IMG/VR virus record: IMGVR_UViG_3300027976_000007
Span: 32,001-96,000 of that record
Direction: 5' to 3' (one strand)
DNA length: 64,000 bases
Origin: a virus
In this document: positions 1-64,000 of the stretch, piece after piece
How positions within the stretch are numbered: the stretch's first letter is position 1
Layout of the letters: each line of letters starts with the position of its first letter
Translations under genes and position numbers: made by a program
Notes under the pieces: model-generated
Told to the model about the DNA's origin: nothing
Database searches by the model: none
What the model saw: only the letters and a program-made list of their open reading frames with translations

Positions 1-505
1 AATACCATCCGCGTTTGCTAAAATATTTGCTCCTATTCTTGACTATATGGTTAATAATCCCTTCCCCATCTTCAAAGAATTCTCCTAGTTCTTCTGGAGT
101 ACTAAAATGGGAATTATTGTTTTTGACATATTGTTTTTTATATTCTTTTCTTAAGGCCTCTTCAAATATACCTAATATATCCTCTCTGTCAGCTTCTGCC
201 CCACTTTTTTCATACATGATGGTTAAATAATGTTGGAGGGCTTCATGCAAGGCTGTTCCAAACACTGTATGAATGGTAGAGTTGAAAGTTTTATGACCTT
301 CTACATAATTTAATGACCACTTTTTAGGGCATTCATTAAACATAGAAAATTGAGAATAAGAAATATTTTTTTGGAAAGTATAATCTATTTCTATAGGAGT
401 ATAGTTTTGAATAGCTTCTATAAGTTTAGGGATGTACTTCTTTTTTTTCTTATTCTTAAGAGTAGGTTTATACTTTTCAGGGAACGAAAATAAATTATTT
501 TCCAT
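1..505 (-). CDS. PD-(D/E)XK / RecB-like exonuclease, N-terminal part (runs off window start)
   Basis: Not in ORF track (no stop in window). Manual translation from ATG 505: MENNLFSFPEK...ISYSQFSMFNECPKKWSLNY...FGTALHEALQ, typical N-terminus of the PDDEXK_1 family. Confidence 0.75.
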   Translation of the reverse strand, partial: MENNLFSFPEKYKPTLKNKKKKKYIPKLIEAIQNYTPIEIDYTFQKNISYSQFSMFNECPKKWSLNYVEGHKTFNSTIHTVFGTALHEALQHYLTIMYEKSGAEADREDILGIFEEALRKEYKKQYVKNNNSHFSTPEELGEFFEDGEGIINHIVKNRSKYFSKRGWY

Positions 506-681
506 TATCTAGGACCAATTAATAAGCCTCTACTGTCTTTGGTTTTTTTATAGGTAAGAATTTGAATCATTTCATAGGTCTCCTTAATCTCTAAACTCTT
601 AGATAAATCACCATCATTATAATGATCAATAAGAGAACTTAAGTGAGATTCTAATTCCTCTATTTTTTCTCCTATGCTCAT
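505..681 (-). CDS. small hypothetical protein (58 aa)
   Basis: Manual ORF MSIGEKIEELESH...LLIGPR*, overlapping both neighbours by 1-4 nt. Confidence 0.5.
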   Translation of the reverse strand: MSIGEKIEELESHLSSLIDHYNDGDLSKSLEIKETYEMIQILTYKKTKDSRGLLIGPR

Positions 682-917
682 ATTACATGTTTTGAATATT
701 CTTCTCTAAGGTCAGCAGGTATAGTATCCTTTATTATTTTATTAGTTATAGGATCATAAAAAACAGGGATTGGTAATAAACCATCTTCCTCCCCACCAGA
801 AAGGAATTTTGAGACTTTTCTTAATATTACTCCTTGCTGGAATATCACTCCACCTTCAGGGGTTTCAATACTGGTGGTGGATTTTAAATCCAAATTCATT
901 TGAGGTACTTGTTCCAT
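678..917 (-). CDS. hypothetical protein
   Basis: 79-aa ORF tightly packed in the operon. Confidence 0.7.
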   Translation of the reverse strand: MEQVPQMNLDLKSTTSIETPEGGVIFQQGVILRKVSKFLSGGEEDGLLPIPVFYDPITNKIIKDTIPADLREEYSKHVI

Positions 918-918
918 T

Positions 919-1371
919 TTATTTTGTTTTTAATAAATTTTTAGCTTCTTTTCCATCTATCCCATAATCCTCTAAGATTTGACTAAACCATTCTTTAGGC
1001 ATTATTCTTAAATAATCATTAGATTCTTTTATTGAGATATCAAATAAATTAGATATCAGTTTTAATTTATCTTCATTTAGTTTTGAAGATTTTGATTTTA
1101 TATATGGTGAATATGTTCTATTGTTCTTAGGTATAAGATTTGAATATATTCTATATAGTTTTTCTTTGTCTGAAGTTAGGGATTGTATTTCATCTATAAG
1201 TTCAATATATGAGGGGTTCATACTTAAAAATAAACTTATCATATATGGATCAAAAGTTTTCCATTGTTCAGGAGTAAAAGATTTATAATCGGATTTAGTT
1301 TTGATTATTTCTTCTAACCATGAAAATATATTCCATTTTTTATTCTTCACCATCAATATTCTTGATTTCAA
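919..1371 (-). CDS. putative clamp loader small subunit (T4 gp62-like)
   Basis: Adjacent to clamp loader ATPase; FDPYMI..FLSM and LIPK....PYIK motifs resemble gp62. Confidence 0.6.
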   Translation of the reverse strand: MKSRILMVKNKKWNIFSWLEEIIKTKSDYKSFTPEQWKTFDPYMISLFLSMNPSYIELIDEIQSLTSDKEKLYRIYSNLIPKNNRTYSPYIKSKSSKLNEDKLKLISNLFDISIKESNDYLRIMPKEWFSQILEDYGIDGKEAKNLLKTK

Positions 1372-1375
1372 CCCT

Positions 1376-2296
1376 TCATGAAATTACTTTTAGAAGTTTA
1401 GCTAAAGTAGATACTATGTTGATCTCTTTATTTAATCTACTTTGGGTCTTATATAAACCCTCCTCTATTAAAATTATAATTTCAGCAGTGTCTCCTTTTT
1501 TGTCATATTCCTCTATATTTTCATATAAGAATCTATATACATCCTCAAAATCATTTTTATTAGCATCAACTAATATTTGTCTTAGATTTTTTAATGAACT
1601 TCTATCTGGGGATTTAAGTATATCTAATACTAATTCTTTCCAATTATCTTGTGAATTTGTTATTTTTCCTAATTTTATTTCACCTTTTAAAGTAAATTGA
1701 TCACAAAGGTTATACATACTCCTCAAATCAGGATAAGTACTATTTATGATGGTAACTAAATCCTCCTTACTATATTTTATTTCTTGTTGATCTAATATTT
1801 CCATTAAACGTTTTCCTACTACCTGTTTTGATGGAGGTAATAATTCAAATTCTTGTAAACGGCTCCTAAGAGGTTCTATTAATCTTTCAGGAAAGTTACC
1901 TGTTAATATGAACCTAGTATTTAAACTAAAAGTTTCCATCATATTTAAAAGCAATACTTGACTCGCTTCTAGAATATGAGTTGCTTCATCTAGAATAACT
2001 ATTTTTAGAGGTTTAAATGAACCCGCAGAGGCAAAAGATCCTACTTTTTCTTTTATAGAATCCATCCCCCTATTATCCATAGCATTCAAATATAAAAAAT
2101 CACAATCTATATTTTTGGCTAAAATTTTGGATAAAGTAGACTTCCCACATCCTGGAAGTTTAGAGAACAAACCTATATGAGGTATGTCTTGTTTCTCTAT
2201 ATATTCCTCAAATTTATTTTTCTGATCTTCATCACAAATGAAACCTTTTAAAGTATCAGGTCTAGCAAGCTCATTAAGAATTGTATGTTTCTTCAT
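1376..2296 (-). CDS. clamp loader AAA+ subunit (RFC/T4 gp44-like)
   Basis: Walker A PGCGKST, Walker B ILDEA, LRSRL, PDLRS motifs. Confidence 0.92.
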   Translation of the reverse strand: MKKHTILNELARPDTLKGFICDEDQKNKFEEYIEKQDIPHIGLFSKLPGCGKSTLSKILAKNIDCDFLYLNAMDNRGMDSIKEKVGSFASAGSFKPLKIVILDEATHILEASQVLLLNMMETFSLNTRFILTGNFPERLIEPLRSRLQEFELLPPSKQVVGKRLMEILDQQEIKYSKEDLVTIINSTYPDLRSMYNLCDQFTLKGEIKLGKITNSQDNWKELVLDILKSPDRSSLKNLRQILVDANKNDFEDVYRFLYENIEEYDKKGDTAEIIILIEEGLYKTQSRLNKEINIVSTLAKLLKVIS

Positions 2297-2300
2297 ATAT

Positions 2301-2332
2301 TTAATATAACATAAATTTAATTAAAGGCCAAA
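2301..2332 (-). promoter_or_regulatory. Bacteroidota-type promoter TTTG-N20-TATATTAA
   Basis: Minus strand TTTG GCCTTTAATTAAATTTATGT TATATTAA upstream of clamp loader. Confidence 0.65.
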
Positions 2333-2614
2333 TTATATACCTTGTTTAAATGTACCATAGATACTATATTCTTTAGGGGGAGATGGTGGGTGTACTTCTA
2401 CTTCCTCTATATTTACCGAATATAAGTTTCCTCCTATAGGGTCTAAGTAAAAAGCTTTATTAAATCCTGTATTTTGGAAGTATGCTTCTAAAGCTTCTGT
2501 AAGGGAATTATATACCGTAAGGGATGATTTTAATACCCAATTATCTCCATTTGTCCCTTTGAGAGGTCTTCTGGTAGCTATAAGGACTTTTGACTCTATT
2601 ATTTCTTTTTCCAT
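2333..2614 (-). CDS. hypothetical protein
   Basis: 93-aa ORF directly downstream of groEL. Confidence 0.7.
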   Translation of the reverse strand: MEKEIIESKVLIATRRPLKGTNGDNWVLKSSLTVYNSLTEALEAYFQNTGFNKAFYLDPIGGNLYSVNIEEVEVHPPSPPKEYSIYGTFKQGI

Positions 2615-2615
2615 A

Positions 2616-4268
2616 TTAATACATACTTTGCATCATATTCTGAGATGATTCTTCTGATTTATCTTCGGGAATATCTATTATTACAGCTTCTGTAAGTAAT
2701 ACTATTCCTGCCACAGAACAAGCATTTTCTAATGCTACTCTACAAACTTTAGTAGGGTCTATAATCCCTTTTTCAATCATGTTAACTACGGTTTCTGTTT
2801 TTAAATCAAAACCAAAATGAGGAGATGAACCTGCTTTACCTTTTTTTAGGATTTCATCAGTTATACTAAATATTTCTTGAAGAGAATATCCGGCATTTTC
2901 TAATATTTTATTAAAGGGGGATGAACATGCTCTATAAACTATACTTTGACCTGTTTTGAAACTTTTACTACTACTTTTATCTTCAATTATAGCTTCTTTA
3001 GCAAACAATAAAGCAACTCCTCCTCCAGGTATAATTCCTTCTTCTAAAGCGGCTTTGGTCGCATGTAAAGCATCATCAACGCGGTCCTTCTTCTCTTTCA
3101 TTTCCGTTTCACTATTCCCACCAACATGGATTATAGATACTCCTCCTACCATTTTAGCTAATCTATCTTGCACTTGTTCCTTCTCAAATGGTGACTTTGA
3201 AATGTCTATTTGGTTTTGAAGTTCTTCCACTCTAGAATTAATAGCTTCTTCATCTCCCTTCCCATCAATTATAGTTGTTTGATCTTTAGTAATGTTGGCT
3301 ACTCTGGCCTCACCAAACCATTCATAACTAAACTTATCAAGTTTCATACCTTTACTTTTACTAAAAACTTGACCTCCTGTAAGAGTAGCTATATCTTCTA
3401 ATATAAGTTTTCTTCTATCTCCAAAGTCTGGAGCTTTGACAGCACATACTTTTATAGTTCCTCTTGCTTTGTTAACTATAAGGGTAGCTAAGGCTTCATG
3501 GTCTATGTCTTCCGCTATAATTAAAAGAGATTTATTGCTGGAAGATACAGACTCTAATATAGGAAGAAGTTCTTTAACTTGAGTAAATTTTTCATCTGCA
3601 ATTAATATATATGGGTTTTCTAAAGTACAAGACATTTCATTATTGTTGGTGACAAAGAAATGGGATTTATATCCTCTATCAAACTGCATACCTTCTACAT
3701 TTTCAAGAAAAGTCTCTCCTGTTTTTGATTCTTCTATATGTACTATTCCATCTTTCCCTACTGTTTTTACAGCTAAAGAAATAAGTTTCCCTACTTCAAC
3801 ATCATTATTAGCAGAAATCATAGCTACTTGTTCTAGTTGGAAGTCTTGAGAAATATCTTTTGATATATGTTTTTTCAAATGATCAATAACTTGAGAAACC
3901 GCATTGTCAATTCCTCTTTTAACCTCTACAGAATTAACTAAGGGATTAATTTCTTCCGCCCCCAGGTTTACCATTTGTTGAGTTAGTAGTGTAGAGGTAG
4001 TAGTTCCATCCCCGGCTTTATCCGAAGTGTTAATTGATGCTTGCTTTACCATCTGCGCTCCTATATCTTCTACAGGATCATCAAGTTTTTCTATAGCTTT
4101 AGCAACAGATACTCCATCCTTGGTAGAAGTAACTTCTCCATTTTTAATATAGACGGCGTTTCTACCATTAGGTCCTAATGTTGATACTACAGCGTCTGCT
4201 AACTGGTTTATCCCTTTTATAAGTTTAGTTCTTCCTTGGGTTGAAAGATGTATTTTTTGTTTTTTCAT
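2616..4268 (-). CDS. groEL: chaperonin GroEL
   Basis: [37 protein letters not shown] motifs; 550 aa. Confidence 0.98.
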
Positions 4269-4278
4269 GTTTTGTTTC

Positions 4279-4581
4279 TTATTTAATAACAGCTAATATT
4301 TGTTTCTCTGGACCTATAAAATATTCTTGTCCTTTAAATTCGAACCTGGTAAAACCCATAGTAGGAAGAACAACTACATCCCCTATATTAATTCGGGTTG
4401 GGATAAGATTTCCCATAACCGAATAACTTCCGGGCCCTACATCTACTACAGTTCCTTTCTTATTTATATCTTTCCCTAAATCTGGTACTATAATAGAACC
4501 ATGAGATTCTTCTTCATCCTCAAAGGGTAATACTATAACGGCATCAAAGAGGGCAGTGAGTTTTTGTTCTTTTTTATTCAT
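4279..4581 (-). CDS. groES: co-chaperonin GroES
   Basis: GSIIVPD...GTVVDVGPG...IGDVV, 100 aa, immediately upstream of groEL. Confidence 0.93.
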   Translation of the reverse strand: MNKKEQKLTALFDAVIVLPFEDEEESHGSIIVPDLGKDINKKGTVVDVGPGSYSVMGNLIPTRINIGDVVVLPTMGFTRFEFKGQEYFIGPEKQILAVIK

Positions 4582-4879
4582 CTATTTTTAATTTTTCCAT
4601 TAAAGTTTTCAATTCGTCATTTATATTTTGAAAAGTTTGAAGGTAGGAATTAATTGAGGTATATTCCTTTTGATCCTCTTGAACTTTTATAGTGCTTATT
4701 TTTTTAAGTACATCACCTAATTTAGGATAAAAACCTAATTTAGAATCAGAAGAAACATAATATTTCCCTTTTGTTCTACTTTTAAATATAGTATAACAAT
4801 ATCTATCTTTAGATAGATAATAGGGGTCTAGATTCTTATCTTTTATAATAACATTAAGTTGGACTTTACCTCTACTCAT
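4574..4879 (-). CDS. hypothetical protein
   Basis: 101-aa ORF overlapping groES start. Confidence 0.7.
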   Translation of the reverse strand: MSRGKVQLNVIIKDKNLDPYYLSKDRYCYTIFKSRTKGKYYVSSDSKLGFYPKLGDVLKKISTIKVQEDQKEYTSINSYLQTFQNINDELKTLMEKLKIDE

Positions 4880-4889
4880 TTTTTAATTT

Positions 4890-5624
4890 TTAAAAATTAT
4901 TATCACTTTTTCTTACAATAAAATACTCACTCTCTACTCCATCAACTATAAATTCTAATTTCATTAGGCCTTTATTACTTATAAAAAGCTTACCTCCATT
5001 TGGGTTTTTATTAACATGGAGAATAGTTCTAAAAATTTCTGAATTAAAAGGGAGCCTAATGTTTAGTTCTTTAATTTTCCCTGTAACGGAATATGAAATT
5101 TTGTTATTATGCCCTTCTTCATCCCCAAAAATAAATTCACATACGTTATCCCCAACCAATGAAGTAGTAGTATGTATTAACATATTGTCAACTTCCCCTA
5201 AAGCGGCTTTAGCTTTAGTAAGATTTAAAACATCCTTTTCTTCTAGATTTAATTCTACTTCCCATTCAGGAATGTTAACAGTCCCCACTTTAGATATAAG
5301 TAGAGGTTCGGCTAAAGCATAAGTAAGATTAAAATCTTGATCTGAAATATGGAGTTTAGTGAATTTAGATTGATGTTTTTCTAAATCCAAAGAAATATCT
5401 TGACTACATATAGATATCAAACCTGATAGTTTTTTAGTATCAAATATAGCTAACTTACTATCAATCAAATTGAAATTGGGGCATTTAACCTTACCAATAA
5501 CATCCCTTGTAGGGGTCATAAAGTCTATATTAAGAGAATTATTCTTAATTTCCCACATTACAGATTCATTTATCTTTAAATAATACTTATCTATTATAGA
5601 AGAAAGTAGAGATTTATTTATCAT
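4890..5624 (-). CDS. putative sliding clamp (T4 gp45-like)
   Basis: 244 aa, beta-rich, C-terminal ISNKGLMKLEF...EYFI; next to PolB and clamp loader. Confidence 0.7.
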   Translation of the reverse strand: MINKSLLSSIIDKYYLKINESVMWEIKNNSLNIDFMTPTRDVIGKVKCPNFNLIDSKLAIFDTKKLSGLISICSQDISLDLEKHQSKFTKLHISDQDFNLTYALAEPLLISKVGTVNIPEWEVELNLEEKDVLNLTKAKAALGEVDNMLIHTTTSLVGDNVCEFIFGDEEGHNNKISYSVTGKIKELNIRLPFNSEIFRTILHVNKNPNGGKLFISNKGLMKLEFIVDGVESEYFIVRKSDNNF

Positions 5625-5639
5625 ATCTTATATTATATT

Positions 5640-5671
5640 TAAATATAACATCTTATTTTACGTAAACCAAA
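5640..5671 (-). promoter_or_regulatory. promoter TTTG-N20-TATATTTA
   Basis: Minus strand TTTG GTTTACGTAAAATAAGATGT TATATTTA. Confidence 0.65.
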
Positions 5672-5672
5672 C

Positions 5673-6602
5673 TTAAAAATTAAAAAATATATCTATATGT
5701 TCGTTAGTATTAAAAACCCATTCTAGGTCACTATATAAACCTTCAAGTTTATTTAATAATATAGATTCAAATATTTTCTTTCTATTTACGTATGTTTCTA
5801 TAAATGTTAAAATTTCAGGGGATATATCATAATCCAAAAAAGCTATAGCCTCTATATGGTAAGGATTAGATTTTAAATAAACCCATTTTACTTTATCCCC
5901 AGGGGAAATAGTTTTGTGTTTTTTATTTAAATCCCAGAAATTTAATAAATCATTATGTCGGGCTACTGCTCTTACGGCGGCGGGCGTTCTTTTTTTTAAT
6001 TTAGATAGAATTTCTCCTTTTTTAGGTTTTGAATCTAAGTATTTAGTGAGTGTTTTTACTGAAGTTGGATTACCTAATTTGTTAATAGATATCTCCCCAT
6101 CTAATATTTGGTTTTTATATTTTTTAATTCTCTTATCTATTTCATTTTGAGATTGGCCTTTTAATATATCGATTAAGGCTTCTCTAAAGAACTTACCAAA
6201 ATCTGGAGGGAAATTTGCTTTTTTAAATTCTAAACCTTTTATATCTAATTCATCAACATCTATCCCTTCCTTTTTAGTAATCCATTGAGCATATCTTCTA
6301 GTAGATCTAAAGTAAGCGGATCGAATTACAGCTTCCGTTTTCATCTCTAATCTATGTTCTTCAACATTAAAACATTCCCGGGTTAAAGAATTATAAGATT
6401 CATTTATTATATCTTGATACTCAAGAGCTATTTTCTCTAAACGTTTATCTTTATCCTTTTCATCTAAGTTATCAAAATCAGGGTATAAATATCTTAGGAG
6501 GGGTTCTGCATGTACATAAATTGAGTCAGTGTCTGAGTAGATTACATAATTTTTTAAACTTGAAGGGCAAATAAATTCAGGGATTTCTTGTAAATGTTTC
6601 AT
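5673..6602 (-). CDS. family B DNA polymerase, C-terminal part (motif C and thumb)
   Basis: YSDTDSIY (motif C), RRYA, IKGLE motifs. Confidence 0.92.
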   Translation of the reverse strand: MKHLQEIPEFICPSSLKNYVIYSDTDSIYVHAEPLLRYLYPDFDNLDEKDKDKRLEKIALEYQDIINESYNSLTRECFNVEEHRLEMKTEAVIRSAYFRSTRRYAQWITKKEGIDVDELDIKGLEFKKANFPPDFGKFFREALIDILKGQSQNEIDKRIKKYKNQILDGEISINKLGNPTSVKTLTKYLDSKPKKGEILSKLKKRTPAAVRAVARHNDLLNFWDLNKKHKTISPGDKVKWVYLKSNPYHIEAIAFLDYDISPEILTFIETYVNRKKIFESILLNKLEGLYSDLEWVFNTNEHIDIFFNF

Positions 6603-6604
6603 TT

Positions 6605-9424
6605 TTATGTTTTTATAACTTCATTCATTCTCCTGTTGATGGTCAAAGCGGATTCTTGGATAATTCTGTGACCACTAAGTGTTATAGCTTCACTTAGAAG
6701 AGCATGGTTCATCCCATAACGGAAAGAAGGTTGACTAGTAGCACCATAAAGACTGTTCAGTAGAATCTTTACTGTATATTGGTACATATGATAAGTTTCA
6801 GCATCCACTTTGTTCCCGGATTTATATGCTTCTTTCATTAAGGTTTTATATTTAACCCTTTCATTAAACCATTTTTTTAATATGATAGATAATACAGATT
6901 CTCTCTCTTTTGTAAAGAAAACACCATTAGCGGAAATTGATAAATTTTGGGATACTATAAGGTTAATAAGATCCAAAACTTTTATTTCAGTTCTTTTCCC
7001 TTTATTATTTTCTATTATAAGTTTTTCTTTTGGATCTTTAAGTTTTAAATCATTTAACCCTAAACGATTATTTCTATCATCGGTATCAATGATCCTGCCT
7101 ACCAAAGTTTCTTTCCCTATATTGAGGGTCATTATTATTTTAGGATATAGGGAAACTAAATCTTCATCATACACATATTTATAAATTCCGGCTTTAGGGC
7201 AAAACAAATAACCTCCAGCATAATCTTTTTTAGGTATTTGGTTTCTTTCTCTTGATGGAGGAATAATATTTTTATCTAAAAGGTAAGCTGAAATAGCTCC
7301 ATCTTGAGTTTTAGTATTAGCATATACTTCACTATAATTATGTTTTCCTTTATGGGATAGATTTTTAACTAAGGTTAAATAATTCCATTTGGGGTCTAAT
7401 AAAACTAATATTTCCACGTCTCTGAAACCATATTGGATAAAGGTTTCTATATCATTTTCATATAGTTCATCTAAGTTTCCGGCCTCAATCTTTTTTAGAT
7501 TTACATATTTTTCCCCTATGTCATCTAATTTAAAGGATATTTCATCCTCCCAACTGAATTTTTTATGTAACCTCATAAAATCTAAAGATTCAACTCCTAC
7601 TATTTGGATATATTGATCATCATACCAAGGTGTTTCTCTTATTTTATTTATAGGAGAAAGATAAGATGTAATTTCCTCTCCTAATATTCTACACATTCTA
7701 TAATAGGTATAAGGTACATCAAAGAAATCACAGTTATGGGTTTTTACTCCTTCATAAGTAAAATAACTTGTTGAGGTAGTTATATCACACATATCTACCT
7801 CCTCCTTAGTATCTATAATTTCTCTTACCCTAACTAGGACTTTATCTTTAAGAACATACTTTTTAGTATTACATGAGGGTTTGTTTTTAAATTCAAAATA
7901 TTTTATTTTATTTTTTTGTTGGTTATTCTTGTACCCTCTCAAACATAAACCCTCAATGAAGGTTTTGTTATTGAAGATATTGGTGTATGGTATATTTAAA
8001 TTATTCTCGGAAGATTCAATTGTAGAATAAACACCATTCCATAATAACAACTCATGAAATTTATGGATGTTGTTTTCATAATTACAAAAAGATAAAAATT
8101 TATTATTAACACTACCATCCCCATCGATACACCCTGAAAAGAATGATGAAAATTGTTTTTTAGAAAGTTTAGATAGTAAATTTATATTAAGTGATTTTTC
8201 ATCATTCCCCCCATAAATTAACTTTTTTAATAACTTAAACTTACCATCATGTGAATTTTTACTAAACATTCTAAAATTATAATTAGGTTTAGCATTAGGG
8301 TAAAGTTTTGATATGGAGGGTTTTAATTGATCAATATTCTCAATTTGGGATGATTCTCGCCTATAAATATTTGCTAGAGGTATAATATTTTCAATTAGCT
8401 CCTTACAACTATTAGATACACTAATAGAGTTAGTGTCACCCTTCCCTTCACTGTGATACCAACCATCAGTAAATATAAGACCTAACAGATATAAATCATC
8501 ATTAGTTATAGGTACAGTATCTTTACCCCCTACTAAACTCATATTTTGATTATTGTTAGGATTATTACCTTTAATAACTTCTAGATATAAATCATTGTTA
8601 TTACCTATCATATCCTTTACAGATTTATCGGATACATTCTCTAGTATAGGGTTTAATGATTGATAGGTTGATGTTTTTTCATATACTGGGAAGATATGGT
8701 CTATACTACTTTTTATAGTGTTACCATTTTCTAATAGAAGATTATATTGGTTCTTCATTTTTGATGATACATATCGAAGTACTCTGTTATCCACACCATG
8801 TAATGGGGTATTATTGGGTATATTTTCGATTTCTACAATTTCATCCTCTTTCCATATTCTGGATGTTTTTGGAATACAATTCCATCCTACTATTATGTCG
8901 GGATCTATCTCTCTGAACCTTTCTAAGAATATTAACAGGAGTTCTTTTTCCGTTCTGCAAGGTATTATTTCTTTATTTCTATGTTTGGTGTGGGCTACTT
9001 TACCTGTAGGGTCTAAGATTAATAGACCCCACATATCTAGTTGTTTATCGTACCAAGCGATTTGGGTGATTTTTTTAGCTGCTTCTTTTATACTTTCAGG
9101 GGTTAGAGATTCTAACATCTCAGTTTCTATATCCCAAAAGAATTCTCTGTGGGTTTTAGAGGGTTCATCATTTATTCCATATTTTTCAATAAGGAATTTT
9201 TGGTGAGGGGTAATATCATGGAAATGTAGTCTTGGATTATCTTTATCCCATTCATTAACTTTTTTTAGAAATTCCCCATTTAACCCTCGATGAGTATGAA
9301 TAGATTCAGAGCATTCTATAAAGGCCCAATTATTCCATTTTATTTTTTCATACCCTCGATCATCCCAAAGATGGATGAGACATTTATTGCCCCCTAACCC
9401 CTGGGAAAAACATTTCTTATACAT
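6605..9424 (-). CDS. family B DNA polymerase, N-terminal part (3'-5' exonuclease, motifs A and B), intein-containing
   Basis: DIET (ExoI), GWN..FD (ExoII, interrupted), Y...DV (ExoIII), DLVSLYPKII (A), KILLNSLYG (B). Confidence 0.95.
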   Translation of the reverse strand: MYKKCFSQGLGGNKCLIHLWDDRGYEKIKWNNWAFIECSESIHTHRGLNGEFLKKVNEWDKDNPRLHFHDITPHQKFLIEKYGINDEPSKTHREFFWDIETEMLESLTPESIKEAAKKITQIAWYDKQLDMWGLLILDPTGKVAHTKHRNKEIIPCRTEKELLLIFLERFREIDPDIIVGWNCIPKTSRIWKEDEIVEIENIPNNTPLHGVDNRVLRYVSSKMKNQYNLLLENGNTIKSSIDHIFPVYEKTSTYQSLNPILENVSDKSVKDMIGNNNDLYLEVIKGNNPNNNQNMSLVGGKDTVPITNDDLYLLGLIFTDGWYHSEGKGDTNSISVSNSCKELIENIIPLANIYRRESSQIENIDQLKPSISKLYPNAKPNYNFRMFSKNSHDGKFKLLKKLIYGGNDEKSLNINLLSKLSKKQFSSFFSGCIDGDGSVNNKFLSFCNYENNIHKFHELLLWNGVYSTIESSENNLNIPYTNIFNNKTFIEGLCLRGYKNNQQKNKIKYFEFKNKPSCNTKKYVLKDKVLVRVREIIDTKEEVDMCDITTSTSYFTYEGVKTHNCDFFDVPYTYYRMCRILGEEITSYLSPINKIRETPWYDDQYIQIVGVESLDFMRLHKKFSWEDEISFKLDDIGEKYVNLKKIEAGNLDELYENDIETFIQYGFRDVEILVLLDPKWNYLTLVKNLSHKGKHNYSEVYANTKTQDGAISAYLLDKNIIPPSRERNQIPKKDYAGGYLFCPKAGIYKYVYDEDLVSLYPKIIMTLNIGKETLVGRIIDTDDRNNRLGLNDLKLKDPKEKLIIENNKGKRTEIKVLDLINLIVSQNLSISANGVFFTKERESVLSIILKKWFNERVKYKTLMKEAYKSGNKVDAETYHMYQYTVKILLNSLYGATSQPSFRYGMNHALLSEAITLSGHRIIQESALTINRRMNEVIKT
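7733..8878 (-). mobile_element. intein with LAGLIDADG homing endonuclease (382 aa) in PolB ExoII motif
   Basis: GWN|CIPKTS...VKTHN|CDFFD; LLGLIFTDG and FFSGCIDGDG motifs; removal restores GWNCDFFD. Confidence 0.93.
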
Positions 9425-9436
9425 GTAAATAGATTT

Positions 9437-9979
9437 TTATTTTTTACAAGAATCAATTTCGTCTTGGGTAAAGAATTTTTTCAAGTCAGGGGAGAAATAA
9501 TTAATAGATTTCATTACCTTCATATCGTGAGTTCTGAAGACTACATATCCATAATCTGTTTTAACATAACGGCAAGGTGTTCCTTGTTGTAATGATCTTA
9601 CTCTAACGGTTTCTTCAGCTTCATATAATGTATTGCATATTTTGGATAAATTAGAAGCTTGAACTTCAGCATATCCCGCTTCAATTTTATCCTTTAAACC
9701 AAAAACTAAAGCACCATTCCCTAACCCTACATAAACTATATCTAATATCCCATCAAATATTTTTACTATATCCTTTTCATCAACTGCTTCTTTTAATTCA
9801 TCTAACTCCTCTTGAATAAAATCAATTACAAATTTGGCATCCTTAAGGTCAATGGTAGGGGTTGTTCTGTTTTGCCAACTCTTATTCATAAGTTCATTAA
9901 ACTCTTCTACTTCCGAAATGAAAGGTATCTTATTTTTCATATTTATTTCGATATTTGTTTTGGTATTTGTTTTTAACAT
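9437..9979 (-). CDS. MazG/PRA-PH-like nucleoside triphosphate pyrophosphohydrolase
   Basis: IQEELDEL, DGILDIVYV, EVQASNLSK motifs. Confidence 0.8.
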   Translation of the reverse strand: MLKTNTKTNIEINMKNKIPFISEVEEFNELMNKSWQNRTTPTIDLKDAKFVIDFIQEELDELKEAVDEKDIVKIFDGILDIVYVGLGNGALVFGLKDKIEAGYAEVQASNLSKICNTLYEAEETVRVRSLQQGTPCRYVKTDYGYVVFRTHDMKVMKSINYFSPDLKKFFTQDEIDSCKK

Positions 9980-10111
9980 ATTGAAATTTATTATCCATTT
10001 TAATATTCTCGTCTTTCAACATAATATACATTTTCTTTTTGTAAATTCCAAATTATTTTTTTTGATATTCCTAGATATAACACTTTTTATATAAGAATAC
10101 AAATACAGGAA

Positions 10112-10876
10112 TTATCTTGAGGGAGATATTTTCAACATATCAAAAACTTCTTGTTTAGCTGTTTTATTATGGTCTAAAAACACACCACTCCCACAACTGG
10201 TTATCATAGAACTATTAATATCACGAACTCCCCTACATTTCACACAATTATGAGAATTTTCCATTATTACTAAGGTACCCAAATTATTCTCACAAATTTT
10301 ATCTATTGCTTTTTGTATCGCTAGTGTTAAGTCTTCTTGAATACATCCACGAGAGGCAAAATAACTACAAATTCTATTAAGTTTACTTAAACCAATCACC
10401 CTATTATCTTCCCCCCCGGGGATATAAGCGATATGACAATACCCAATTACACTTTCATGATGATGAGAACATTTACTATAAATACCAATATTTTTTTCTA
10501 AAATTATACCTGTATAATTACTAGGGAAACTTGAGATATCACTTAAAAGGTTATATCTTCCCTTAAAAGCATCTTCAACATAAGCTTTGCTTACACGATG
10601 TGGGGTGTTATCAGAATTGGGGTCATTTTCCCAATCTACCCCAAGTGCTGTTAAGAACTTACCATAATGTTTGGCAGCCTCATTTATTATTTCCTCCTTC
10701 TCTTTTTGATTTAAAGAACGACATTCTCCACTCTCAAGCAAATTATGGAGTTGTGTAGAAATACCATTAGCATATCCGGCTTTGGCAATTTCTAACTCTT
10801 GACTGGAGATAGTTTTTTTGGTACTTCCTTCTACACCATTTGCCTTTTTAAGTAATTCAATTTCGTTTTTAATCAT
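10112..10876 (-). CDS. folE: GTP cyclohydrolase I
   Basis: TPHRV, CSHHH, IGLSKLNR, IQEDLT, HNCVKCRGV. Confidence 0.95.
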   Translation of the reverse strand: MIKNEIELLKKANGVEGSTKKTISSQELEIAKAGYANGISTQLHNLLESGECRSLNQKEKEEIINEAAKHYGKFLTALGVDWENDPNSDNTPHRVSKAYVEDAFKGRYNLLSDISSFPSNYTGIILEKNIGIYSKCSHHHESVIGYCHIAYIPGGEDNRVIGLSKLNRICSYFASRGCIQEDLTLAIQKAIDKICENNLGTLVIMENSHNCVKCRGVRDINSSMITSCGSGVFLDHNKTAKQEVFDMLKISPSR

Positions 10877-10910
10877 AATTTTATTCTCCTTTTATGTTTA
10901 TTTATTTGTA

Positions 10911-10942
10911 TTAATATATGAATTTTATTTACAAAGGCCAAA
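10911..10942 (-). promoter_or_regulatory. promoter TTTG-N20-TATATTAA
   Basis: Minus strand TTTG GCCTTTGTAAATAAAATTCA TATATTAA upstream of folE. Confidence 0.65.
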
Positions 10943-10981
10943 GTAATGGTGAATTTATATTATGTTTAATTTATTGGGATA

Positions 10982-11527
10982 TTACATCACCGCATATCTT
11001 AATAATCCTCCTCTGAATCCTGTCTGTAGGTATTCCTCAGGATTACTTAGTACCTTTTCTAACATATCACGAATCATTTGTTTTTCCTGTTCATAGGTAA
11101 GTGGGGGTGTATCTATGTATTGTGTGATAGAGGGTGACCATGTTAGAGTAATACTCTTCGAAGGTTCATATGTTTTTGGGTTATAAGTAATAGGTGAAAT
11201 TACACACCCATCTTTAACTGGAGTGTGGATATCTAATGGTGAATACATTTTTGGGGTAAACGATATGGTGTAAACATATCCTACTTTATTTTTGTAGGTT
11301 GGGTTTTCTGAATCTGATAGAATTGTTTCGTCAGCAACCAATAAGGTAATACCATCCTCCAATAATACCGAAGGGGCAGACATCCAAATGATTTTTTCAA
11401 ACTCAAAATGATTAATGAGTTCGGTTTCTGCTAGAATACGTTGTTCTTCCGTTAAGTTGTGAATACCCATTACCTCATAAGGTTCATTAAGTATGGATAA
11501 TAATTTTTGAGTTATACTTACTTTCAT
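10982..11527 (-). CDS. hypothetical protein, paralog of 16236..16781
   Basis: 181 aa; shares FTPKMY, PVKDGC, SITLTWSP, QMIRDMLEKVL.NPEEY with 16236..16781. Confidence 0.8.
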   Translation of the reverse strand: MKVSITQKLLSILNEPYEVMGIHNLTEEQRILAETELINHFEFEKIIWMSAPSVLLEDGITLLVADETILSDSENPTYKNKVGYVYTISFTPKMYSPLDIHTPVKDGCVISPITYNPKTYEPSKSITLTWSPSITQYIDTPPLTYEQEKQMIRDMLEKVLSNPEEYLQTGFRGGLLRYAVM

Positions 11528-11779
11528 TTTTCTTTTATTTATTTATGTATTTTTCTATTTTATCCAACAATTCTAGTACTTCATCAGGTTCCATTGTTAT
11601 AGCACAACAAAGGTTTATATTTTCTTTTATTTTATCTAAGATATGAAGTATTTCTTGTTTATCCAAAATATTTTTTATTTTTAACCCATCCCTGATTATG
11701 CCCTTCAATTCTTCATATTTAATTTGGAAGTTCTACAACTAAAAGAGGTTTTGTCATTTTATTTTATATTAATTCATCA

Positions 11780-12739
11780 TCAAACCTCTCTCATCTCATC
11801 GAATGCAATTATATGTGGGCGAGGTGAGAATTTATATCCTCTATCCTTACACATATTCATTACAGGACCATAACTTTCAATTAATTGTTCTCTAGTAGCT
11901 CCGGCGGGCATCATCCATGTCTTAGACTTAACCATATTATGAATTCCTTCAAGATCAAACCTAACATAAGAATTAATATATTTGGGGGATGATAAGAGGC
12001 CGGTAGATAACCTTTCTAAAAAATCTTCAACTTCTCCCATTATCGTGAGGTCCTTATCAATTACGGGCTTTATATGGTAATCGTGATGGTAGTTGATAGA
12101 ATCGATTATATTCGCGTAATTTAGACGGAACTTATTATGTTGTTTAACCATCCTTTCATCTACTATAGCCCCCAATGGAGTTTTTTCTCCTTTTATAGGT
12201 ATAGAATTAGAAAATTTAGGACTAATAGATAATAAGTTTATAGGGTGATCTGTTTCTAGGAAATGAGACCCTTCAGTTTCCATAGTTATAAATATTTTGT
12301 TTTGGTAAGCAAAATGAGTAAGTTCATTTACTAAGGAAGGATGCATTGAAGGTGAACCTCCAGTTAACATCATCTCTTTTATATGAGGGTTAGATTTATA
12401 CATATCAATTATTGATTGAAAATTATGCGTACCCTTTTCTGGGTGGATAGAGGTATACCAGCTATCGCACCATCCACCTTCCCCAAAAAAACATCTGTGG
12501 GTGCATCCAGTGGTTCTGATTACTATGGTAGGATAACCTGCTCTAGACCCTTCTGACTGGATTGCTGTGTAAACTTCTAAGATAGGTAAAACCTTATCAT
12601 AATCTTCTATACGGTCTAATTTTTTATGTTCCATAATTTTTCTGATATTTTCTTCTGGGATTTCAATTTTCTTCATATATCCCTGAATTTTTGCTGTTTT
12701 CGAATACTTCCACTTTAATAGCTTTACATCTATTAGCAT
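11780..12739 (-). CDS. queE: 7-carboxy-7-deazaguanine synthase (radical SAM); real start probably near 12676
   Basis: IQSEG, RTTGCTHRC...WCDS, LTGGSP, ETEG, ISPK motifs; next to queD. Confidence 0.9.
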   Translation of the reverse strand: MLIDVKLLKWKYSKTAKIQGYMKKIEIPEENIRKIMEHKKLDRIEDYDKVLPILEVYTAIQSEGSRAGYPTIVIRTTGCTHRCFFGEGGWCDSWYTSIHPEKGTHNFQSIIDMYKSNPHIKEMMLTGGSPSMHPSLVNELTHFAYQNKIFITMETEGSHFLETDHPINLLSISPKFSNSIPIKGEKTPLGAIVDERMVKQHNKFRLNYANIIDSINYHHDYHIKPVIDKDLTIMGEVEDFLERLSTGLLSSPKYINSYVRFDLEGIHNMVKSKTWMMPAGATREQLIESYGPVMNMCKDRGYKFSPRPHIIAFDEMREV

Positions 12740-13142
12740 CTATTTTTGAAAAAACATCATTGAATTTTTCTAATATAAATTTAGCTAAATATTCGGCACC
12801 CATCTTTTCCATAAAATGCACTTTACATATTCCTTCCATAGCCATAGTTTCGAATAAATCCCTATAAGGATCATCTTTTTCAACTAGTAAAGTATGGTCC
12901 AATAAACCATCTAACCAATTTTTTAAACCATTACCTTCAGGTTGAGCCTTAAATGAACCAAAATCAACTATCCAATTCATAGAGTCAAGCTGTTTATCTA
13001 TTTCAGGTTCATTAGAAGCAAACCAAACCTTCACCTCAAAGGAGTACCCATGAAGCAATTGACAATGTGAATGTTTGGCCTTCCATTGTCTTATAGCTAT
13101 TGAAAAATTATCGAATTTCTTAGTTGAAATATATCTTGGCAT
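12663..13142 (-). CDS. queD: 6-carboxy-5,6,7,8-tetrahydropterin synthase
   Basis: HCQLLHGY, VDFG, LDHTLL, AEYLA, EVFEN motifs. Confidence 0.88.
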   Translation of the reverse strand: MPRYISTKKFDNFSIAIRQWKAKHSHCQLLHGYSFEVKVWFASNEPEIDKQLDSMNWIVDFGSFKAQPEGNGLKNWLDGLLDHTLLVEKDDPYRDLFETMAMEGICKVHFMEKMGAEYLAKFILEKFNDVFSKIDANRCKAIKVEVFENSKNSGIYEEN

Positions 13143-13160
13143 TTGTTTTGTTTTTAAATA

Positions 13161-13346
13161 TTAATATGTTATAGTGAAAGGATTATAAGGATTAGTAGGA
13201 GGATTATAAGGGATATTATAAGGATAAAAGAGATTTATCCTACTAGATTCGATTTCAGCTTTCAACAATATAACAGCCTCTTGAGGTGTTATAGAGTTTT
13301 GTTTAAGTAGTTTTTCTACTATGGAAGTTATTGTATCATTATTCAT
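13161..13346 (-). CDS. small hypothetical protein
   Basis: 61-aa ORF overlapping the upstream stop. Confidence 0.6.
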   Translation of the reverse strand: MNNDTITSIVEKLLKQNSITPQEAVILLKAEIESSRINLFYPYNIPYNPPTNPYNPFTITY

Positions 13347-14196
13347 TGTTGTAAAAATTTAATACATTGTTTTTGATAACATTACTTATATAAAATCCTT
13401 TATCTACTAACTTTGTTGATCTAGCTTTATTAGCACTAGGTAACGCCTTTAATTGTAATAATGTTAAATGGGATTCATCAATAAATAAATTTGGTTTGGA
13501 TTTTTTGAAATAATCTGTTAAATAAAAATCTCCTAATTTTTCCCCTAAAAGTGCAATCACATCAGTATTGTAATATTCACTATCTGAAGGTAACAACATA
13601 TTAATGGTATGATCTATATGATTTTCTAATCGTTCAGCTTCTTCCAATCTACCTTCCCTATTAAAATCTCTAACTTGTTTAACCATCTCTTCATTCAATC
13701 TCCTGATGATGAAACTTTTATGTTCAGTAATTAACTCTGGCAATTGTTTTTCAAAAGTTGGAAATAAAATAGTACTGGAGCATATTAAAATAGCTTTATC
13801 GGAATAATCTAAGAAATCTTTAACTGCGTAACGTAAATCCTTATTTTCTTGATTAACAACTACTGTACCTCCTACTTTCTTATTAAGAATGTTGTGAAAA
13901 TATGGTGGTATATAAATATCATAGTTAGATACATAATATCCAACAAAGTTATCGGGGAACATTGCTACTAATTCATTATATAGCTGATATGCTAATACCT
14001 TATTAGGTGCTAAAACACTCGCGGGTTTATTTTCTCTATCGATAACATTCCCTAATACAAATGTTTTTCCTGAACCTGTTATTCCTTTTAAAGTTTGTTG
14101 TTTGTACTTACCAATTCCATCTAATAAACCATCAATTGAATTATATTGATCTTTAGTAGGAGTGAAATCGGATTTTAAATTAAATCCATTTTGCAT
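13339..14196 (-). CDS. uvrB: UvrB-like helicase, N-terminal half (last 4 residues YNNE probably from thioredoxin)
   Basis: PTKDQ, LKGITGSGKTF, APNKVLAYQLYNEL, YYVSNYD, FIDESHLTLLQL, LVDKGF match UvrB motifs I-II. Confidence 0.85.
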   Translation of the reverse strand: MQNGFNLKSDFTPTKDQYNSIDGLLDGIGKYKQQTLKGITGSGKTFVLGNVIDRENKPASVLAPNKVLAYQLYNELVAMFPDNFVGYYVSNYDIYIPPYFHNILNKKVGGTVVVNQENKDLRYAVKDFLDYSDKAILICSSTILFPTFEKQLPELITEHKSFIIRRLNEEMVKQVRDFNREGRLEEAERLENHIDHTINMLLPSDSEYYNTDVIALLGEKLGDFYLTDYFKKSKPNLFIDESHLTLLQLKALPSANKARSTKLVDKGFYISNVIKNNVLNFYNNE

Positions 14197-14237
14197 AACT
14201 CTTATTTTTAAATTAACGTGGCTTCCTTACCAACACG

Positions 14238-14269
14238 TAAAGATACGAAAGATAGCTCGGGTATCCAAA
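14238..14269 (-). promoter_or_regulatory. promoter TTTG-N20-TATCTTTA (cassette subtype, spacer ends TTCG)
   Basis: TTTG GATACCCGAGCTATCTTTCG TATCTTTA upstream of uvrB-N. Confidence 0.7.
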
Positions 14270-14419
14270 TTTTTATACCATTATAGTTTAAGTAGGCAAC
14301 TCTATTTACCTTTATTTAATTTATATAGTTCATTGTATATACCTGCAAGCAGGATATAAAGGGGTAAAAATATAACCCATAGGTCTAGTGGAGTCATAAT
14401 ATTAATTTATTTAGTTTAA

Positions 14420-14974
14420 TTATTTTAACGAGCTTCTGTATCTGTAATGTAAACACTGAATATCACCCCCGCATAAGGTTCCGTAGGTAACAAATTGTTT
14501 ACCATCAACTATAGCATTTACTTCAGCACCATCATTCCCCTTTCTAATTACGATATCACTTGCAATCATGTCATTGGTTAAGTGTTTTGCTAAAGCACGT
14601 TGTAACTTAAACATATTTACTGATATAAAGGTCTCCATATATTTTTCCTCCCAATTAGGACGTAACTGGTTCTCTAAGGTAGATATGTAATATGTTAAAT
14701 TGCCATTGTTTCTAATTGCCTTATATGCATCCTTTTCGATATATTGTTCAGGTAAGTCATAACTGGTACCACTCCAAGTCCTATGTTCGGTCATATAAAC
14801 AAACCTCTTTATACCTGTATACTGACATGCAACGCCATATCTTATTACTTCCCCATTCTCCTTAACCCATTCCTGGTGCTTAGTAAAATCAGCTTTCATG
14901 TCATTGACCTGCTTGGTAGCTAAATCTGTAACAATAACTTTAGCCTCTTCTGAAATTTTATCTAATGCGTTCAT
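14420..14974 (-). CDS. hypothetical protein
   Basis: 184-aa ORF with C-terminal GGDIQCLHYRY; AAAATAAAGGTT-ATG leader. Confidence 0.75.
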   Translation of the reverse strand: MNALDKISEEAKVIVTDLATKQVNDMKADFTKHQEWVKENGEVIRYGVACQYTGIKRFVYMTEHRTWSGTSYDLPEQYIEKDAYKAIRNNGNLTYYISTLENQLRPNWEEKYMETFISVNMFKLQRALAKHLTNDMIASDIVIRKGNDGAEVNAIVDGKQFVTYGTLCGGDIQCLHYRYRSSLK

Positions 14975-14979
14975 AACCT

Positions 14980-15198
14980 TTATTTTACAACACCAATTAC
15001 TCTATATTTCTCACTGTATCTTGTTTTGGTACAATCCCATACCATAACCTTACATTCAACTTTTTTCCCAAAATATTCTCTAACATCGGTAAATTTATCT
15101 TCATTAATTAGTATCGAATCACCTATTTCTACATCTAGGAAATAGAATATACACTCCATAAACTCCTCCATTATTACTCTTCCAAATATAGTCTCCAT
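14980..15198 (-). CDS. hypothetical protein
   Basis: 72 aa, directly downstream of the promoter at 15247. Confidence 0.7.
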   Translation of the reverse strand: METIFGRVIMEEFMECIFYFLDVEIGDSILINEDKFTDVREYFGKKVECKVMVWDCTKTRYSEKYRVIGVVK

Positions 15199-15246
15199 AA
15201 CCTTTATTTTTAATTATAATATGGGCTTCTTGCCCTTATTTATGCG

Positions 15247-15278
15247 TAAATATACGAAAGCTTTTTCGGGTATCCAAG
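15247..15278 (-). promoter_or_regulatory. promoter CTTG-N20-TATATTTA (cassette subtype)
   Basis: CTTG GATACCCGAAAAAGCTTTCG TATATTTA. Confidence 0.7.
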
Positions 15279-15301
15279 CTTCCTGTGCATTACTGTTAAT
15301 C

Positions 15302-15844
15302 TCATTCAGATAAAAATTCACCAAATAATTGCATATATCTCCCTTCCTCTATCTCATTTTCAAAATATTTATTTGATGGTGTTTTAATAGAAAAATCATC
15401 TCCATCAATAGAGAATACTGCTTTTTTATAACCTTTTACATATAAATCGTATCTACCATCTCCTTTATCTATAAATTTATTATATTTAGGGTTTGATTTA
15501 TGGATTCCTTGTGCTTTTACATTTTTATAACCAAAAATCTTATCCATCAACATTTTCCAAGCATCACCATGTGGTTTGGGATCACATCCAGCCGTTTCCG
15601 GTCCTAATTTAAAATAATGATGGTCATAAGCGTGACAAAGCTCATGTGCAATGGTATCTTTTTCCAATTCTGTATCCAATATAAAGGATGATAAACTGAT
15701 TAAATAATGATTTGGTCCTATATACTTACAATGTCCAAATTTAGATTTTGCCTTTGTAGATACTTCATATTTAATCTTAAGCTTCTCAACACCTAAATCA
15801 TTTGATATTTTAGTGTTTAAATTTTCTAATAATTTATTCTCCAT
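15302..15844 (-). CDS. SprT-like zinc metalloprotease
   Basis: HELCH (HExxH) plus PHGDAWK motif. Confidence 0.8.
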   Translation of the reverse strand: MENKLLENLNTKISNDLGVEKLKIKYEVSTKAKSKFGHCKYIGPNHYLISLSSFILDTELEKDTIAHELCHAYDHHYFKLGPETAGCDPKPHGDAWKMLMDKIFGYKNVKAQGIHKSNPKYNKFIDKGDGRYDLYVKGYKKAVFSIDGDDFSIKTPSNKYFENEIEEGRYMQLFGEFLSE

Positions 15845-15903
15845 CTTGATTTATATAAACTATGTTAATAAGTGTGCTACTTCCCAGACTTTTTTCAATT
15901 TTC

Positions 15904-16179
15904 TTATTTTGAAATTTCATCTACATCTACATTAATGTGTATTCCTAACTCCTTTAATTGTTCCGGTGATAATGGTTTTACGAGTGAGGGTTGATGTTGT
16001 TTAGGATATTCTCTTTTTAGTGGATCTTTCTTAAAGAAAAATCCTGTTATATCCGCATATCGAAGAAGTTCTTTATCTCCCTCTATAATGGTATTTCCTG
16101 ATTTTGCTTTAAGCATTACAATCTTAAATCCTAATTTATTTGTAAGCCATTTGATAAATAGTAAAGATAATCTTTCCAT
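15904..16179 (-). CDS. hypothetical protein
   Basis: 91 aa, AAAAATAAAAGTT-ATG leader. Confidence 0.7.
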   Translation of the reverse strand: MERLSLLFIKWLTNKLGFKIVMLKAKSGNTIIEGDKELLRYADITGFFFKKDPLKREYPKQHQPSLVKPLSPEQLKELGIHINVDVDEISK

Positions 16180-16235
16180 AACTTTTATTTTTAAAATTTA
16201 TAATTTTTATATGTTAGTTTATTAATCTTATATCA

Positions 16236-16781
16236 TTATACAGCTGCAAATCTTACTATGCATCCTGTATGTTCAACTGGTCTATACTCTTCAGGATTAT
16301 CCAATACTTTTTCTAACATATCACGAATCATTTGTTTATCATCTTCATATGTTCTTTGTGGAGCCTCAATATCTTGAGGAAAGTCAGGTGACCAAGTTAG
16401 AGTAATACTTTGTTTAGGTTTATATGTTTCTGGATTGTAAGTGGTGGGGGCAAATACACATCCATCTTTTACTGGGGTATATATTGTATCCGACTCATAC
16501 ATTTTTGGAGTAAACATTAAAGTATAGATGTATCCTACTTTATGTTTATAAGTTGGGTTATCTGTATCTGATATTTTTATTGATTTTATAACAATTGGGG
16601 TTGATTTATCTTCTGTTAGTCCACCCTGAGATTTCATCCAAACAATTTTATCGAATTCAAAGTGTTTAATAAGTTCTGCCTCTACTTGTATGAGTTGTTC
16701 TTCGGTTAAGTTGTTAATACTCAAGGCGTCCATAGAGTAACCGCAAATATCTACTAGTTTTTCTGTTAAATTTGATTTCAT
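16236..16781 (-). CDS. hypothetical protein, paralog of 10982..11527
   Basis: 181 aa, collinear with 10982..11527. Confidence 0.8.
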   Translation of the reverse strand: MKSNLTEKLVDICGYSMDALSINNLTEEQLIQVEAELIKHFEFDKIVWMKSQGGLTEDKSTPIVIKSIKISDTDNPTYKHKVGYIYTLMFTPKMYESDTIYTPVKDGCVFAPTTYNPETYKPKQSITLTWSPDFPQDIEAPQRTYEDDKQMIRDMLEKVLDNPEEYRPVEHTGCIVRFAAV

Positions 16782-16854
16782 GATTTCATGATTTCATGAT
16801 TTTATTATTTTTATTATTTTTATTATTTTTATTATTTTTATTATTTTTATTATT
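16773..16854. repeat. tandem repeats (TGATTTCA)x3 and (TTTATTATT)x6 at the start and in the leader of 16236..16781
   Basis: Read directly: 16773-16796 and 16801-16854. Confidence 0.95.
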
Positions 16855-16867
16855 TTAAAATATACTA

Positions 16868-16899
16868 TAAATGTACGAAAGATAATCCGAGTAACCAAA
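16868..16899 (-). promoter_or_regulatory. promoter TTTG-N20-TACATTTA (cassette subtype)
   Basis: TTTG GTTACTCGGATTATCTTTCG TACATTTA. Confidence 0.7.
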
Positions 16900-16906
16900 C
16901 CTCCCT

Positions 16907-16996
16907 TGTAGATACCTCGTATTTAATCTTAAGTTTCTCAACACCTAAATCATCTGAGATTTTAGTGTTTAATTTTTCCAGTAATATATTTTTCAT
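16907..16996 (-). pseudogene. truncated second copy of the SprT-like gene 5' end (30 codons)
   Basis: MKNILLEKLNTKISDDLGVEKLKIKYEVST versus MENKLLENLNTKISNDLGVEKLKIKYEVST. Confidence 0.85.
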
Positions 16997-17010
16997 TTTC
17001 TTTTATTTAC

Positions 17011-17235
17011 TTAATCCCTAATAATAAATTCATCACCTACAATACAATCTCCATTATCAATAAAATGTAAAATTTTATTTTTCAAACCATCACTTTTATT
17101 ATCACATTCTATAATCTCTTTAGTTAATAAATTCTGAACAACACAACTTTCAACATAACTAGAATGTGTACAATTAAAATGTCCCTTTACTTCTTCTATT
17201 ACATTTTTTACTTCTAATACTTTAAATCTTTCCAT
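17011..17235 (-). CDS. hypothetical protein
   Basis: 74 aa, downstream of the promoter at 17285. Confidence 0.7.
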   Translation of the reverse strand: MERFKVLEVKNVIEEVKGHFNCTHSSYVESCVVQNLLTKEIIECDNKSDGLKNKILHFIDNGDCIVGDEFIIRD

Positions 17236-17284
17236 AACTTTTATTTTTTAATTATCAATTGGGCTTCTAACCCCTCTTACCCTA

Positions 17285-17316
17285 TGAAGATACGAACCCT
17301 ATTTGAGGTAGTCAAG
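17285..17316 (-). promoter_or_regulatory. promoter CTTG-N20-TATCTTCA (cassette subtype)
   Basis: CTTG ACTACCTCAAATAGGGTTCG TATCTTCA; flanks resemble those of the 15247 copy. Confidence 0.6.
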
Positions 17317-17395
17317 CTTCCGGTGTATTACTGTTAGATTTTATCAAACAAAAATTCACTAAATAGTTACCCACTTCAATAAAAAATACTAATTT

Positions 17396-18037
17396 TTAAA
17401 TACTACCTATTAAACTTAATTGTTTTTCCCTCCTATATTCAATCTCTTCAATTGCTCCCTCTAATGAAGATGATATATGATTACAACACATAAAAACTTC
17501 TCCATTTGTATTTCTAGCAGCTCTACCTGATACTTGAATTAAACATGATTTAGTACGTAGAAAATTATTTCTACTAGCTTGCTCAACAATAACTAAGGAA
17601 CATTGTTTTACATCAATCCCCTCACGTAACATATTAATACCAATAATAACATTAATTTTACCACTACGTAAATCTCTTAAAATCTCTTTACGTTTATTTT
17701 GTTTTATTTTGAAATGTATAACTTCACTATCAATATTATTGTATGAGAGTAAAATATGAATATCATTAACTGATCTTCTAGATATACAGTTTATAAAAAC
17801 AGTTTCACCTTTTTTTACTATATTTTTAATATCATTAATCATAACATTACTTCCAAAATAATCCCCCTCCTTAAGAGTTAATTTAGGATCTACTATATTA
17901 TTAGGACGGGTTAATAATTCCGAAATATATTCACTATTTTCTAATTCAAATTTTGATGGAGTAGCGGACATATAAGTTATTGTGTTTACTCTATCTTTTA
18001 AATCATCAAAATTTAATATTTGTTCTTTATTTAACAT
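17396..18037 (-). CDS. uvrB: UvrB-like helicase, C-terminal half (in frame with upstream thioredoxin)
   Basis: YMSATP, LTRP..IVDP, GINMLREGID, FLRT..LIQVSGRAARN..G, YRREKQ are UvrB motifs III-VI. Confidence 0.88.
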   Translation of the reverse strand: MLNKEQILNFDDLKDRVNTITYMSATPSKFELENSEYISELLTRPNNIVDPKLTLKEGDYFGSNVMINDIKNIVKKGETVFINCISRRSVNDIHILLSYNNIDSEVIHFKIKQNKRKEILRDLRSGKINVIIGINMLREGIDVKQCSLVIVEQASRNNFLRTKSCLIQVSGRAARNTNGEVFMCCNHISSSLEGAIEEIEYRREKQLSLIGSI

Positions 18038-18240
18038 TCCTATAGTTCTTTGAATTTCTACTCCATCTTTTAATAGGATTAAACATGGAATATTTTTAAC
18101 GTGATATTTTACACGTAATTGACTTTCTAGATCTACATCTACTCTTGTAAATGATATTTGATTGGAAAGAGAATCCCTGATGGGGCTTAAGGTTTTGCAT
18201 GGTAAACACCAATCTGACGTAAAGTATAATATTTTTTCAT
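18008..18240 (-). pseudogene. thioredoxin (WCLPC): one A short after the start codon, 3' end displaced by the cassette
   Basis: Adding one A to the run at 18232-18237 gives MKKILYFTSDWCLPCKTLSP...KNIPCLILLKDGVEIQRTIGMLNKEQILNF. Confidence 0.82.
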
Positions 18241-18246
18241 TATATT

Positions 18247-18278
18247 TTAATATAATTAATATAAGGTATTAAGCCAAT
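18247..18278 (-). promoter_or_regulatory. promoter ATTG-N20-TATATTAA
   Basis: Upstream of the thioredoxin ATG. Confidence 0.55.
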
Positions 18279-18334
18279 TTATCTTTTAAAAGCTCGTGAA
18301 GATATTTCTTTTTCTTTATCGTTTTCCATAATTT

Positions 18335-18943
18335 TCAATTACTTAGTTTCAGTTTTATGTTTGGATGGTTTTCATATCCGTTTAGGTAAAAATCGCTTAT
18401 TTCTAGGTTATTAATAAATTCAACTCCTTTTCTATCTGGGTTCCAGAATTCATCATTTATAACAAGTGTTGGTAAATCGTATGGTTCCCTAGTTAATTGT
18501 TCTTTAAGTCCATCTTTATGATTGTTATAGATATGAGTATCTCCTAAACTGCCAACCAACATATCAGGGACCATATTAACTTCTTTTGCAATTATTGATA
18601 ATAATAAACCATATGAAGCTATGTTATAGGGTAAACCCAACCCAACATCAACTGATCTTTGATTCCATATTAAGGAGATTGCTCTTGTTGGGACACGGTT
18701 AGCTCTCATATCGTCTTCTTCATTCTCTAAACCAGCTTCTAAATGTTCTAAAATGACATTGTTTTGTAGGCACCAATTTCTTCGCTCACCCATAGACAAT
18801 TTTCTTGTATAAACTTGAAATCCATAATGGCATGGTGGTAATACTTGCTTACCTTCAGTTATATTTTTTAATCCATACCTTTTGTTAAATTTAATATTAC
18901 ATTTTAATTCTTTTAAGAATGCTTCTTTATTTAAAGGCTTCAT
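18335..18943 (-). CDS. thyA: thymidylate synthase, C-terminal part
   Basis: LPPCH, NQRSVDVGLGLPYNIASY, GDTHIYNNH. Confidence 0.93.
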   Translation of the reverse strand: MKPLNKEAFLKELKCNIKFNKRYGLKNITEGKQVLPPCHYGFQVYTRKLSMGERRNWCLQNNVILEHLEAGLENEEDDMRANRVPTRAISLIWNQRSVDVGLGLPYNIASYGLLLSIIAKEVNMVPDMLVGSLGDTHIYNNHKDGLKEQLTREPYDLPTLVINDEFWNPDRKGVEFINNLEISDFYLNGYENHPNIKLKLSN

Positions 18944-18963
18944 ATATTTTATATTTTTAAAAT

Positions 18964-19596
18964 TTATTGCTTTTTTGATTGGGTAAAATCTTTTAAATAT
19001 ATTTGATAAAGTTCATCAGATGTTCTATTATCTGTTACGGGTAAATCCGCGGGGTTCCATGCCGATACTAACATCCTACGAGAATCTGGATTGGTTCTTA
19101 GTTCGTGTATTATGTCGGAGATCTGATCTATTGAATCCTTTATTGTAAGGGAATACGCTTTATTTTGAATGGCAGGATGGTTTGTGTCAAAACGTATATT
19201 CCAATTCCTCCATTGTTTACCATATATGGGACCTAGTTCCCCCCACTTCTTTGCGAATTCGATATTAGTTTTTATCTCATGTATAAATTCTTTTCTAGTA
19301 AGTGGTTTACCATCCTTTAGATAATTAGAGAAGCAATCCCCCACCCAAATATTATTCCCATTCTCCACCAAGTATTTAATGTTCGTGTCACCTCTCAAAA
19401 ACCAAATAAGTTCTGATACAATGTTCTCAAAATTGATTTCCTTTGTTGTAAGTATAGGAAATCCATCTTTCATGTTATGTGTTATATGCATACCAAATAT
19501 GCTGGAAGTTCCGGTCCCCGTCCTATCTGATTTATCGTAACCATTCAATAGAATATGTTCTACTAAATCTAGATATTGTTTGTCTAGTTTATTCAA
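18964..19596 (-). CDS. thyA: thymidylate synthase, N-terminal part
   Basis: DRTGTGT, FPILTTK, ELIWFLRG, LGPIYGKQWR, NPDSRR..VSAWN. Confidence 0.93.
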   Translation of the reverse strand: MNKLDKQYLDLVEHILLNGYDKSDRTGTGTSSIFGMHITHNMKDGFPILTTKEINFENIVSELIWFLRGDTNIKYLVENGNNIWVGDCFSNYLKDGKPLTRKEFIHEIKTNIEFAKKWGELGPIYGKQWRNWNIRFDTNHPAIQNKAYSLTIKDSIDQISDIIHELRTNPDSRRMLVSAWNPADLPVTDNRTSDELYQIYLKDFTQSKKQ

Positions 19597-19925
19597 AATC
19601 CTTTAAAAATTTCAGGTTCATTTTTCATCTTTTTATCAAACTCCTTTCTAATCTTTTCATTCCAAGGTCTATTTATACGAGTTAACTCATTTGCTACTAA
19701 TAGCAAGTTATGTTCAGTCCAATAACCACTATTTAAGCCCCTCGCATAATAGAACCCATCAACATCCATTACAAACTCACAAAGGGTTTTTCTGTTTTCA
19801 TAAACCACCTCATAAGTATGAAGATTTATAGGTTTTAGAGATAGATCTGATTTTTTAGTTGGAGATGGTGAAGGAACAGAACCTTTTAGAGGGTCATTAG
19901 AAGGTTTGATGTTAATCTTACTCAT
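19593..19925 (-). CDS. hypothetical protein
   Basis: 110 aa, overlaps both neighbours. Confidence 0.7.
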   Translation of the reverse strand: MSKINIKPSNDPLKGSVPSPSPTKKSDLSLKPINLHTYEVVYENRKTLCEFVMDVDGFYYARGLNSGYWTEHNLLLVANELTRINRPWNEKIRKEFDKKMKNEPEIFKGF

Positions 19926-20802
19926 ATATTTTTTTAAACATTTTAAAAGTTTTTTCTTGAAGGTGGTTCTTAAGAACTTCCATCACATGGTTCTTTGCAG
20001 TTTCCCATTTAACCGGTCCATTTTGGTCGGCATAAAGTGTTGGGTCTTTTTTATCTAATTTTATAAAAGCTTCAATCCTCTCGACACTAGAAGCGGATTT
20101 ATAGTCACTATAAACTTTCCCTTCTATTGTTATTGGTTTATAAGAGGTTATAGTTCTTTTATAAATTTCTTTGAATTTTAAACCTAATTCTTCACATAAC
20201 CTAACACCATCCTTTAAGATATCTATTTTCATCCCTTCAAGATAAGGGGTAAAATATTTTACGTTTTCCCAATTCCAATTTCCTAATCTGAAAGCTTTTT
20301 GGTCTGCATCTCTGAATTCAGGTCTACAGTCTGGGTATATATTAAAATCTCCAGCATGGATCCCCATTGCTATATCACAACATTCTTCCGTTTCATTAGC
20401 TATGGATAAAGCTATAGATTGTATTATAGATGAGAATAATTTATTTCGGTTAGGAACAACAGTTTCTTTCATGTTAGACTGTTCATAATGACCTTCTGGT
20501 ACTTCTGTTCCTCCTTCTATTAACCCACTAACCAAAAGTTCGGATAGGCCTTTTAATTCTATTACACGATGTTTAGTTTGAGGATAGTTGATTGTTACTT
20601 TTGAAGGTGTAATAAAACTCCTATGAGGATTCAAATTTAAATATTCTACTAGTTCCCTAGCTTTATTTAATTCCTCTTTATGTTTTTGACCATAGTCAAA
20701 TGAAACACAAACTATATTTTCATATTCATTTAAACATCTAAGTAACAAGGTGCTAGAATCCATCCCTCCGGAGAGTGAAAGTACTACATTTTTCTTTTTC
20801 AT
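19918..20802 (-). CDS. queC: 7-cyano-7-deazaguanine synthase
   Basis: SGGMDS, FDYGQKH, VPNRN, YPDCRPEF. Confidence 0.95.
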   Translation of the reverse strand: MKKKNVVLSLSGGMDSSTLLLRCLNEYENIVCVSFDYGQKHKEELNKARELVEYLNLNPHRSFITPSKVTINYPQTKHRVIELKGLSELLVSGLIEGGTEVPEGHYEQSNMKETVVPNRNKLFSSIIQSIALSIANETEECCDIAMGIHAGDFNIYPDCRPEFRDADQKAFRLGNWNWENVKYFTPYLEGMKIDILKDGVRLCEELGLKFKEIYKRTITSYKPITIEGKVYSDYKSASSVERIEAFIKLDKKDPTLYADQNGPVKWETAKNHVMEVLKNHLQEKTFKMFKKIYE

Positions 20803-20987
20803 ATTTTGGATTTGTTTGAAATTATTTCTAAAGCCTCTTCCCTATCTTTAGATAGGAAGGGTTCTATAACTCTCCAAACAAAAGGAGATTCATAAGCCTC
20901 TTCTAAGTCTCTTTTGTCAAGGTATCTTTTGGTTTGTATACTACCATTTTTATGAATATAACCCCACCATAAATTTTCAGTATTCAT
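20799..20987 (-). CDS. small hypothetical protein
   Basis: 62 aa, 4-nt overlaps with neighbours. Confidence 0.65.
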   Translation of the reverse strand: MNTENLWWGYIHKNGSIQTKRYLDKRDLEEAYESPFVWRVIEPFLSKDREEALEIISNKSKI

Positions 20988-21175
20988 AATCTGTCGGATA
21001 TTTTTTTTATTAATTCTTCCTCTTCTAGGGTTAATAGGTGTCTATTATCTGCTAATATATATATAATATTTTCCCATTCCAAATCTATCCAACCCATTCT
21101 TCGAGAGTTTGAATATATTATTTTTTTAACATAAGGATGCATTGTTCGTGTAAATTCTTTTCTGTTTAATCTCAT
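20984..21175 (-). CDS. small hypothetical protein
   Basis: 63 aa, 4-nt overlaps with neighbours. Confidence 0.6.
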   Translation of the reverse strand: MRLNRKEFTRTMHPYVKKIIYSNSRRMGWIDLEWENIIYILADNRHLLTLEEEELIKKISDRL

Positions 21176-21957
21176 CTTATTATTTGTTTAAAAAGATCTA
21201 TATTATGATATAATAATGGTAAATTAATATCATTTTTATCAATTTCAAAACTTAGGTTTAAATTAGATAAAGGTTTTTTAAATAAACCCATAGGACCATA
21301 AATTAATCCCTCTATGGAAGCCATAATAGGGTTGGAAGTATCTATACTTTCAATATTATATTCAACACCCCTATATAAACCAAATTCAAAAGCACAATAT
21401 GTTCCTAAAAGGTGAATCCTATCTCCTTTTTTTATAGTACCATTTAAATACAACCTATTAAGAAGATAATTTCTCCCTAAAACCCCTCCTATCGATCTAT
21501 TAGCATGAGGAAATAGACTGTTATAATAAGAACTACCATAAGGGAATGCTATTTTCTCATATCCCACTTTTTTATATTCTTGGTAACAAATCTCAGCCTC
21601 ATTTAAAGTATTGGCTTGAATTATAGCTATAGGAGTTGTTTCTACAGGGTAGGCTTTTCTGCTCCATTCTAAAGCATTTTTTAGAGTCTCATTAGCGTTT
21701 CCCCATACATCAGGAACAAAAACATGTTCTGGTTTTAGTTTTTCTATCCATTTCAATAAAATATCTCCCCCTACCGCTGTTCCTAACTCGTGTAGACTAT
21801 TATCTAAATATATAGGGATTCCTTCTTCTTTACATTGGAGGAAATGTTGTTCATATTCCTTATCTTTTTCTAAGAGATGGACTAAAGCATATTGATAGTC
21901 ATTAAATTTTTTGCTTTCTTCAAGGAGGCATCTTGGAACTTCATGGGATATTTTCAT
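21172..21957 (-). CDS. TGT-fold protein, probable DpdA-type DNA guanine transglycosylase
   Basis: YLDNS, VPDV, AIIQ, IHLLG, SIDTS follow TGT barrel motif order; located beside queC. Confidence 0.65.
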   Translation of the reverse strand: MKISHEVPRCLLEESKKFNDYQYALVHLLEKDKEYEQHFLQCKEEGIPIYLDNSLHELGTAVGGDILLKWIEKLKPEHVFVPDVWGNANETLKNALEWSRKAYPVETTPIAIIQANTLNEAEICYQEYKKVGYEKIAFPYGSSYYNSLFPHANRSIGGVLGRNYLLNRLYLNGTIKKGDRIHLLGTYCAFEFGLYRGVEYNIESIDTSNPIMASIEGLIYGPMGLFKKPLSNLNLSFEIDKNDINLPLLYHNIDLFKQIIR

Positions 21958-22529
21958 GGTATGTATAAATTTGTTGGGTTGTCTTTATGAATCTCAATAT
22001 CGGGGTATGTTTTTTTGAAATAATCTACCCTAAATGGAGAGGTTATTATATGGATGCCGTTTAATGATGGTATTTCAACATAGACTTCACCACCAAGTGT
22101 TTCGATATACTCTATGATTGTGGATGCTCTCAATACATCAGCAGGTTCATCAATATCAACTATCCATTTTCTAACCTTCTCTGAATGATGGTTGCCTGCA
22201 ACTTTGTCATGGACTTTCCTAAGAGCTTTGTATTGACCATCTCTTATTAGTTCTGTTGTTTTAACCATAACCTCTAGGGATAAATCCTTGAAGTTTCTTC
22301 TGTTGAGTCTTATATAGGCTCTACAATTTGAAACATTACAAAATATGATGATTTCTTCCATACATTCCTTCAATTTCTCAAGTGAAGTTATATTGTATTT
22401 CTTGATAATATTCAGATTTCTTGAGATTGAAGGATTTTCCTTCCTTCTCTGAATAAGTTCAATTATATAGAAATCGTTAACATCCGAAAAATTAAGTAAT
22501 GGTTCTATTAGTTCAAAATTATTAGTCAT
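21954..22529 (-). CDS. hypothetical protein, possible AEP-fold (primase-polymerase-like)
   Basis: WIVDID (hhhDhD) and SLNGIHII (sxH) motifs. Confidence 0.4.
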   Translation of the reverse strand: MTNNFELIEPLLNFSDVNDFYIIELIQRRKENPSISRNLNIIKKYNITSLEKLKECMEEIIIFCNVSNCRAYIRLNRRNFKDLSLEVMVKTTELIRDGQYKALRKVHDKVAGNHHSEKVRKWIVDIDEPADVLRASTIIEYIETLGGEVYVEIPSLNGIHIITSPFRVDYFKKTYPDIEIHKDNPTNLYIP

Positions 22530-22850
22530 CTTTTTTAAATTTAAAATAGACAGCTTTGATATTCATTAACATCATATTAAAATCAATCCCCATTTCCCCA
22601 AAAAGAAATACCAAAACATTAGGGTGAGATTCCCCACATATTCCTAGAAAATGCATCATAAATTCAATCATTGTTTAAGTTTTATTTCAAAAAGTTTGTT
22701 AAAGATTTTCACTCCTAATTTTTTCCTTTCCATAAAGATCCTCTCAGCATCTAAATAGTTAGAGGCATTACAAGAGTCAATAGGCTCTCGTTTGCTATCA
22801 TTCCGGGAATAATATATGTAGTTTTTGAAACTCATAATTTATTTATAATA

Positions 22851-22882
22851 TAAATATAACATCCTTATCCTGGAAGGCCAAA
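22851..22882 (-). promoter_or_regulatory. promoter TTTG-N20-TATATTTA
   Basis: TTTG GCCTTCCAGGATAAGGATGT TATATTTA at the head of the dpdA/queC/thyA unit. Confidence 0.7.
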
Positions 22883-22888
22883 CATTTT

Positions 22889-23902
22889 TTAGTTGTAGGT
22901 TTTACCTGAAGAGAAATCATCCTTTTTGGATTTTTCTCTAGCGATTTTATTTTTCCTCCAACCCGATAAAGAAGGATCTATATATTCCTCTTCCTTTACT
23001 TTTTTAGGGGTTATAGTTGGGGGTTCAGGTTTAGGTTTTTTTTTTAGGAGGGGGGGGTCTGTTGAGGTAGGAGGGGTTATTATCTCCTCTCCCTGCAAGT
23101 TTGTTTTAATTTTAATTTGGGAGAAGGCAAAGTTAGCCGCTAATATTAAAGCAATGGCTAGAGGGTCAAACACAAATATTATAATTAATAACAACCAGTT
23201 TATAACTTGGTTCATCCCCATCCCTGTTAATTCTGCTAAATATTTTAGGGGGCCTAATTCTGAGGTTATTCCATTATTAGTTTTAATATCCATAACTTGA
23301 GAATTCAAAGAAAATATTTCAGAATTTATTTCATCTATCTTGATATTAAGTTGAGATTGCCTTTCAAAAGATTGAGTTAACTGTTTTTCTAATGATGTCC
23401 TTGTTGAACTTGAAGTAGTATTTATTATATTTCCTTGTTTATCCTTATATTGGATTTTATTGTTTGATAACCCCCCTCTTAAAGAAGATACACCTTCATC
23501 TATTGAGGTTTTTTCTTGGGTATATAATACTAATTGAGATTGAAAATTTTCTTTTTTGTTTTCTAAAAGTTCTATTTGGAAATCTACATTTTGATCCTTA
23601 TTTGCTACCTCCTGGTAAGCACTACTAAGATATCCATAGATGCCTATAGAGGTGATTCCCATTAATATTACAGTAGCCATTATTAAATAATATTTTAAAA
23701 ATGAAGGAATGGTTTTTCTGTAAGTGTATAAGAGGGAAGCTGCTACAAGTTTTGAGAATTCAAGAGATCCAGCCATTATCATTACTGTAAGAGAGGCACC
23801 GGCAAACAGTTTAGAAAGACCTATAACTGAATATAAGGCAGCAGAAATGGAGATAGATAAACCTGAGAGAAGAATTAGAATTGGTAATATATACTTTTTC
23901 AT
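22889..23902 (-). CDS. membrane protein with coiled coil
   Basis: Three N-terminal hydrophobic segments, coiled coil, further TM segment (IIIFVFDPLAI). Confidence 0.75.
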   Translation of the reverse strand: MKKYILPILILLSGLSISISAALYSVIGLSKLFAGASLTVMIMAGSLEFSKLVAASLLYTYRKTIPSFLKYYLIMATVILMGITSIGIYGYLSSAYQEVANKDQNVDFQIELLENKKENFQSQLVLYTQEKTSIDEGVSSLRGGLSNNKIQYKDKQGNIINTTSSSTRTSLEKQLTQSFERQSQLNIKIDEINSEIFSLNSQVMDIKTNNGITSELGPLKYLAELTGMGMNQVINWLLLIIIFVFDPLAIALILAANFAFSQIKIKTNLQGEEIITPPTSTDPPLLKKKPKPEPPTITPKKVKEEEYIDPSLSGWRKNKIAREKSKKDDFSSGKTYN

Positions 23903-24444
23903 TATGGGGTTTGTATTAATTGGTATATTTTAATACCACAATAAGTTCCTACTAGGAAACTTCCTGTTCCTATGAGAACTATGGTTATATTTTTGTTTTT
24001 GTTTTTCTTGTCAAATTTTTCGGCAAGTTCTATTCCTTTAACCCACCCCGATTGAGTGTTCTTAAGATATTTAGAACCATATAGTAAATAATTTTCTAAT
24101 ACTTCAGTATTACCTAAGAGGGTATCTATAAGGGCTATATTTTTACTGTTAGCTTCTACAAATTCTAATAAACTTCCTTTGTAATATTCAGAATATCCTT
24201 GGTTTATCAAAAGTTGTTCTTCTTGAAGGGGGGTAAAGACAACCATCTTCCGTCCATTTAAGGTAATTCTTTCTGGCATGAGAGAATAATCTATAGGGTA
24301 GTAATTTATTACTATAGCCCCTATAGTATCATTCCTTTGGGGTAAGGGTGTAGTTGGGAGAAGTTGAGATTTTTGCCCAAAGAGCGTCACGTTCCCTATC
24401 AGAATAAGAACCAATGTTATTAATATCTTTCTTAAGAATGTCAT
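23902..24444 (-). CDS. exported/membrane protein, possible spanin component
   Basis: N-terminal signal-like segment, C-terminal TM; overlaps 24329..24721 by 116 nt. Confidence 0.45.
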   Translation of the reverse strand: MTFLRKILITLVLILIGNVTLFGQKSQLLPTTPLPQRNDTIGAIVINYYPIDYSLMPERITLNGRKMVVFTPLQEEQLLINQGYSEYYKGSLLEFVEANSKNIALIDTLLGNTEVLENYLLYGSKYLKNTQSGWVKGIELAEKFDKKNKNKNITIVLIGTGSFLVGTYCGIKIYQLIQTP

Positions 24445-24721
24445 TTCTTTTCTTTTGAGTTTGTTTAATTGAAGATTGTATTTCGGAGTTTTGGTCTTTG
24501 ACAGAAATAGATAAATCCTCTGAAGTTTTTAATATACTATCAACTTCATATATCCATTTAGAATTTATTTCTATCTGATTATTCAGTTCTTGGATTTGGT
24601 CTTGAAGTTTTGAGGATTGAGGTTTGGGAGATAAATATGACCATCCTGTAAAGATTATAATCCCTATAATTATTAACCGTATTTCAATGGGTATTTTATA
24701 ATACCAATTATTACTTGTCAT
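24329..24721 (-). CDS. possible i-spanin
   Basis: N-terminal TM plus coiled coil, directly after the endolysin. Confidence 0.5.
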   Translation of the reverse strand: MTSNNWYYKIPIEIRLIIIGIIIFTGWSYLSPKPQSSKLQDQIQELNNQIEINSKWIYEVDSILKTSEDLSISVKDQNSEIQSSIKQTQKKRNDILKKDINNIGSYSDRERDALWAKISTSPNYTLTPKE

Positions 24722-25194
24722 TTTATTATCTTGTTATAAAAATTAATTTCCTTTAACCATTTATTAACATCAAATGAAGGACATAACTTAACCCATTCAT
24801 TTGGGGTTATAATTCCGTTTCTATCTAGGTCTGGGGATAAATCCCTATGACCTACAACAGGTAATATACCTAAAATATCTGGTGAAACCAATTCTAAAAG
24901 AAGATTTTCTAATTCTGCTTTTTGAGCGTCAGTTCTATCATCTCCTCTAGCCCCCCCTATATATGAAATATGAACTGAATCCCAATTATAATTTTTAACC
25001 CCATTTGTTGGGGATTTTAAATTAGATAAGATATGTCTTTCCCCATTTACTCCTATTATATAATGATATCCTACATGCTTCCATTTTAGAACCTTAGACC
25101 AATAGTTTATGATACTATCTACTGTAGCCTTTTGGGAAGTAGCGGTACAATGAAGTACTATACGATTTATAGGTCTTCCGAAATTTATAGGCAT
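24718..25194 (-). CDS. endolysin, N-acetylmuramoyl-L-alanine amidase (T7 lysozyme-like)
   Basis: IVLHCTA, VGYHYII, ISYIGG, GHRDL, K.CPSFDV. Confidence 0.93.
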   Translation of the reverse strand: MPINFGRPINRIVLHCTATSQKATVDSIINYWSKVLKWKHVGYHYIIGVNGERHILSNLKSPTNGVKNYNWDSVHISYIGGARGDDRTDAQKAELENLLLELVSPDILGILPVVGHRDLSPDLDRNGIITPNEWVKLCPSFDVNKWLKEINFYNKIIK

Positions 25195-25252
25195 AATTTA
25201 TTTTTTATTGGTTATCTATTCTTACTGATTTGATTGTTTTGGTTTTTAGTTT

Positions 25253-25588
25253 TTATAGTGGGATATCTTCAGGGTCAGATTCATCCTCAAATCCCGGGGT
25301 TTCGTTTTTATATCTAGTTTGGTTGACTATGTTTATAGCTTGACCCCCCATTCCTCCTAAAGCATTCATTACTCCTCCCCCCATCATACCCCCACGACTA
25401 AAAGTATTTAAACCTATATACCCTCCCCCTATAGCTGCTATAGCATATAAAGCGGTGTGGATCACTTCTGGCCAGTCTTTATATTCTGCTATGTAAGTTA
25501 CCCAACCTATATATAATATACAAGTAAGGGCTATAACTAATCGAGTACTATTCCATTTAGATGGAGGGGTTGGTTGGTGTTGTTTCAT
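25253..25588 (-). CDS. possible holin
   Basis: Two hydrophobic segments, acidic tail, upstream of the endolysin. Confidence 0.5.
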   Translation of the reverse strand: MKQHQPTPPSKWNSTRLVIALTCILYIGWVTYIAEYKDWPEVIHTALYAIAAIGGGYIGLNTFSRGGMMGGGVMNALGGMGGQAINIVNQTRYKNETPGFEDESDPEDIPL

Positions 25589-25664
25589 CGTTTGATGGTT
25601 TAAATATATCTTTATTGAGTCCTAAAAAGATTCCTATAGCAACTCCTGAAAGGAAATACATTTT

Positions 25665-25697
25665 AAAAAATCCTAATAAGATTCCTGAGATTAGGAA
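25665..25697 (-). terminator. possible intrinsic terminator
   Basis: TCCTAAT...ATTAGGA stem followed by a T-run on the minus strand, downstream of the leader-bearing cluster. Confidence 0.45.
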
Positions 25698-25728
25698 TAT
25701 AATTTATTTTAATATGTTTTGTCAGATT

Positions 25729-25995
25729 TTAGCTTAACTCTATTATTTCATATTCATTATAATTTTCCCCATCCTCTGGGTTATGATAATGATATTTGGT
25801 TTCATATCTATAATCTCCATCTTTATATACTTCTACTTGTTCATCCCATTCTTGTCCATTAGCAAACGATATAGATTCCCTTTTAGAATTAAAGATTTGG
25901 GAGTACTTAGCCTCTTCACCATTACCATAAAAAACAACTTGAAATTGATTTTGGTTCTCATTTAAATATTTTCTAAATGTGTTTAGTTCTTCCAT
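25729..25995 (-). CDS. acidic small protein with degenerate leader (MEELNTFRKYLNE), putative internal head protein
   Basis: Leader resembles FDLKKYL.E of the upstream ORFs. Confidence 0.6.
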   Translation of the reverse strand: MEELNTFRKYLNENQNQFQVVFYGNGEEAKYSQIFNSKRESISFANGQEWDEQVEVYKDGDYRYETKYHYHNPEDGENYNEYEIIELS

Positions 25996-26071
25996 TATAC
26001 TTCAATTATTTTATGTGTTTCTTATTTTATACCCCCAAACACCTTCACCTATTGTATTACCTGCTTATTGG

Positions 26072-26141
26072 ATATTATTCTTGTCTTCTAAAAATTTAGT
26101 AAGCTCTTTATGTATCCTTTGAGCATCATTAGATGTAATTA
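26072..26141. repeat. 70-bp exact copy of 27831..27900 (orphan gene fragment)
   Basis: atattattcttgtc...agatgtaatta is identical at both positions. Confidence 0.92.
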
Positions 26142-26555
26142 AGGCCTATCAATTGTTCTAAGTCTATCTAATGAAGCTTGATATTCACCCTCTTCTGAAT
26201 CTTTAAAATCCTCATTTTCCCTACCAATCATTCCTTTAAGATCTTCTAAATCTACGGTAATCATAACATAATCACCTAATGCTTCAACTTCAGTAGGTAT
26301 TTGACTTGATATTTTTGTGAATGCATGATCTAGACCTAATATATCTTTCCAGTTATCTTCATCAAATTCCATTCCATCTCTATCATCTTCATCATCATAT
26401 ACTACTGAAAATGATACTTTACCATCTTTTATTTCACCATTATAATCACCAGAATCAGCTGTTAATTCTACGGATTGGTCGTAGATTTCAAGATCCATAT
26501 TTTCTTTTAATAGCTTTCCTTCCACTAAGTACTTTTTTAAATCGAAATTGTCCAT
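26139..26555 (-). CDS. leader-bearing acidic protein, putative internal head protein
   Basis: MDNFDLKKYLVEGKLLKE plus Asp/Glu-rich cargo. Confidence 0.7.
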   Translation of the reverse strand: MDNFDLKKYLVEGKLLKENMDLEIYDQSVELTADSGDYNGEIKDGKVSFSVVYDDEDDRDGMEFDEDNWKDILGLDHAFTKISSQIPTEVEALGDYVMITVDLEDLKGMIGRENEDFKDSEEGEYQASLDRLRTIDRP

Positions 26556-26565
26556 TTTATTTTAT

Positions 26566-26850
26566 TTATACTATATTTATTAAATCTGATTCTTTTACTC
26601 TATAACTCATTACCATATTTCCTCTATAATTATCATGTTCAACAACATAAACATACTCACCATCTTTTATTTCTAGATTTTCAGGTTCATTCATGTAAAC
26701 ATCCCAAATAATACCCTTAAAACCTTTACCTAGACCTGATTGGGGTGTTGTTGTAACTTTATCACCAATTTTGAATTTAGGTTCTGGTTTGTTTTCCTCT
26801 TTTAATAGCTTCCCTTCCACTAAGTACTTTTTTAAATCGAAATTGTCCAT
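26566..26850 (-). CDS. leader-bearing protein with SH3/KOW-like cargo, putative internal head protein
   Basis: MDNFDLKKYLVEGKLLKE plus FKIGDKV...GII...YVV...VKESDL. Confidence 0.7.
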   Translation of the reverse strand: MDNFDLKKYLVEGKLLKEENKPEPKFKIGDKVTTTPQSGLGKGFKGIIWDVYMNEPENLEIKDGEYVYVVEHDNYRGNMVMSYRVKESDLINIV

Positions 26851-26867
26851 TTTATTTTATTTTATTT

Positions 26868-27560
26868 TTAACCGGCATGTGAGTTAAAAGGAACATTAAA
26901 CTTAGTAAACAATTTGTCTACTTCCCCCTCCCAATCTTCAACATCTCTTATGATTTGTTGGTATTTGTGGGCCATACCATCATATTCATCTTCATGTCTA
27001 AATTCTCTAGGCCAATCTGAATGGAAATATAATTCTTCATATCGATCATTATCTAAAAAACTCTTATGTTCAAATCCTGCTCTTTTAGCATTATTTGGGT
27101 ATTTAAGATATAATTCTTTATATGCAGCTTTTAATTTTTCAATGTCTCCACTATCTTCTTTTATATTAAGAAATTCTTCATCTCTTTCTTTATCTCGTCC
27201 AATGGTATTTCCAGGGTTGATGAAATCATCTGACTTATCACCACCGAACTCTTTAAGTTTTTTATCTCTTAATTTGTTAACCCCCTCAATGATGCTATCT
27301 ATAAATAGGTTAATATCTTCTTTACTTTCAAATTCACTATTCATCATATCATCCTCAATCTGATCAGTAAGATATTTAGAATTTTGATCTACAATGTAAT
27401 CATCTATGTTTTCTTTAATTTTGTTTTTAGCTTCGTAAGCTGCTTTAACATTTTCTAATGTTGGTAAAGCTTCACCTTGTTTTCGGGTGTCGTATCCCGG
27501 TGCATTTTCTTTTAATAGCCTACCTTCAGCTAAATACTTTTTTAAATCGAAATTGTTCAT
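26868..27560 (-). CDS. leader-bearing modular acidic protein, putative internal head protein
   Basis: MNNFDLKKYLAEGRLLKE plus modules ending in IKE/LKE. Confidence 0.7.
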   Translation of the reverse strand: MNNFDLKKYLAEGRLLKENAPGYDTRKQGEALPTLENVKAAYEAKNKIKENIDDYIVDQNSKYLTDQIEDDMMNSEFESKEDINLFIDSIIEGVNKLRDKKLKEFGGDKSDDFINPGNTIGRDKERDEEFLNIKEDSGDIEKLKAAYKELYLKYPNNAKRAGFEHKSFLDNDRYEELYFHSDWPREFRHEDEYDGMAHKYQQIIRDVEDWEGEVDKLFTKFNVPFNSHAG

Positions 27561-27595
27561 TTTATTTTTGTTTTAATTTGTGGATTTAGATTCAT

Positions 27596-28012
27596 TCATA
27601 TCGTAATGATCCAGTTGTTTTTGAACTTATATAAACGAGCTTCTAAATCATTTAATTCGTTACCATATCTATTAGCTATTTCTCCTCCTTCGGGTTCAGC
27701 TTCCTGCTCCATATCAATGAACAGCTGTTCAATTTCATCTTCTAATTCTCTTTTTTCTCCTCTTAAATCTAAAACCCCATCATAATCTATTTCAGTTAAC
27801 GCAGAACCTCCTACATTATCAGGTTGTTTAATATTATTCTTGTCTTCTAAAAATTTAGTAAGCTCTTTATGTATCCTTTGAGCATCATTAGATGTAATTA
27901 CTTTATTTGATTCTAAAAAATCCAAGATTTGATTACTTAAAATAGTTGCACTTTTGTCTTCTTTTAATAGCCTTCCTTCCACTAAGTATTTTTTTAAATC
28001 GAAATTGTCCAT
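27596..28012 (-). CDS. leader-bearing protein with MEQEAEPEGG module, putative internal head protein
   Basis: MDNFDLKKYLVEGRLLKE; module shared with 61655..63352. Confidence 0.7.
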   Translation of the reverse strand: MDNFDLKKYLVEGRLLKEDKSATILSNQILDFLESNKVITSNDAQRIHKELTKFLEDKNNIKQPDNVGGSALTEIDYDGVLDLRGEKRELEDEIEQLFIDMEQEAEPEGGEIANRYGNELNDLEARLYKFKNNWIITI

Positions 28013-28099
28013 TTTATTTTATTTTATTATACATATGTAATTTTTGAGTTAGGTATAAAGTGTAAACCCAACAAGGTTTTCCTAAATAAGTATATTCTA

Positions 28100-30325
28100 T
28101 CATATTACTTCACATGAGGATCCTTGACATGCAATACTTCCCATAGTATCAATATCAGCATATGAAGGTTTAGTTAATACTGAAGTGTAATCTATTAAAG
28201 ATATGTTTTGGGTTATTTGATTCCATTTATGCCATAGATGAACATCCTTCATACAATATATAGTTTTTTCTAAATCTTTTTTGAAATAATTAGAAGCAAA
28301 TTTCTTTACTCTTCTTATCCAATCTTTTTTAAGAAGGACTTGGGTTCTAGAACCTTCTATCGTCATATTTTTATCTTGGACGTGTTGTGTAGCTTTCCAT
28401 AAATTATCATTAAAATAATGTAAACCATCCACAATTAACCCTGCCATAAAAATCACCCCATCTCCATATTTATTAACTAGCTCTTGAGTAGTAAGTACTG
28501 AAGTAAATGGGGCTTGAGCATAATCTTTATCCCCTGTTTGGGGTAAGAAAGATACGGCAGCGAATTCATTTTGATGTTTAAAGATATAATCTGTCATTTC
28601 ATTCATATCATCAATGATTATAGTATTAGATACATTATGGGAAGTTTCTGGTAAATAACATAGCTCTTTATTTTTTCCTCCTTTAATCCAGGAATTTTGG
28701 ACTAAGCGGATCAGTTCTAGATGTTTTACCCCCATCATTTCACTTTTATATAAGGTACCTTTAGGATTTTCAAAAGGACAATATACAACATAATCGGTGT
28801 TTGTAGCAGACCAAGAGGATTCTTCTAACATTTCGGGATTATGTATTTCTAAATATTTAGCCGTCTCACTGTCCTTATTTAACTGCATTATTCTAAAATA
28901 ATTTTGGGAATGTTCGGGATGGATTCCTGAGGGAGATTTTAAAATCACAGAAGCATTACCCGATGGTTTTACTGTTGTACATCTAGCCGCTTGGTTAATT
29001 CCTAAAAATTCAGCAACTTCCTTATTAGTATCTTTTACTATTTGAGCCCCTTTAATTAATATTTCCTTATTAAAAAGTTCTGGTCGAGCCATCCACCCCG
29101 TTATAGAAACTCCTAATAAAGCCTCTCCAGCTACTATTTCTTCTGTTTCTTTTCCTAAGTAAGGGAATGAAGTATATCCGGCCTGTAAAGTCCCAACAAT
29201 AGAAGCATTTCTGCAAATTTTGTAAAATGTTTCTTCATTAAACTTGTTGTTGGTTTTGTTAGAACATGAGAGGGCATCTATTTCATTTAAATTGCAAAAC
29301 TGGAAAACTGATTCGTTTAGGTTTTTTATTTTGGTATAAAAATTGAATTGGATTTCAAAACATGGATTAAACATATCATCTTCATGAGACATGAAAACAA
29401 AACCTAAATCACTATCTCCTTGATTAATTTCAACTAGATTTAAAAATTCCTCTTTCGAGAACTTACCTCTAAGAAGACCCACAGAATTATTACTTCTAGC
29501 TCTTTGAGGGTTATCTATATACCATGTTCCCGTTTTAGCGTTTATTAGATCAGTATCGTCTTGATCCATTATTATATTCATAGCACTTCTTCTTACTCCA
29601 CCTGACAACACCGCATCTGATAAATGCATAAAGATATCATATATTAGTATAGATTTAAAGGGAATTTGAAGTTTGTCTCCTAAAGCAGAATTTATTAAAT
29701 TTTCTATTTTTTCTAAAGCTTGTTTTAACCCTTCGGGTCCTGGGGCTTTAAACCCTCCAGAAATCAAAGACCCTTTGGGTCTTACTAGAGAGTAATCAAA
29801 TTTTATTTGATACCCAAAATATTCTTCATATAATGATGGATGGGAACAAAAGGAAGATATTAGTACTTTACAAGCTTCAGACCACCCCTCCACTGAGTCT
29901 TCTACTATATGCTGTTTAGCTTCTTTTGAGTCTCTTTTTACTAATGGAGGTAATAAACTTACATATTTATTTTTTAGAGATATTCCCAACCCTGTACCTG
30001 CTAAAAGAACGAAAAATCCTTTATTAAAAATATCTGGAGAGTAGGCATATGTAACACAACAGTTATACATCCTAGCATGGTTTTTTAGTAAATGTTTCCC
30101 TCTAAATTGGAGATTTCTTTGAGAAGCTAGGAATTCTTTTTCTTTATATGATTCCATAACTTCATCAAGATAGGGTTGTATTTTATCCCCATATTTCATG
30201 GTATGGGTGTTTAATACTCCTTCAACCGCTTCATTCCATGTTTCATAACGATTTAGGGATTCATCCCATTTTAAATAATCGGTGTATAGTTTTAGTTGAG
30301 ATAAAAATTCTTTTCCTTTTGACAT
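28100..30325 (-). CDS. nrdJ: ribonucleotide reductase, probably class II (B12-dependent, monomeric RTPR-like)
   Basis: YNC, GGVRRSA, NPCFEI, FCNLNE, TTVKPSG, C-terminal CQGSSCEV; no nrdB in window. Confidence 0.85.
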   Translation of the reverse strand: MSKGKEFLSQLKLYTDYLKWDESLNRYETWNEAVEGVLNTHTMKYGDKIQPYLDEVMESYKEKEFLASQRNLQFRGKHLLKNHARMYNCCVTYAYSPDIFNKGFFVLLAGTGLGISLKNKYVSLLPPLVKRDSKEAKQHIVEDSVEGWSEACKVLISSFCSHPSLYEEYFGYQIKFDYSLVRPKGSLISGGFKAPGPEGLKQALEKIENLINSALGDKLQIPFKSILIYDIFMHLSDAVLSGGVRRSAMNIIMDQDDTDLINAKTGTWYIDNPQRARSNNSVGLLRGKFSKEEFLNLVEINQGDSDLGFVFMSHEDDMFNPCFEIQFNFYTKIKNLNESVFQFCNLNEIDALSCSNKTNNKFNEETFYKICRNASIVGTLQAGYTSFPYLGKETEEIVAGEALLGVSITGWMARPELFNKEILIKGAQIVKDTNKEVAEFLGINQAARCTTVKPSGNASVILKSPSGIHPEHSQNYFRIMQLNKDSETAKYLEIHNPEMLEESSWSATNTDYVVYCPFENPKGTLYKSEMMGVKHLELIRLVQNSWIKGGKNKELCYLPETSHNVSNTIIIDDMNEMTDYIFKHQNEFAAVSFLPQTGDKDYAQAPFTSVLTTQELVNKYGDGVIFMAGLIVDGLHYFNDNLWKATQHVQDKNMTIEGSRTQVLLKKDWIRRVKKFASNYFKKDLEKTIYCMKDVHLWHKWNQITQNISLIDYTSVLTKPSYADIDTMGSIACQGSSCEVI

Positions 30326-30372
30326 ATAATCTTGTATTGTTAATTTTTGGGCGTAATTATAAATATATAATT

Positions 30373-31731
30373 TTATTTATTCATACCTAATTCAAAAAAC
30401 TTTTCACGTAATTTCTTTTTCTCAGATTTTTCTATATCTGTAGTTTGGGTCTTTTGAGCGTATTCTAATTCCTCTTCATCCATTTCATCTTCTTCGATTT
30501 CAAACTTGCCCATTGATGTATCTATATAAGGAGAATAGAAAGTACATCCATCTTTACCATATCTGTTTCCCATAAAGTGCCACCTACCTGTACCATCAAG
30601 TCTATCTTTTCTCCCTCTTGATAGTGATATTATTATATCTCCTATCATTAATTTATCAAAACTGCCTGCAATGTGAGTACTTTCTAAGATAGCTTTATCT
30701 GCTCCTGATCTGTTTGCTTGTGATGGTGATATTATAGGAATGTTTAGTTCTTTAGCTAATCCTTTAGCGTCTGTAAATATGTCATCTATTTCATCTTTTC
30801 TTTCACCTCTAATTTGTCTTCCTTTTAATAAATCTAGATAATCTATTATAATGAAGTCTGGTTTGAAATCTAAACTATTTAAGTGGGCTTCTATAGTACT
30901 TAATGAAGCTCTTTTTGGTGAGTATGATTTGATTACTAATCTTCCAGGTAAGGAATCAGCTATCATTTCTATTTTTTCTCTATGTTGTCCTAAATCGTCT
31001 ACAGGAATTTCTGCTAAACAGGCGTCCATTCTTCTACCTACATATTCTTCACCTAATTCTAGAGAATAATATACTCCGTTATATCCGGCTTTCAAGGCTT
31101 CGGCGGCCATGGCTACTACCGCCCATGATTTTCCTCCTTTAGGATTACCAAATATTAATACTAAATCTCCACCCCCATAACCTCCTTGAGTTATGTTATT
31201 AAAGGAGTCCCAGGGAAAAGGAATTGCCTTTCTAGAGTTTTCTCTAAATCTAGCTTCTACATCTTTCTCATATTCATGTCCTACACTCCTATCAGCTCCC
31301 GCTTTCAGGGCTTTATCTACTATATGCCTTATAGAATCATATTCCCCATTAGATAATAAATCTACACTTTCTATTAAAGCTGATTTCAGTTGTTGGTTCT
31401 TACAAAAAGTAGAAAATTCTTTCTTTACATAATCTAAATCATCTTTACTAGTTTCGTAAGCCAACCTTAATTGTTCTTTAACTGAGATTTTTAATATATC
31501 ATTAGGGATTTTTTGGAGTTCTACTTTTAATATCTCCATTGATATTGTATTATGATAATCCTCATAATATTTCAATATTTTTTCTATTATCCAAGAGTGG
31601 GCGGGATTGTCCCAGTCTTCAGGTCTAACTATATCATATATATTATTTAAAAAATCTTTATGGGTTAACAAAGATGATATAACTTTGATTTGGAATGAGG
31701 GCCCATAAGCTTGTATATTGGAAAGAGTCAT
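30373..31731 (-). CDS. replicative DNA helicase (DnaB/T4 gp41-like)
   Basis: GNPKGGKSW, YSLEL, IIIDYLDLL, SQANR. Confidence 0.92.
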   Translation of the reverse strand: MTLSNIQAYGPSFQIKVISSLLTHKDFLNNIYDIVRPEDWDNPAHSWIIEKILKYYEDYHNTISMEILKVELQKIPNDILKISVKEQLRLAYETSKDDLDYVKKEFSTFCKNQQLKSALIESVDLLSNGEYDSIRHIVDKALKAGADRSVGHEYEKDVEARFRENSRKAIPFPWDSFNNITQGGYGGGDLVLIFGNPKGGKSWAVVAMAAEALKAGYNGVYYSLELGEEYVGRRMDACLAEIPVDDLGQHREKIEMIADSLPGRLVIKSYSPKRASLSTIEAHLNSLDFKPDFIIIDYLDLLKGRQIRGERKDEIDDIFTDAKGLAKELNIPIISPSQANRSGADKAILESTHIAGSFDKLMIGDIIISLSRGRKDRLDGTGRWHFMGNRYGKDGCTFYSPYIDTSMGKFEIEEDEMDEEELEYAQKTQTTDIEKSEKKKLREKFFELGMNK

Positions 31732-32753
31732 TTATTTTTTATTTTTTCAAAGGTTGTTTTAATCCATAAATCTACATTATTAATAATATTACCTAATTGG
31801 TCTTTTTTATAAAACTGTAAAAATTGTTCAGGGTCATAATTTAATTTTTTATTTTTAATAATTTCATTTAAATAATCTTCATCTTGTAAACTTAACATAG
31901 GTTTTGATAAATCCATAACTTTATGACTTTTTTCTAACTCTGTTATTGTTTTTAATATTTTAGGATAAATGATATGATCCTTTATATTAGATTCACATAT
32001 AGAACATATATCCTCTAATGTTGTCTTCTTTGAGGTTAATGTAGGAAAGAGTTTAAATAGTTTTTTAGGACCTAAACCTTTAACTCCTTTTAGTTTATCG
32101 GAGGTATCCCCCATTAATGTTTTATATATAAGAAAATTTTCAGGGTAAACATTAAATTTATCTTTTACAGATTCCTTAGTATAGAATTCTTTCTCTATAG
32201 GTCTATAGACTGTGACATTTGAATTTATAAGTTGGAGGAAATCTTGGTCTGAGGAAACTATGAATATTTTATCCTTTGGTTTTTTAGGGAGGTTGGTACT
32301 TAGGAATGCTATAACATCATCAGCTTCAACTTTATCTATTATTATAGTTTTCACTGGGAGGGTTTTTAAATAATGTGTTATTCTTACTATTTGGTCTATT
32401 TTGGAATCGTTTTCCTCATCTCGATCATCAAATACAAAAGTATTAACTCTCATAGTATCTCTTCCTGATTTATATTCAGATATTAAATTTTTTCTGCTTT
32501 TAGAGGAATCTAAACCATCAAAAACTACATAGACCTCATACGGGTCCATAGTTTTTATCAGAAACCCTAAAGACCTAAAAAAACCCCCAAGACCTCCTAT
32601 ATGAGAACCTTGAGGGTTTACCATATTTAATACTGCAAAATTCCTGAAAAATAAATTCAAACCATCAATAATGAGAACTCTTTTCCCTTCAACAGTCTCT
32701 TTTCCTTCTTCCTTAACGTTATTAAGGAGATTAAATAAATTTTTTTTGTTCAT
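31728..32753 (-). CDS. 5'-3' exonuclease / T4 RNase H-like flap endonuclease
   Basis: IIDGLN, VFDG, YKSGR, EADDVI, SSDQD, GDTSD..GVKGLG.K. Confidence 0.92.
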   Translation of the reverse strand: MNKKNLFNLLNNVKEEGKETVEGKRVLIIDGLNLFFRNFAVLNMVNPQGSHIGGLGGFFRSLGFLIKTMDPYEVYVVFDGLDSSKSRKNLISEYKSGRDTMRVNTFVFDDRDEENDSKIDQIVRITHYLKTLPVKTIIIDKVEADDVIAFLSTNLPKKPKDKIFIVSSDQDFLQLINSNVTVYRPIEKEFYTKESVKDKFNVYPENFLIYKTLMGDTSDKLKGVKGLGPKKLFKLFPTLTSKKTTLEDICSICESNIKDHIIYPKILKTITELEKSHKVMDLSKPMLSLQDEDYLNEIIKNKKLNYDPEQFLQFYKKDQLGNIINNVDLWIKTTFEKIKNK

Positions 32754-32772
32754 AAAATGTTTTGTATATTGA

Positions 32773-32804
32773 TAAATATATAAAACTCTTATAGTAAAGC
32801 CAAT
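32773..32804 (-). promoter_or_regulatory. promoter ATTG-N20-TATATTTA
   Basis: ATTG GCTTTACTATAAGAGTTTTA TATATTTA. Confidence 0.6.
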
Positions 32805-33887
32805 TTATTCAGGTTCAGAAGTAAAAGAATCTATATTATCATCATATTGATCATCCTCTTCCACTATATTAAAATCTCCCCCACCTAAGATAGCGGCCCA
32901 AGTTTCAGAGTTGTCATCTTTATATTTTTTAAGGGATTTTTCATTATCTAAAATAAAACCATGAGGGGTCATTACTATTTTACCTCTAGTAGTAACTCCA
33001 TTTATGTGATTCTTATCAATTTGGATATTTACTCTTTTAGCGAATTCCACCTGTTTCCCGCTTTTGATAGCTTTTATTTTAGAAGTACCAGCATTTGATA
33101 TATTTCCAAAAGTAACTACAAAGGCAGCATCAAACCACATAGCAAAACCTCCTTTATTCATCAGCTTAGGTTTACCCATAGGAGATTCAGCCTTAGCGGT
33201 CCATACTTTGTTTATACAGACTAGGGTGTTTATGTAAGGATAGGATTCCTTTCGAGATAGTACTATTCTTTGGTTAACATTGTTCCCAAATTGAGTAGAC
33301 ATAGCTCCAGCATTCCATTCATTGTTGTTTTTGTTAGATCTTAGAGAAAGTTCACAAGGAACTGATCCTATTGAATCCCAAAGAAATAATAAATCCCAAG
33401 GTAGATTTCCTTTCTTTTGTTCATCTATCAAATCCAATATAAAGATAGCAACATCCTCTATGGAATTTATACTTTCTCTATCTATATAAATAAAATCCCC
33501 AGTATAGTCTACAATTTCTCCAGTATCAGGATCTTTTACTTCATTTACTTCGAGACCCATTTGGATAGCATGTTCCCAATTCCACTTCATCTCCGTAATA
33601 ATAAATACAGGTAGTACTTTTCTTTTCTGGGCAGACACCGCCGCCTCTAAAAGGGCGGTTGTTTTTCCCGTATCCGAATGACCTCTGAGCAAACTAATTT
33701 GCCCTTGAGGGATTCCTGGGGTTGATGTTATTTCTTGATAGGCTTCAGAAAGAGGGATCCAAGTTTGTTCTTTAAATTTGGAATTTGAAGCTAGACCCTT
33801 CTTATTCTTAAAACTATCTAAATTAAATTTATTTTTAATTTCTGAAGAAATAGCTTTTTTTAAATCTTGTGATTGTTTTTTAGCCAT
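32805..33887 (-). CDS. RecA/UvsX-like recombinase
   Basis: GHSDTGKTT, WDSIGS, KGGFA motifs; SSB-RecA-exonuclease-helicase synteny. Confidence 0.88.
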   Translation of the reverse strand: MAKKQSQDLKKAISSEIKNKFNLDSFKNKKGLASNSKFKEQTWIPLSEAYQEITSTPGIPQGQISLLRGHSDTGKTTALLEAAVSAQKRKVLPVFIITEMKWNWEHAIQMGLEVNEVKDPDTGEIVDYTGDFIYIDRESINSIEDVAIFILDLIDEQKKGNLPWDLLFLWDSIGSVPCELSLRSNKNNNEWNAGAMSTQFGNNVNQRIVLSRKESYPYINTLVCINKVWTAKAESPMGKPKLMNKGGFAMWFDAAFVVTFGNISNAGTSKIKAIKSGKQVEFAKRVNIQIDKNHINGVTTRGKIVMTPHGFILDNEKSLKKYKDDNSETWAAILGGGDFNIVEEDDQYDDNIDSFTSEPE

Positions 33888-33897
33888 TTTTTAAAAA

Positions 33898-34704
33898 TTA
33901 AAAGGGTAGATCATCTTCTGGTGTTCCCTCCACATCATTTCCTTTAAATAAAGAATTGAATTTTTCGGAATCAGAGGATTTCTTTTTAAGATTATAATTA
34001 GTTGGGGGGGCTGTTTCTGTCACTAATTCACTATCATCATCTTCATCAGGTTGTAACCATTCTTCTAGAGAAGCTTTCATTTCGTCAAAAGAGTAAGCTT
34101 TAAATACAGACAAAGGATCTGTTTGTTCTTCTAAGAACTTTTCCACTTCTTCTTTTTTAGCTGATAGAGGAGACATTTTTAGGGATGGTGAGATTGTGGT
34201 TTTATTATAAGTGGTACCCGTTATTTCTGGACCTACAGTGTTTAACTTGATATCCCTACCATTTACTATGTCAGTATAGTCTCCTATTTCATCATCAACA
34301 GCCATTGTAAGAAAAGCTTCATAGATTTCTTTTCCAAACTGCCATAATTTAACTCCTTTATCTTCTTCTCCTCTTATGATTACGGGGACAAAAGTTCTTA
34401 CTTTAGCATCCAGTTTTTTAGCTAGTCTCCAATTTTCTTTATCATTACTATTTCTTAAAGATTTAGCGAATTCAAAAATAGGATCTTTATCTCCCCAATT
34501 TAAAGGAGAAGCCATTACTTTTTTACTTCCAATCCCATAGTAAAATTTCATTTCTTTGAAAGGCATTTTAGGGTTGAATTTTGAAGGAACGACTCTTATA
34601 ACCTCTTTCCCTGGAGTAGGTTTCCAAAATAGGTTTTTATCATAACCTCCAGTAGATTGATTGTTCAAAGAATCTAATTTGGTTTTTATTGCTTTTATAT
34701 CCAT
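33898..34704 (-). CDS. ssDNA-binding protein (T4 gp32-like)
   Basis: FWKP, GVKLWQFGK, GRDI, acidic tail ending DDLPF. Confidence 0.82.
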   Translation of the reverse strand: MDIKAIKTKLDSLNNQSTGGYDKNLFWKPTPGKEVIRVVPSKFNPKMPFKEMKFYYGIGSKKVMASPLNWGDKDPIFEFAKSLRNSNDKENWRLAKKLDAKVRTFVPVIIRGEEDKGVKLWQFGKEIYEAFLTMAVDDEIGDYTDIVNGRDIKLNTVGPEITGTTYNKTTISPSLKMSPLSAKKEEVEKFLEEQTDPLSVFKAYSFDEMKASLEEWLQPDEDDDSELVTETAPPTNYNLKKKSSDSEKFNSLFKGNDVEGTPEDDLPF

Positions 34705-34733
34705 AGCGTATTTATGTTTTATTTATTATATGT

Positions 34734-34765
34734 TAAATATACGAAAGTCTTTTATCCCCGCCAAA
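34734..34765 (-). promoter_or_regulatory. promoter TTTG-N20-TATATTTA
   Basis: TTTG GCGGGGATAAAAGACTTTCG TATATTTA. Confidence 0.7.
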
Positions 34766-34781
34766 CTATAATGAATCCTTT

Positions 34782-36047
34782 TTAACGCATTTCATCATAA
34801 TTATACCCTTCCTTTACCTTAAATTTAAGATTATGTTTAATGAAAATATCTTTGATTTTATCGATTACCTCTTTGTCCTCATCAAGGGTATCGAATAAAA
34901 AGCTGTCATACGTATAAAGCACTAATTTTGTGGTTTTATCGTATAATATTTGTGACATATCCCATAACAATATCACATTAAGGTCTGTTTCTGTAGCTTG
35001 TAATATATAGTTTAATAGTTTTTGAGGATTCATATCTTTTAAAATAGAATTTTCAAATCTTTTTTTAGATATAGGACATTCTATAAATCCTTCTTTTTCA
35101 AATTTTTCCCATGTAGAATTAATATATTTATCTACTTCTTGGAAGAATTTTAAATGTTGATATTTTTCAAAGACCCCACCATATAACTGTTGGAAAGTTA
35201 TTTCTTTAGCTTTATCATAACTCACTTCATATAAATCCGCAAAATATTGATGAATATCTTTACCTCTAAAATCATAATTTATTATTTTGGAAAGTATTGT
35301 TGGATGATAAGCACTAATATCTATTTCTATAAATTTTTGGTTTTGAGGGATGAAGCTTTCTCTGCTTTTGTTACTTTTGTTTAAAGCCGCATAGTTTATA
35401 TTATTGAAAGAATTAGATGGTCTGCCCGTTGTAGTTTTTAAATTGTAATTAGTATAAATGTGTTTTTCTTCTGTTGGGTAAAAAATATTTGAAAATTTAA
35501 CAGGATCTATTTTAATTCCATTTTTTTCTATAAAGTTAAAAACTACAGATGATTTATTATTTAAAAATGTATTATGTTGTGACTTTATATAGGGTTTAAG
35601 ATCGTTATAGATTTTTTCACAATACTCATAATGTTTTACTATGGGGATTATTAAATTGAGGTCCTTTTTATTTTCATATTTTCTTTGGAAGAAATTATAA
35701 ACTGTGGGGAGAGTTAATTTATAATTTATATTATGGAAGGTTAAATCCATTATTTTAGGATGAATAATGTAATGTAAAAATTCCTTTTTATCTCTTACAT
35801 ATAAGGTTGAGAATGTTTCTAAAATTGAGATTGGAATCTCTTCTGACAGTAAAAAAGCCTCACTATGGTTAATGGGAAATATAAACCCCTTAGTAGAATT
35901 TAAAGGTCTTATATAAATTAGAGAAATAGAGTTAGTTATAGGATGTTGGAATGAGTTATAAGGAATAATTTCTACAAAACCTTCCTTATACCCTTCAGAC
36001 TTAAAATTTTTTACTTGTTCCTCTGTCTCTACTAACCAATACATCAA
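34782..36047 (-). CDS. compact family A DNA polymerase-like protein
   Basis: TTGRPS, motif A EIDISAYHP, motif B AKEITFQQLYG, motif C YTYDSFLFD; 421 aa. Confidence 0.8.
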   Translation of the reverse strand: MMYWLVETEEQVKNFKSEGYKEGFVEIIPYNSFQHPITNSISLIYIRPLNSTKGFIFPINHSEAFLLSEEIPISILETFSTLYVRDKKEFLHYIIHPKIMDLTFHNINYKLTLPTVYNFFQRKYENKKDLNLIIPIVKHYEYCEKIYNDLKPYIKSQHNTFLNNKSSVVFNFIEKNGIKIDPVKFSNIFYPTEEKHIYTNYNLKTTTGRPSNSFNNINYAALNKSNKSRESFIPQNQKFIEIDISAYHPTILSKIINYDFRGKDIHQYFADLYEVSYDKAKEITFQQLYGGVFEKYQHLKFFQEVDKYINSTWEKFEKEGFIECPISKKRFENSILKDMNPQKLLNYILQATETDLNVILLWDMSQILYDKTTKLVLYTYDSFLFDTLDEDKEVIDKIKDIFIKHNLKFKVKEGYNYDEMR

Positions 36048-36063
36048 TATAGGATTTATACTT

Positions 36064-36095
36064 TAAATATATAATCCTTTAAACTAAAAACCAAA
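36064..36095 (-). promoter_or_regulatory. promoter TTTG-N20-TATATTTA
   Basis: At the boundary between the structural and replication modules. Confidence 0.65.
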
Positions 36096-36096
36096 C

Positions 36097-38253
36097 TTAA
36101 CCATCACCATCAACTATAGTCCAAAAATGATCATTTCTTAAGGAGGCTCGAGCTGTTATTCCCTTACCTGATGGGGTTGATGATCCACCATGAAAGGTGA
36201 CATTCTTTAATACAGATTGAGATTCCCAACCAACCAATGTAGAATTATAATTAACAGTGGATAATGAATTACTTGTAAACATGGATTCAGCATTTTCTAG
36301 TAAAGTTACGATCCAGTTTCCTAAACTATAATTAAATATTATATTAAAAGCAAACATGAAGCTTGTATTCTCTAAGGCGGGAGTGTTCCATATTCCTATA
36401 TCTTGGTTAAATTTTAAAGCATTGGAAAACATATAAGCCATACTCTCCACTTTAATAGTATTCCATAAAGTTATGTCTTGGTTAAATTCAAGAGCAGCAA
36501 AAAACATATTACTCATTGTTATAACCTCAGCAGTATCCCATCCTCCTATATAAATGTCAAATATCGCAGCTCCAGCGAACATTCCCCCCATATTATTTAC
36601 CTTTGAGGTTATCCAGTTTGTTATTAAAGAATTAAACTTTGTAGTTATCCCAAAGGTACCTTCCATATTAACCACTTCTGAAGTATTCCAACTATTTAAA
36701 TTTTGGTTAAAGTCAACCGCACTATAAAACATGTAAGAAATGTTGAGGTTTTTTGACATATCCCAACTGTCCATAGGTTTATTATACTTTCTAGCATTTA
36801 TAAACATATAAGAGGTACTTAACAGAGCAGAAGTAATCCAGTTTTCTATAGATTGATTGTATATTAAAGCATTGTTAAACATCGAAACCATATATTTAAC
36901 TTTACGTACATCCCAATCCCCTATATATTGGTTATATTCCCAACATAGATAAAACATGGAACTCATATCTATAACATTCGAAGTATTCCAATCCCCTATA
37001 TATTGATTGAACTTTTTGCACCCCGAAAACATATAAGCCATATCAAGACAGGCTACGGTATTGAAACCATTAATACCATTAAATTCATTTAATATAAAAC
37101 AGTTTAGGAACATACTATTTAGGGAAGTAGCTTCATCTACTGAAAGGAAATCATTAGTTTCCACAGTCATGTTACTGCATCCATTAAATACATTAACCCC
37201 ATCTATTCCTATATCTAGGCAACCCCAATTTAGGATTTTTCTTACTTTTAAAGAATCAGCCACTCCCTCGAATTTCAAACCTCTTAAAATCCCTGTTATC
37301 CTTATAATATAAGTACCTTCTGTATCGTATGTATGGGTTTTAGATAGGTCTGAATGGGAAGTAACTGTACCTGTAGTGGAATCCCCCCAATTTACTATAA
37401 AATTATATGAGCTGTCTATTCCAGGAGTTGTAGGTATGGTAAAATCTAAACTTGAATTATTTACTTGTACCTCAAACATAAAGGATGAGGGATCAAATGG
37501 AGGGTTTAAGTTAGGGATATAAACTTCAAAAATTTCAGGTATATCAGGAGAATTGTTTGTTTTTTTAGAAAAAATTTCCTTAGATATTATAGGAGGTTTC
37601 CAAAATTTTAACCAATTATTGTTTAAAAAAGTAGAAAGGTTTGATTGTTTAAGCCTTCTTTCTTGGAGAAGTGTTATTTTTCTATTTACATTATATACTT
37701 CTTCCCTTTCCCCTACTATGGTCCAAGGCATGAAAAAAGTATTATATACCCCCCAATACCAATTTGGGTCTTGATCATTTAATTTATCATAGGTTTCCTT
37801 ACTAATTTCAGTATATATAGGTTGGTTTATTTTAAGGCAAAAAAATCTGTTAATAGATCCCTTCTCATAACTATCATCAGTAGGGGAAGGATAATATTGA
37901 GGGGGTAATAATTTATTTGTAGGCCTTAGGAGATTTATATTTTTTAAAAAAACATAATCTAATATTTCTTTTTGATTGTACCCCATAGTATCTAACGAAT
38001 CAAATACCGTAGGGAAATCCCCATAAGCTATTTGAGTTTGTAAGGTTTGGGGTTGGAAACTCTCCTCTACATTTGAAGGAAATGTTATAGGAAGGTTAGG
38101 AGGAGAATCAGGAGAAACCCCAGTAAAAAATTTTCCATTGGAAGTTTTATAATAAGGTCCTATATAAGGGATTTGACTTCCTTCATATACTAAAAAGTTA
38201 TTATTACTGCTAAATAAACCAGTAGTTATTTTATTTTTGGGAGTATAAGCCAT
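36097..38253 (-). CDS. probable virion protein with PKD-like domain and BspA/DUF285-type ~25-aa repeats
   Basis: VNWGDST..HTY; about 11 repeats of FNQ.I..W.T..V..M..MF. Confidence 0.8.
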   Translation of the reverse strand: MAYTPKNKITTGLFSSNNNFLVYEGSQIPYIGPYYKTSNGKFFTGVSPDSPPNLPITFPSNVEESFQPQTLQTQIAYGDFPTVFDSLDTMGYNQKEILDYVFLKNINLLRPTNKLLPPQYYPSPTDDSYEKGSINRFFCLKINQPIYTEISKETYDKLNDQDPNWYWGVYNTFFMPWTIVGEREEVYNVNRKITLLQERRLKQSNLSTFLNNNWLKFWKPPIISKEIFSKKTNNSPDIPEIFEVYIPNLNPPFDPSSFMFEVQVNNSSLDFTIPTTPGIDSSYNFIVNWGDSTTGTVTSHSDLSKTHTYDTEGTYIIRITGILRGLKFEGVADSLKVRKILNWGCLDIGIDGVNVFNGCSNMTVETNDFLSVDEATSLNSMFLNCFILNEFNGINGFNTVACLDMAYMFSGCKKFNQYIGDWNTSNVIDMSSMFYLCWEYNQYIGDWDVRKVKYMVSMFNNALIYNQSIENWITSALLSTSYMFINARKYNKPMDSWDMSKNLNISYMFYSAVDFNQNLNSWNTSEVVNMEGTFGITTKFNSLITNWITSKVNNMGGMFAGAAIFDIYIGGWDTAEVITMSNMFFAALEFNQDITLWNTIKVESMAYMFSNALKFNQDIGIWNTPALENTSFMFAFNIIFNYSLGNWIVTLLENAESMFTSNSLSTVNYNSTLVGWESQSVLKNVTFHGGSSTPSGKGITARASLRNDHFWTIVDGDG

Positions 38254-40109
38254 TAGGTTGAAGGTGCTTTAAATATATAAAAATCCCAAAAATTACTATC
38301 TGTTGAACCATATATAAATTCAGCTCCATAATTAAGTCGAAGAGAAGAAGACCATTGAACTGGATTTATGTCTCCCACACATATTTGAGTGTGGCCAAGC
38401 TCTCTATGGCTTCCCTCTCCATCATTAGCATAATATACTACAACATCTCCATATTCATAATAATAAGGGGGATTAATAAGGGCTGCTAATCTTTCTTTAG
38501 ATATATTAGTACCAATTTTATGTTGAGTATATCCTATCTTTGTTAGGTTGGACCAATATTCTAAATTTTGATTAGCAGCCCCTCCGGAGGGTATTTGGGT
38601 CATTGGTGGGAATTGATCTTTCAGGAACCTAACATAGTTATAAGCCATATTATAGGTCCATCTAGCACACCACCCTTTCTTCTCTCCGTCTCTCTTGAAT
38701 ACAAAATTATAACTTTTTTGCATGGCATCTCTTCTATTCTGTGAAAATAGTGCTGATGGGAGAGAAGGAACAATTTTATAAAGATCGGAATTTTCACTGG
38801 TAGGTAGTAGGTTATTTTCTCTTATAGAAGCTTTTGGATTTATGTTAGACATTAAAGGAGAAATAGGCGGTAATTTACCTTTAGTAAAAGAAGGAGTTGC
38901 TAAGGTATCAATAGAAGTAATCCAAGAACTAGAATCTACTTTATGAGAAACGCTACTAACTATAATATCTATCTCTTTTGAATCATAAGATTTAGGGAGG
39001 ACACTATCGGACATTTTGAATTTTTGGTATAATTTAATTCCCGCCAGTCCATCTAAGTCTAAAGAGAGGTTGAAAGGGAGAAAGAATGGTCCCGCTATTT
39101 GCTGAGATGGGCCGGGTGTTGATAATTCTCCTATTTTATATTGAGAGTATTCTTGGTAATTAGATTTTAAACTATCTATATTTTCATCATTGAAATGGAT
39201 CCCTCCTCCATCATGGAGAAGATATGTTTTAGATATTAAATTTTTGAGGGTTTTTTCTGTTTTAAGGGGGGTCTTCTTCGATGTATCTTGCGTTCCCGGG
39301 GCTTCAGAGTAATTTATTTTTTCTGGGATTATTCTATCTATTAATCCTTTACTATAATTAGAGAAGGAGAGAGCATTTCCCCCTACTTGGTTGGAGTTTG
39401 ATTGGGCCCCTATCACAGCTAAAGCTTTCATATCATTAGGTATTTCAGAGGATAAGTTTATTTTTCTAATAAAACTTCCCTCCAACGATGAATTGGATTC
39501 TTTTATTCCGTATATATTAAATATAGAGTATTCTGGATCTGGGGTTTTGTTTTCTTTAGGGGTTTTTTCTATAAAATTTATTTTATTTCTATCTACTTGA
39601 ATCGAAATATCATTTATACCTCCCAAAGATTCAGTTATCCCCGCATTTATGGTTTTTAAAAATTCTAATATAGTAAAGGAATCTTTATTATTATTAATAT
39701 TTTCTGATGTTATGTTACTCAACCAATCTATATTTAGGTATAAATTAAATAATCTCCCCTGAAATATATCAGATGTGGTAAAATGGTTAGGGAGATTTAA
39801 TTCCTTTAAAGTTAAACATATTCTTGGATCAGAGGATATACTTCCTTCATATGTTAAAATATAATTTTCATCAGATTCTAAATTTTCAAAATCTATATTA
39901 AACCTCAAACAAGGGATGTCTCGATCATATAGCAAAAGTCTTGATTGAATTTGAGATAAGAGATAACCGTATTTTATATAGGTTTTAGGGTTACTTGAAG
40001 AATCATCTCCCCCAGAGGATGGGATCTTAATTATAGCATCTTTTATAATAAAAGTCTTACCCTCAAGAGATATCTTTTTAGGAAAGGTTGTATATACGCT
40101 GTTATCCAT
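38253..40109 (-). CDS. putative baseplate hub-associated protein with C-terminal CHAP/NlpC-like domain
   Basis: GWCARW...GDVVVY...GHTQI pattern; baseplate region. Confidence 0.55.
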   Translation of the reverse strand: MDNSVYTTFPKKISLEGKTFIIKDAIIKIPSSGGDDSSSNPKTYIKYGYLLSQIQSRLLLYDRDIPCLRFNIDFENLESDENYILTYEGSISSDPRICLTLKELNLPNHFTTSDIFQGRLFNLYLNIDWLSNITSENINNNKDSFTILEFLKTINAGITESLGGINDISIQVDRNKINFIEKTPKENKTPDPEYSIFNIYGIKESNSSLEGSFIRKINLSSEIPNDMKALAVIGAQSNSNQVGGNALSFSNYSKGLIDRIIPEKINYSEAPGTQDTSKKTPLKTEKTLKNLISKTYLLHDGGGIHFNDENIDSLKSNYQEYSQYKIGELSTPGPSQQIAGPFFLPFNLSLDLDGLAGIKLYQKFKMSDSVLPKSYDSKEIDIIVSSVSHKVDSSSWITSIDTLATPSFTKGKLPPISPLMSNINPKASIRENNLLPTSENSDLYKIVPSLPSALFSQNRRDAMQKSYNFVFKRDGEKKGWCARWTYNMAYNYVRFLKDQFPPMTQIPSGGAANQNLEYWSNLTKIGYTQHKIGTNISKERLAALINPPYYYEYGDVVVYYANDGEGSHRELGHTQICVGDINPVQWSSSLRLNYGAEFIYGSTDSNFWDFYIFKAPST

Positions 40110-40111
40110 TA

Positions 40112-41176
40112 CTATTTTGCCTCTATAACTTTATTATTACGTTTTAATTTTTCTGTTGAATATTGGGGGATTAATTGGGATGCATCATATAGTAATTTAT
40201 CTATAAAAGATCTATCTCGATTAGATATTAAAACATTATCTTCATCTTCCTTATCTTCATCTTCCCCCCAACCCACATTTATTCCTGCTTTTAAAGACTC
40301 AATAATATCCCCTACAGAAGTAATAGTTATTTCACAACTATAACTCCCATCATTATCTAAAGCCCAACTGAAGTTAGAAACTTTCCCTAATATAGCCTCA
40401 TAGTTTCCTTTCTTATCTTTCTTTTCCACATCTATAACCTCATACATTTCATCTTGATTTATCCCTTTTAAGAATTTTATAAGAGGGTCTGAATGGAAAG
40501 TGTCCATTTTTTGTATAGTGTTATTTTTATCGAAAAAATGACTCCATCCAAATTCTAAAAGTAAAGTATATCCCGGTCTCATATATAATATATCTATAAT
40601 TTGGAGTTGGTTTTTACTAAAACATTTTATACTTATAGTGGATTCTGCTAATGTCCCATTATTTAGATATTTTGTAGTAGCTTGAGTTATACCAGGTAAA
40701 GGGATATATCCTCTTTCACTTGTTCCTAACCACCCATAAGATCCTTGGTTATTAAATTCCTGAGAATTTATCCCGGAATTTAACCCTAAATATTTATATT
40801 CTCCATTATTAAGGCCATCAGATACAGCCCCCCCAAATAATATACAGTTTCGGGCTAAATCACTTCCTTCAACCACAGGCCAATTTTCACTTAAAAGTTT
40901 TTGAATTATAGATGAAGGATCATTCACCTTAGGGGTAGGGGTTAAATTCGCGAAACTATAGTTTGAGTTGGGTATTATGTTGATGGAAAAAGGATTATGA
41001 TCATAGTGGTATAAAGAAGTATTAGAGAGATTTATAGAACTGGCCAACCTAATCCAAGGGGTTTTGGTGTTATATACTTGCAAGTTATGAGGATCTGTTG
41101 AGGTTCCTAATATCTTCTGTCTAGTTTCTATTTGTTCCTTTACCCAAGGGCTAAAAGGCTCTCCGAATATACTCAT
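40112..41176 (-). CDS. putative baseplate hub protein (possibly N-terminal part of 38253..40109)
   Basis: WIRLASS, PLPGIT, YMRPGYTLLLEFGW, GKVSNFSW; baseplate synteny. Confidence 0.55.
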   Translation of the reverse strand: MSIFGEPFSPWVKEQIETRQKILGTSTDPHNLQVYNTKTPWIRLASSINLSNTSLYHYDHNPFSINIIPNSNYSFANLTPTPKVNDPSSIIQKLLSENWPVVEGSDLARNCILFGGAVSDGLNNGEYKYLGLNSGINSQEFNNQGSYGWLGTSERGYIPLPGITQATTKYLNNGTLAESTISIKCFSKNQLQIIDILYMRPGYTLLLEFGWSHFFDKNNTIQKMDTFHSDPLIKFLKGINQDEMYEVIDVEKKDKKGNYEAILGKVSNFSWALDNDGSYSCEITITSVGDIIESLKAGINVGWGEDEDKEDEDNVLISNRDRSFIDKLLYDASQLIPQYSTEKLKRNNKVIEAK

Positions 41177-41179
41177 TTT

Positions 41180-41503
41180 TTAAAGACCATTTAATAATTT
41201 ATAGTTTGTAAGGATTGAATTTAAGTTTGTAGGGATCCTTATTTGGGATCCTTCTAATATAGAAAGAGAACCGAAGTTAATAATATCAGGATTAGCTATA
41301 GATATTATCCAATATAAAGTGACATCTTTATAGAATTGTTGAGCTAAAATATCTAACCTGTCTCCAAATTCGGTTATTACATATATATCATTTTCATCTA
41401 ATGGAACTGTTGGATATTTTACTCCCTTATATGCAAGAGAATTACCACCCCTTAAGTCTTCATTTAGGTTCCTTATTTGTTTTATGTTAGAATATCTATT
41501 CAT
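41180..41503 (-). CDS. LysM-like baseplate wedge protein (gp53/gpX-like)
   Basis: GDRLDILAQQFY....YWII..AN...G.QIRIP. Confidence 0.8.
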   Translation of the reverse strand: MNRYSNIKQIRNLNEDLRGGNSLAYKGVKYPTVPLDENDIYVITEFGDRLDILAQQFYKDVTLYWIISIANPDIINFGSLSILEGSQIRIPTNLNSILTNYKLLNGL

Positions 41504-41505
41504 TA

Positions 41506-44037
41506 TTATAGATTAGGAAGGGATATATATCTTTCTAAGGAATTGTTTAGGTTTTTAACCTTTTGAGGAAGGAAGTTATGGATTGGGACAAATGAAAAAC
41601 CACTTACTTCTATTCTGTGAGGTAGTTCTGTTAGATCTTTGTCTTTACCACCTTCTTCATTTATACCTATTTCCCAAGTAGTATCATCAGGAATTGTATA
41701 TGTTAAGGATTTTATAAAACCCGGCTGTTCATATATATAACCTCCTACAGTTAGTTTCACTAAAGTACCTCTCATAAACCCTGAGGCTGAATAGTCTGGG
41801 GCTAAGATAGAAGCTAAATAATTTAATTTTTTATACATTGGGATAAGCTCTGGTCTAGATTGAGCCATCACCGTAAAAGATAATGAAATGTCTCTATCAA
41901 ATCCACTATAGTTGTATAAAGTATCCCCTCTACCTACATAGTTTACAGCATCCCATTTAGCCCCGTAACTATCTGAAAAACCCTTTATTAAGGCTCTGAA
42001 GTGGAGATTTATAGATTCTCCATTTACATCGTCGTTGTTTATAGTTGATATTTTAAATTTAACTAAATCACTAATAGATTCAGGGGACGGAGGGTTTGAA
42101 GATGGATAAGGTAATAATGAAGTGATTTTATCTAAAGCATCTTTAGAAGTTTGAGATGAATATTTGTATACGTTTTTAGATGTACCTTGATTATTATTCC
42201 ATAATCCGGGATCCCCTAAATTTACCCTATTTTCTATGTTTTTCCCATTACTGGGTAAGTATGAAGGAGATAAAGAAATTATTTTACTTATACCCTCTTC
42301 TACATTAATTTTTTTTCTAAAATCCTCTTTTACTCCTTGCCCTATCTCAGATTCAGAAATAATCTTAGAAGTATCTTGGATTTTTTTAGTTCCCTGCCAA
42401 TATTCTCCACCCAAAGGGATACCATTAAGGATGAGAGTATTATTTACCCCCGTTAAATTCCCTCCATTATCAGGGATGGGGTTATGTGTTTTTAGGTACT
42501 CTATATAAGAATCTAAAGATTTTTTATCTTCTGCTGATATTAAACTAGATGAAGTAGCCGTTTTAGTAACTCCTAATATTTTATTGGATATTAGTTTTTC
42601 AGTACTGAATATTGGATCTAATTTAGGATCAAACTCAGGGTTGTTTATCCCTGTTCTTTGATCTGTAAAGGGAATTATTGTTGATCCTATCCCTAATATA
42701 GATCCGGGACCTCCTGGATATTCTCTTATATTGTTATTATTTTTCTTTATCTGGGAAGTGTACCATATATTTAATAGTCTGTTTGAGAAACCCGCACCTA
42801 AAGATGATTTAATAATAGTAATATAAGAATTATTAGGATTATATTCGGATCCTAATATTTGAGGTGAATCTAATAGAAATTCATCTTTAATTATTTCTTT
42901 AGTAAAAGTTAAAGGAAGTTTTTCTAGGTCTTCTTCTTTTTGAGTTTTTATTATACTAGAATAGGAGTTTATCCCTAGACCAGGAAAAGAAGAATTATTC
43001 GTAATAGGTATTATCCCTAAGTGGTTTAAATGGCCCCCAAAAGAAGAAATACCAGATTGGGCTATAGTAGATAAGGGAGAATAAATTCCTTGATTTATAT
43101 TCCCCCCACCATATCCTATCCCTTTAGAAGCTTCCGTTTTTACTGCAGTCCTAGATAAAATATTCTCTTTTAGGGTGAAAAGAAGTCCTTTTAGTTTTTC
43201 AGTACTGAATATTGGATCTAATTTAGGATCAAACTTAGGGTTGTTTACCCCTGTTCTTTGATCTGTAAAGGGAATTATTGTTGATCCTATCCCTAATATA
43301 GATCCGGGACCTCCTGAATATTCTAATATATTGTTATTATTTTTCTCTATCTGGGAAGTGTACCATATATTTAATAGTCTGTTTGAGAAACCCGCACCTA
43401 AAGATGATTTAATAATAGTAATATAAGGATTATTAGGATTATATTCGGATCCTAATATTTGAGGTGAATCTAATAGAAATTCATCTTTAATTATTTCTTT
43501 AGTAAAAGTTAAAGGAAGTTTTTCTAGGTCTTCTTCTTTTTGAGTTTTTATTATACTAGAATAGGAGTTTATCCCTAGACCAGGAAAAGAAGAATTATTC
43601 GTAATAGGTATTATCCCTAAGTGGTTTAAATGGCCCCCAAAAGAAGAAATACCAGATTGGGCTATAGTAGATAAGGGAGAATAAATTCCTTGATTTATAT
43701 TCCCCCCACCATATCCTATCCCTTTAGAAGCTTCCGTTTTTACTGCAGTCCTAGATAAAATATTCTCTTTTAGGGTGAAAAGAAGTCCTTGTGGTGATTT
43801 TAGATCGAAAAACATTTGAGTTAATCTACTTACATCCTCTACAGATTTGAAATGTAGCTTAGGTGAAAGTAAACCCCCGCTTAATAAAACATCAGGACCT
43901 CCAGTGCTTAAAATTCCAGACCCTTCTCCTTCAGGGATAGATTTTTGAATATAAGGTTGATTGCTCGAACCTCCATATTTTTTATCTCTCCCATATTTAA
44001 GGGATTTTAGATCTGTTTTAAGTTCAATTAAAGCCAT
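41506..44037 (-). CDS. baseplate / tail-tube-initiator-like protein with internal 200-aa duplication
   Basis: C-terminal FRA....SDSY.A.W....YVGR...Y.GF.R.ISLSF; follows tape measure. Confidence 0.65.
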   Translation of the reverse strand: MALIELKTDLKSLKYGRDKKYGGSSNQPYIQKSIPEGEGSGILSTGGPDVLLSGGLLSPKLHFKSVEDVSRLTQMFFDLKSPQGLLFTLKENILSRTAVKTEASKGIGYGGGNINQGIYSPLSTIAQSGISSFGGHLNHLGIIPITNNSSFPGLGINSYSSIIKTQKEEDLEKLPLTFTKEIIKDEFLLDSPQILGSEYNPNNPYITIIKSSLGAGFSNRLLNIWYTSQIEKNNNNILEYSGGPGSILGIGSTIIPFTDQRTGVNNPKFDPKLDPIFSTEKLKGLLFTLKENILSRTAVKTEASKGIGYGGGNINQGIYSPLSTIAQSGISSFGGHLNHLGIIPITNNSSFPGLGINSYSSIIKTQKEEDLEKLPLTFTKEIIKDEFLLDSPQILGSEYNPNNSYITIIKSSLGAGFSNRLLNIWYTSQIKKNNNNIREYPGGPGSILGIGSTIIPFTDQRTGINNPEFDPKLDPIFSTEKLISNKILGVTKTATSSSLISAEDKKSLDSYIEYLKTHNPIPDNGGNLTGVNNTLILNGIPLGGEYWQGTKKIQDTSKIISESEIGQGVKEDFRKKINVEEGISKIISLSPSYLPSNGKNIENRVNLGDPGLWNNNQGTSKNVYKYSSQTSKDALDKITSLLPYPSSNPPSPESISDLVKFKISTINNDDVNGESINLHFRALIKGFSDSYGAKWDAVNYVGRGDTLYNYSGFDRDISLSFTVMAQSRPELIPMYKKLNYLASILAPDYSASGFMRGTLVKLTVGGYIYEQPGFIKSLTYTIPDDTTWEIGINEEGGKDKDLTELPHRIEVSGFSFVPIHNFLPQKVKNLNNSLERYISLPNL
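42591..43790. repeat. 600-bp in-frame tandem duplication (42591-43190 and 43191-43790)
   Basis: Line-by-line identity with 7 nucleotide differences. Confidence 0.97.
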
Positions 44038-44151
44038 TTAAGGTTTTGGTTTAAAAATGTCGCCTTTTATCGCATTAAATAAAATAGGTATATAAGGTAT
44101 TGAATCATATAAGACTATTAATATAATACGTTAATCCTCCGTTAATATGAA

Positions 44152-44376
44152 TTAAAATGACGCACCCTCGGGTGAATTATCTCTATAATTATATGAAGGA
44201 ACTTGTCCATTTAAATCTAGATTTGAAGGTTGCCTTAATGACACATTATCCGGAATACCGTTTAAAGAATAACTATAATGTAGTTTTGAATCTATACTAA
44301 CAGTTACTGGAGGGGTAGACCCATTGAAGGTTGAAAGGTTAGATCCTTGTGATTGAAGTTTATTAAGTAATGGCAT
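44152..44376 (-). CDS. small hypothetical protein, probably virion-associated
   Basis: 74 aa, preceded by ATATTTATA motif. Confidence 0.65.
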   Translation of the reverse strand: MPLLNKLQSQGSNLSTFNGSTPPVTVSIDSKLHYSYSLNGIPDNVSLRQPSNLDLNGQVPSYNYRDNSPEGASF

Positions 44377-44405
44377 TTGTTTAAAATTTTATTTTGTTAT
44401 AAATA

Positions 44406-46937
44406 TTAACCCATTCTAGAAGTATTTAGGGCTAAAGATTTTCCTACTTTATTTCCATCTAAATAAACATCCCCTTCCATTTTTACTGCGGCTATTAGCT
44501 CATCTAATTTAGAATATAATTTTTCTAAAGATATAGCTGGGGATGTTGTGTTTTGAGATTGTTGGGTCTTATTAGATAATAAATTTGGAGCCGCTATTAA
44601 ATCATCATTGGGGGATAGTTCAAATAAACCTCCTTCTTTAGTAGACACTCGAGTTTTGCCTTTTGAGGGGGACATTACATCACCTGCTTTATCATAAACT
44701 ATTTTTCCTATCCCTGCAGCCAATCCTATTCCTACCAAAGCCGCTACAGGGTGTGCTATAGTATAGGCTACAGCCTGGGCTACCATTTGAGCTAATTTAC
44801 TTTTCCCTAATATTAAACTTAACTTCTCAGTTATCAATTTACGTTTTTCTATAGTTTCTATTGCGAAAGACATATTTCTCGTAGCTTTCATAGTCCCATA
44901 AAGTGTGGCTAAGGTTAATACTACCCCACCAAGAGTTGCCTCCCAACCCTTAATACCTTCAAGGTTCCCTTCTATTAATCCTCCTATAATTTTGAAGGCT
45001 GAAGTTATAGGAGTCAACAACAAACCTATTCCTGCGATAGCGGGTGCTAGCATACTAACTATAGGGTTAATTATATCCATTAAAGGAATAGCCATGCTTG
45101 TAAAAACGTCTTTTAATTTTTCTGTAGATTCTCTTATTTTATCTGAATTGGAAGCTTGTTCTCTTAATCCTTCAAGTTTTTTATCTTGGAGTTCAGCTAA
45201 GGCTCCCTCTTGACCTAGAATATCTATTCGAGATTGGAGGATTTTAGCATCTTTTTCAGCTTGTTCTCCAGTAGCTCCTTTTAATTGTTCCCTGATAAAT
45301 AATGAATCTGCTAATTGATCTTTAGTCATTCCAACAGCTTTAGCTAAAGCTTCTTGTTCTATTCTATTTAAGTTTCCAAACGCAGCGGCTGTCCCTACTT
45401 GTTTCGCTATTTCAGAGGCTACACCCGCCAGATTATTATCTAAAGCATATTGTCGTGCTTTTTCCAAGTTAAGATTTCTTCCTAATATCAACTCCGCACT
45501 CATTTCAGCTTGTATGGAATCTTGGAAGTTTAATAAACTATCAGCTATGGAATTTACCTGGTCTAACTCCATACCTAAAGACTTTGCTGTAGCTACGGCC
45601 TCAGCTATAAGCCCTGGATTTTGACCTAATGAAAGAGTGATTGAAGATGAAACTTTTCCTATCCCTTTTAATAATTCTTTTTCGTTTAATAATACTCCGT
45701 TTTTAAGGGAAGCGATTTTAGCTTGAGCCATAAACTCCTTAGTAATATCGTTTACAGGTTTTCCAGAACTTATTGAGATTTTACCTAAAGCAATCATTTC
45801 TTCGTTAGTGAATCCTGCCATGTCTTTTAAGGCACTCATCTGTACTAACATATCTTTATTTAACATGACTCCGGTTCCTAAGGAATCATTCATTTTTGTT
45901 AACATTTCAGAAAGGTCTTTGGATGATACAAAGTTTTCTCCTGAAGCTTTTGCCGCCTCGTTAAGTTCTTTATGGAATCCAGTAGCTTCTTTATATGAAA
46001 CCCCCATCCCTTTAGCCATACTTCCTACGACTTGATCTACTTCCATTATAGAAGAAACCAATAACCCTAATAAGGCTATGGGTCCTAAGGCGGTCATTAA
46101 ATTAGCTCCAAGACTCTTAACTCCTGCCATAAGAGGGGATAGAGATTTAACATCTGGGATGTTTATTATAGATTCCTCCCCCGCCTGGGACGCAGCCTCT
46201 TGAGAGGTCATTCCTTCTTTTCTTTTTTCTTTATATAATCTCTTTTTTTCCTCCCACCTCCTCTCTAATGTTATTTTTTTAGCGGTTTCAGAACTAATGC
46301 CTTTAATATCTCCAAATGCTTCTTTATTATATATAGCTTGTTGTCTAGAAGCTTCAGCCGCTTCTCCAAAGGAGGTGGAATATGATCTTAATCCAGGGAT
46401 GCTTTTAGCTATATCATTAAAAGCCGCAAAGGAACCTACCCCAAAACTTCTTTGAATTTCTTCAGAATGGCTTTCTATGATAGCCAATTCGTTTCTAGTA
46501 CGAACTATATTAGCTAATTGCTCCTCAATATTTTGAGCTTGAATGTCTGACCCTTCTACCCCAGACATAAGAAATTTAGCCTGAAGTTGATCCAGAAGTT
46601 GGGCTTGTTTAGTTAAGGATAATCTTTTTTCTGTTAATTGGTTTTTTGTAGATTCTAATCCTAAACTATCTTTTTGGATTGAATATACAGATTCAATTTC
46701 TTTAGTTATTTTGGAAGTAAGGGAAGATAAGGATCTTTGTTCGGTATTTAACCTTTTCGCAAATTTTGATTGGCTTTTAATAGAATTATTAATATCCTGT
46801 TGGGTATCTAAAACTGTTGAAGAAATACCAGCCCTTTCTCTTAATATCTCAAGTATAGCTTTACCTATCTCATGTTCCTCCGTTAAGGAATTGTTAAGAT
46901 TTTCTTGATCATTTATATTCTCCGGGGTTACTGCCAT
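44406..46937 (-). CDS. tape measure protein
   Basis: 843 aa, Ala/Leu-rich helical with hydrophobic segments; downstream of tube and chaperone. Confidence 0.82.
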   Translation of the reverse strand: MAVTPENINDQENLNNSLTEEHEIGKAILEILRERAGISSTVLDTQQDINNSIKSQSKFAKRLNTEQRSLSSLTSKITKEIESVYSIQKDSLGLESTKNQLTEKRLSLTKQAQLLDQLQAKFLMSGVEGSDIQAQNIEEQLANIVRTRNELAIIESHSEEIQRSFGVGSFAAFNDIAKSIPGLRSYSTSFGEAAEASRQQAIYNKEAFGDIKGISSETAKKITLERRWEEKKRLYKEKRKEGMTSQEAASQAGEESIINIPDVKSLSPLMAGVKSLGANLMTALGPIALLGLLVSSIMEVDQVVGSMAKGMGVSYKEATGFHKELNEAAKASGENFVSSKDLSEMLTKMNDSLGTGVMLNKDMLVQMSALKDMAGFTNEEMIALGKISISSGKPVNDITKEFMAQAKIASLKNGVLLNEKELLKGIGKVSSSITLSLGQNPGLIAEAVATAKSLGMELDQVNSIADSLLNFQDSIQAEMSAELILGRNLNLEKARQYALDNNLAGVASEIAKQVGTAAAFGNLNRIEQEALAKAVGMTKDQLADSLFIREQLKGATGEQAEKDAKILQSRIDILGQEGALAELQDKKLEGLREQASNSDKIRESTEKLKDVFTSMAIPLMDIINPIVSMLAPAIAGIGLLLTPITSAFKIIGGLIEGNLEGIKGWEATLGGVVLTLATLYGTMKATRNMSFAIETIEKRKLITEKLSLILGKSKLAQMVAQAVAYTIAHPVAALVGIGLAAGIGKIVYDKAGDVMSPSKGKTRVSTKEGGLFELSPNDDLIAAPNLLSNKTQQSQNTTSPAISLEKLYSKLDELIAAVKMEGDVYLDGNKVGKSLALNTSRMG

Positions 46938-46955
46938 TTATTTTGTTTATACATA

Positions 46956-47198
46956 TTAAGGTTTAGGGTTTTTTATAAAATTCCCGTCACTATCAAAAAA
47001 ATCTTTACCTTTAGGTTTTGATGATGGGATATCTTCTTTATTAAAATCCTGGATTTGTTTTAAAGTATAATTCCTTAACCAAATAGGCATATTATATAGG
47101 ATTTCATAAGAGAAACCTCCCCTACCATGAAATGTTATTTCATGAAGGGTTTTAAAAAGGTTTTGCCTAAAAATTTGGAGATTTTCAATAGTCAGGCC
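46956..47198 (-). CDS. alternative-frame extension of tail assembly chaperone (GT-like)
   Basis: Open 80-codon frame GLTIENLQIFRQNLFKTLHEITFHGRGG...MPIWLRN...KPKP* starting at the T7 run. Confidence 0.6.
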   Translation of the reverse strand, partial: GLTIENLQIFRQNLFKTLHEITFHGRGGFSYEILYNMPIWLRNYTLKQIQDFNKEDIPSSKPKGKDFFDSDGNFIKNPKP

Positions 47199-47913
47199 AA
47201 AAAAAGTTGAGCCCTATAGGGAGACTCACCTCCTTTCCTTTATTAGATATATATGTTAAATTGACATCGGGTTGAGTTTGTTTTATATGTCCTCTAAAGG
47301 CTCTAGAATCCATAGCTAAAAACCTATTATCTACAAATTCCCTTATATGTTTAGGTTCAGAATTTTCTTCTACTGAAAGGATCATATGTTTAAGTCTAGT
47401 GGTCAATTCTGGGGATTCGTTTGGATTTAATTTCTTTAATCCCTCTAATTCTCTAGTTATAGCCTTTTCATCCTTCCCAGTTAATAATTTATATTTAATT
47501 TCTACACCTGTTGAAGGTAAGGTGAAAGAAAAAGAATTTAAACCTAAGGTTATTGAAGTTTCATCAAACTCTTTATTTTCCAATGTAGTCAAATCTATAA
47601 CTTGGGATTCTCCTCCTACATCAAATTCATAATTTTTACCATATCCTAAAACTCTAGATGCTATAAATAGAGCGTTTTTATCTCCTACTATAAGATCATC
47701 TACTTTAATTTTTTTATTTACAATTAAAGATTCCAAAAGCTTATCTAAAACTATTCCTTTCTCTATATAAGATTGGTTAGATAGGATATCTTCCTCTTTA
47801 GCTGTCATATATTTTATTTCAATTTTCCCTGATCTTAAAGGGTTATTTTCTTCATATATTAATCCTTTAGAAGGAAGTTCTATTTCTTCTGTAGGGAACA
47901 TTTTTTCAACCAT
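47185..47913 (-). CDS. tail assembly chaperone / baseplate hub assembly protein (gp26/gp51-like)
   Basis: ELPSKG..Y, MTAKEEDIL, DL.VGD, ends NFFWPDY; lies between tube and tape measure. Confidence 0.72.
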   Translation of the reverse strand: MVEKMFPTEEIELPSKGLIYEENNPLRSGKIEIKYMTAKEEDILSNQSYIEKGIVLDKLLESLIVNKKIKVDDLIVGDKNALFIASRVLGYGKNYEFDVGGESQVIDLTTLENKEFDETSITLGLNSFSFTLPSTGVEIKYKLLTGKDEKAITRELEGLKKLNPNESPELTTRLKHMILSVEENSEPKHIREFVDNRFLAMDSRAFRGHIKQTQPDVNLTYISNKGKEVSLPIGLNFFWPDY

Positions 47914-47932
47914 AATATTTGTTTATTTGTTA

Positions 47933-47975
47933 TAAATATAAAAATAAAAAAAGAGCTTGACAAAGCCAAACTCCT
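47933..47975 (-). promoter_or_regulatory. overlapping terminator hairpin and TTTG-N20-TATATTTA promoter
   Basis: GAGTTTGGC-TTT-GTCAAGCTC plus T7; TTTG TCAAGCTCTTTTTTTATTTT TATATTTA. Confidence 0.55.
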
Positions 47976-47997
47976 TTCTAAGGTAAAATCTTTTGAA

Positions 47998-48486
47998 TTA
48001 GAAATTCAAGACACAATAATCCATCCCAATTGATAATTTTATGTTAAGGGCTTCATTTTCAGTATCCCAATTAAAATCTCCAAAATTTGCAGATTTAATA
48101 AAGGCTCCTTTTATGATCCATTCCGACACTGTATCATTGACAGGTCCTAGTACATTTATAGTTAAATCTTTTTTATAAAAATCGGAATAACCATCTCTGC
48201 CCGTAACAGATTCGTGGTGCAATCTTACCCACTCCATAACGGATTGGGCTCCTGATGGGGTGATTGGATCAAATAACTCCAAATCAAGATCATTCCATTT
48301 TAATTTACCTTTTACTTTACGGTAAATATTAATATGGTTAAGAGTTATTTCATCTTGGGAAAAACCTAACCCACTGACCCCTTTGATGAGATATGAAGGA
48401 ACCCCGTCTACATACATTACGAATCTATTTGCTTGTTTAGGTTCCCATGCGGTGAAGAAGCTTTCGTTTGGATTTAATACTGCCAT
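47998..48486 (-). CDS. tail tube protein (gp19-like)
   Basis: EPKQANRF, KGKLKW, MEW, YKKD, EW.IKGAF; follows sheath. Confidence 0.9.
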   Translation of the reverse strand: MAVLNPNESFFTAWEPKQANRFVMYVDGVPSYLIKGVSGLGFSQDEITLNHINIYRKVKGKLKWNDLDLELFDPITPSGAQSVMEWVRLHHESVTGRDGYSDFYKKDLTINVLGPVNDTVSEWIIKGAFIKSANFGDFNWDTENEALNIKLSIGMDYCVLNF

Positions 48487-48527
48487 TTTGTTATTTTATT
48501 ATAAATATGTAAGAAATGAATTTTTAA

Positions 48528-50237
48528 TTAAGAAGGAAATTCTGCCCCTGTGGGAAGGATGTTGAAATCTAGGTAAATAAATTCTGATGTTCTTGTAGGT
48601 TGAATGTAAATAGCTCCTCTCAATTCATTTCTATCTATTACATCTGGAGTATTATTACTATCATCCATAACTACTTTAAAAGCATATAACCCTTGTCTTT
48701 GTTGTACACTTTCCATTCTTGGATTTACTTGACTTAAGAAGGTATTTCTTGTGGCCACTGTATTCTGTTCGAATACTAGAGTATCAGCTATTTGACCTAT
48801 CCAGCCTTTTAGGTCAATCAATAATCTTCTAACGTTAATTCTATCTAATGAGCTTGCTTGGGATTGTAATGTTTTATTACCAAACACTACTATTCCTCTT
48901 CCAGGAAAGGTGGCTAATGGGTTTACTTTACCTGCATATAAAGAGTTTCTATCAGAGTTTATTAATTTTCTTTCTGTTTGGATTACATTCTTTAATCCTC
49001 CTCTGCTTATTCCTGCGGGAGCAAACCAAGGTTCAGATTTTTTATCACTAGAAGCATACATACCAGGAACTAAAGTTGAGGTAGGAACCCATACATTTTG
49101 TCTTGTATCTGGGTCTACTATTTGCACCCAAGGCCAATATGAAGCACAATAAGATGAGTCTAATGTAGCTGCTGTTCCTATAGCAGCTGTTATAGTAGAA
49201 TCATATCCTTCTAGATCTAGAGGTATTATAGCGTCTCCTCTTCCCTCTATGTTAGAAATTAAAGTATTCAAGGAGGTTGCATGAGATGCAAAAGAATAAA
49301 TAAGTCCAGGGGTAGAGATTACATTAAATCTAAATTCATCTTTATTAGCTAGTAAGTTTAAAGCAATAGTATAATTGTCTCCTACTAATCCCTGTGAATC
49401 TGTGTTTGTTATATTGTGGTAATATTTTCCCGTTCCTGTAAGTATGGTTCCAGTTGCTCCTGAAAAAGAACCACTTTGAACTGTAGGCATTGATCCTGTA
49501 TATTGATCTTGAGCTATTCCATTATTATTAAAATACCCAGGAGTTGGAAGTAATACTGAATCTACTCTTATATATCTTGAAGAGTTAGGATACGAACCTG
49601 ATGATTGTAAGTATACTTCAGTTCCAGATCCTCTCAAAGTTTGGGTTTGGTCACCTATAATCCTAGAAATATAGTTGGGAGCTGTTGGATCTAAAGATAA
49701 GTTATTAAATACTTCTAATACTGATTTTGATTTAGTATTATCGTTTCCATTTCTTACTATCAGACTAAATGTACCGGATGAAGATGAAGGGCTTACTATT
49801 TCCCATCTAATATTATTGGCTGAACCACTAGCTAAGGACCCCTTGGAATTTAATGAAGAGGAACTGTTCATGATTATCCCTTCACCTAGAGTTTTTAAGG
49901 TGAAAGCTACAGTACCTAAAGAAGAGGATATACCACTTGAAGCGGGGGTAAATGAACCTGATGCTACTCTAGTTACTAATAAAGAATCTCCACCATTTTT
50001 GAAATAATTATAAGCTGAGATAGATGTAAAGAAAGTATTTTGTTGGGATCCTGTTATAAAGGTAGAACCAAAAGCAGAAACATATTCACTATATGATGTT
50101 ATTACTTTAGGTATGTTAACTTGACCTTTTACCGTAGGGCCTACTAAAGCCGCCCCAACCTGGATGGGTTGAGAAAGTATTTGGGATTGATCATTTTCTC
50201 TAGCAAGAACGCCTGGAGATATTAAAGTTTCAGCCAT
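48528..50237 (-). CDS. tail sheath protein (gp18-like)
   Basis: SPGVLARE, WFAPAG..RG, DRINVRRL, FEQN, NNTP.VID.N. Confidence 0.95.
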   Translation of the reverse strand: MAETLISPGVLARENDQSQILSQPIQVGAALVGPTVKGQVNIPKVITSYSEYVSAFGSTFITGSQQNTFFTSISAYNYFKNGGDSLLVTRVASGSFTPASSGISSSLGTVAFTLKTLGEGIIMNSSSSLNSKGSLASGSANNIRWEIVSPSSSSGTFSLIVRNGNDNTKSKSVLEVFNNLSLDPTAPNYISRIIGDQTQTLRGSGTEVYLQSSGSYPNSSRYIRVDSVLLPTPGYFNNNGIAQDQYTGSMPTVQSGSFSGATGTILTGTGKYYHNITNTDSQGLVGDNYTIALNLLANKDEFRFNVISTPGLIYSFASHATSLNTLISNIEGRGDAIIPLDLEGYDSTITAAIGTAATLDSSYCASYWPWVQIVDPDTRQNVWVPTSTLVPGMYASSDKKSEPWFAPAGISRGGLKNVIQTERKLINSDRNSLYAGKVNPLATFPGRGIVVFGNKTLQSQASSLDRINVRRLLIDLKGWIGQIADTLVFEQNTVATRNTFLSQVNPRMESVQQRQGLYAFKVVMDDSNNTPDVIDRNELRGAIYIQPTRTSEFIYLDFNILPTGAEFPS

Positions 50238-50286
50238 TTTGTTTTTTATTTAATTTTGTTATAAATATAATAAATACTGTTAAAGG

Positions 50287-50544
50287 TTAATCTAAAGGAT
50301 GAAATTCCCCTGTATCTAATGATATTCTTCCTTTACCATGCTCTTTTGTTATTTTGTCTATCAAATCCTTTTCCCTTTTCTCTAAAGAATAAAATTTTTC
50401 CTTTATTTCTTTTTTAATTTTTTTAAGGGAGAGGATTTGTAAACCTATATTTCCCATTTCATAGGTTATAGTAGATAATTCTTCTCTTAATTCTTTTATA
50501 GAAGTTTGAAGTTCTAAGCTTAAGGTTTGTTGTTTGTTTTTCAT
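50287..50544 (-). CDS. small coiled-coil protein
   Basis: 85 aa ending G.ISLDTGEF. Confidence 0.7.
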   Translation of the reverse strand: MKNKQQTLSLELQTSIKELREELSTITYEMGNIGLQILSLKKIKKEIKEKFYSLEKREKDLIDKITKEHGKGRISLDTGEFHPLD

Positions 50545-51974
50545 AATAATGATGGTGTTGTCGTCAGGTAGTATGATTCTGCTACATATAAATTATCGAA
50601 AGTAACTGCAGCGTTTCCACCTTTAAAAGAATTTTGACCTGTGATTTCTGGCCAAAAGGTTTGGGATGATAAGTCTATATTTATATTTTGGGGTGGATGG
50701 AGTAGTTGCCAAGAATCTATGTTATCCCAATATGAAAATGTTAAAATTTTATTAATCCTATCTATATTCATTCTACATCTAGGATATGTAACTATAGAAA
50801 CTGAAATATTATCTATAGAAATTAAACCTGTACTATCCCTCCATAAAACCCTGTAGTTTCTTTGATCTGTTGAAGCCGCCATTATAGAAGCAAACATGAG
50901 ATTTCCTGCGACATTTACCGTTCCTCTTAATATTAACCTAGGAATAACATCCACCTCTAAATTATTTCCATAGATATCACATTGCATGGATAGATTATCA
51001 CGTTCTGAAGATATTGTTGGATATTTTATATTATGGGTAGATGGCGATATTGATCCTGCAGTACCGCTAAAAGTTAAAACACATCGGGAACCATTATTAC
51101 TCCAACTATCTCCCGTTACTACCCCATTACCATTACTTCCATTAAAATTTTCATAGTATATTAATTTAGAATAGGTAGCAAATGAAGGTATTATGTCGGC
51201 CGTGGTTATTCCAACACTTGGTAAATTTTTTGGTACTACTTCATCTAAAAGGTTTGCTATGGAACCTGATACCGATTCTCTTTCTCCAAACCTATATAAA
51301 GATTTTAAATTTGGTAAAGAGGTATAAAGTTTTCTTGGATCTCTAATATTTCTATTATTATAAATCTCTAAAAGTTCCTGGTGTGTTAATAATTTATCCC
51401 AATAAGCCATCATTGAGATTGTAGACTTTAAACCTCCACTGGAACTCCCTAAAGCGTTGGCTGATATGTTTGCTTTAGTCAAAACTGAAACATCCCCAAA
51501 CCAACTACCATTATTTGCAGAAGCCCCCCCGAAGGATAAGGACGTTGATATTGTATAATACTCTCCATTGATCCATATTTTATATTCACTTCCTGTTGTT
51601 TGAAAAGCAACAACATAGGTAGAGCCTACATTTATTGAAGGTCCAGCAAATATTACGTTAGTAGTAGTAACAGGGTCACCCCTCCAACTAATACCAAATC
51701 TACTTTCATTATTAGTTTCATCGGCTAATCTGAATATGCCTATTATAAGTGCCCCACCAAGGCTCAAATCACTTTTTCTAGCCTGTAATATATTATATCC
51801 GTTTGTAGATTCAACCACTAATGTATTTATTTCTATAGAAAATAAAATTGTTTTTCCTCCATCTTTCACATCACCTAAAAAAGATAAACCATCACCTATA
51901 ATATATTTTCCCGTGTTACCATCTAAATTTATTTTCTTTTTGAGTTGGGTATTATGTTGTGCGTATTGGTTCAT
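50541..51974 (-). CDS. LamG/concanavalin-like beta-sandwich protein, probably virion-associated
   Basis: KIWING, ISMMAYWDKLLTHQELLEIYN motif typical of LamG folds. Confidence 0.6.
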   Translation of the reverse strand: MNQYAQHNTQLKKKINLDGNTGKYIIGDGLSFLGDVKDGGKTILFSIEINTLVVESTNGYNILQARKSDLSLGGALIIGIFRLADETNNESRFGISWRGDPVTTTNVIFAGPSINVGSTYVVAFQTTGSEYKIWINGEYYTISTSLSFGGASANNGSWFGDVSVLTKANISANALGSSSGGLKSTISMMAYWDKLLTHQELLEIYNNRNIRDPRKLYTSLPNLKSLYRFGERESVSGSIANLLDEVVPKNLPSVGITTADIIPSFATYSKLIYYENFNGSNGNGVVTGDSWSNNGSRCVLTFSGTAGSISPSTHNIKYPTISSERDNLSMQCDIYGNNLEVDVIPRLILRGTVNVAGNLMFASIMAASTDQRNYRVLWRDSTGLISIDNISVSIVTYPRCRMNIDRINKILTFSYWDNIDSWQLLHPPQNINIDLSSQTFWPEITGQNSFKGGNAAVTFDNLYVAESYYLTTTPSLL

Positions 51975-54328
51975 TATGATGGTGTCATTAATATGTAAAC
52001 AATTAATCCCTTTCCTGAATCTCCTGTACCTACAGTGTCTATATCAACTTGGAATTCATCATCAGCAGTTATGGAGGTTGCTGATAAAACTGAAGGAATA
52101 GCAGCCCCTACTGTAGTTCTAGAGTTAATATCTATTGTAGGTTTAGTTGAGAATATAGTGGTTCCATTTTTTTTTATATTCACCGTTACTTCGGCCCCTG
52201 TGGAGGCTTGTATTAATGATGCTCCCACTCCTGTTATAGTCCCAGCTAGTGGAATTCTTTTATATGAAGCTGTTGCTAAGGGGGCTAATGTGGAGACAAA
52301 ATCAGAACAAGCAAATTCAAATACTCTAGTAGCTACCCCCTTACCGTCACCACTGCCAGTGTTAATTGTTACAGGGAAGGTTGAACCATCACCCTTGGTA
52401 AAGGTGATAGTGTTAACGTTTACTGAAGCTGTGGTTAGGAGTGAACCTGTTGGGGTAGTTCCCCCTCCACCACTGCCCGTGTTAATTGTTATAGGGAAGG
52501 TGGTTCCATTTCCTTTAGTGAAAGTTATAGTGTTAGCTTTTACTGAGGCCGTGGTTACAAATGAACCAGTGTTTCTATCAGTTAATATATAAGACCATAA
52601 TAAACCTCCCTCGATATCATAAGCATCTGTTATTTTTAGTCTGTTATAGTTACCATCATCAGGGAAATACTTAACACCATCAGATTCAAACATAACATAA
52701 CCTGGACTATATTTATGGAACTCCCCAGGACTCCCTACAACACCATCACCATCTATATTCCAACGCTTCTCATTATCAGGGTCTGCTATAGGAAGTTGTA
52801 TTCCTCTATATTTATTAAAAACCGTAGATAAAACATCATCAGAGGTAAATGAATTAATAACATATTCGTTATATTCTATAACTGAAGGAGTCTCGGAATA
52901 AAATTCTCTTAAATAAGAACCTCCATTATTACTATATATTTGGAATCTAGAGTTATTTAAAAGTAACTGTCGGTTTGATGATGAGACTTCAAGGTCACTA
53001 TTTCCTATATTAAAATCTTCAAAAGATCCTGTTGAAATTGTTATAGGGAAGGTGGTTCCATTTCCTTTAGTGAAAGTTATAGTGTTGGCGGACACTGAGG
53101 CTGTGGTTAGGAGTGAACCTGTTGGGGTAGTTCCCCCTCCACCACTACCAGTGTTAATTGTTACAGGGAAGGTTGAACCATCACCCTTGGTAAAGGTGAT
53201 AGTGTTAACGTTTACTGAAGCTGTGGTTAGGAGTGAACTTGTTGAAACTTGACTGCTCGTTGAGATTTCTAAAGAAAAAGAATCCCCATTAGATTTTACA
53301 AAATTAAATATTGAGCTTGATAAAGAACTCGTAACCGAACCTGTAACCATATACACCCCAGTATTACCCCCACCCCCACCAGATATGCTAGGGAAAGGAG
53401 GGTAAGTGAAAGTTGAAAATTCTCTAGGGCCCGCTATTTCTGTTCTAGAAGGGACTGAAGTATTATTTATGTTAGGAACCGTCTCTAAAGTAAATATAGT
53501 CTTAGCTTTAGAATTAAACTTTTTAAGAGAATTTAATTGTTTTTGAGTAGTATCAGGTATTACATAACCGTAAAGTTTTAATGTAAAATTACATTTAACC
53601 GACCTTTCCCCTGATGATGAAACTTCTACCGGAGTAGAGAATGAGTCTACTGTAGCCTTAAACTTAAAACTTTCAGGATCTCCCCAATAGGAGTCTGAAG
53701 CATAATTTATGGCTTCTACTAATTTGTTTAATTGTTCTATATAATAAGTAGATATAGAGAAATCATATGTTACTGTAACATAGTCGGGTACTACTACAGC
53801 ATAATGTTGTTTTACAGGTATTCTATTATTTAATATGCTAAAATTATCATATGTGTTTTTTGGGCTATATGTTTTAGTAAATATCTGGGTATTGATGGGG
53901 CTGTTAGCATCCATCTTATTTGTAAGGTTCTTTATCTTTTCTATGTTGCTTCTTTTAAAAACTATCACGGGCATCATTAGAGCCCCATTTTTGTCTCTAT
54001 AATATCCATCTTTTTGGATTTGTTTCCATCTTTCCGAATTACCATATAGGACAGGAACTTTTATTACATTCCCGTTTTGGACTACTGTGGGTTTGATTAT
54101 GTTTTCTATGTAATAGAAAATGGCTTCATCTATTTCTTTAAAACCTAAACTTATGGGTTTTGTATTATCCTCTTTAAAGGATAATTGTTCCCCTCTATTG
54201 ATTTCTGAATCAATATCATTTGGGTTACCCTTACTTTCTCCAGTGTCAGGGTTAGTGTAAGGGGAATGTAGAGACTTGCTTATATCCTTTTGGGATTTAG
54301 GTGTAGGTTTTTTTCCTTTTTTAGCCAT
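51974..54328 (-). CDS. tail completion/terminator (gp15-like) domain fused to Thr/Gly-rich repeats
   Basis: N-terminal IDEAI..Y, KVPVLYG..ERW, PDYVTVTY; four TTASV..NTITFTKG.G.TFP.TI repeats. Confidence 0.65.
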   Translation of the reverse strand: MAKKGKKPTPKSQKDISKSLHSPYTNPDTGESKGNPNDIDSEINRGEQLSFKEDNTKPISLGFKEIDEAIFYYIENIIKPTVVQNGNVIKVPVLYGNSERWKQIQKDGYYRDKNGALMMPVIVFKRSNIEKIKNLTNKMDANSPINTQIFTKTYSPKNTYDNFSILNNRIPVKQHYAVVVPDYVTVTYDFSISTYYIEQLNKLVEAINYASDSYWGDPESFKFKATVDSFSTPVEVSSSGERSVKCNFTLKLYGYVIPDTTQKQLNSLKKFNSKAKTIFTLETVPNINNTSVPSRTEIAGPREFSTFTYPPFPSISGGGGGNTGVYMVTGSVTSSLSSSIFNFVKSNGDSFSLEISTSSQVSTSSLLTTASVNVNTITFTKGDGSTFPVTINTGSGGGGTTPTGSLLTTASVSANTITFTKGNGTTFPITISTGSFEDFNIGNSDLEVSSSNRQLLLNNSRFQIYSNNGGSYLREFYSETPSVIEYNEYVINSFTSDDVLSTVFNKYRGIQLPIADPDNEKRWNIDGDGVVGSPGEFHKYSPGYVMFESDGVKYFPDDGNYNRLKITDAYDIEGGLLWSYILTDRNTGSFVTTASVKANTITFTKGNGTTFPITINTGSGGGGTTPTGSLLTTASVNVNTITFTKGDGSTFPVTINTGSGDGKGVATRVFEFACSDFVSTLAPLATASYKRIPLAGTITGVGASLIQASTGAEVTVNIKKNGTTIFSTKPTIDINSRTTVGAAIPSVLSATSITADDEFQVDIDTVGTGDSGKGLIVYILMTPS

Positions 54329-54332
54329 TATC

Positions 54333-54887
54333 TTATATTAAATTATTAACCTTAGAAATTCCTAAACGGTTTGGAGGTACCATATGGGTAGTACATATAA
54401 CAGAAACATTATACCCAAAATCTTCTAATCCAGGGTTTATAGGATTGGGTGAATTAGGATAATCTGGATCTTTACCCATAAAAAATTGGTTAGATTCTAT
54501 CTTTGATATTTCGAAATAATTCTCTTGGTAGAGAATAATATCTCCGATTTCCGGATATATGTTAGCTCCATGGGAAGAAGTAGAATTAAAGTCTAAAGAG
54601 TTAGGTAATAAATCATCTCTGAGGATTTTAAATAAAGTATCCCAAGTAACGTCTATATTATAGTCATTAGAAGTCACATCTTGGGGTTTTCTTTCTACTA
54701 AACAATTAACTAATATAGGACCTTCATAATATTTTTCATCAGAAGCCTCCCCATATAAATTAAACTTTGTAGAATTTAATCCCAGTTTATAAAAGGCACA
54801 TTGTTGGGTTATAATATCCCCCATTAGTTCCCTATTAATTTTTCTTATGAGACTAATGTCCCTTGATGATCCAAATAAAGCACACAT
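54333..54887 (-). CDS. neck protein (gp14-like)
   Basis: NLYGEA, PEIGDII.Y...YFEI; synteny. Confidence 0.7.
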   Translation of the reverse strand: MCALFGSSRDISLIRKINRELMGDIITQQCAFYKLGLNSTKFNLYGEASDEKYYEGPILVNCLVERKPQDVTSNDYNIDVTWDTLFKILRDDLLPNSLDFNSTSSHGANIYPEIGDIILYQENYFEISKIESNQFFMGKDPDYPNSPNPINPGLEDFGYNVSVICTTHMVPPNRLGISKVNNLI

Positions 54888-54890
54888 AGG

Positions 54891-56036
54891 TTAAAATATA
54901 TATATTGGAAAGGGAACATTATTAAGTTCTTTTTGGAGAATCTCACTCTCTCTTCCTCTTCGTTCTAATAATTTATCTTTTGAAGTCTCATTTAAGAAAT
55001 CTCTTAGGCTTTCTATTAAACTAGTTTTATCAGCAGTTGCAGAAGATATTAAATCACTTTGGTTAAGTTGAACATTATCTCCTGGAATTGGGATTGAACC
55101 GTATTTCCCTCTAATATAACCTAACATTTCTTTACATAGAGCTAAAGTATATTCAAATACCCAACTCCTTCCTACTGAATTCATTTGAGAGTATATAGGA
55201 TTATTAAAAGGGACATTAGATACATTGGTTATTAAAGATGGAGAAGATACAACACTATTAGCAGCTCTTTCTGATTTTAATATGAAATGGAAGTATAATT
55301 TTTCTACACTACCATTAGGAATGGGAAATATCCTAAGGTTATTGTTCTGTATTTCGAAGGAATAATTAGATTTTCTTATAGTATCATTTAATTCTATTTG
55401 TTGTAATACTTGTAAATCATAATTTAGAGGCATTAAAACGAAAGACATTGCGGGTGATGAGTTCCCAAAACCAAATTGGCTTCTTAAACCTCCACCATGT
55501 GACCCCACTAAGGGATCATAGAATTTAAGAATTGCAGGTGGGGATGAATGGAAAATCCTTTTTATTTCTAAATCTGAAGAGGTAAAACCTTCATCAACCG
55601 CCCAGGCATTTAAATCATAAGTTTGGATTGAGCTTGTTAGGTTGATGGAACCTGTCTTCCATGTAACATTTCCCCCGGTCCCCGCCTCGGATCCATATTG
55701 TTGTGCTTCCTTTATTAAATTTCCTAAATTAGGAGTAATGATAGCCGAATTTATTGAGGATCCTGTTGATGATCCCTCTAATGATAAATAATCCTGTCTT
55801 ATTTTATAAGCATATAATTCATTACCATAAGTAGTGACTGCCTGTTCAAAAGCTGTGAAGAAATTTTTGTCTTGAAGTTCTATACTTACTATAGGAAATC
55901 CTAAACGTTGAGCACAAAAATTAGCCACTTTTACCGCGTCACTCTGAAACGTCACATCGTTATCGTAAAAACCAAAGGGAGTTGAAGAACCGGAAGTAAA
56001 TACCGGTAAACCGTCATATATTTGTATGTTAGCCAT
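54891..56036 (-). CDS. neck/adaptor protein (gp13-like)
   Basis: RLGFPIVSIEL, W..EY.LA..KE.LG.IRGKY...P.PG..V.LN. Confidence 0.78.
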   Translation of the reverse strand: MANIQIYDGLPVFTSGSSTPFGFYDNDVTFQSDAVKVANFCAQRLGFPIVSIELQDKNFFTAFEQAVTTYGNELYAYKIRQDYLSLEGSSTGSSINSAIITPNLGNLIKEAQQYGSEAGTGGNVTWKTGSINLTSSIQTYDLNAWAVDEGFTSSDLEIKRIFHSSPPAILKFYDPLVGSHGGGLRSQFGFGNSSPAMSFVLMPLNYDLQVLQQIELNDTIRKSNYSFEIQNNNLRIFPIPNGSVEKLYFHFILKSERAANSVVSSPSLITNVSNVPFNNPIYSQMNSVGRSWVFEYTLALCKEMLGYIRGKYGSIPIPGDNVQLNQSDLISSATADKTSLIESLRDFLNETSKDKLLERRGRESEILQKELNNVPFPIYIF

Positions 56037-56077
56037 GTTGAATTTTATTATAAATATGTAACTTTAAAAATTTATTA

Positions 56078-56782
56078 TTATTTTGATGGAGTTTGTTTTT
56101 CTCTTTCATCCTCATAAGCTTTAATTATATCATCTACTATAGGATCCCTATGATTATGAATTAAAGTTATGCTTTCCATATTCTTTATCTTTTTGGCGGC
56201 GGAATATATGAATCTAAATCCTGAGTCTCTTCTTGATTTTAAATCAACTTGATGGTCATCTCCGCATATCATCATTTTTGATCTAATTCCTATTCTAGTA
56301 GTAATCATTTCCATCTGTTCATGAGTAACATTTTGGGCTTCATCTACTACTATACATGAATCTAGAAAAGTGCGACCACGCATGAATGATAGAGGAACTA
56401 TTTCTACTATCCCATCAGCTATTAGTTTTTCTATTTTAGTTTTATCATATAGTAAAAACATATTTTGGTATATAGGTTGGATCCAGGGATCCATCTTTTC
56501 TCTTAGATCCCCAGGCAAGAAACCTATTTCCTCCTTTGATACTGTAGGTCGGGTGATGATTATTTTACTATATTCTTTTCTAAACAACCCATCTAATGCT
56601 ACTTGACATGCTAATAAGGTTTTACCTGATCCAGCTTTACCTGCTAATATAGTTAAAGTGTTGTTTAAGATTTTATCTTTAGCTTCCTTCTGTTCTTGGT
56701 TTAAGTTGATTTTAAATTTTATAGGGTTCTTAATAATTTTTTTGCTTTTAAAAATTTCGTCATCATGATGATTAGAGGCCAT
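56078..56782 (-). CDS. phoH: PhoH-like ATPase
   Basis: GKAGSGKT, IGFLPGDL.EK, FMRGRTF, DEAQN, GD..Q.DL. Confidence 0.95.
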   Translation of the reverse strand: MASNHHDDEIFKSKKIIKNPIKFKINLNQEQKEAKDKILNNTLTILAGKAGSGKTLLACQVALDGLFRKEYSKIIITRPTVSKEEIGFLPGDLREKMDPWIQPIYQNMFLLYDKTKIEKLIADGIVEIVPLSFMRGRTFLDSCIVVDEAQNVTHEQMEMITTRIGIRSKMMICGDDHQVDLKSRRDSGFRFIYSAAKKIKNMESITLIHNHRDPIVDDIIKAYEDEREKQTPSK

Positions 56783-56800
56783 ATATTTTTTTTATATTAT

Positions 56801-58150
56801 TCAATTATACATATTAGAATTCCATTCAAATTTTAGATTTCCCGTATTCCATACTCGGTAATATCCTCTATTTAACATAATCTCATATTCTGTAAGTTTG
56901 GGGTCTTCTCCTTGTTTTACTAATAGATCTTTTCTGAAGTTAAATCTATTATATTTTATTTTTGATTTAAACCAATGATATCCTGGAGTAGTAGGTTTTA
57001 AGGGGTTCATATTCAATTTATTGTATAAACCCCCATCACTCCAATCTCTGTTGGCATAAGATATTACTTTTATAGGGGAATGGAGGGTTATAAATTTCTT
57101 AAATAGTTTAGATGCTCCCCCTATAACATTATAGTATTTTTTATTACAAAATCTTAACAATTCAAAATGACCTTCGATATTATTTTGTTTTAAATTTTTT
57201 CGTAATTTACTAAAGGTCATTACTGAAACTAATCCATCATTATAGAATAACCCTAAACTGTATTTACATATAGCATTTCCCTGTAGATGGTTTTCTTTTA
57301 AGAAAGAAGTACTTTCTTTATTTGAAATGTTTTTTACAACACATTTTCTAGCATAAATTGAATTTGGAGTAATACTCAATTGGTTTTTGAGTATTGATTT
57401 GATAATATCGCTTTTTTGGATCCAATCACTATCCCAAATATGTATTAATTTTACCCCTAAAGAGTTACATTCTTTTGTTTTTTTTAGATGGTATGATTTG
57501 TCTTTTTTAAAGAGATCGGAATGATAATAAGTTCCATTAAATTCTATAGCTAATTTTAATTCAGGTAGATATATATCTATTTCTTTCCCATTTAATAATT
57601 CTGTATCATTATTAATTATTTTATCTTTATATTCGTTTTTAATGAAAGAAAGTAGTTCTTTTTCTAGTTTGGATACTCCCTTAAATAATCCTTTTTCTTT
57701 TTCTATTCTCTTTATAGCACTTTTTCTCATTTGGTTTTTTGTTTCTATTGAGTGGGTGTTATATCCAGGTTTTACCCAATCCCAATGACCTTTAATATAG
57801 GAAGAAAACCAGTTCTTTTTGTCATATTTAATAAAAGTAGTTTCACCTTTACATCCACATTTACATAATGGAGGTTTATTATTAAATTTATGCTTTAGTA
57901 TATAATTTTTGAAGGATATGTTATGTTCTTTAGAAATATGGAACATTAAATTCCTATAATCTTTTACATTAACACCACATTCCATACATTCCATTTTATA
58001 GGTTTTAGAGTCTTTTATTTCTTTGATTTTTTTGATTCTAAATTCCCCGTACTTCGAAAGGTATTCCTCCGTCTTTATTGAATGGTTCCATCTCAGATGC
58101 ATCGCTAAGGACCTAGCGGTTATTTCTTCATTACATATATTACATTTCAT
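56801..58150 (-). CDS. free-standing putative homing endonuclease (zinc fingers plus PD-(D/E)xK domain, Hef-like)
   Basis: C2H2 repeats, CKCGC, EIDIYLPELKLAIEFNG.YYH; inserted after the capsid terminator. Confidence 0.7.
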   Translation of the reverse strand: MKCNICNEEITARSLAMHLRWNHSIKTEEYLSKYGEFRIKKIKEIKDSKTYKMECMECGVNVKDYRNLMFHISKEHNISFKNYILKHKFNNKPPLCKCGCKGETTFIKYDKKNWFSSYIKGHWDWVKPGYNTHSIETKNQMRKSAIKRIEKEKGLFKGVSKLEKELLSFIKNEYKDKIINNDTELLNGKEIDIYLPELKLAIEFNGTYYHSDLFKKDKSYHLKKTKECNSLGVKLIHIWDSDWIQKSDIIKSILKNQLSITPNSIYARKCVVKNISNKESTSFLKENHLQGNAICKYSLGLFYNDGLVSVMTFSKLRKNLKQNNIEGHFELLRFCNKKYYNVIGGASKLFKKFITLHSPIKVISYANRDWSDGGLYNKLNMNPLKPTTPGYHWFKSKIKYNRFNFRKDLLVKQGEDPKLTEYEIMLNRGYYRVWNTGNLKFEWNSNMYN

Positions 58151-58191
58151 GCTAATTAGGCTTTAAGTCCTGAATTTTATAATAAATATAT

Positions 58192-58224
58192 AAAAAAAAT
58201 CCTGAAGTAAAAAACTTCAGGATT
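58192..58224 (-). terminator. intrinsic terminator after the major capsid gene
   Basis: 11-bp perfect stem AATCCTGAAGT/ACTTCAGGATT plus T-run. Confidence 0.85.
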
Positions 58225-58248
58225 CTTCTTTTAACTATTAATTAGTTA

Positions 58249-59877
58249 TTACAGTGTGTTCAATCCACTTACTAGGATCTTACCGTAAAATTCTGGTCTC
58301 ACAACTTTCTTAGCGTATCTAGTCATCAAACCTTTACTTGGTACGTAAGTGTCTGGATCATATACAAGAGGTGTCATAATCAACGGAACATAAGGGGCGA
58401 AAACCGCTCCGGCTTCTAGGAATTGACCTCCTCTGAATCCCATAAGGATTACATTTTCAGTCATATAAGGGTTTTTATACACCGTATATCTTGAATTCAT
58501 AGTTCCTGCTTTTTCAACTCCAAAAGCATATGTTTGTTTAGTAACATCACCGTCTGAATTAGAAGCAAATCCTGGGATAGACTCTAAAATAGTTCCTACT
58601 GCAGGAGAACAAACTATGAAGTTAGCTCCTCCTCTTAAGGTTCTTTGGTGAATTATATTAGACAATTTTTGCATTTTAGTTCCAAGTGTTTGGAACCATT
58701 GTCCTTGGGAATTAAAGAATCCTAAATCAGAATTTAATACACCAGCAGCACCTATTGAAAGGTTATTAACCGCTGACCAATATTCGGTACCAGCCGCTGC
58801 TGACTCAATCAACATATCAAGTATTTCTAAGTCTATATCTAAGGCGATATGTTCACTCATAATACTTGTTAATTCTGCTTCAGCATCCAAACTTTGGTAA
58901 GCATCAAGGTCTTGAGCGAACTCAGGAGTCCATTTAGCTTTAAGTTTTCTAGTTTTAGCAATTATACCTTCACTTCTCATTGAAATGTTAATTTCAGGGA
59001 TAGAAATAGGATCATTACTACCATTAAGGTTAGTATTTCCTTCTTCGTAATCTCCTCTATTAGCATCTGTAGGTTGTAGAGTATAAGTTATAGTAACGTT
59101 AGATCCTTCAACAGGAGCTTGAGTTGAACTTACTACGAATCTCAAAGTAGAGCCTGAAGCCTTTGTAAAAGCGGACAATTGGATAGGTCCTGTTATAGAT
59201 CCAGTACTCAATTGGAAACTTCTGATTGCTTCAGCATCATAGTTAGGGATTGCAGAGGTAGGAATCATTACTACTTTCAAACCACCAGCAGAAACAGAAG
59301 CAGAATATGCTGAGTCAGCATTTATGTCTGTAAACCAGTTAGTAGATGAAGCCGTAGTAGCTGAAGAGATAGAAGCTGTGTTGTTAATTGAATAACCATA
59401 TCTTCCAGCACCATAAGATCCACCTGTTGTAGAGTTCCCGAAAGGACCAGTACCGTCAGCAGCTAAAGTCCCATATAAAGACTCACCAGCAGTGAAAGGG
59501 GTTTTTGAAGTTCCATATTGGAAATCAAGGAAGAATACTAAACCTGCAGGCAGGTTCATAGGTTGTACAGAGACAAACTCCTTAGTGGAGATTTGACCCA
59601 TGATTTTTCTAACCATAGGAAGAGCTATTCCAGCCCATTGTGCTCCTGTACCAGTTGAGAAACTACCAGCACCAGCACCTCCACCAGTTGTAGAGTTTTC
59701 TACTACTAATTGTTTTGACTGGTTCTCAAGGATCATAGACATATTGTTTCTTTCTGTTTCAGAATCAATACCTTCTAATAGTCCTGTAGTCTTCCATTTT
59801 TTGGCTAGTCTTGAAGCATCACTTTGTAGTGATTTATAAGGACTAGCACTTTCTAAAAGTGATTGTAATTTTGACAT
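58249..59877 (-). CDS. major capsid protein (T4 gp23-like)
   Basis: VQPMNLPAGL.F, AKTRKLKA.WT.E.AQDL, AEAELT, FAPYVPL, TRY. Confidence 0.96.
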   Translation of the reverse strand: MSKLQSLLESASPYKSLQSDASRLAKKWKTTGLLEGIDSETERNNMSMILENQSKQLVVENSTTGGGAGAGSFSTGTGAQWAGIALPMVRKIMGQISTKEFVSVQPMNLPAGLVFFLDFQYGTSKTPFTAGESLYGTLAADGTGPFGNSTTGGSYGAGRYGYSINNTASISSATTASSTNWFTDINADSAYSASVSAGGLKVVMIPTSAIPNYDAEAIRSFQLSTGSITGPIQLSAFTKASGSTLRFVVSSTQAPVEGSNVTITYTLQPTDANRGDYEEGNTNLNGSNDPISIPEINISMRSEGIIAKTRKLKAKWTPEFAQDLDAYQSLDAEAELTSIMSEHIALDIDLEILDMLIESAAAGTEYWSAVNNLSIGAAGVLNSDLGFFNSQGQWFQTLGTKMQKLSNIIHQRTLRGGANFIVCSPAVGTILESIPGFASNSDGDVTKQTYAFGVEKAGTMNSRYTVYKNPYMTENVILMGFRGGQFLEAGAVFAPYVPLIMTPLVYDPDTYVPSKGLMTRYAKKVVRPEFYGKILVSGLNTL

Positions 59878-59909
59878 ATTATTTTATGTTAATTTGTTGT
59901 TTTTATTAA

Positions 59910-60842
59910 TTAAATTTTAATACCAGCTAGTTTTTGGAATCTTGCAACCATAGGGTCAACCTCTATAATAGAAGTTTTAGATTCATTTAAATTGGCTAAT
60001 GATTTTGAAGCAGAACCCATTTTGTTTTCTCTGATTGGAGCTTTTCCTCTAGGAGTTATGCTTTTTATCAAAGTCTCATATATGACTTTTGCTTCTGATG
60101 TTGTGGATGCCTTATCGAAAGATTCTAGAACTTGGATTTTTTGAGATTCTCTTAAATTGTTAACTTTAAAAATCTTATTTGTGTAAATAAGTTTAGCATT
60201 TAATAAATTAATTTCATTAAGTTCATTTCTAAGAATTTTTACTGTTTTATAAGCTTCAAAAAGTTCTTTGTGATAATCAACTTCATCTTCTACTTCAGCT
60301 TCACCTTCAACAGGGAAATCTGATTCGGATTCTAATTCACCATCTTGGTTCATTTCGTCTATAACGGAAGCTACAAAAGCTTTAAATTCTTCTTCAGTCA
60401 TATCCCCTACATCGAAATCTTCTTCGTCTTCAGTTTCATCCTCCGTTTCTTTTTCTTCTTCTTCAGTTTCTTTTTCTTCTTCTTCAGTTTCTTCTTCTTC
60501 AGTTTCTTCTTCTTCAGTTTCTTCTTCAGTTATAGCTTCAGTTTCATCATCCATTTCTCTTTCGATTTCTGCTAGGATTTCGTCTAAGTTGAATTCCTCT
60601 TCTTCTTCTTCTGTAAAAGAGCTCTCTAAATCTTCTTCTTCTTCTTTCATTGTATCGTATTCTTCTTCTACATTTTCCTCCTCTTCTTCTTCTCCTAATT
60701 CGATTTCTTCTAACTTTGCAGCTAACATTGATTTCAAATGAGGGGTGAAGGCTTCTTCCAATGCTAGTTTAGCATTTTCAATAGCGGATTCTTTTATAGT
60801 CTTAGCATCAGCGATAGCATCTTCTAATATATTTCGTTTCAT
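59910..60842 (-). CDS. prohead core scaffolding protein (gp22-like)
   Basis: Highly acidic coiled coil between protease and capsid genes; ends RFQKLAGI. Confidence 0.85.
   Translation of the reverse strand: MKRNILEDAIADAKTIKESAIENAKLALEEAFTPHLKSMLAAKLEEIELGEEEEEENVEEEYDTMKEEEEDLESSFTEEEEEEFNLDEILAEIEREMDDETEAITEEETEEEETEEEETEEEEKETEEEEKETEDETEDEEDFDVGDMTEEEFKAFVASVIDEMNQDGELESESDFPVEGEAEVEDEVDYHKELFEAYKTVKILRNELNEINLLNAKLIYTNKIFKVNNLRESQKIQVLESFDKASTTSEAKVIYETLIKSITPRGKAPIRENKMGSASKSLANLNESKTSIIEVDPMVARFQKLAGIKI
60445..60531. repeat. coding tandem repeat encoding (EEETE)/(EEEKET) units
   Basis: 15/18-bp units of ttcttcttcagt. Confidence 0.85.
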
Positions 60843-60966
60843 GTTCCTAAATTTGTTTTGGAAAATACGTTTATTGTAAACGTAATAGTTTTTTTGATAT
60901 ATAATCTTACCATCATATAGAAAATGATGTATTGTTGATGATACATATGTGAAGGAAATTCAAAGT

Positions 60967-61010
60967 AAAAAAAGACCCTAATGCTGATCTTACGGTAAAC
61001 AGTTAGGGTA
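60967..61010 (-). terminator. probable terminator after the prohead protease gene
   Basis: ACCCTAA...TTAGGGT stem followed by CTTTTTTT on the minus strand. Confidence 0.6.
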
Positions 61011-61039
61011 CATTTAGTTTAGTAGGGGTAATAGTACTT

Positions 61040-61651
61040 TTAGTTTAAAGGACAAGATCCATTACCGCATAAAATATCTATGATTATAGAATTTATTACC
61101 CCATACTGGTTATAGTATTTAGATTCAGTAATGTTTTCTCTAAGAGGTTTCATAAAGGAGTTTGGATTGGATGGGGTGCTTACAAAATCCCAACATAACA
61201 ATTCAAAATCATCTTGAACCTCCATTATTCCACCTTCTTCTTTAAGAGATCCCATACCTCTAGAAGACACACCAACACGAATATTGTTTTCTATTAAAGC
61301 TTTTAAAATATTACCTGATGGGGTAGGAAGGATTTCTATTTTCCCTATAATTTCATCCCCATCCCATCTATATTCTATAATATTATGTGATACGTTTTTT
61401 AAATTTACAGTTTGGGATTCTGGATGGTCTAGTTCTCCAGTTGCTCCATTACTTTTAATTAGTTCATCATACTTCTTCATTTCCCTAACCCAAAGCTCCC
61501 TGGAATAATATCTACCGTTACCGTTTTTGATTTCCGCTGTGGCTAGTATCCCTTCAACTACAAGATTTCCCCTAGCTGATAGTTTACCCTCTGTAATGAC
61601 AGGAGAGATTGTAGGTTTAAAGGTGGAAGTCTCTATTAATAGTTGTTTCAT
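61040..61651 (-). CDS. prohead core protease (T4 gp21-like)
   Basis: NGNGRYY, GELDHP, VSH, GVSSRGMGS, DFVSTPS. Confidence 0.95.
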   Translation of the reverse strand: MKQLLIETSTFKPTISPVITEGKLSARGNLVVEGILATAEIKNGNGRYYSRELWVREMKKYDELIKSNGATGELDHPESQTVNLKNVSHNIIEYRWDGDEIIGKIEILPTPSGNILKALIENNIRVGVSSRGMGSLKEEGGIMEVQDDFELLCWDFVSTPSNPNSFMKPLRENITESKYYNQYGVINSIIIDILCGNGSCPLN

Positions 61652-61654
61652 AAT

Positions 61655-63352
61655 TTATAGGGAATTTTTTCTTTTTAGAGGTCTTTTTCTTTCTTCAATA
61701 TTATTATCTTCAATAGTATCACCACTAACTATTTCAGTTGGAGGAGAATAAGAACATCCTGCGGTTTTTTCGTACACTTTAACCATGGTGGCTTTTTTCT
61801 TTTCTAAAAGCTTTATTTCCTTCTCCATCTCCTTGATCTTTTTCTTGTCAACAAGTTCAGATAAACTTTCATCTTCAGAAACCATAGATAATCTTTTACT
61901 TTTTGAATCAATAGCGTGTGATATAGCTTCTATTTGAAATTCTATAGTCGCAATCTTCCCTTGGTTTTCTATCTCCGATAATTTACTATCAAGGGTAGGT
62001 TTTTTCTCTTTTTTAGGTTTAGGGGATGGTTTTTCTCCTAAGGGGAGTTGTTCTTTTATAAGGTTTATCAGTTTTATGTGTTTCATATTTTTTTTACTTT
62101 CTGAGAATTGTCTTCCATCTTCAAATGATGCTACTGTGGATTCAGAATCATACCAATCCTCTACTCTATAATCAATATTACCTTTCCCGTCATCTATTCT
62201 ATTTACATGCTGGGTAACTCTTTCTGATTTTGATATATCTCTTGCTTTGTTAATAGCTCTAGTTTTAAGGTCTTCACCCTCACCAGCATCGAACCCAAAC
62301 CAAACATCATCAGGGAATTCATTAAAATCATCTTGAGTATATTCTCTGCTATCAGCTTCAGGTGGGTTGAAATTATCATTATCATAAGGGGCTTTTAAAG
62401 GTTGTTTATTTGATACCCCTTCCTTCAATTTAACTTTAACCATTTGGTCTGTTTTTGAAGCTTTTAATCCAGGTAAGTCGTCTCTATATCCTAATCCTTT
62501 TACCCCAAATTGACCATCCTTAACATAATGAAGTCTATCTTTAGTTAAGTTTTTAGCTACTATGTCTTTTATTTGTTCAACAGTTTTTTCGGAGTTCTTA
62601 GGATCTTTCATTTCACAATAATAACCTGACAAGAATTCTTGTCCAAAGATATTATCAATGTTTTTTATATCTTTATAATCATATCCTTTAACCTCCATAT
62701 CAATTACTTCTTTGGGGGTTTTCTTCTCTTCAGCTTTAGCTCCTTTTGCTTCTTTTGCTTCTTTTACAAAAGTTCTTCCACATTCTCTTAATCTTTTCAA
62801 TTTATCGTCTATTGAATTTAAAGCATCACCAAATCTGCCAGCGACTTCTCCTCCTTGAGGTTCAGCTTCTTGTTCCATATCTCTAGTAATTTGGGCTCTT
62901 TCATCCTCAAGTTCATATCTTTCTAAACCTTGTTGGGTTTTATCAACATGAAATCCTTTAGAATATTTAGGTTCACCATCTACTTGGTTTTTAAATCTGT
63001 CCCTTGATGTTCTAGCTCTCATTAAAGGGGAATCATTTACATCTTCTATTTCTTTTATTGAACTTTTAGATGTTGCGGCCGATATTTTACGATCCTCAAA
63101 ATCTGAATATTTCTTTTCCTTTTCATTTAATTTAGATTTAAATATAGAAAAGAAATCTGAATCTTCAGATTTAGTATTTTCATGGGAGTGAATTATATTA
63201 TTTCTTTTTAAACTATTTATTGTTTCTTTTATATCCGCCGCATTACGGATAATAGAAGGGAATAGTTTCTTAGCAGTTTTTTTGAAAATTTCAACATTAC
63301 CTTTTCCTTTAAGGATCAAATTATATTGTTCTTGTAAAGTTTTTTGTTTCAT
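61655..63352 (-). CDS. charged modular head-region protein
   Basis: 565 aa, upstream of protease; many (L/I/F/V)-x-E sites; MEQEAEPQGG module. Confidence 0.7.
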   Translation of the reverse strand: MKQKTLQEQYNLILKGKGNVEIFKKTAKKLFPSIIRNAADIKETINSLKRNNIIHSHENTKSEDSDFFSIFKSKLNEKEKKYSDFEDRKISAATSKSSIKEIEDVNDSPLMRARTSRDRFKNQVDGEPKYSKGFHVDKTQQGLERYELEDERAQITRDMEQEAEPQGGEVAGRFGDALNSIDDKLKRLRECGRTFVKEAKEAKGAKAEEKKTPKEVIDMEVKGYDYKDIKNIDNIFGQEFLSGYYCEMKDPKNSEKTVEQIKDIVAKNLTKDRLHYVKDGQFGVKGLGYRDDLPGLKASKTDQMVKVKLKEGVSNKQPLKAPYDNDNFNPPEADSREYTQDDFNEFPDDVWFGFDAGEGEDLKTRAINKARDISKSERVTQHVNRIDDGKGNIDYRVEDWYDSESTVASFEDGRQFSESKKNMKHIKLINLIKEQLPLGEKPSPKPKKEKKPTLDSKLSEIENQGKIATIEFQIEAISHAIDSKSKRLSMVSEDESLSELVDKKKIKEMEKEIKLLEKKKATMVKVYEKTAGCSYSPPTEIVSGDTIEDNNIEERKRPLKRKNSL

Positions 63353-64000
63353 AGGTTGTTTATTTTAAAAAGCTCTTCCATTAAATTCTGATATTGTAGT
63401 AAATTAACTAAATGGTTATTAGTTATTTTCTCTTTAGAATTAACTTCTTGGAGAAGTTTTGATATTTCTTTTATTTTTATTTTTAATGTTGGGTCTTTAA
63501 CTTTAAATATTTCTTTTTTTAAGGAAGTTTTCAGTTCTAAAATCTCTTTATTATAAAAATCTTTAAGTTTAGAAGAATTATCTACAGATTCTATAAACTC
63601 CCTTAATATTTCTTTTTGTTTAGAGTTTAATGATGAATATTTAGTATTAAATTTCTCTAATAAAACATGGTATGTAAGAATTCTTAAATCTTTATCATAG
63701 GTTCTAAACTCAGACATTACATCGGTTTTGATTTTCCCTTTATTTATTTCTTTGGTAGAAGTAAGATATTCTAGTACTAGTATTTTGTTATCTATTATCT
63801 GAGTGGGGAGAACTTTATTGGAGGTATTGTAGATTTCAAATAAAGTATAAAAGGAAGCTAGTTCCTTATAGTTAGAGATGTTAGACTTAAATAATTCATC
63901 TACATCATAGATTTCCTTCAATTCCTTTATAAGGTTATATTTTTCTTTTCTTAACTTAGTTCTATTGAGACTTTTTGAAGCTTTTAATATAGTATCTATT
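63349..64000 (-). CDS. hypothetical head-region protein (5' end outside the window)
   Basis: Frame stays open from 63921 to the window end (IDTILKASKSLNRTKLRKEKYNLIKELKE). Confidence 0.75.
   Translation of the reverse strand, partial: IDTILKASKSLNRTKLRKEKYNLIKELKEIYDVDELFKSNISNYKELASFYTLFEIYNTSNKVLPTQIIDNKILVLEYLTSTKEINKGKIKTDVMSEFRTYDKDLRILTYHVLLEKFNTKYSSLNSKQKEILREFIESVDNSSKLKDFYNKEILELKTSLKKEIFKVKDPTLKIKIKEISKLLQEVNSKEKITNNHLVNLLQYQNLMEELFKINNL

Follow-up and report, generated by a model that had tools for sequence, protein, structure and literature searches.

Phage genomes are mosaics, yet the DNA intermediates through which they exchange genes can seldom be observed. The closest described systems are the PeSL cassettes of T4-type phages, in which variable regions consist of small ORFan units, each preceded by a repeated element that contains a promoter (Arbiol et al. 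2010, PMC2839356; Comeau et al. 2014, PMC4122927). PeSL mini-circles of one to several units form in these phages without a dedicated recombinase (PMC2839356); their formation has been shown, whereas their role as vehicles of horizontal transfer has only been proposed. Integron gene cassettes are promoter-associated small-gene arrays that travel in circular form and are inserted through one crossover, with an IntI tyrosine recombinase and attI/attC sites. In the Campbell-type integration of temperate phages and integrative elements, one reciprocal crossover between a circle and a linear target leaves the core as a direct repeat at both ends (attL/attR).

Here we describe a locus in a 64,000-nucleotide stretch of viral DNA (IMGVR_UViG_3300027976_000007:32001-96000; hereafter the window) in which a uvrB gene is circularly permuted and a thioredoxin gene (trx) is split, with the same 11-bp core at both break points (Table 1).

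Table 1. Features of the insert and its flanks, by position in the window
Feature	Position	Strand	Description
trx 5' part	18008..18268	minus	through F87, motif WCLPC; Pfam Thioredoxin E=1.5e-13
Left junction core TATTAAATTTT	18008..18018	minus	boundary trx 5' part / uvrB C part
uvrB C part	17396..18007	minus	residues 282-484 of joined protein and stop; motif III (SAT), Helicase_C, UvrB domain
Promoter/leader element copy 1	17236..17345	minus	before g74; nhmmer E=2e-28
g74, ORFan, 74 aa	17011..17235	minus	96% aa identity to gene directly after intact uvrB in L005; no Pfam/PHROG match
Scar	16903..17024	minus	last ~18 nt of a uvrB gene and first ~100 nt of SprT-like gene
Promoter core copy 2	16868..16899	minus	before g181; repeat family D3
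Two short tandem arrays	16773..16859	minus	8-mer x4.8, 9-mer x6.3; before g181
g181, ORFan	16236..16781	minus	paralogue at 10982-11527 (repeat families D1, D7, D9)
g91, ORFan	15904..16179	minus	cassette-type leader in front
SprT-like metalloprotease gene	15302..15844	minus	HExxH, complete; Pfam SprT-like E=2e-12
Promoter/leader element copy 3	15199..15303	minus	before g72
g72, ORFan	14980..15198	minus	no Pfam or PHROG match
g184, ORFan	14420..14974	minus	85% nt / 80% aa identity to L006 6337-6912; no family match
Promoter/leader element copy 4	14197..14294	minus	before uvrB
uvrB N part	13354..14196	minus	residues 1-281; Walker A GSGKT, beta-hairpin region, motif II DESH
Right junction core TATTAAATTTT	13354-13364	minus	boundary uvrB N part / trx tail
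trx tail	13339..13353	minus	YNNE and stop, final four trx codons, fused to uvrB N part
g61	13161..13346	minus	small resident ORF overlapping trx stop
queD (PTPS)	12663..13142	minus	Pfam PTPS; resident gene, usual downstream neighbour of trx in relatives

Junctions and their authenticity

On the minus strand, the C part of uvrB lies upstream and the N part about 3.2 kb downstream. The ORF at 17396-18268(-) matches Pfam Thioredoxin and then Helicase_C and the UvrB domain, so that the trx 5' part is in frame with 203 C-terminal UvrB residues. The ORF at 13339-14196(-) encodes the ResIII/DEAD N-terminal half of UvrB (Pfam; 281 residues) and ends in NNVLNF followed by YNNE and the stop codon; the final 11 nt of the uvrB part are the right junction core. 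These positions, the frames, the order of the halves, and the 11-mer at both break points are as a first-pass annotation of the window had given them, and the patchy similarity that it saw upstream of the cores is likewise present, the 30 nt there being more alike than 99% of random window pairs. The 11-mer itself is common in this AT-rich window (five copies against 1.6 expected); the feature above chance is the reciprocity of the junctions.

Both junctions are bridged without a mismatch by Logan contigs of three runs (X1-X3, three samples), in which the depths inside and outside the insert are equal (37/37, 70/73, and 62/64). Five more contigs, from five samples, match across the left junction at 99.9-100% identity. 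The arrangement is fixed: it recurs, identical, in independent assemblies from at least five samples, which answers the concern of the first-pass annotation that the contig might be misassembled. The permuted uvrB, the split trx, and the shared core are thus confirmed as real. No empty site, free circle, or excised form occurs in the assembled contigs of X1-X3, and such contigs drop rare variants. A joint of 18007 to 13354 in a salt-lake run, considered as an excision circle, was rejected, as its 13 mismatches in 354 nt identify it as a relative's intact uvrB.

The split uvrB gene

The N half ends and the C half starts at the same three residues, LNF, of full UvrB (tblastn). In silico, the joined halves encode a protein of 484 aa whose junction, ...KNNVLNFDDLKDRVNTITY..., is exactly that of intact relatives, and the continuous, in-frame uvrB predicted from a crossover at the cores is thereby borne out. 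The joined protein is collinear with these relatives, with no residue gained or lost and no indel; they carry ...NNVLNFDDLKDRVNTITY... exactly. The intact mini-UvrB relatives form 13 protein clusters, all of 479-496 aa, and uvrB is single and intact in all of them. The split occurs in this phage only, and a stable Trx-UvrB(C) fusion among relatives, which the first-pass annotation had named as the contrary outcome, is not the case.

The N part is 98.9% identical in nucleotides to L006, which belongs to a group of IMG/VR contigs, L005-L009. The first ~55 nt of the C part are also L006-like, and the remainder is 97-100% identical to L005. The L006-type haplotype runs unbroken from the N part through the core into these ~55 nt (9/10 informative sites) and changes to the L005 type at positions 1001-1016 of the joined uvrB. 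Because an unbroken L006-type tract spans the split and is followed by L005-type sequence, the two halves were formerly one gene that was already mosaic.

The joined protein aligns to residues 4-181 and 237-574 of bacterial UvrB (PDB 9gy7, 2fdc, and 1d9z; E=5e-83). The joined or relative protein shares with bacterial UvrB the Walker A motif, the beta-hairpin region, DESH, SAT, the helicase C domain, and domains 1a/1b/3; helicase motifs I, II, and III and the beta-hairpin are divided over two ORFs in the window. By alignment to solved UvrB structures, the cut falls between motifs II and III, within the first RecA-like domain. Bacterial UvrB has domain 2 (UvrA binding), whereas mini-UvrB is without about 55-95 residues between UvrB positions 181 and 237; bacterial UvrB also has a C-terminal UVR (UvrC-binding) domain, whereas the mini-UvrB alignment stops at residue 574 of 661. 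Accordingly, PF02151 (UVR) was found in the cellular hits and in none of the mini-UvrB clusters P0002-P0014. Unlike bacterial UvrB, the relatives pair mini-uvrB with a SprT-like gene (one contig with UvdE).

The thioredoxin target

The Pfam Thioredoxin match covers residues 11-87 of the fusion ORF and profile positions 20-100 of 103, and the last four Trx residues are displaced by 4.65 kb. The rebuilt trx would end in ILNFYNNE and stop; relatives end in NFYNN, SFYNG, or NFING, and the length also fits the family. The frame is open from 18268, without an in-frame ATG, GTG, or TTG. The ancestral ATG remains at 18240, one base off this frame (A6 run, 18232-18237), and reading from it yields a peptide of 17 aa; the Trx of relatives starts with MKKILYF or MKQLFYF. 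With its in-frame start gone, trx would stay broken even after excision, so that the intact thioredoxin proposed by the first-pass annotation holds for the tail and fails at the start.

Among related phages, 22 loci have an uninterrupted trx immediately upstream of queD (≤92 nt). Together with the intact mini-uvrB of the 13 clusters, this is the picture that the first-pass annotation had expected in relatives, and it does not point to an element-encoded integrase with a recurrent target site (uvrB intact in 13/13 clusters, trx uninterrupted in 22/22 loci). Indeed, no integrase, rep, or other recombinase gene was detected by Pfam or PHROGs in the insert or the flanking ORFs, as already noted at first pass. 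Exact-junction scans for a sister phage without the insert were negative, and a close Trx homologue was also not found; the pre-insertion state is therefore reconstructed from relatives with 30-48% identical Trx.

Gene content and source of the insert

The insert is 85-99% identical in nucleotides to L005/L006, whereas the backbone genes are only 45-65% identical to those phages in amino acids. The insert is thus foreign to this genome, a horizontal transfer, and it is a mosaic of four promoter-led units; both points had been missed at first pass. Its gene order uvrB ... SprT ... g184 is collinear with linear L006, so that a closure between g184 and the uvrB promoter explains the permutation. 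The closure point presumably lies between promoter/leader copy 4 and the g184 stop; the 200 nt between g184 and uvrB position -13 have no match among the compared sequences. A donor with exactly this gene order was not found.

In L006, uvrB is followed by a SprT gene with 92% nucleotide identity to the SprT-like gene of the insert, and the uvrB-SprT pair is conserved in relatives. The g184 homologue of L006 lies 2.2 kb downstream of that pair. The scar sits inside a 43-aa ORF (16865-16996), has 86% identity to L006 4139-4258, a tract covering both the uvrB stop and the SprT start, and forms a direct repeat of 15751-15857 (family D4). A 90% allele of g181 exists in an unrelated co-occurring phage. 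Several assemblies terminate at the tandem arrays.

The leader ATAA[AG][AG]GTTATG occurs five times in the 142-kb genome, always within the insert, and the four copies of the promoter core are similarly restricted to it in this genome; the core is common at gene starts in L005-L009. Promoter/leader copy 1 is 92% identical to the element preceding a 141-aa gene of L005. A sigma-70 promoter scan was not above chance. By eye, the promoter, TTTG-N20-TAnnTTTA, is similar to the Bacteroidota sigma-A consensus TAnnTTTG (PMC9723704). A scan of the coding strand in 13000-18500 found no terminator-like site, and by eye only 4-bp hairpins are seen downstream of the -7 box. Each relative has a different set of genes next to uvrB, and resemblance to the window sets in at -13 to -17 from the uvrB ATG.

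Proposed origin

We consider it likely that the locus is a fixed scar, and not a switch, left when a 4,654-bp circle (or looped template) integrated at microhomology. The source would have been a phage of a different lineage, from the L005-L009 group, with mini-uvrB and the SprT-like gene as a DNA-repair module in a variable region of promoter-led units. The 4,654-bp stretch from uvrB to g184 would have been joined end to end, in a free circle or in the equivalent form of a replicating template that was looped or in tandem, and the exchange would have taken place in a cell co-infected with the ancestor of the present phage. One crossover between TATTAAATTTT in mid-uvrB and the same 11-mer four codons before the trx end, possibly helped by the ~30 nt of patchy similarity upstream, would amount to a Campbell-type integration without an integrase, presumably by the general recombination or replication machinery of the phages. 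This would account for the present layout, in which trx runs into the uvrB C part, and the uvrB N part, keeping its own promoter, ends in the trx tail. The trx start would also have been lost, by a 1-nt deletion in the A run. Most likely neither gene works any longer, and the arrangement is passed on stably; because both uvrB pieces are still open frames, we infer loss of function from the position of the cut. Since the relatives' uvrB, the trx-queD order, the trx tail, the haplotype, and the assemblies all agree, the snapshot of gene shuffling through circular intermediates suggested at first pass is the best reading, its circle being the inferred part.

Alternative explanations

The same product could have arisen without a free circle, which we regard as unlikely, by template switching or by a double crossover with a tandemly duplicated donor segment. 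In the former case, copy-choice or microhomology-mediated break-induced replication would have passed from trx to the donor uvrB, through a loop between two promoter elements, and back. Such a route is topologically equivalent and therefore fits all junction evidence equally well; the four near-repeats of the promoter element are possible switch points, and the homeology beside the 11-mer would steer both switches to one place. However, it requires three coordinated switches or a tandem donor, where 13 of 13 relatives have a single intact uvrB, and mini-circles are documented in another phage group.

There is a slight chance that the unit is still active, with infrequent looping-out at the 11-bp repeats releasing a 4,654-bp circle that carries a whole promoter-driven mini-uvrB and six other genes, and that such circles are the normal currency of recombinase-free gene-unit exchange among unrelated Bacteroidota phages. 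If so, the locus would be a natural, assayable donor/recipient pair for circle exchange.

It is very improbable that the arrangement is new and selected, the Trx-UvrB(C) fusion and the separate UvrB(N) cooperating as a split helicase. Both reading frames are open, and what looks like a strong promoter, with its leader, still precedes the N part, but the insert is very recent (98-99% nucleotide identity to relatives), so that open frames carry no information. Moreover, the cut separates motifs II and III of a single RecA-like domain, no more than one phage has the arrangement, and the fusion frame has no start codon: judged by the start-codon context rules of PMC6847099, its sole ATG (18037) lacks an A-rich leader and carries G instead of A at -3.

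Even less credible is the reversible switch, or still-mobile element, offered at first pass, in which regulated or frequent excision via the 11-bp repeats restores uvrB on the circle and trx in the genome. The unit is indeed flanked by direct repeats, and after excision uvrB would again be whole, in frame, and driven by its promoter. Against it stand the identical arrangement in at least five samples, the contigs of X1-X3 with neither an empty-site nor a circle joint and with equal depth inside and outside, the mere 11 bp of identity available for excision, the lost trx start, the lack of a recombinase by Pfam or PHROGs, and the lack of a relative with the same arrangement. Finally, an assembly artefact is hardly conceivable: the record is a metagenome-assembled viral contig, and the nearby g181 region gives branch points and one possibly chimeric contig, but assemblers use words far longer than an 11-bp repeat, another assembler gave both junctions mismatch-free in three runs, and so did contigs of JGI, ENA, and Logan origin from five samples.

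Comparison with known systems

The proposed integration scar resembles PeSL cassettes in three respects. (i) A repeated composite motif precedes ORFan genes clustered in variable regions, with four promoter cores and five leaders in the 4.65-kb insert and the same style at gene starts in L005-L009. (ii) Exchange breaks lie close to the ATG, between -10 and the ATG in PeSL, where exchanges between elements explain the indels among relatives, and with similarity from -13 to -17 here. (iii) The insert holds four units, in the permuted order that an integrated circle would leave. In contrast, PeSL exchange is element-to-element homologous recombination, whereas here an 11-bp microhomology crossover would have occurred inside two coding sequences, so that, unlike in PeSL exchange, genes would be destroyed. 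The PeSL motif holds a strong, early, sigma-70-like promoter, whereas the present element, as judged by eye, may be of the Bacteroidota -33/-7 type. The PeSL stem-loop precedes the promoter and acts as a terminator, whereas here a short hairpin follows the promoter and the scan found no terminator. PeSL circles are seen to form in T4-type phages, whereas the present circle is deduced from sequence. Integrons share the promoter-associated small-gene arrays, but the insert has neither IntI nor attI/attC, and each unit has its own promoter. Campbell-type elements share the direct repeat of the core at both ends, but here there is no integrase, the "attP" lies in a helicase gene and the "attB" in trx, and the site is reused in no relative.

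The locus is a scar left by evolution rather than a new molecular machine. It preserves both reciprocal junctions, and relatives show the donor-type gene intact and the target in its usual unbroken order; together these form a natural record of a multi-gene unit that entered a foreign phage genome, circularly permuted, without an integrase and with 11 bp of identity. It also supplies exact primers and diagnostic SNPs for tests of circle formation. The mini-circle idea would thereby extend from T4-type phages to phages with Bacteroidota-type promoters, and such insertions would be able to land in genes and break them.

Phage and genomic setting

The genome record is linear, 142,110 bp long and by estimate 88% complete, with bases 32001 to 96000 forming the window. 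Genes for a tail sheath, a major head protein, DNA polymerase, ribonucleotide reductase and GroEL are encoded there, as is the 7-deazaguanine set queC, queD and queE, and every gene between 11 and 21 kb lies on the minus strand. The region has a single nucleotide-level match among phage records, which is short and falls on Flavobacterium myoviruses. The phage is thus an uncultured myovirus, with a Bacteroidota bacterium as its probable host.

Features of the interrupted locus (window positions)
Feature	Position	Strand	Description
Insert	13354-18007	-	4,654-bp unit between the trx 5' part and the trx tail
trx-uvrB C fusion frame	18268-17396	-	Pfam thioredoxin over residues 11-87 (profile 20-100 of 103) with the thioredoxin motif WCLPC, then Helicase_C and UvrB-domain segment, no stop between
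uvrB N half	14196-13339	-	ResIII/DEAD half of a UvrB-like helicase; C-terminus ...NNVLNF-YNNE-stop
Closure-point region	14210-14409		No match among the related loci compared
g181	16236-16781		ORFan of the insert
Tandem arrays	16773-16859	+	TGATTTCA x4.8 and TTTTATTAT x6.3 (units as read on the plus strand), short and adjoining, before g181
uvrB/SprT remnant	16903-17024		Conserved uvrB-stop/SprT-start junction, just past g74
Resident g181 paralogue	10982-11527		5.25 kb from g181
Thymidylate synthase	18335-19596		Two ORFs in different frames; junction about 18944-18976

Probably a single mosaic uvrB, cut at a shared 11-mer

Reading frames, Pfam domains and abutment on UvrB confirm the observation of the first-pass annotation that a thioredoxin gene (trx) is split and a uvrB gene permuted around a common 11-mer, TATTAAATTTT, which is present at each of the two break points. 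With full-length UvrB as reference, similarity of the N half ends at F281 and that of the C half begins at L85-N86-F87 of the fusion frame; on the reference, the two matches overlap by exactly those three codons. The 11-mer by itself is unremarkable (5 copies in the window against 1.6 expected); the reported similarity upstream of the cores is borne out, the 30 nt 5' of the two copies being more alike than 99% of random window pairs. The junctions predicted for a crossover are CAAATATTAAATTTTTACAACAATGAA for the empty site (trx) and AACAATGTATTAAATTTTGATGAT for the circle (rebuilt uvrB).

Joining the halves in silico gives a 484-aa protein whose seam neither drops nor repeats a residue. The predicted whole uvrB junction exists in relatives, namely in intact 479-496-aa versions from five related IMG/VR contigs (L005-L009) and 13 protein clusters of a 5.8-billion-protein collection, in which the sequence spanning the break reads ...KNNVLNFDDLKDRVNTITY(I/M)SATP. 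Among these contigs and clusters the split form is confined to this phage, which speaks against a Trx-UvrB(C) fusion conserved in relatives.

The N part is 98.9% identical to L006 at the nucleotide level; for the C part, identity is 96-99% to L005 and only 74-94% to L006. An origin of the halves from two different uvrB genes was rejected, since the haplotype switch lies 54-69 nt past the split and not at it. In the numbering of the joined gene, the 11-mer occupies positions 937-947 (it is identical, and at the same place, in L006 and L007), and the L006-type haplotype passes through it into the C part, where a site-by-site comparison shows it at 9 of the 10 informative sites as far as position 1001; the switch to the L005 type falls between positions 1001 and 1016. 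The simplest reading of these sequences is that one already-recombinant uvrB was later cut at the 11-mer.

Against solved UvrB structures, the protein aligned over residues 4-181 and 237-574 and thus lacks UvrA-binding domain 2 and the C-terminal UVR domain. The break lies between helicase motifs II (DESH) and III (SAT), within the first RecA-like domain, a position which argues that the split inactivates the UvrB-like helicase. In relatives, a gene for an SprT-like metalloprotease nearly always lies next 3' of mini-uvrB, and one relative contig (sample ERZ4132402) has UvdE, a UV damage endonuclease, immediately 5' of the pair; mini-uvrB thus belongs to a small repair module. The combination of UvdE, mini-uvrB and SprT-like genes points to a repair module of three phage genes that would need neither UvrA nor UvrC.

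The target gene

In-silico removal of the insert yields a Trx ending in ...KEQILNFYNNE-stop; Trx proteins of related phages (n = 18; 81-97 aa) end in ...INFYNN, ...LSFYNG or ...LNFING. As anticipated, trx lies directly upstream of queD in relatives, ending at most 92 nt before it in 22 of the 78 loci recovered via queD, and in the window this distance is 4.65 kb greater. Excision had also been expected to leave an intact thioredoxin gene. Its C-terminus is indeed rebuilt as in relatives, but the start stays out of frame: the N-termini of relatives are MKKILYF or MKQLFYF, and in the window only six A follow the ATG where seven are required, so that reading from this ATG meets a stop after 17 codons, and no ATG, GTG or TTG is available in the Trx frame. 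All independent contigs agree on this A6 run, and the frameshift is therefore real.

The thymidylate synthase ORFs meet at TCA AAA AAG, a frame-break sequence on which five independent contigs agree; two related loci (L014 and L070) have a single frame across this point. Two A-run frame breaks therefore lie within 1.3 kb, reflecting either decay or frameshifting/slippage. The thyA gene of L014 is interrupted by about 935 nt (4937-5873 of that locus), between matches to residues 1-95 and 94-210; an intron or an inserted homing endonuclease could account for this.

A foreign, modular insert

Backbone genes common to this phage and L005-L009 have 45-65% protein identity, and the insert has 85-99% nucleotide identity. 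In L005-L009, uvrB has a DUF932-like gene on one side and an HD-domain module on the other; the interval between these two is only 1.2 kb long in this genome and has no uvrB. All five copies of the leader ATAA[AG][AG]GTTATG in the whole 142-kb genome fall in the insert, as do all four copies of a promoter-like core, TTTG-N20-TAnnTTTAC with a short hairpin after it, whose style also occurs 5' of genes in L005-L009. By eye, the putative core is similar to the sigma-A box TAnnTTTG of Bacteroidota (PMC9723704), followed by an A-rich leader without a Shine-Dalgarno sequence (PMC6847099). A computational scan for sigma-70 promoters gave nothing above chance. The confinement of leader and core to the insert, together with its high nucleotide identity to L005-L009, marks it as foreign and composed of four promoter-led units (ORFans being named by length in amino acids): g74 with a uvrB-3'/SprT-5' scar; g181, g91 and SprT; g72 and g184; and uvrB. 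Nearest relatives differ between its parts. In linear L006, uvrB ... SprT ... g184 come in the same order, and closure of that stretch between g184 and the uvrB promoter, with opening inside uvrB, gives exactly the observed gene order. Rfam had no match in 12500-20000, and g184 no usable match in the ESM Atlas.

The uvrB/SprT remnant is 86% identical to L006 and indicates that SprT and uvrB had already been parted by an earlier rearrangement when the unit came into this genome. Several assemblies end at the tandem arrays. Homologues of g181 in L043 and L093 identify it as a travelling ORFan; its resident paralogue is 71-82% identical in nucleotide blocks, and metagenomic contig depth over g181 is 2-3 times that of its flanks. 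One 66.7-kb contig (L089/L094; ERZ27247425 k141_1209922) is identical to this phage up to the g181 stop (compared with window 16183-16236) and continues as an unrelated co-occurring phage of the L093/L095 type (GH16, g181, LOG, sulfatase, poly(A) polymerase, HD, FKBP, Trx). Identity between the two alleles of g181 is only 90%. Genuine recombination at g181 may have produced this contig, or it may be chimeric through misassembly.

Origin and fixation of the arrangement

Two reciprocal junctions in direct order with one common core are what one crossover of a circle with its target characteristically produces. With the collinear L006 order and the whole gene in relatives, they leave the proposed integration of a circle well supported, the circle itself being what we infer from them. 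No integrase or rep gene was recognized among the ORFs examined, so the crossover is best ascribed to general machinery guided by microhomology: recombination or template switching of this kind, by phage or host enzymes during co-infection, would produce it. A looped-template copy-choice route in place of the circle would give an identical end product.

The alternative first-pass reading, a reversible switch, is not supported. Neither the empty-site joint nor the circle joint of this phage occurs in the contigs of three freshwater sequencing runs that contain it (X1-X3), contigs being blind to rare molecules, so that excision may occur at a low level. Within the insert, contigs have a depth equal to that outside it (37/37, 70/73 and 62/64), and the junctions are the same across samples, the left one with 99.9-100% identity in JGI, ENA and Logan contigs from five samples. 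The sole 18007->13354 joint, in a salt-lake run (X4), was rejected as an excision product; its contig has 13 mismatches in 354 nt, and in this run SprT also directly follows uvrB, which makes the joint part of an intact uvrB from a relative. The predicted trx-junction 27-mer does not occur in IMG/VR or in JGI metagenome contigs, and a 27-mer internal to trx likewise gave no match; a protein search with the Trx part gave no close homologue and a Trx-based locus search gave none. All these blanks are without weight either way. Misassembly was rejected, since the junctions recur in independent assemblies, both being bridged with no mismatches by Logan contigs, made by a different assembler, of X1-X3 (one possibly the source sample).

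Comparison with known systems

The nearest documented process is the generation of PeSL mini-circles in T4-type phages, in which one to several promoter-led ORFans circularize without a dedicated recombinase, and which have been proposed as vehicles of horizontal transfer (PMC2839356, PMC4122927). The present locus works like the PeSL model but is not a member: integration here was not element to element, the promoter type differs, and no terminator hairpin was found in a terminator scan that was itself uninformative. The locus records one well-documented event and does not amount to a new system.

Follow-up and report, generated by a model that had tools for sequence, protein, structure and literature searches.

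An 18-residue N-terminal leader shared by unrelated acidic proteins of T4-related marine phages, a probable capsid-targeting propeptide

Four neighbouring genes of an uncultured T4-related marine phage with a 142-kb genome (26139-28012, minus strand) encode proteins that share an 18-residue N-terminal leader, and relatives of this phage carry the same leader in front of many further unrelated proteins. The leader is probably a capsid-targeting propeptide that is clipped by the prohead protease, comparable in its action with the capsid targeting sequence (CTS) of T4. The features discussed below are given by their coordinates in the window, that is, the whole stretch of 64,000 nucleotides analysed; in cleavage sites, a slash marks the predicted cut.

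25729..25995, minus strand: fifth gene (88 aa), with the variant leader MEELNTFRKYLNEN
26047..26141, minus strand: remnant of a gene-1-like cargo, dead and out of frame, 24 codons long, directly after the stop codon of leader gene 4
26139..26555, minus strand: leader gene 4 (138 aa), cargo of alpha/beta type and very acidic
26566..26850, minus strand: leader gene 3 (94 aa), cargo family that relatives also have after a full or a half leader
26868..27560, minus strand: leader gene 2 (230 aa), acidic ORFan cargo, family match not found
27596..28012, minus strand: leader gene 1 (138 aa), leader at residues 1-18, MEQEAEPEGGEIA module at cargo residues 86-131
28027..28038, minus strand: promoter-like motif ACATATGTATAA, 16 nt 5' of the leader gene 1 start codon (ATG)
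58249..59877, minus strand: major capsid protein (MCP), gp23 homologue, conserved N-terminal ..SLLE/S
59910..60842, minus strand: scaffold-like protein, highly acidic and encoded at the gp22 position, on which the leader is proposed to dock
61040..61651, minus strand: gp21-type prohead protease (Peptidase_S77), proposed processing enzyme
61655..63352, minus strand: 565-aa protein between the portal and protease genes (T4 gp67/gp68 position), with modules common to leader cargos

The N-termini of all four array ORFs read M[DN]NFDLKKYL[VA]EG[KR]LLKE, and pairwise identity between the copies is 47-52 of 54 bases at the start of the coding sequence. Each of the four ORFs has an A-rich AAATAAAATAAA-type stretch 5' of it. 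Beyond residue ~18, no similarity among the four proteins was found by BLASTP, and the cargos are acidic (pI 4.05-5.05). A chance origin of four identical 18-residue N-termini is impossible. The leader contains two L-x-E sites, L10-x-E12 and L16-K-E18. The start of the fifth gene, MEELNTFRKYLNEN, fits a variant type, M[KE]ELYRFRQFLTE[GD], that is seen on cargo homologues in related contigs. The ORF translations therefore bear out the anatomy given in the original prediction, namely a near-identical repeat spanning the translation start of four consecutive ORFs, a degenerate copy on a fifth, unrelated and acidic cargos, and a leader with two L-x-E sites. The array is flanked by a ribonucleotide reductase gene and by lysis genes (amidase), outside the head module.

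The leader was expected to be tied to varying cargos in related phages, and a scan of IMG/VR with a degenerate DNA pattern of the leader agreed with this. The pattern matched at least 117 loci holding 168 non-redundant leader genes, behind whose leaders at least 54 unrelated cargo clusters were found; 83% of the cargos in the clade have a pI below 5. In 118 of 126 pattern matches the motif comes immediately after the Met. All 48 leader contigs of at least 20 kb are fragments of genomes of ~130-170 kb, and Peptidase_S77 is present in 24 of them, including the single complete 166-kb genome. Among 185,579 prokaryote genomes, only two matches to the leader were found. Searching the isolate phage records with the leader by tblastn retrieved only a variant from Flavobacterium phage immuto (MENFDLKKFLVEN), encoded by a single leader gene that has the DNA polymerase gene on one side and the SSB gene on the other. 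The clade is uncultured, marine and related to this phage. Its genomes carry three to seven or more leader genes each, which are dispersed at 30, 34 and 106 kb in the complete genome G036; in contig L050, a leader gene has on one side the protease gene, which an HNH gene follows, and on the other the scaffold gene.

The T4 head protease cuts after the Glu of [LI]-x-E, and the T4 CTS is MKTYQEFIAE (PMC9026906, PMC8442874). As predicted, the source phage encodes a gp21-type protease (Peptidase_S77, E 2e-28; PHROG head maturation protease, 9e-57), which shares 33% identity with T4 gp21 and keeps an N-terminal LLIE/T, as in QLLIE/T of T4 gp21. The N-terminus of the scaffold-like protein across the clade is ..DLLKE/AIAE/AK, and the 565-aa protein has the family N-terminus MKTLQEQYNLIKE/GKG and a conserved site NLIKE/GK. 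Judging from the conserved N-terminal [LI]-x-E on the MCP, protease, scaffold and 565-aa protein, these phages seem to follow the cleavage rule of T4. In addition, modules of the 565-aa protein, which adjoins the protease, are found in ORF1 and two further leader cargos; the MEQEAEPEGGEIA module of the gene 1 cargo is common to the two proteins.

The same motif is avoided in the cargos. [LI]-x-E occurs at 0.59 of expectation in leader cargos (z -4.4, CI 0.43-0.75, 40 of 54 clusters), against 1.28 for [LI]-x-D, 1.09 for E-x-[LI] and 1.11 for V-x-E; non-leader proteins at the same loci contain [LI]-x-E at 1.18-1.26 of expectation. Both the scaffold-like protein (16 observed vs 12.2 expected) and the 565-aa protein (13 vs 7.7) are rich in it. 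In the source array, one site is found in the gene 1 cargo (3.3 expected), none in the gene 3 cargo and none in the gene 4 cargo (2.0 expected), and the gene 2 cargo is without depletion (4 vs 3.2). The leaders themselves retain the motif: [LIV]-x-E is found at residues 10-12 in 153 of 158 and the second site in 145 of 158, and every Met-started leader has at least one within residues 10-20. Alternation of side chains in beta-strands was considered as the source of the depletion and rejected, because depletion is not seen for [LI]-x-D, [LI]-x-K or E-x-[LI]. The depletion could also stem from another protease specific for Glu, or from a structural bias that went unrecognised.

The motif ahead of the cluster had been likened to those preceding structural genes, and the likeness holds. 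ACATAT[TG]TATAA has only four gene-strand occurrences in the 142-kb genome (chance expectation, 0.18 per window), and these precede the head operon, a neck gene, a tail-tube gene and the leader array. A looser version is found also 5' of the reductase, PhoH and HNH genes, which counts against a head-loading reading, as do the position of the array outside the head module, that of the immuto leader gene within the replication module, the acidity of the cargos and the undepleted gene 2 cargo.

From these features we infer the following route. The invariant half of the leader (N3 F4 D5 L6 K7 K8 Y9) would dock the new protein on the acidic scaffolding core during prohead assembly, and the gp21-type protease would cut after Glu at Y-L-A-E/G and/or L-L-K-E/. 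The cargo, purged of internal [LI]-x-E, would remain intact inside the head and be delivered together with the phage DNA, and the leader DNA also serves as a recombination junction for the swapping, replacement and fusion of cargos. In the AF2 models, the leader forms a short low-confidence helix outside the folded cargo: in the gene 4 model the cargo has a pLDDT of 85-91 and leader residues 1-16 fall below 50, and in the poor, all-helical gene 1 model (pLDDT 52) the leader is predicted as a separate low-confidence helix.

The leader might instead address its proteins to some partner that is not the prohead, or mediate interaction with it; it could be, for instance, a docking helix through which small acidic host-takeover proteins, never packaged, bind one host or phage factor. 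We regard this as rather unlikely. It would suit the fact that small acidic ORFans in hyperplastic arrays typify phage early genes, as well as the reductase gene adjoining the source array and the immuto gene lying in the replication module, and peptide-level conservation is compatible with any binding function. However, it leaves unexplained why [LI]-x-E is depleted in cargos alongside enrichment of [LI]-x-D, why [LIV]-x-E is universally retained in the leader, why the array has its promoter motif in common with the head, neck and tail-tube operons, and why cargos have modules in common with a head-module protein.

It is the peptide on which selection has operated. Most of leader positions 3-12 are 91-99% fixed in amino acid (K7 is K in 80% and R in 18%). 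Meanwhile, codon use at N3 and Y9 is that of the background, L15 is encoded by CTA and TTA at about 50:50, and residue 14 by AGA, CGN or AAA. The leader is thus conserved at the amino-acid level and not at the nucleotide level; since the synonymous sites have drifted to background frequency and the amino acids have stayed fixed, the object of selection is the peptide. Gene conversion (concerted evolution) as the source of leader identity was rejected clade-wide, because synonymous identity is the same within contigs (0.77) as between contigs (0.75). The source array's own leader copies are unusually similar (47-52 of 54 bases). The leader is a portable tag, as had been proposed; it is under peptide-level selection and is confined to a clade with a gp21-type protease.

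The leader is also the junction for cargo swaps, replacements and fusions, to judge from sequence remains. The remnant at 26047-26141, which matches 27806-27900 over 95 nt at 89% identity, is a cargo-replacement scar, and relatives encode fusion proteins with internal half-leaders that keep ..L[AY]EG[KR]LLKE. The location of scars and fusions at the leader supports the suggestion that the repeat is a handle for cargo swapping. It would also fit a mere expression and recombination cassette, in which A-rich, Shine-Dalgarno-less initiation and AT-rich first codons matter and the peptide has no function; the strongly A-rich region from -20 to -7 and the AT-rich first codons, with AAA and TTA above background, point the same way. 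However, such a cassette is very unlikely, since the amino acids are fixed over synonymous sites at background, Leu and Arg switch codon families, within-genome homogenisation is not seen across the clade, and the internal half-leaders of fusion proteins retain their peptide; nor does it offer any cause for the avoidance of [LI]-x-E in cargos.

Least probable of all is that a modifying enzyme recognises the leader, as one maturase recognises a RiPP leader. In many relatives, a FAD/NAD-binding oxidoreductase homologue and an AAA_28 protein are encoded within 4 kb of the leader array (53/121 and 42/121, respectively), but in the source genome a distance of more than 40 kb separates these two genes from the array, beside which no maturase-type gene was found among the reductase and amidase neighbours, the leader genes of G036 are scattered, and the commonest neighbour lies within 4 kb in only 44%. 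The oxidoreductase and AAA_28 genes look like conserved genes flanking a variable region beside the terminase gene.

Database searches gave few clues to what the cargos of the putative propeptide do. Pfam and PHROGs searches with the five window cargos and 100 leader proteins gave only a weak DUF6960 match, a CARD match and a few nameless PHROGs. Foldseek with the gene 4 model gave weak matches only (T4 MotA C-terminal domain, E 0.03, TM ~0.3), which were not used, and an ESM Atlas search for ORF2 returned nothing. A word-index search of a large protein collection with ORF1 residues 1-40 returned just four proteins and was uninformative. A looser tag motif, h-x-h-KK-hh-x-E, had three matches on non-leader proteins against 0.66 expected, too few for use. 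Literature searches turned up neither virion proteomics nor N-terminal data on the clade.

The original prediction had read the cluster as a packaged-effector array. The portable tag, site avoidance, promoter sharing and recombination junction agree with that reading, and two of its parts reach further than the results: the anti-defence or DNA-mimic role of the cargos has nothing in its favour except acidity, as Pfam, PHROGs and Foldseek yielded nothing usable, and the statement that any captured ORF is packaged exceeds what the data support. A clade-wide plug-in system for head cargo, in which any gene behind the leader would be docked, clipped and injected, and in which more than 50 acidic, site-purged ORFan families would act before phage gene expression, plausibly in counter-defence or host takeover, is conceivable though doubtful.

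If the propeptide reading is true, the clade would hold a large natural library of proteins delivered together with DNA, comprising at least 54 families without assigned function that could be found by one tag. Host defences would encounter these pre-made injected proteins before any other phage product, as happens with T4 IPI*, an injected internal protein that acts against the GmrSD host defence. The tag would then single out proteins that may have new activities in counter-defence or in the takeover of marine Flavobacterium-related hosts, and would supply phage engineering with a second, non-homologous capsid-loading peptide. Meanwhile, depletion of the motif in cargos as against its scaffold-type enrichment is a testable computational signature that is applicable to other phages; if the plug-in system exists, avoidance of the cleavage motif might allow capsid-loaded cargo in general to be recognised from sequence.

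The concept is already known from the T4 CTS and internal proteins, where, as here, one short N-terminal peptide is found on otherwise unrelated proteins. Position 4 is aromatic in both peptides, and Y-L-A-E of the leader mirrors F-I-A-E of T4; this likeness is at the level of pattern, homology being undetectable between peptides this short. The source phage also resembles T4 in its gp21-type protease, acidic scaffold and head gene order, and tagged genes occur in tandem in both, T4 ipII and ipIII having an identical CTS. In T-even phages, too, the conserved CTS fronts a set of cargos described as highly diverse. In contrast, the T4 CTS has 10 residues, and the leader has 18 with two sites; T4 internal proteins IPI-III are described as highly basic (PMC8442874), whereas the leader cargos are acidic. 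The scale in this clade, with its 54 or more cargo families, is much larger. T4 gp21 (QLLIE), gp22 (QLIAE) and gp24 (ELLRE) carry [LI]-x-E within the first 5-11 residues, like the protease, scaffold and MCP of the source phage. The propeptides of T4 Alt, gp67, gp68, gp22, gp24 and gp21 are found on conserved structural proteins, unlike the swappable leader cargos.

In the phiKZ-like jumbo phages 201phi2-1 and SPN3US, head and ejection proteins are cut after the Glu of S/A-x-E by a diverged gp21 homologue (PMC9026906). They resemble the system proposed here in that a Glu-specific prohead protease cuts propeptides off many head-internal proteins; however, the motif is another one, no single N-terminal tag is shared, the proteins are far larger and the clade is unrelated. 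The mobile regulatory PeSL-type cassettes of T4-type phages (Arbiol et al. 2010) reportedly consist of repeated units of a promoter plus a stem-loop, which lie on either side of ORFan genes and bring about shuffling. Like these cassettes, the leader repeat is a short repeated DNA at gene starts and a possible homology handle for the shuffling of small ORFans; it differs from them in being translated and selected as a peptide.

The source record of the window is 142 kb long at a completeness of ~88%, and nearly all of its genes lie on the minus strand. The original prediction described four adjacent ORFs with a common leader, which agrees with the N-termini of ORF1-ORF4, all reading M[DN]NFDLKKYL[VA]EG[KR]LLKE. 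The leader DNA is near-identical, as proposed (47-52 of the first 54 coding bases are equal between window copies), and an A-rich stretch lies 5' of each ATG. The cargos, i.e. the parts after the leader, are indeed unrelated (no BLASTP relation past residue ~18) and acidic (pI 4.05-5.05). The leader of ORF5 had been called degenerate. It does differ from the other four, but it is a true variant type and not a decayed copy, because leader-cargo homologues in related contigs also start with variant leaders (M[KE]ELYRFRQFLTE[GD], MSFDYRAYLKNNPLLKE or MGNFNITKFFRDQYLAEG). Genes for a DnaB-like helicase and a ribonucleotide reductase lie upstream of the array, and small membrane proteins and an amidase endolysin are encoded downstream.

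Leader genes of the array
27596-28012, minus strand: leader gene 1 (ORF1)
26868-27560, minus strand: leader gene 2 (ORF2)
26566-26850, minus strand: leader gene 3 (ORF3)
26139-26555, minus strand: leader gene 4 (ORF4)
25729-25995, minus strand: fifth gene (ORF5), N-terminus MEELNTFRKYLNEN

The nearest isolate, the T4-related Flavobacterium phage immuto, carries a single variant-leader gene (N-terminus MENFDLKKFLVENRL) with the DNA polymerase gene on one side and the SSB gene on the other. A degenerate DNA pattern encoding NFDLKKYL[AV]EG matched at least 117 stretches in IMG/VR, the motif standing directly after M-x in 118 of the 126 pattern matches listed. Among 185,579 prokaryote genomes the pattern matched only 2, each a MAG contig. 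A leader HMM identified at least 168 non-redundant leader genes on the matched loci listed, some of them NFDLRKYL or NFNLKKYL variants; each large contig has 3-7. The residue frequencies by position are 3, N 98%; 4, F 99%; 5, D 91%; 6, L 91%; 7, K 80% and R 18%; 8, K 99%; 9, Y 98%; 10, L 96%; 11, A 90%; 12, E 97%; 13, G 87%; 14, K or R 93%; and 15, L 92%, and conservation falls off beyond residue 18. As anticipated, cargos differ among relatives: clustering of 100 unique leader proteins by cargo gave at least 54 groups. The cargo pI is below 5 in 83% of cases, versus 20% of the source genome's small ORFs. Pfam and PHROGs searches with the leader proteins gave almost no matches, and the leader motif was not found in the published literature. 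For all 48 searchable leader contigs of at least 20 kb among the matches listed, CheckV completeness points to genomes of ~130-170 kb. Peptidase_S77 is present in 24 of these 48 fragments and in the sole complete leader genome (166 kb, terminal repeats).

In the AF2 model of ORF4, the cargo is a confident alpha/beta structure (pLDDT 85-91) and residues 1-16 form a short separate helix (pLDDT <50); the ORF1 model is poor and helical, with the leader again detached. Fold searches pointed to no usable function.

The phage does encode the expected gp21-type protease, within a head module ~30 kb from the array in the source genome.

Head module
58249-59877: MCP
59910-60842: acidic scaffold-like protein
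61040-61651: gp21-type protease
61655-63352: 565-aa protein
next in order: 287-aa protein, portal, terminase

HNH/homing-endonuclease genes also lie in or beside the head module, at 56801-58150 of the window (between the MCP and PhoH genes) and in the related locus L050 at 1458-2138 (separating the protease gene from a leader gene).

The T4 protease cuts after Glu in L/I-x-E; the T4 capsid targeting sequence (CTS), MKTYQEFIAE, acts in targeting mainly via residues 4 and 7 and in processing via residues 8 and 10; an Asp in place of residue 10 prevents processing (PMC9026906, PMC8442874). Clade homologues of classical gp21 substrates retain short N-terminal [LI]-x-E peptides.

Conserved N-terminal peptides (slash, candidate cleavage site) and T4 counterparts
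Protease: ..LLIE/T; gp21 QLLIE/T
Scaffold: ..DLLKE/AIAE/AK; gp22 QLIAE/A
MCP: ..SLLE/S; gp24 ELLRE/S
565-aa family: MKTLQEQYNLIKE/GKG; none named

The leader follows the same logic, F4 ... Y9-L10-A11-E12/G13 against Y4 ... F7-I8-A9-E10 of the CTS, and every Met-started leader has at least one [LIV]-x-E within residues 10-20. Residues 53-62 of the MCP (..LVVE/NSTTGG) align with the T4 gp23 maturation site (..FLTE/AEIGG), suggesting that the protease may accept Val at P3 of this maturation-type site. The most economical reading, which we favour with moderate confidence, is that the leader is capsid-targeting and protease-clipped; packaging, cleavage and injection of the leader proteins, and what their cargos do, are inferred.

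A cargo that had to survive in the prohead beside a Glu-specific protease would be expected to avoid the protease motif. Motif counts in 54 cluster representatives (residue 21 to the end) were compared with composition-preserving shuffles. The observed/expected ratio for [LI]-x-E is 0.59 (50 sites against 84.7 expected; z -4.4; bootstrap CI 0.43-0.75), with 40 of the 54 clusters under expectation and similar values for L-x-E (0.58) and I-x-E (0.60) alone. Meanwhile, [LI]-x-D is enriched (1.28, CI 1.11-1.47), and E-x-[LI] (1.09), [LI]E (0.98), V-x-E (1.11) and [FYM]-x-E (1.13) stay near or above one. In non-leader proteins of the same loci the [LI]-x-E ratio is 1.18-1.26, and in acidic ones 1.16. 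With 16 sites against 12.2 expected, the scaffold-like protein exceeds expectation, and so does the 565-aa protein, with 13 against 7.7. Within the window, the cargos of ORF1 (one site, 3.3 expected), ORF3 (none), ORF4 (none, 2.0 expected) and ORF5 (one) have few sites. ORF2 is the only undepleted one, with four sites against 3.2 expected (IKE, IIE, LKE and IKE, residues 48-135), and might be cut into pieces instead of staying whole. The depletion fits survival beside a Glu-specific prohead protease. Beta-strand alternation was rejected as its cause, the depletion being Glu-specific and of one orientation only.

ORF1 is also linked to the head genes. Its residues 86-131 share 52% identity with residues 144-189 of the 565-aa protein, which, encoded between portal and protease, has the position of T4 gp67/gp68. 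The C-terminal module of the 565-aa protein recurs in two other leader cargos, from L064 and L069 (the latter a 438-aa protein). A strongly conserved module, ..LEDEIAQLYRDMEQEAEPEGGEIA.RYG..LN.LE.KL.., is seen in ORF1 (27620-27757), in the 565-aa protein (62786-62923), in several 288-751-aa proteins of relatives (L100, L052, L012, L001) and, at 77% nucleotide identity, in an immuto protein of 841 aa; it is not covered by any Pfam model. A leader gene of L050 sits between the protease gene (then the HNH gene) and the scaffold gene, and the arrays of most relatives lie beside the terminase region. The proposal that a structural-gene motif precedes the array was also correct: across the whole genome, the gene strand has four exact copies of ACATAT[TG]TATAA (chance expectation 0.18 per window), lying 5' of the first head-operon gene, a neck/adaptor gene, a tail-tube gene and ORF1. 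The looser promoter-like motif ATAT[TG]TATAA[TC]AAA has 19 copies on the gene strand and none on the opposite one, mostly 5-33 nt 5' of an ATG (e.g. 28036, 44406, 47939, 48508, 50268 and 56057), and a few metabolic genes have it upstream too; in relatives it precedes 24/100 leader genes versus 68/524 other genes. Replication genes have a second version of the motif upstream, TATATATTTA[AT].

Among the main tensions for a capsid-targeting leader are acidic cargos and an array located outside the head module. The leader could instead be a docking tag for a non-capsid partner, which we regard as unlikely. Outside the array, leader-like h-x-L-KK-hh-x-E peptides number three against 0.66 expected, too few to weigh; they include the N-terminus MKKFELKKLIKEE of a 99-aa protein (genome 107767-108066; L128:11767-12066) and MKKSKLKKLILEV, twice in a 279-aa protein (105932-106771; L128:9932-10771).

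The search pattern constrained amino acids and left codons free. Codon usage at N3 (AAT/AAC 74/26) and Y9 (TAT/TAC 79/21) equals the cargo background. Codons also vary at two residues beyond the search pattern: L15 is split ~50:50 between CTA and TTA, and residue 14 is encoded by AGA, CGN or AAA. Synonymous identity of leader copies is 0.77 within and 0.75 between contigs (p 0.24). Thus, with codons at background and no within-contig excess, the leader peptide is under purifying selection. Phe4 is the only position with a reversed bias, TTC making up 56% in leaders of all loci versus 12% in cargos. A repeat serving purely as an expression and recombination cassette is very improbable: some extra bias towards AAA, TTA and GAT codons, together with the A-rich stretch upstream, fits an initiation region without a Shine-Dalgarno sequence, but does not account for the leader's conservation.

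Recombination at the leader, suggested originally, is borne out. Directly past the ORF4 stop codon, 26047-26141 is a 95-nt out-of-frame copy 89% identical to ORF1-internal 27806-27900, a cargo-replacement scar inside the array. A single 264-aa protein, encoded at L038:11385-12176 (minus strand), carries three leader copies in frame, the last of them a half leader, with Ile in place of the internal Met; it resembles a tandem array fused into one chain, and cuts at the leaders would be needed to free its units. In addition, one module is linked via the half leader ..ELYEG[KR]LLKE to four different cargos (L009, L074, L076, L084), and internal copies retain the part with the putative cleavage sites. 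Scar, fusion and half-leader joins therefore mark the leader as a junction for swaps and fusions.

A maturase recognition tag deserves hardly any credence, as no enzyme tracks the leader here. The cargos of this clade are acidic, whereas T4 internal proteins are basic, and the leader has no detectable homology to the CTS; however, a similar working is proposed, the leader probably being a capsid-targeting, protease-clipped tag that acts as the T4 CTS does.
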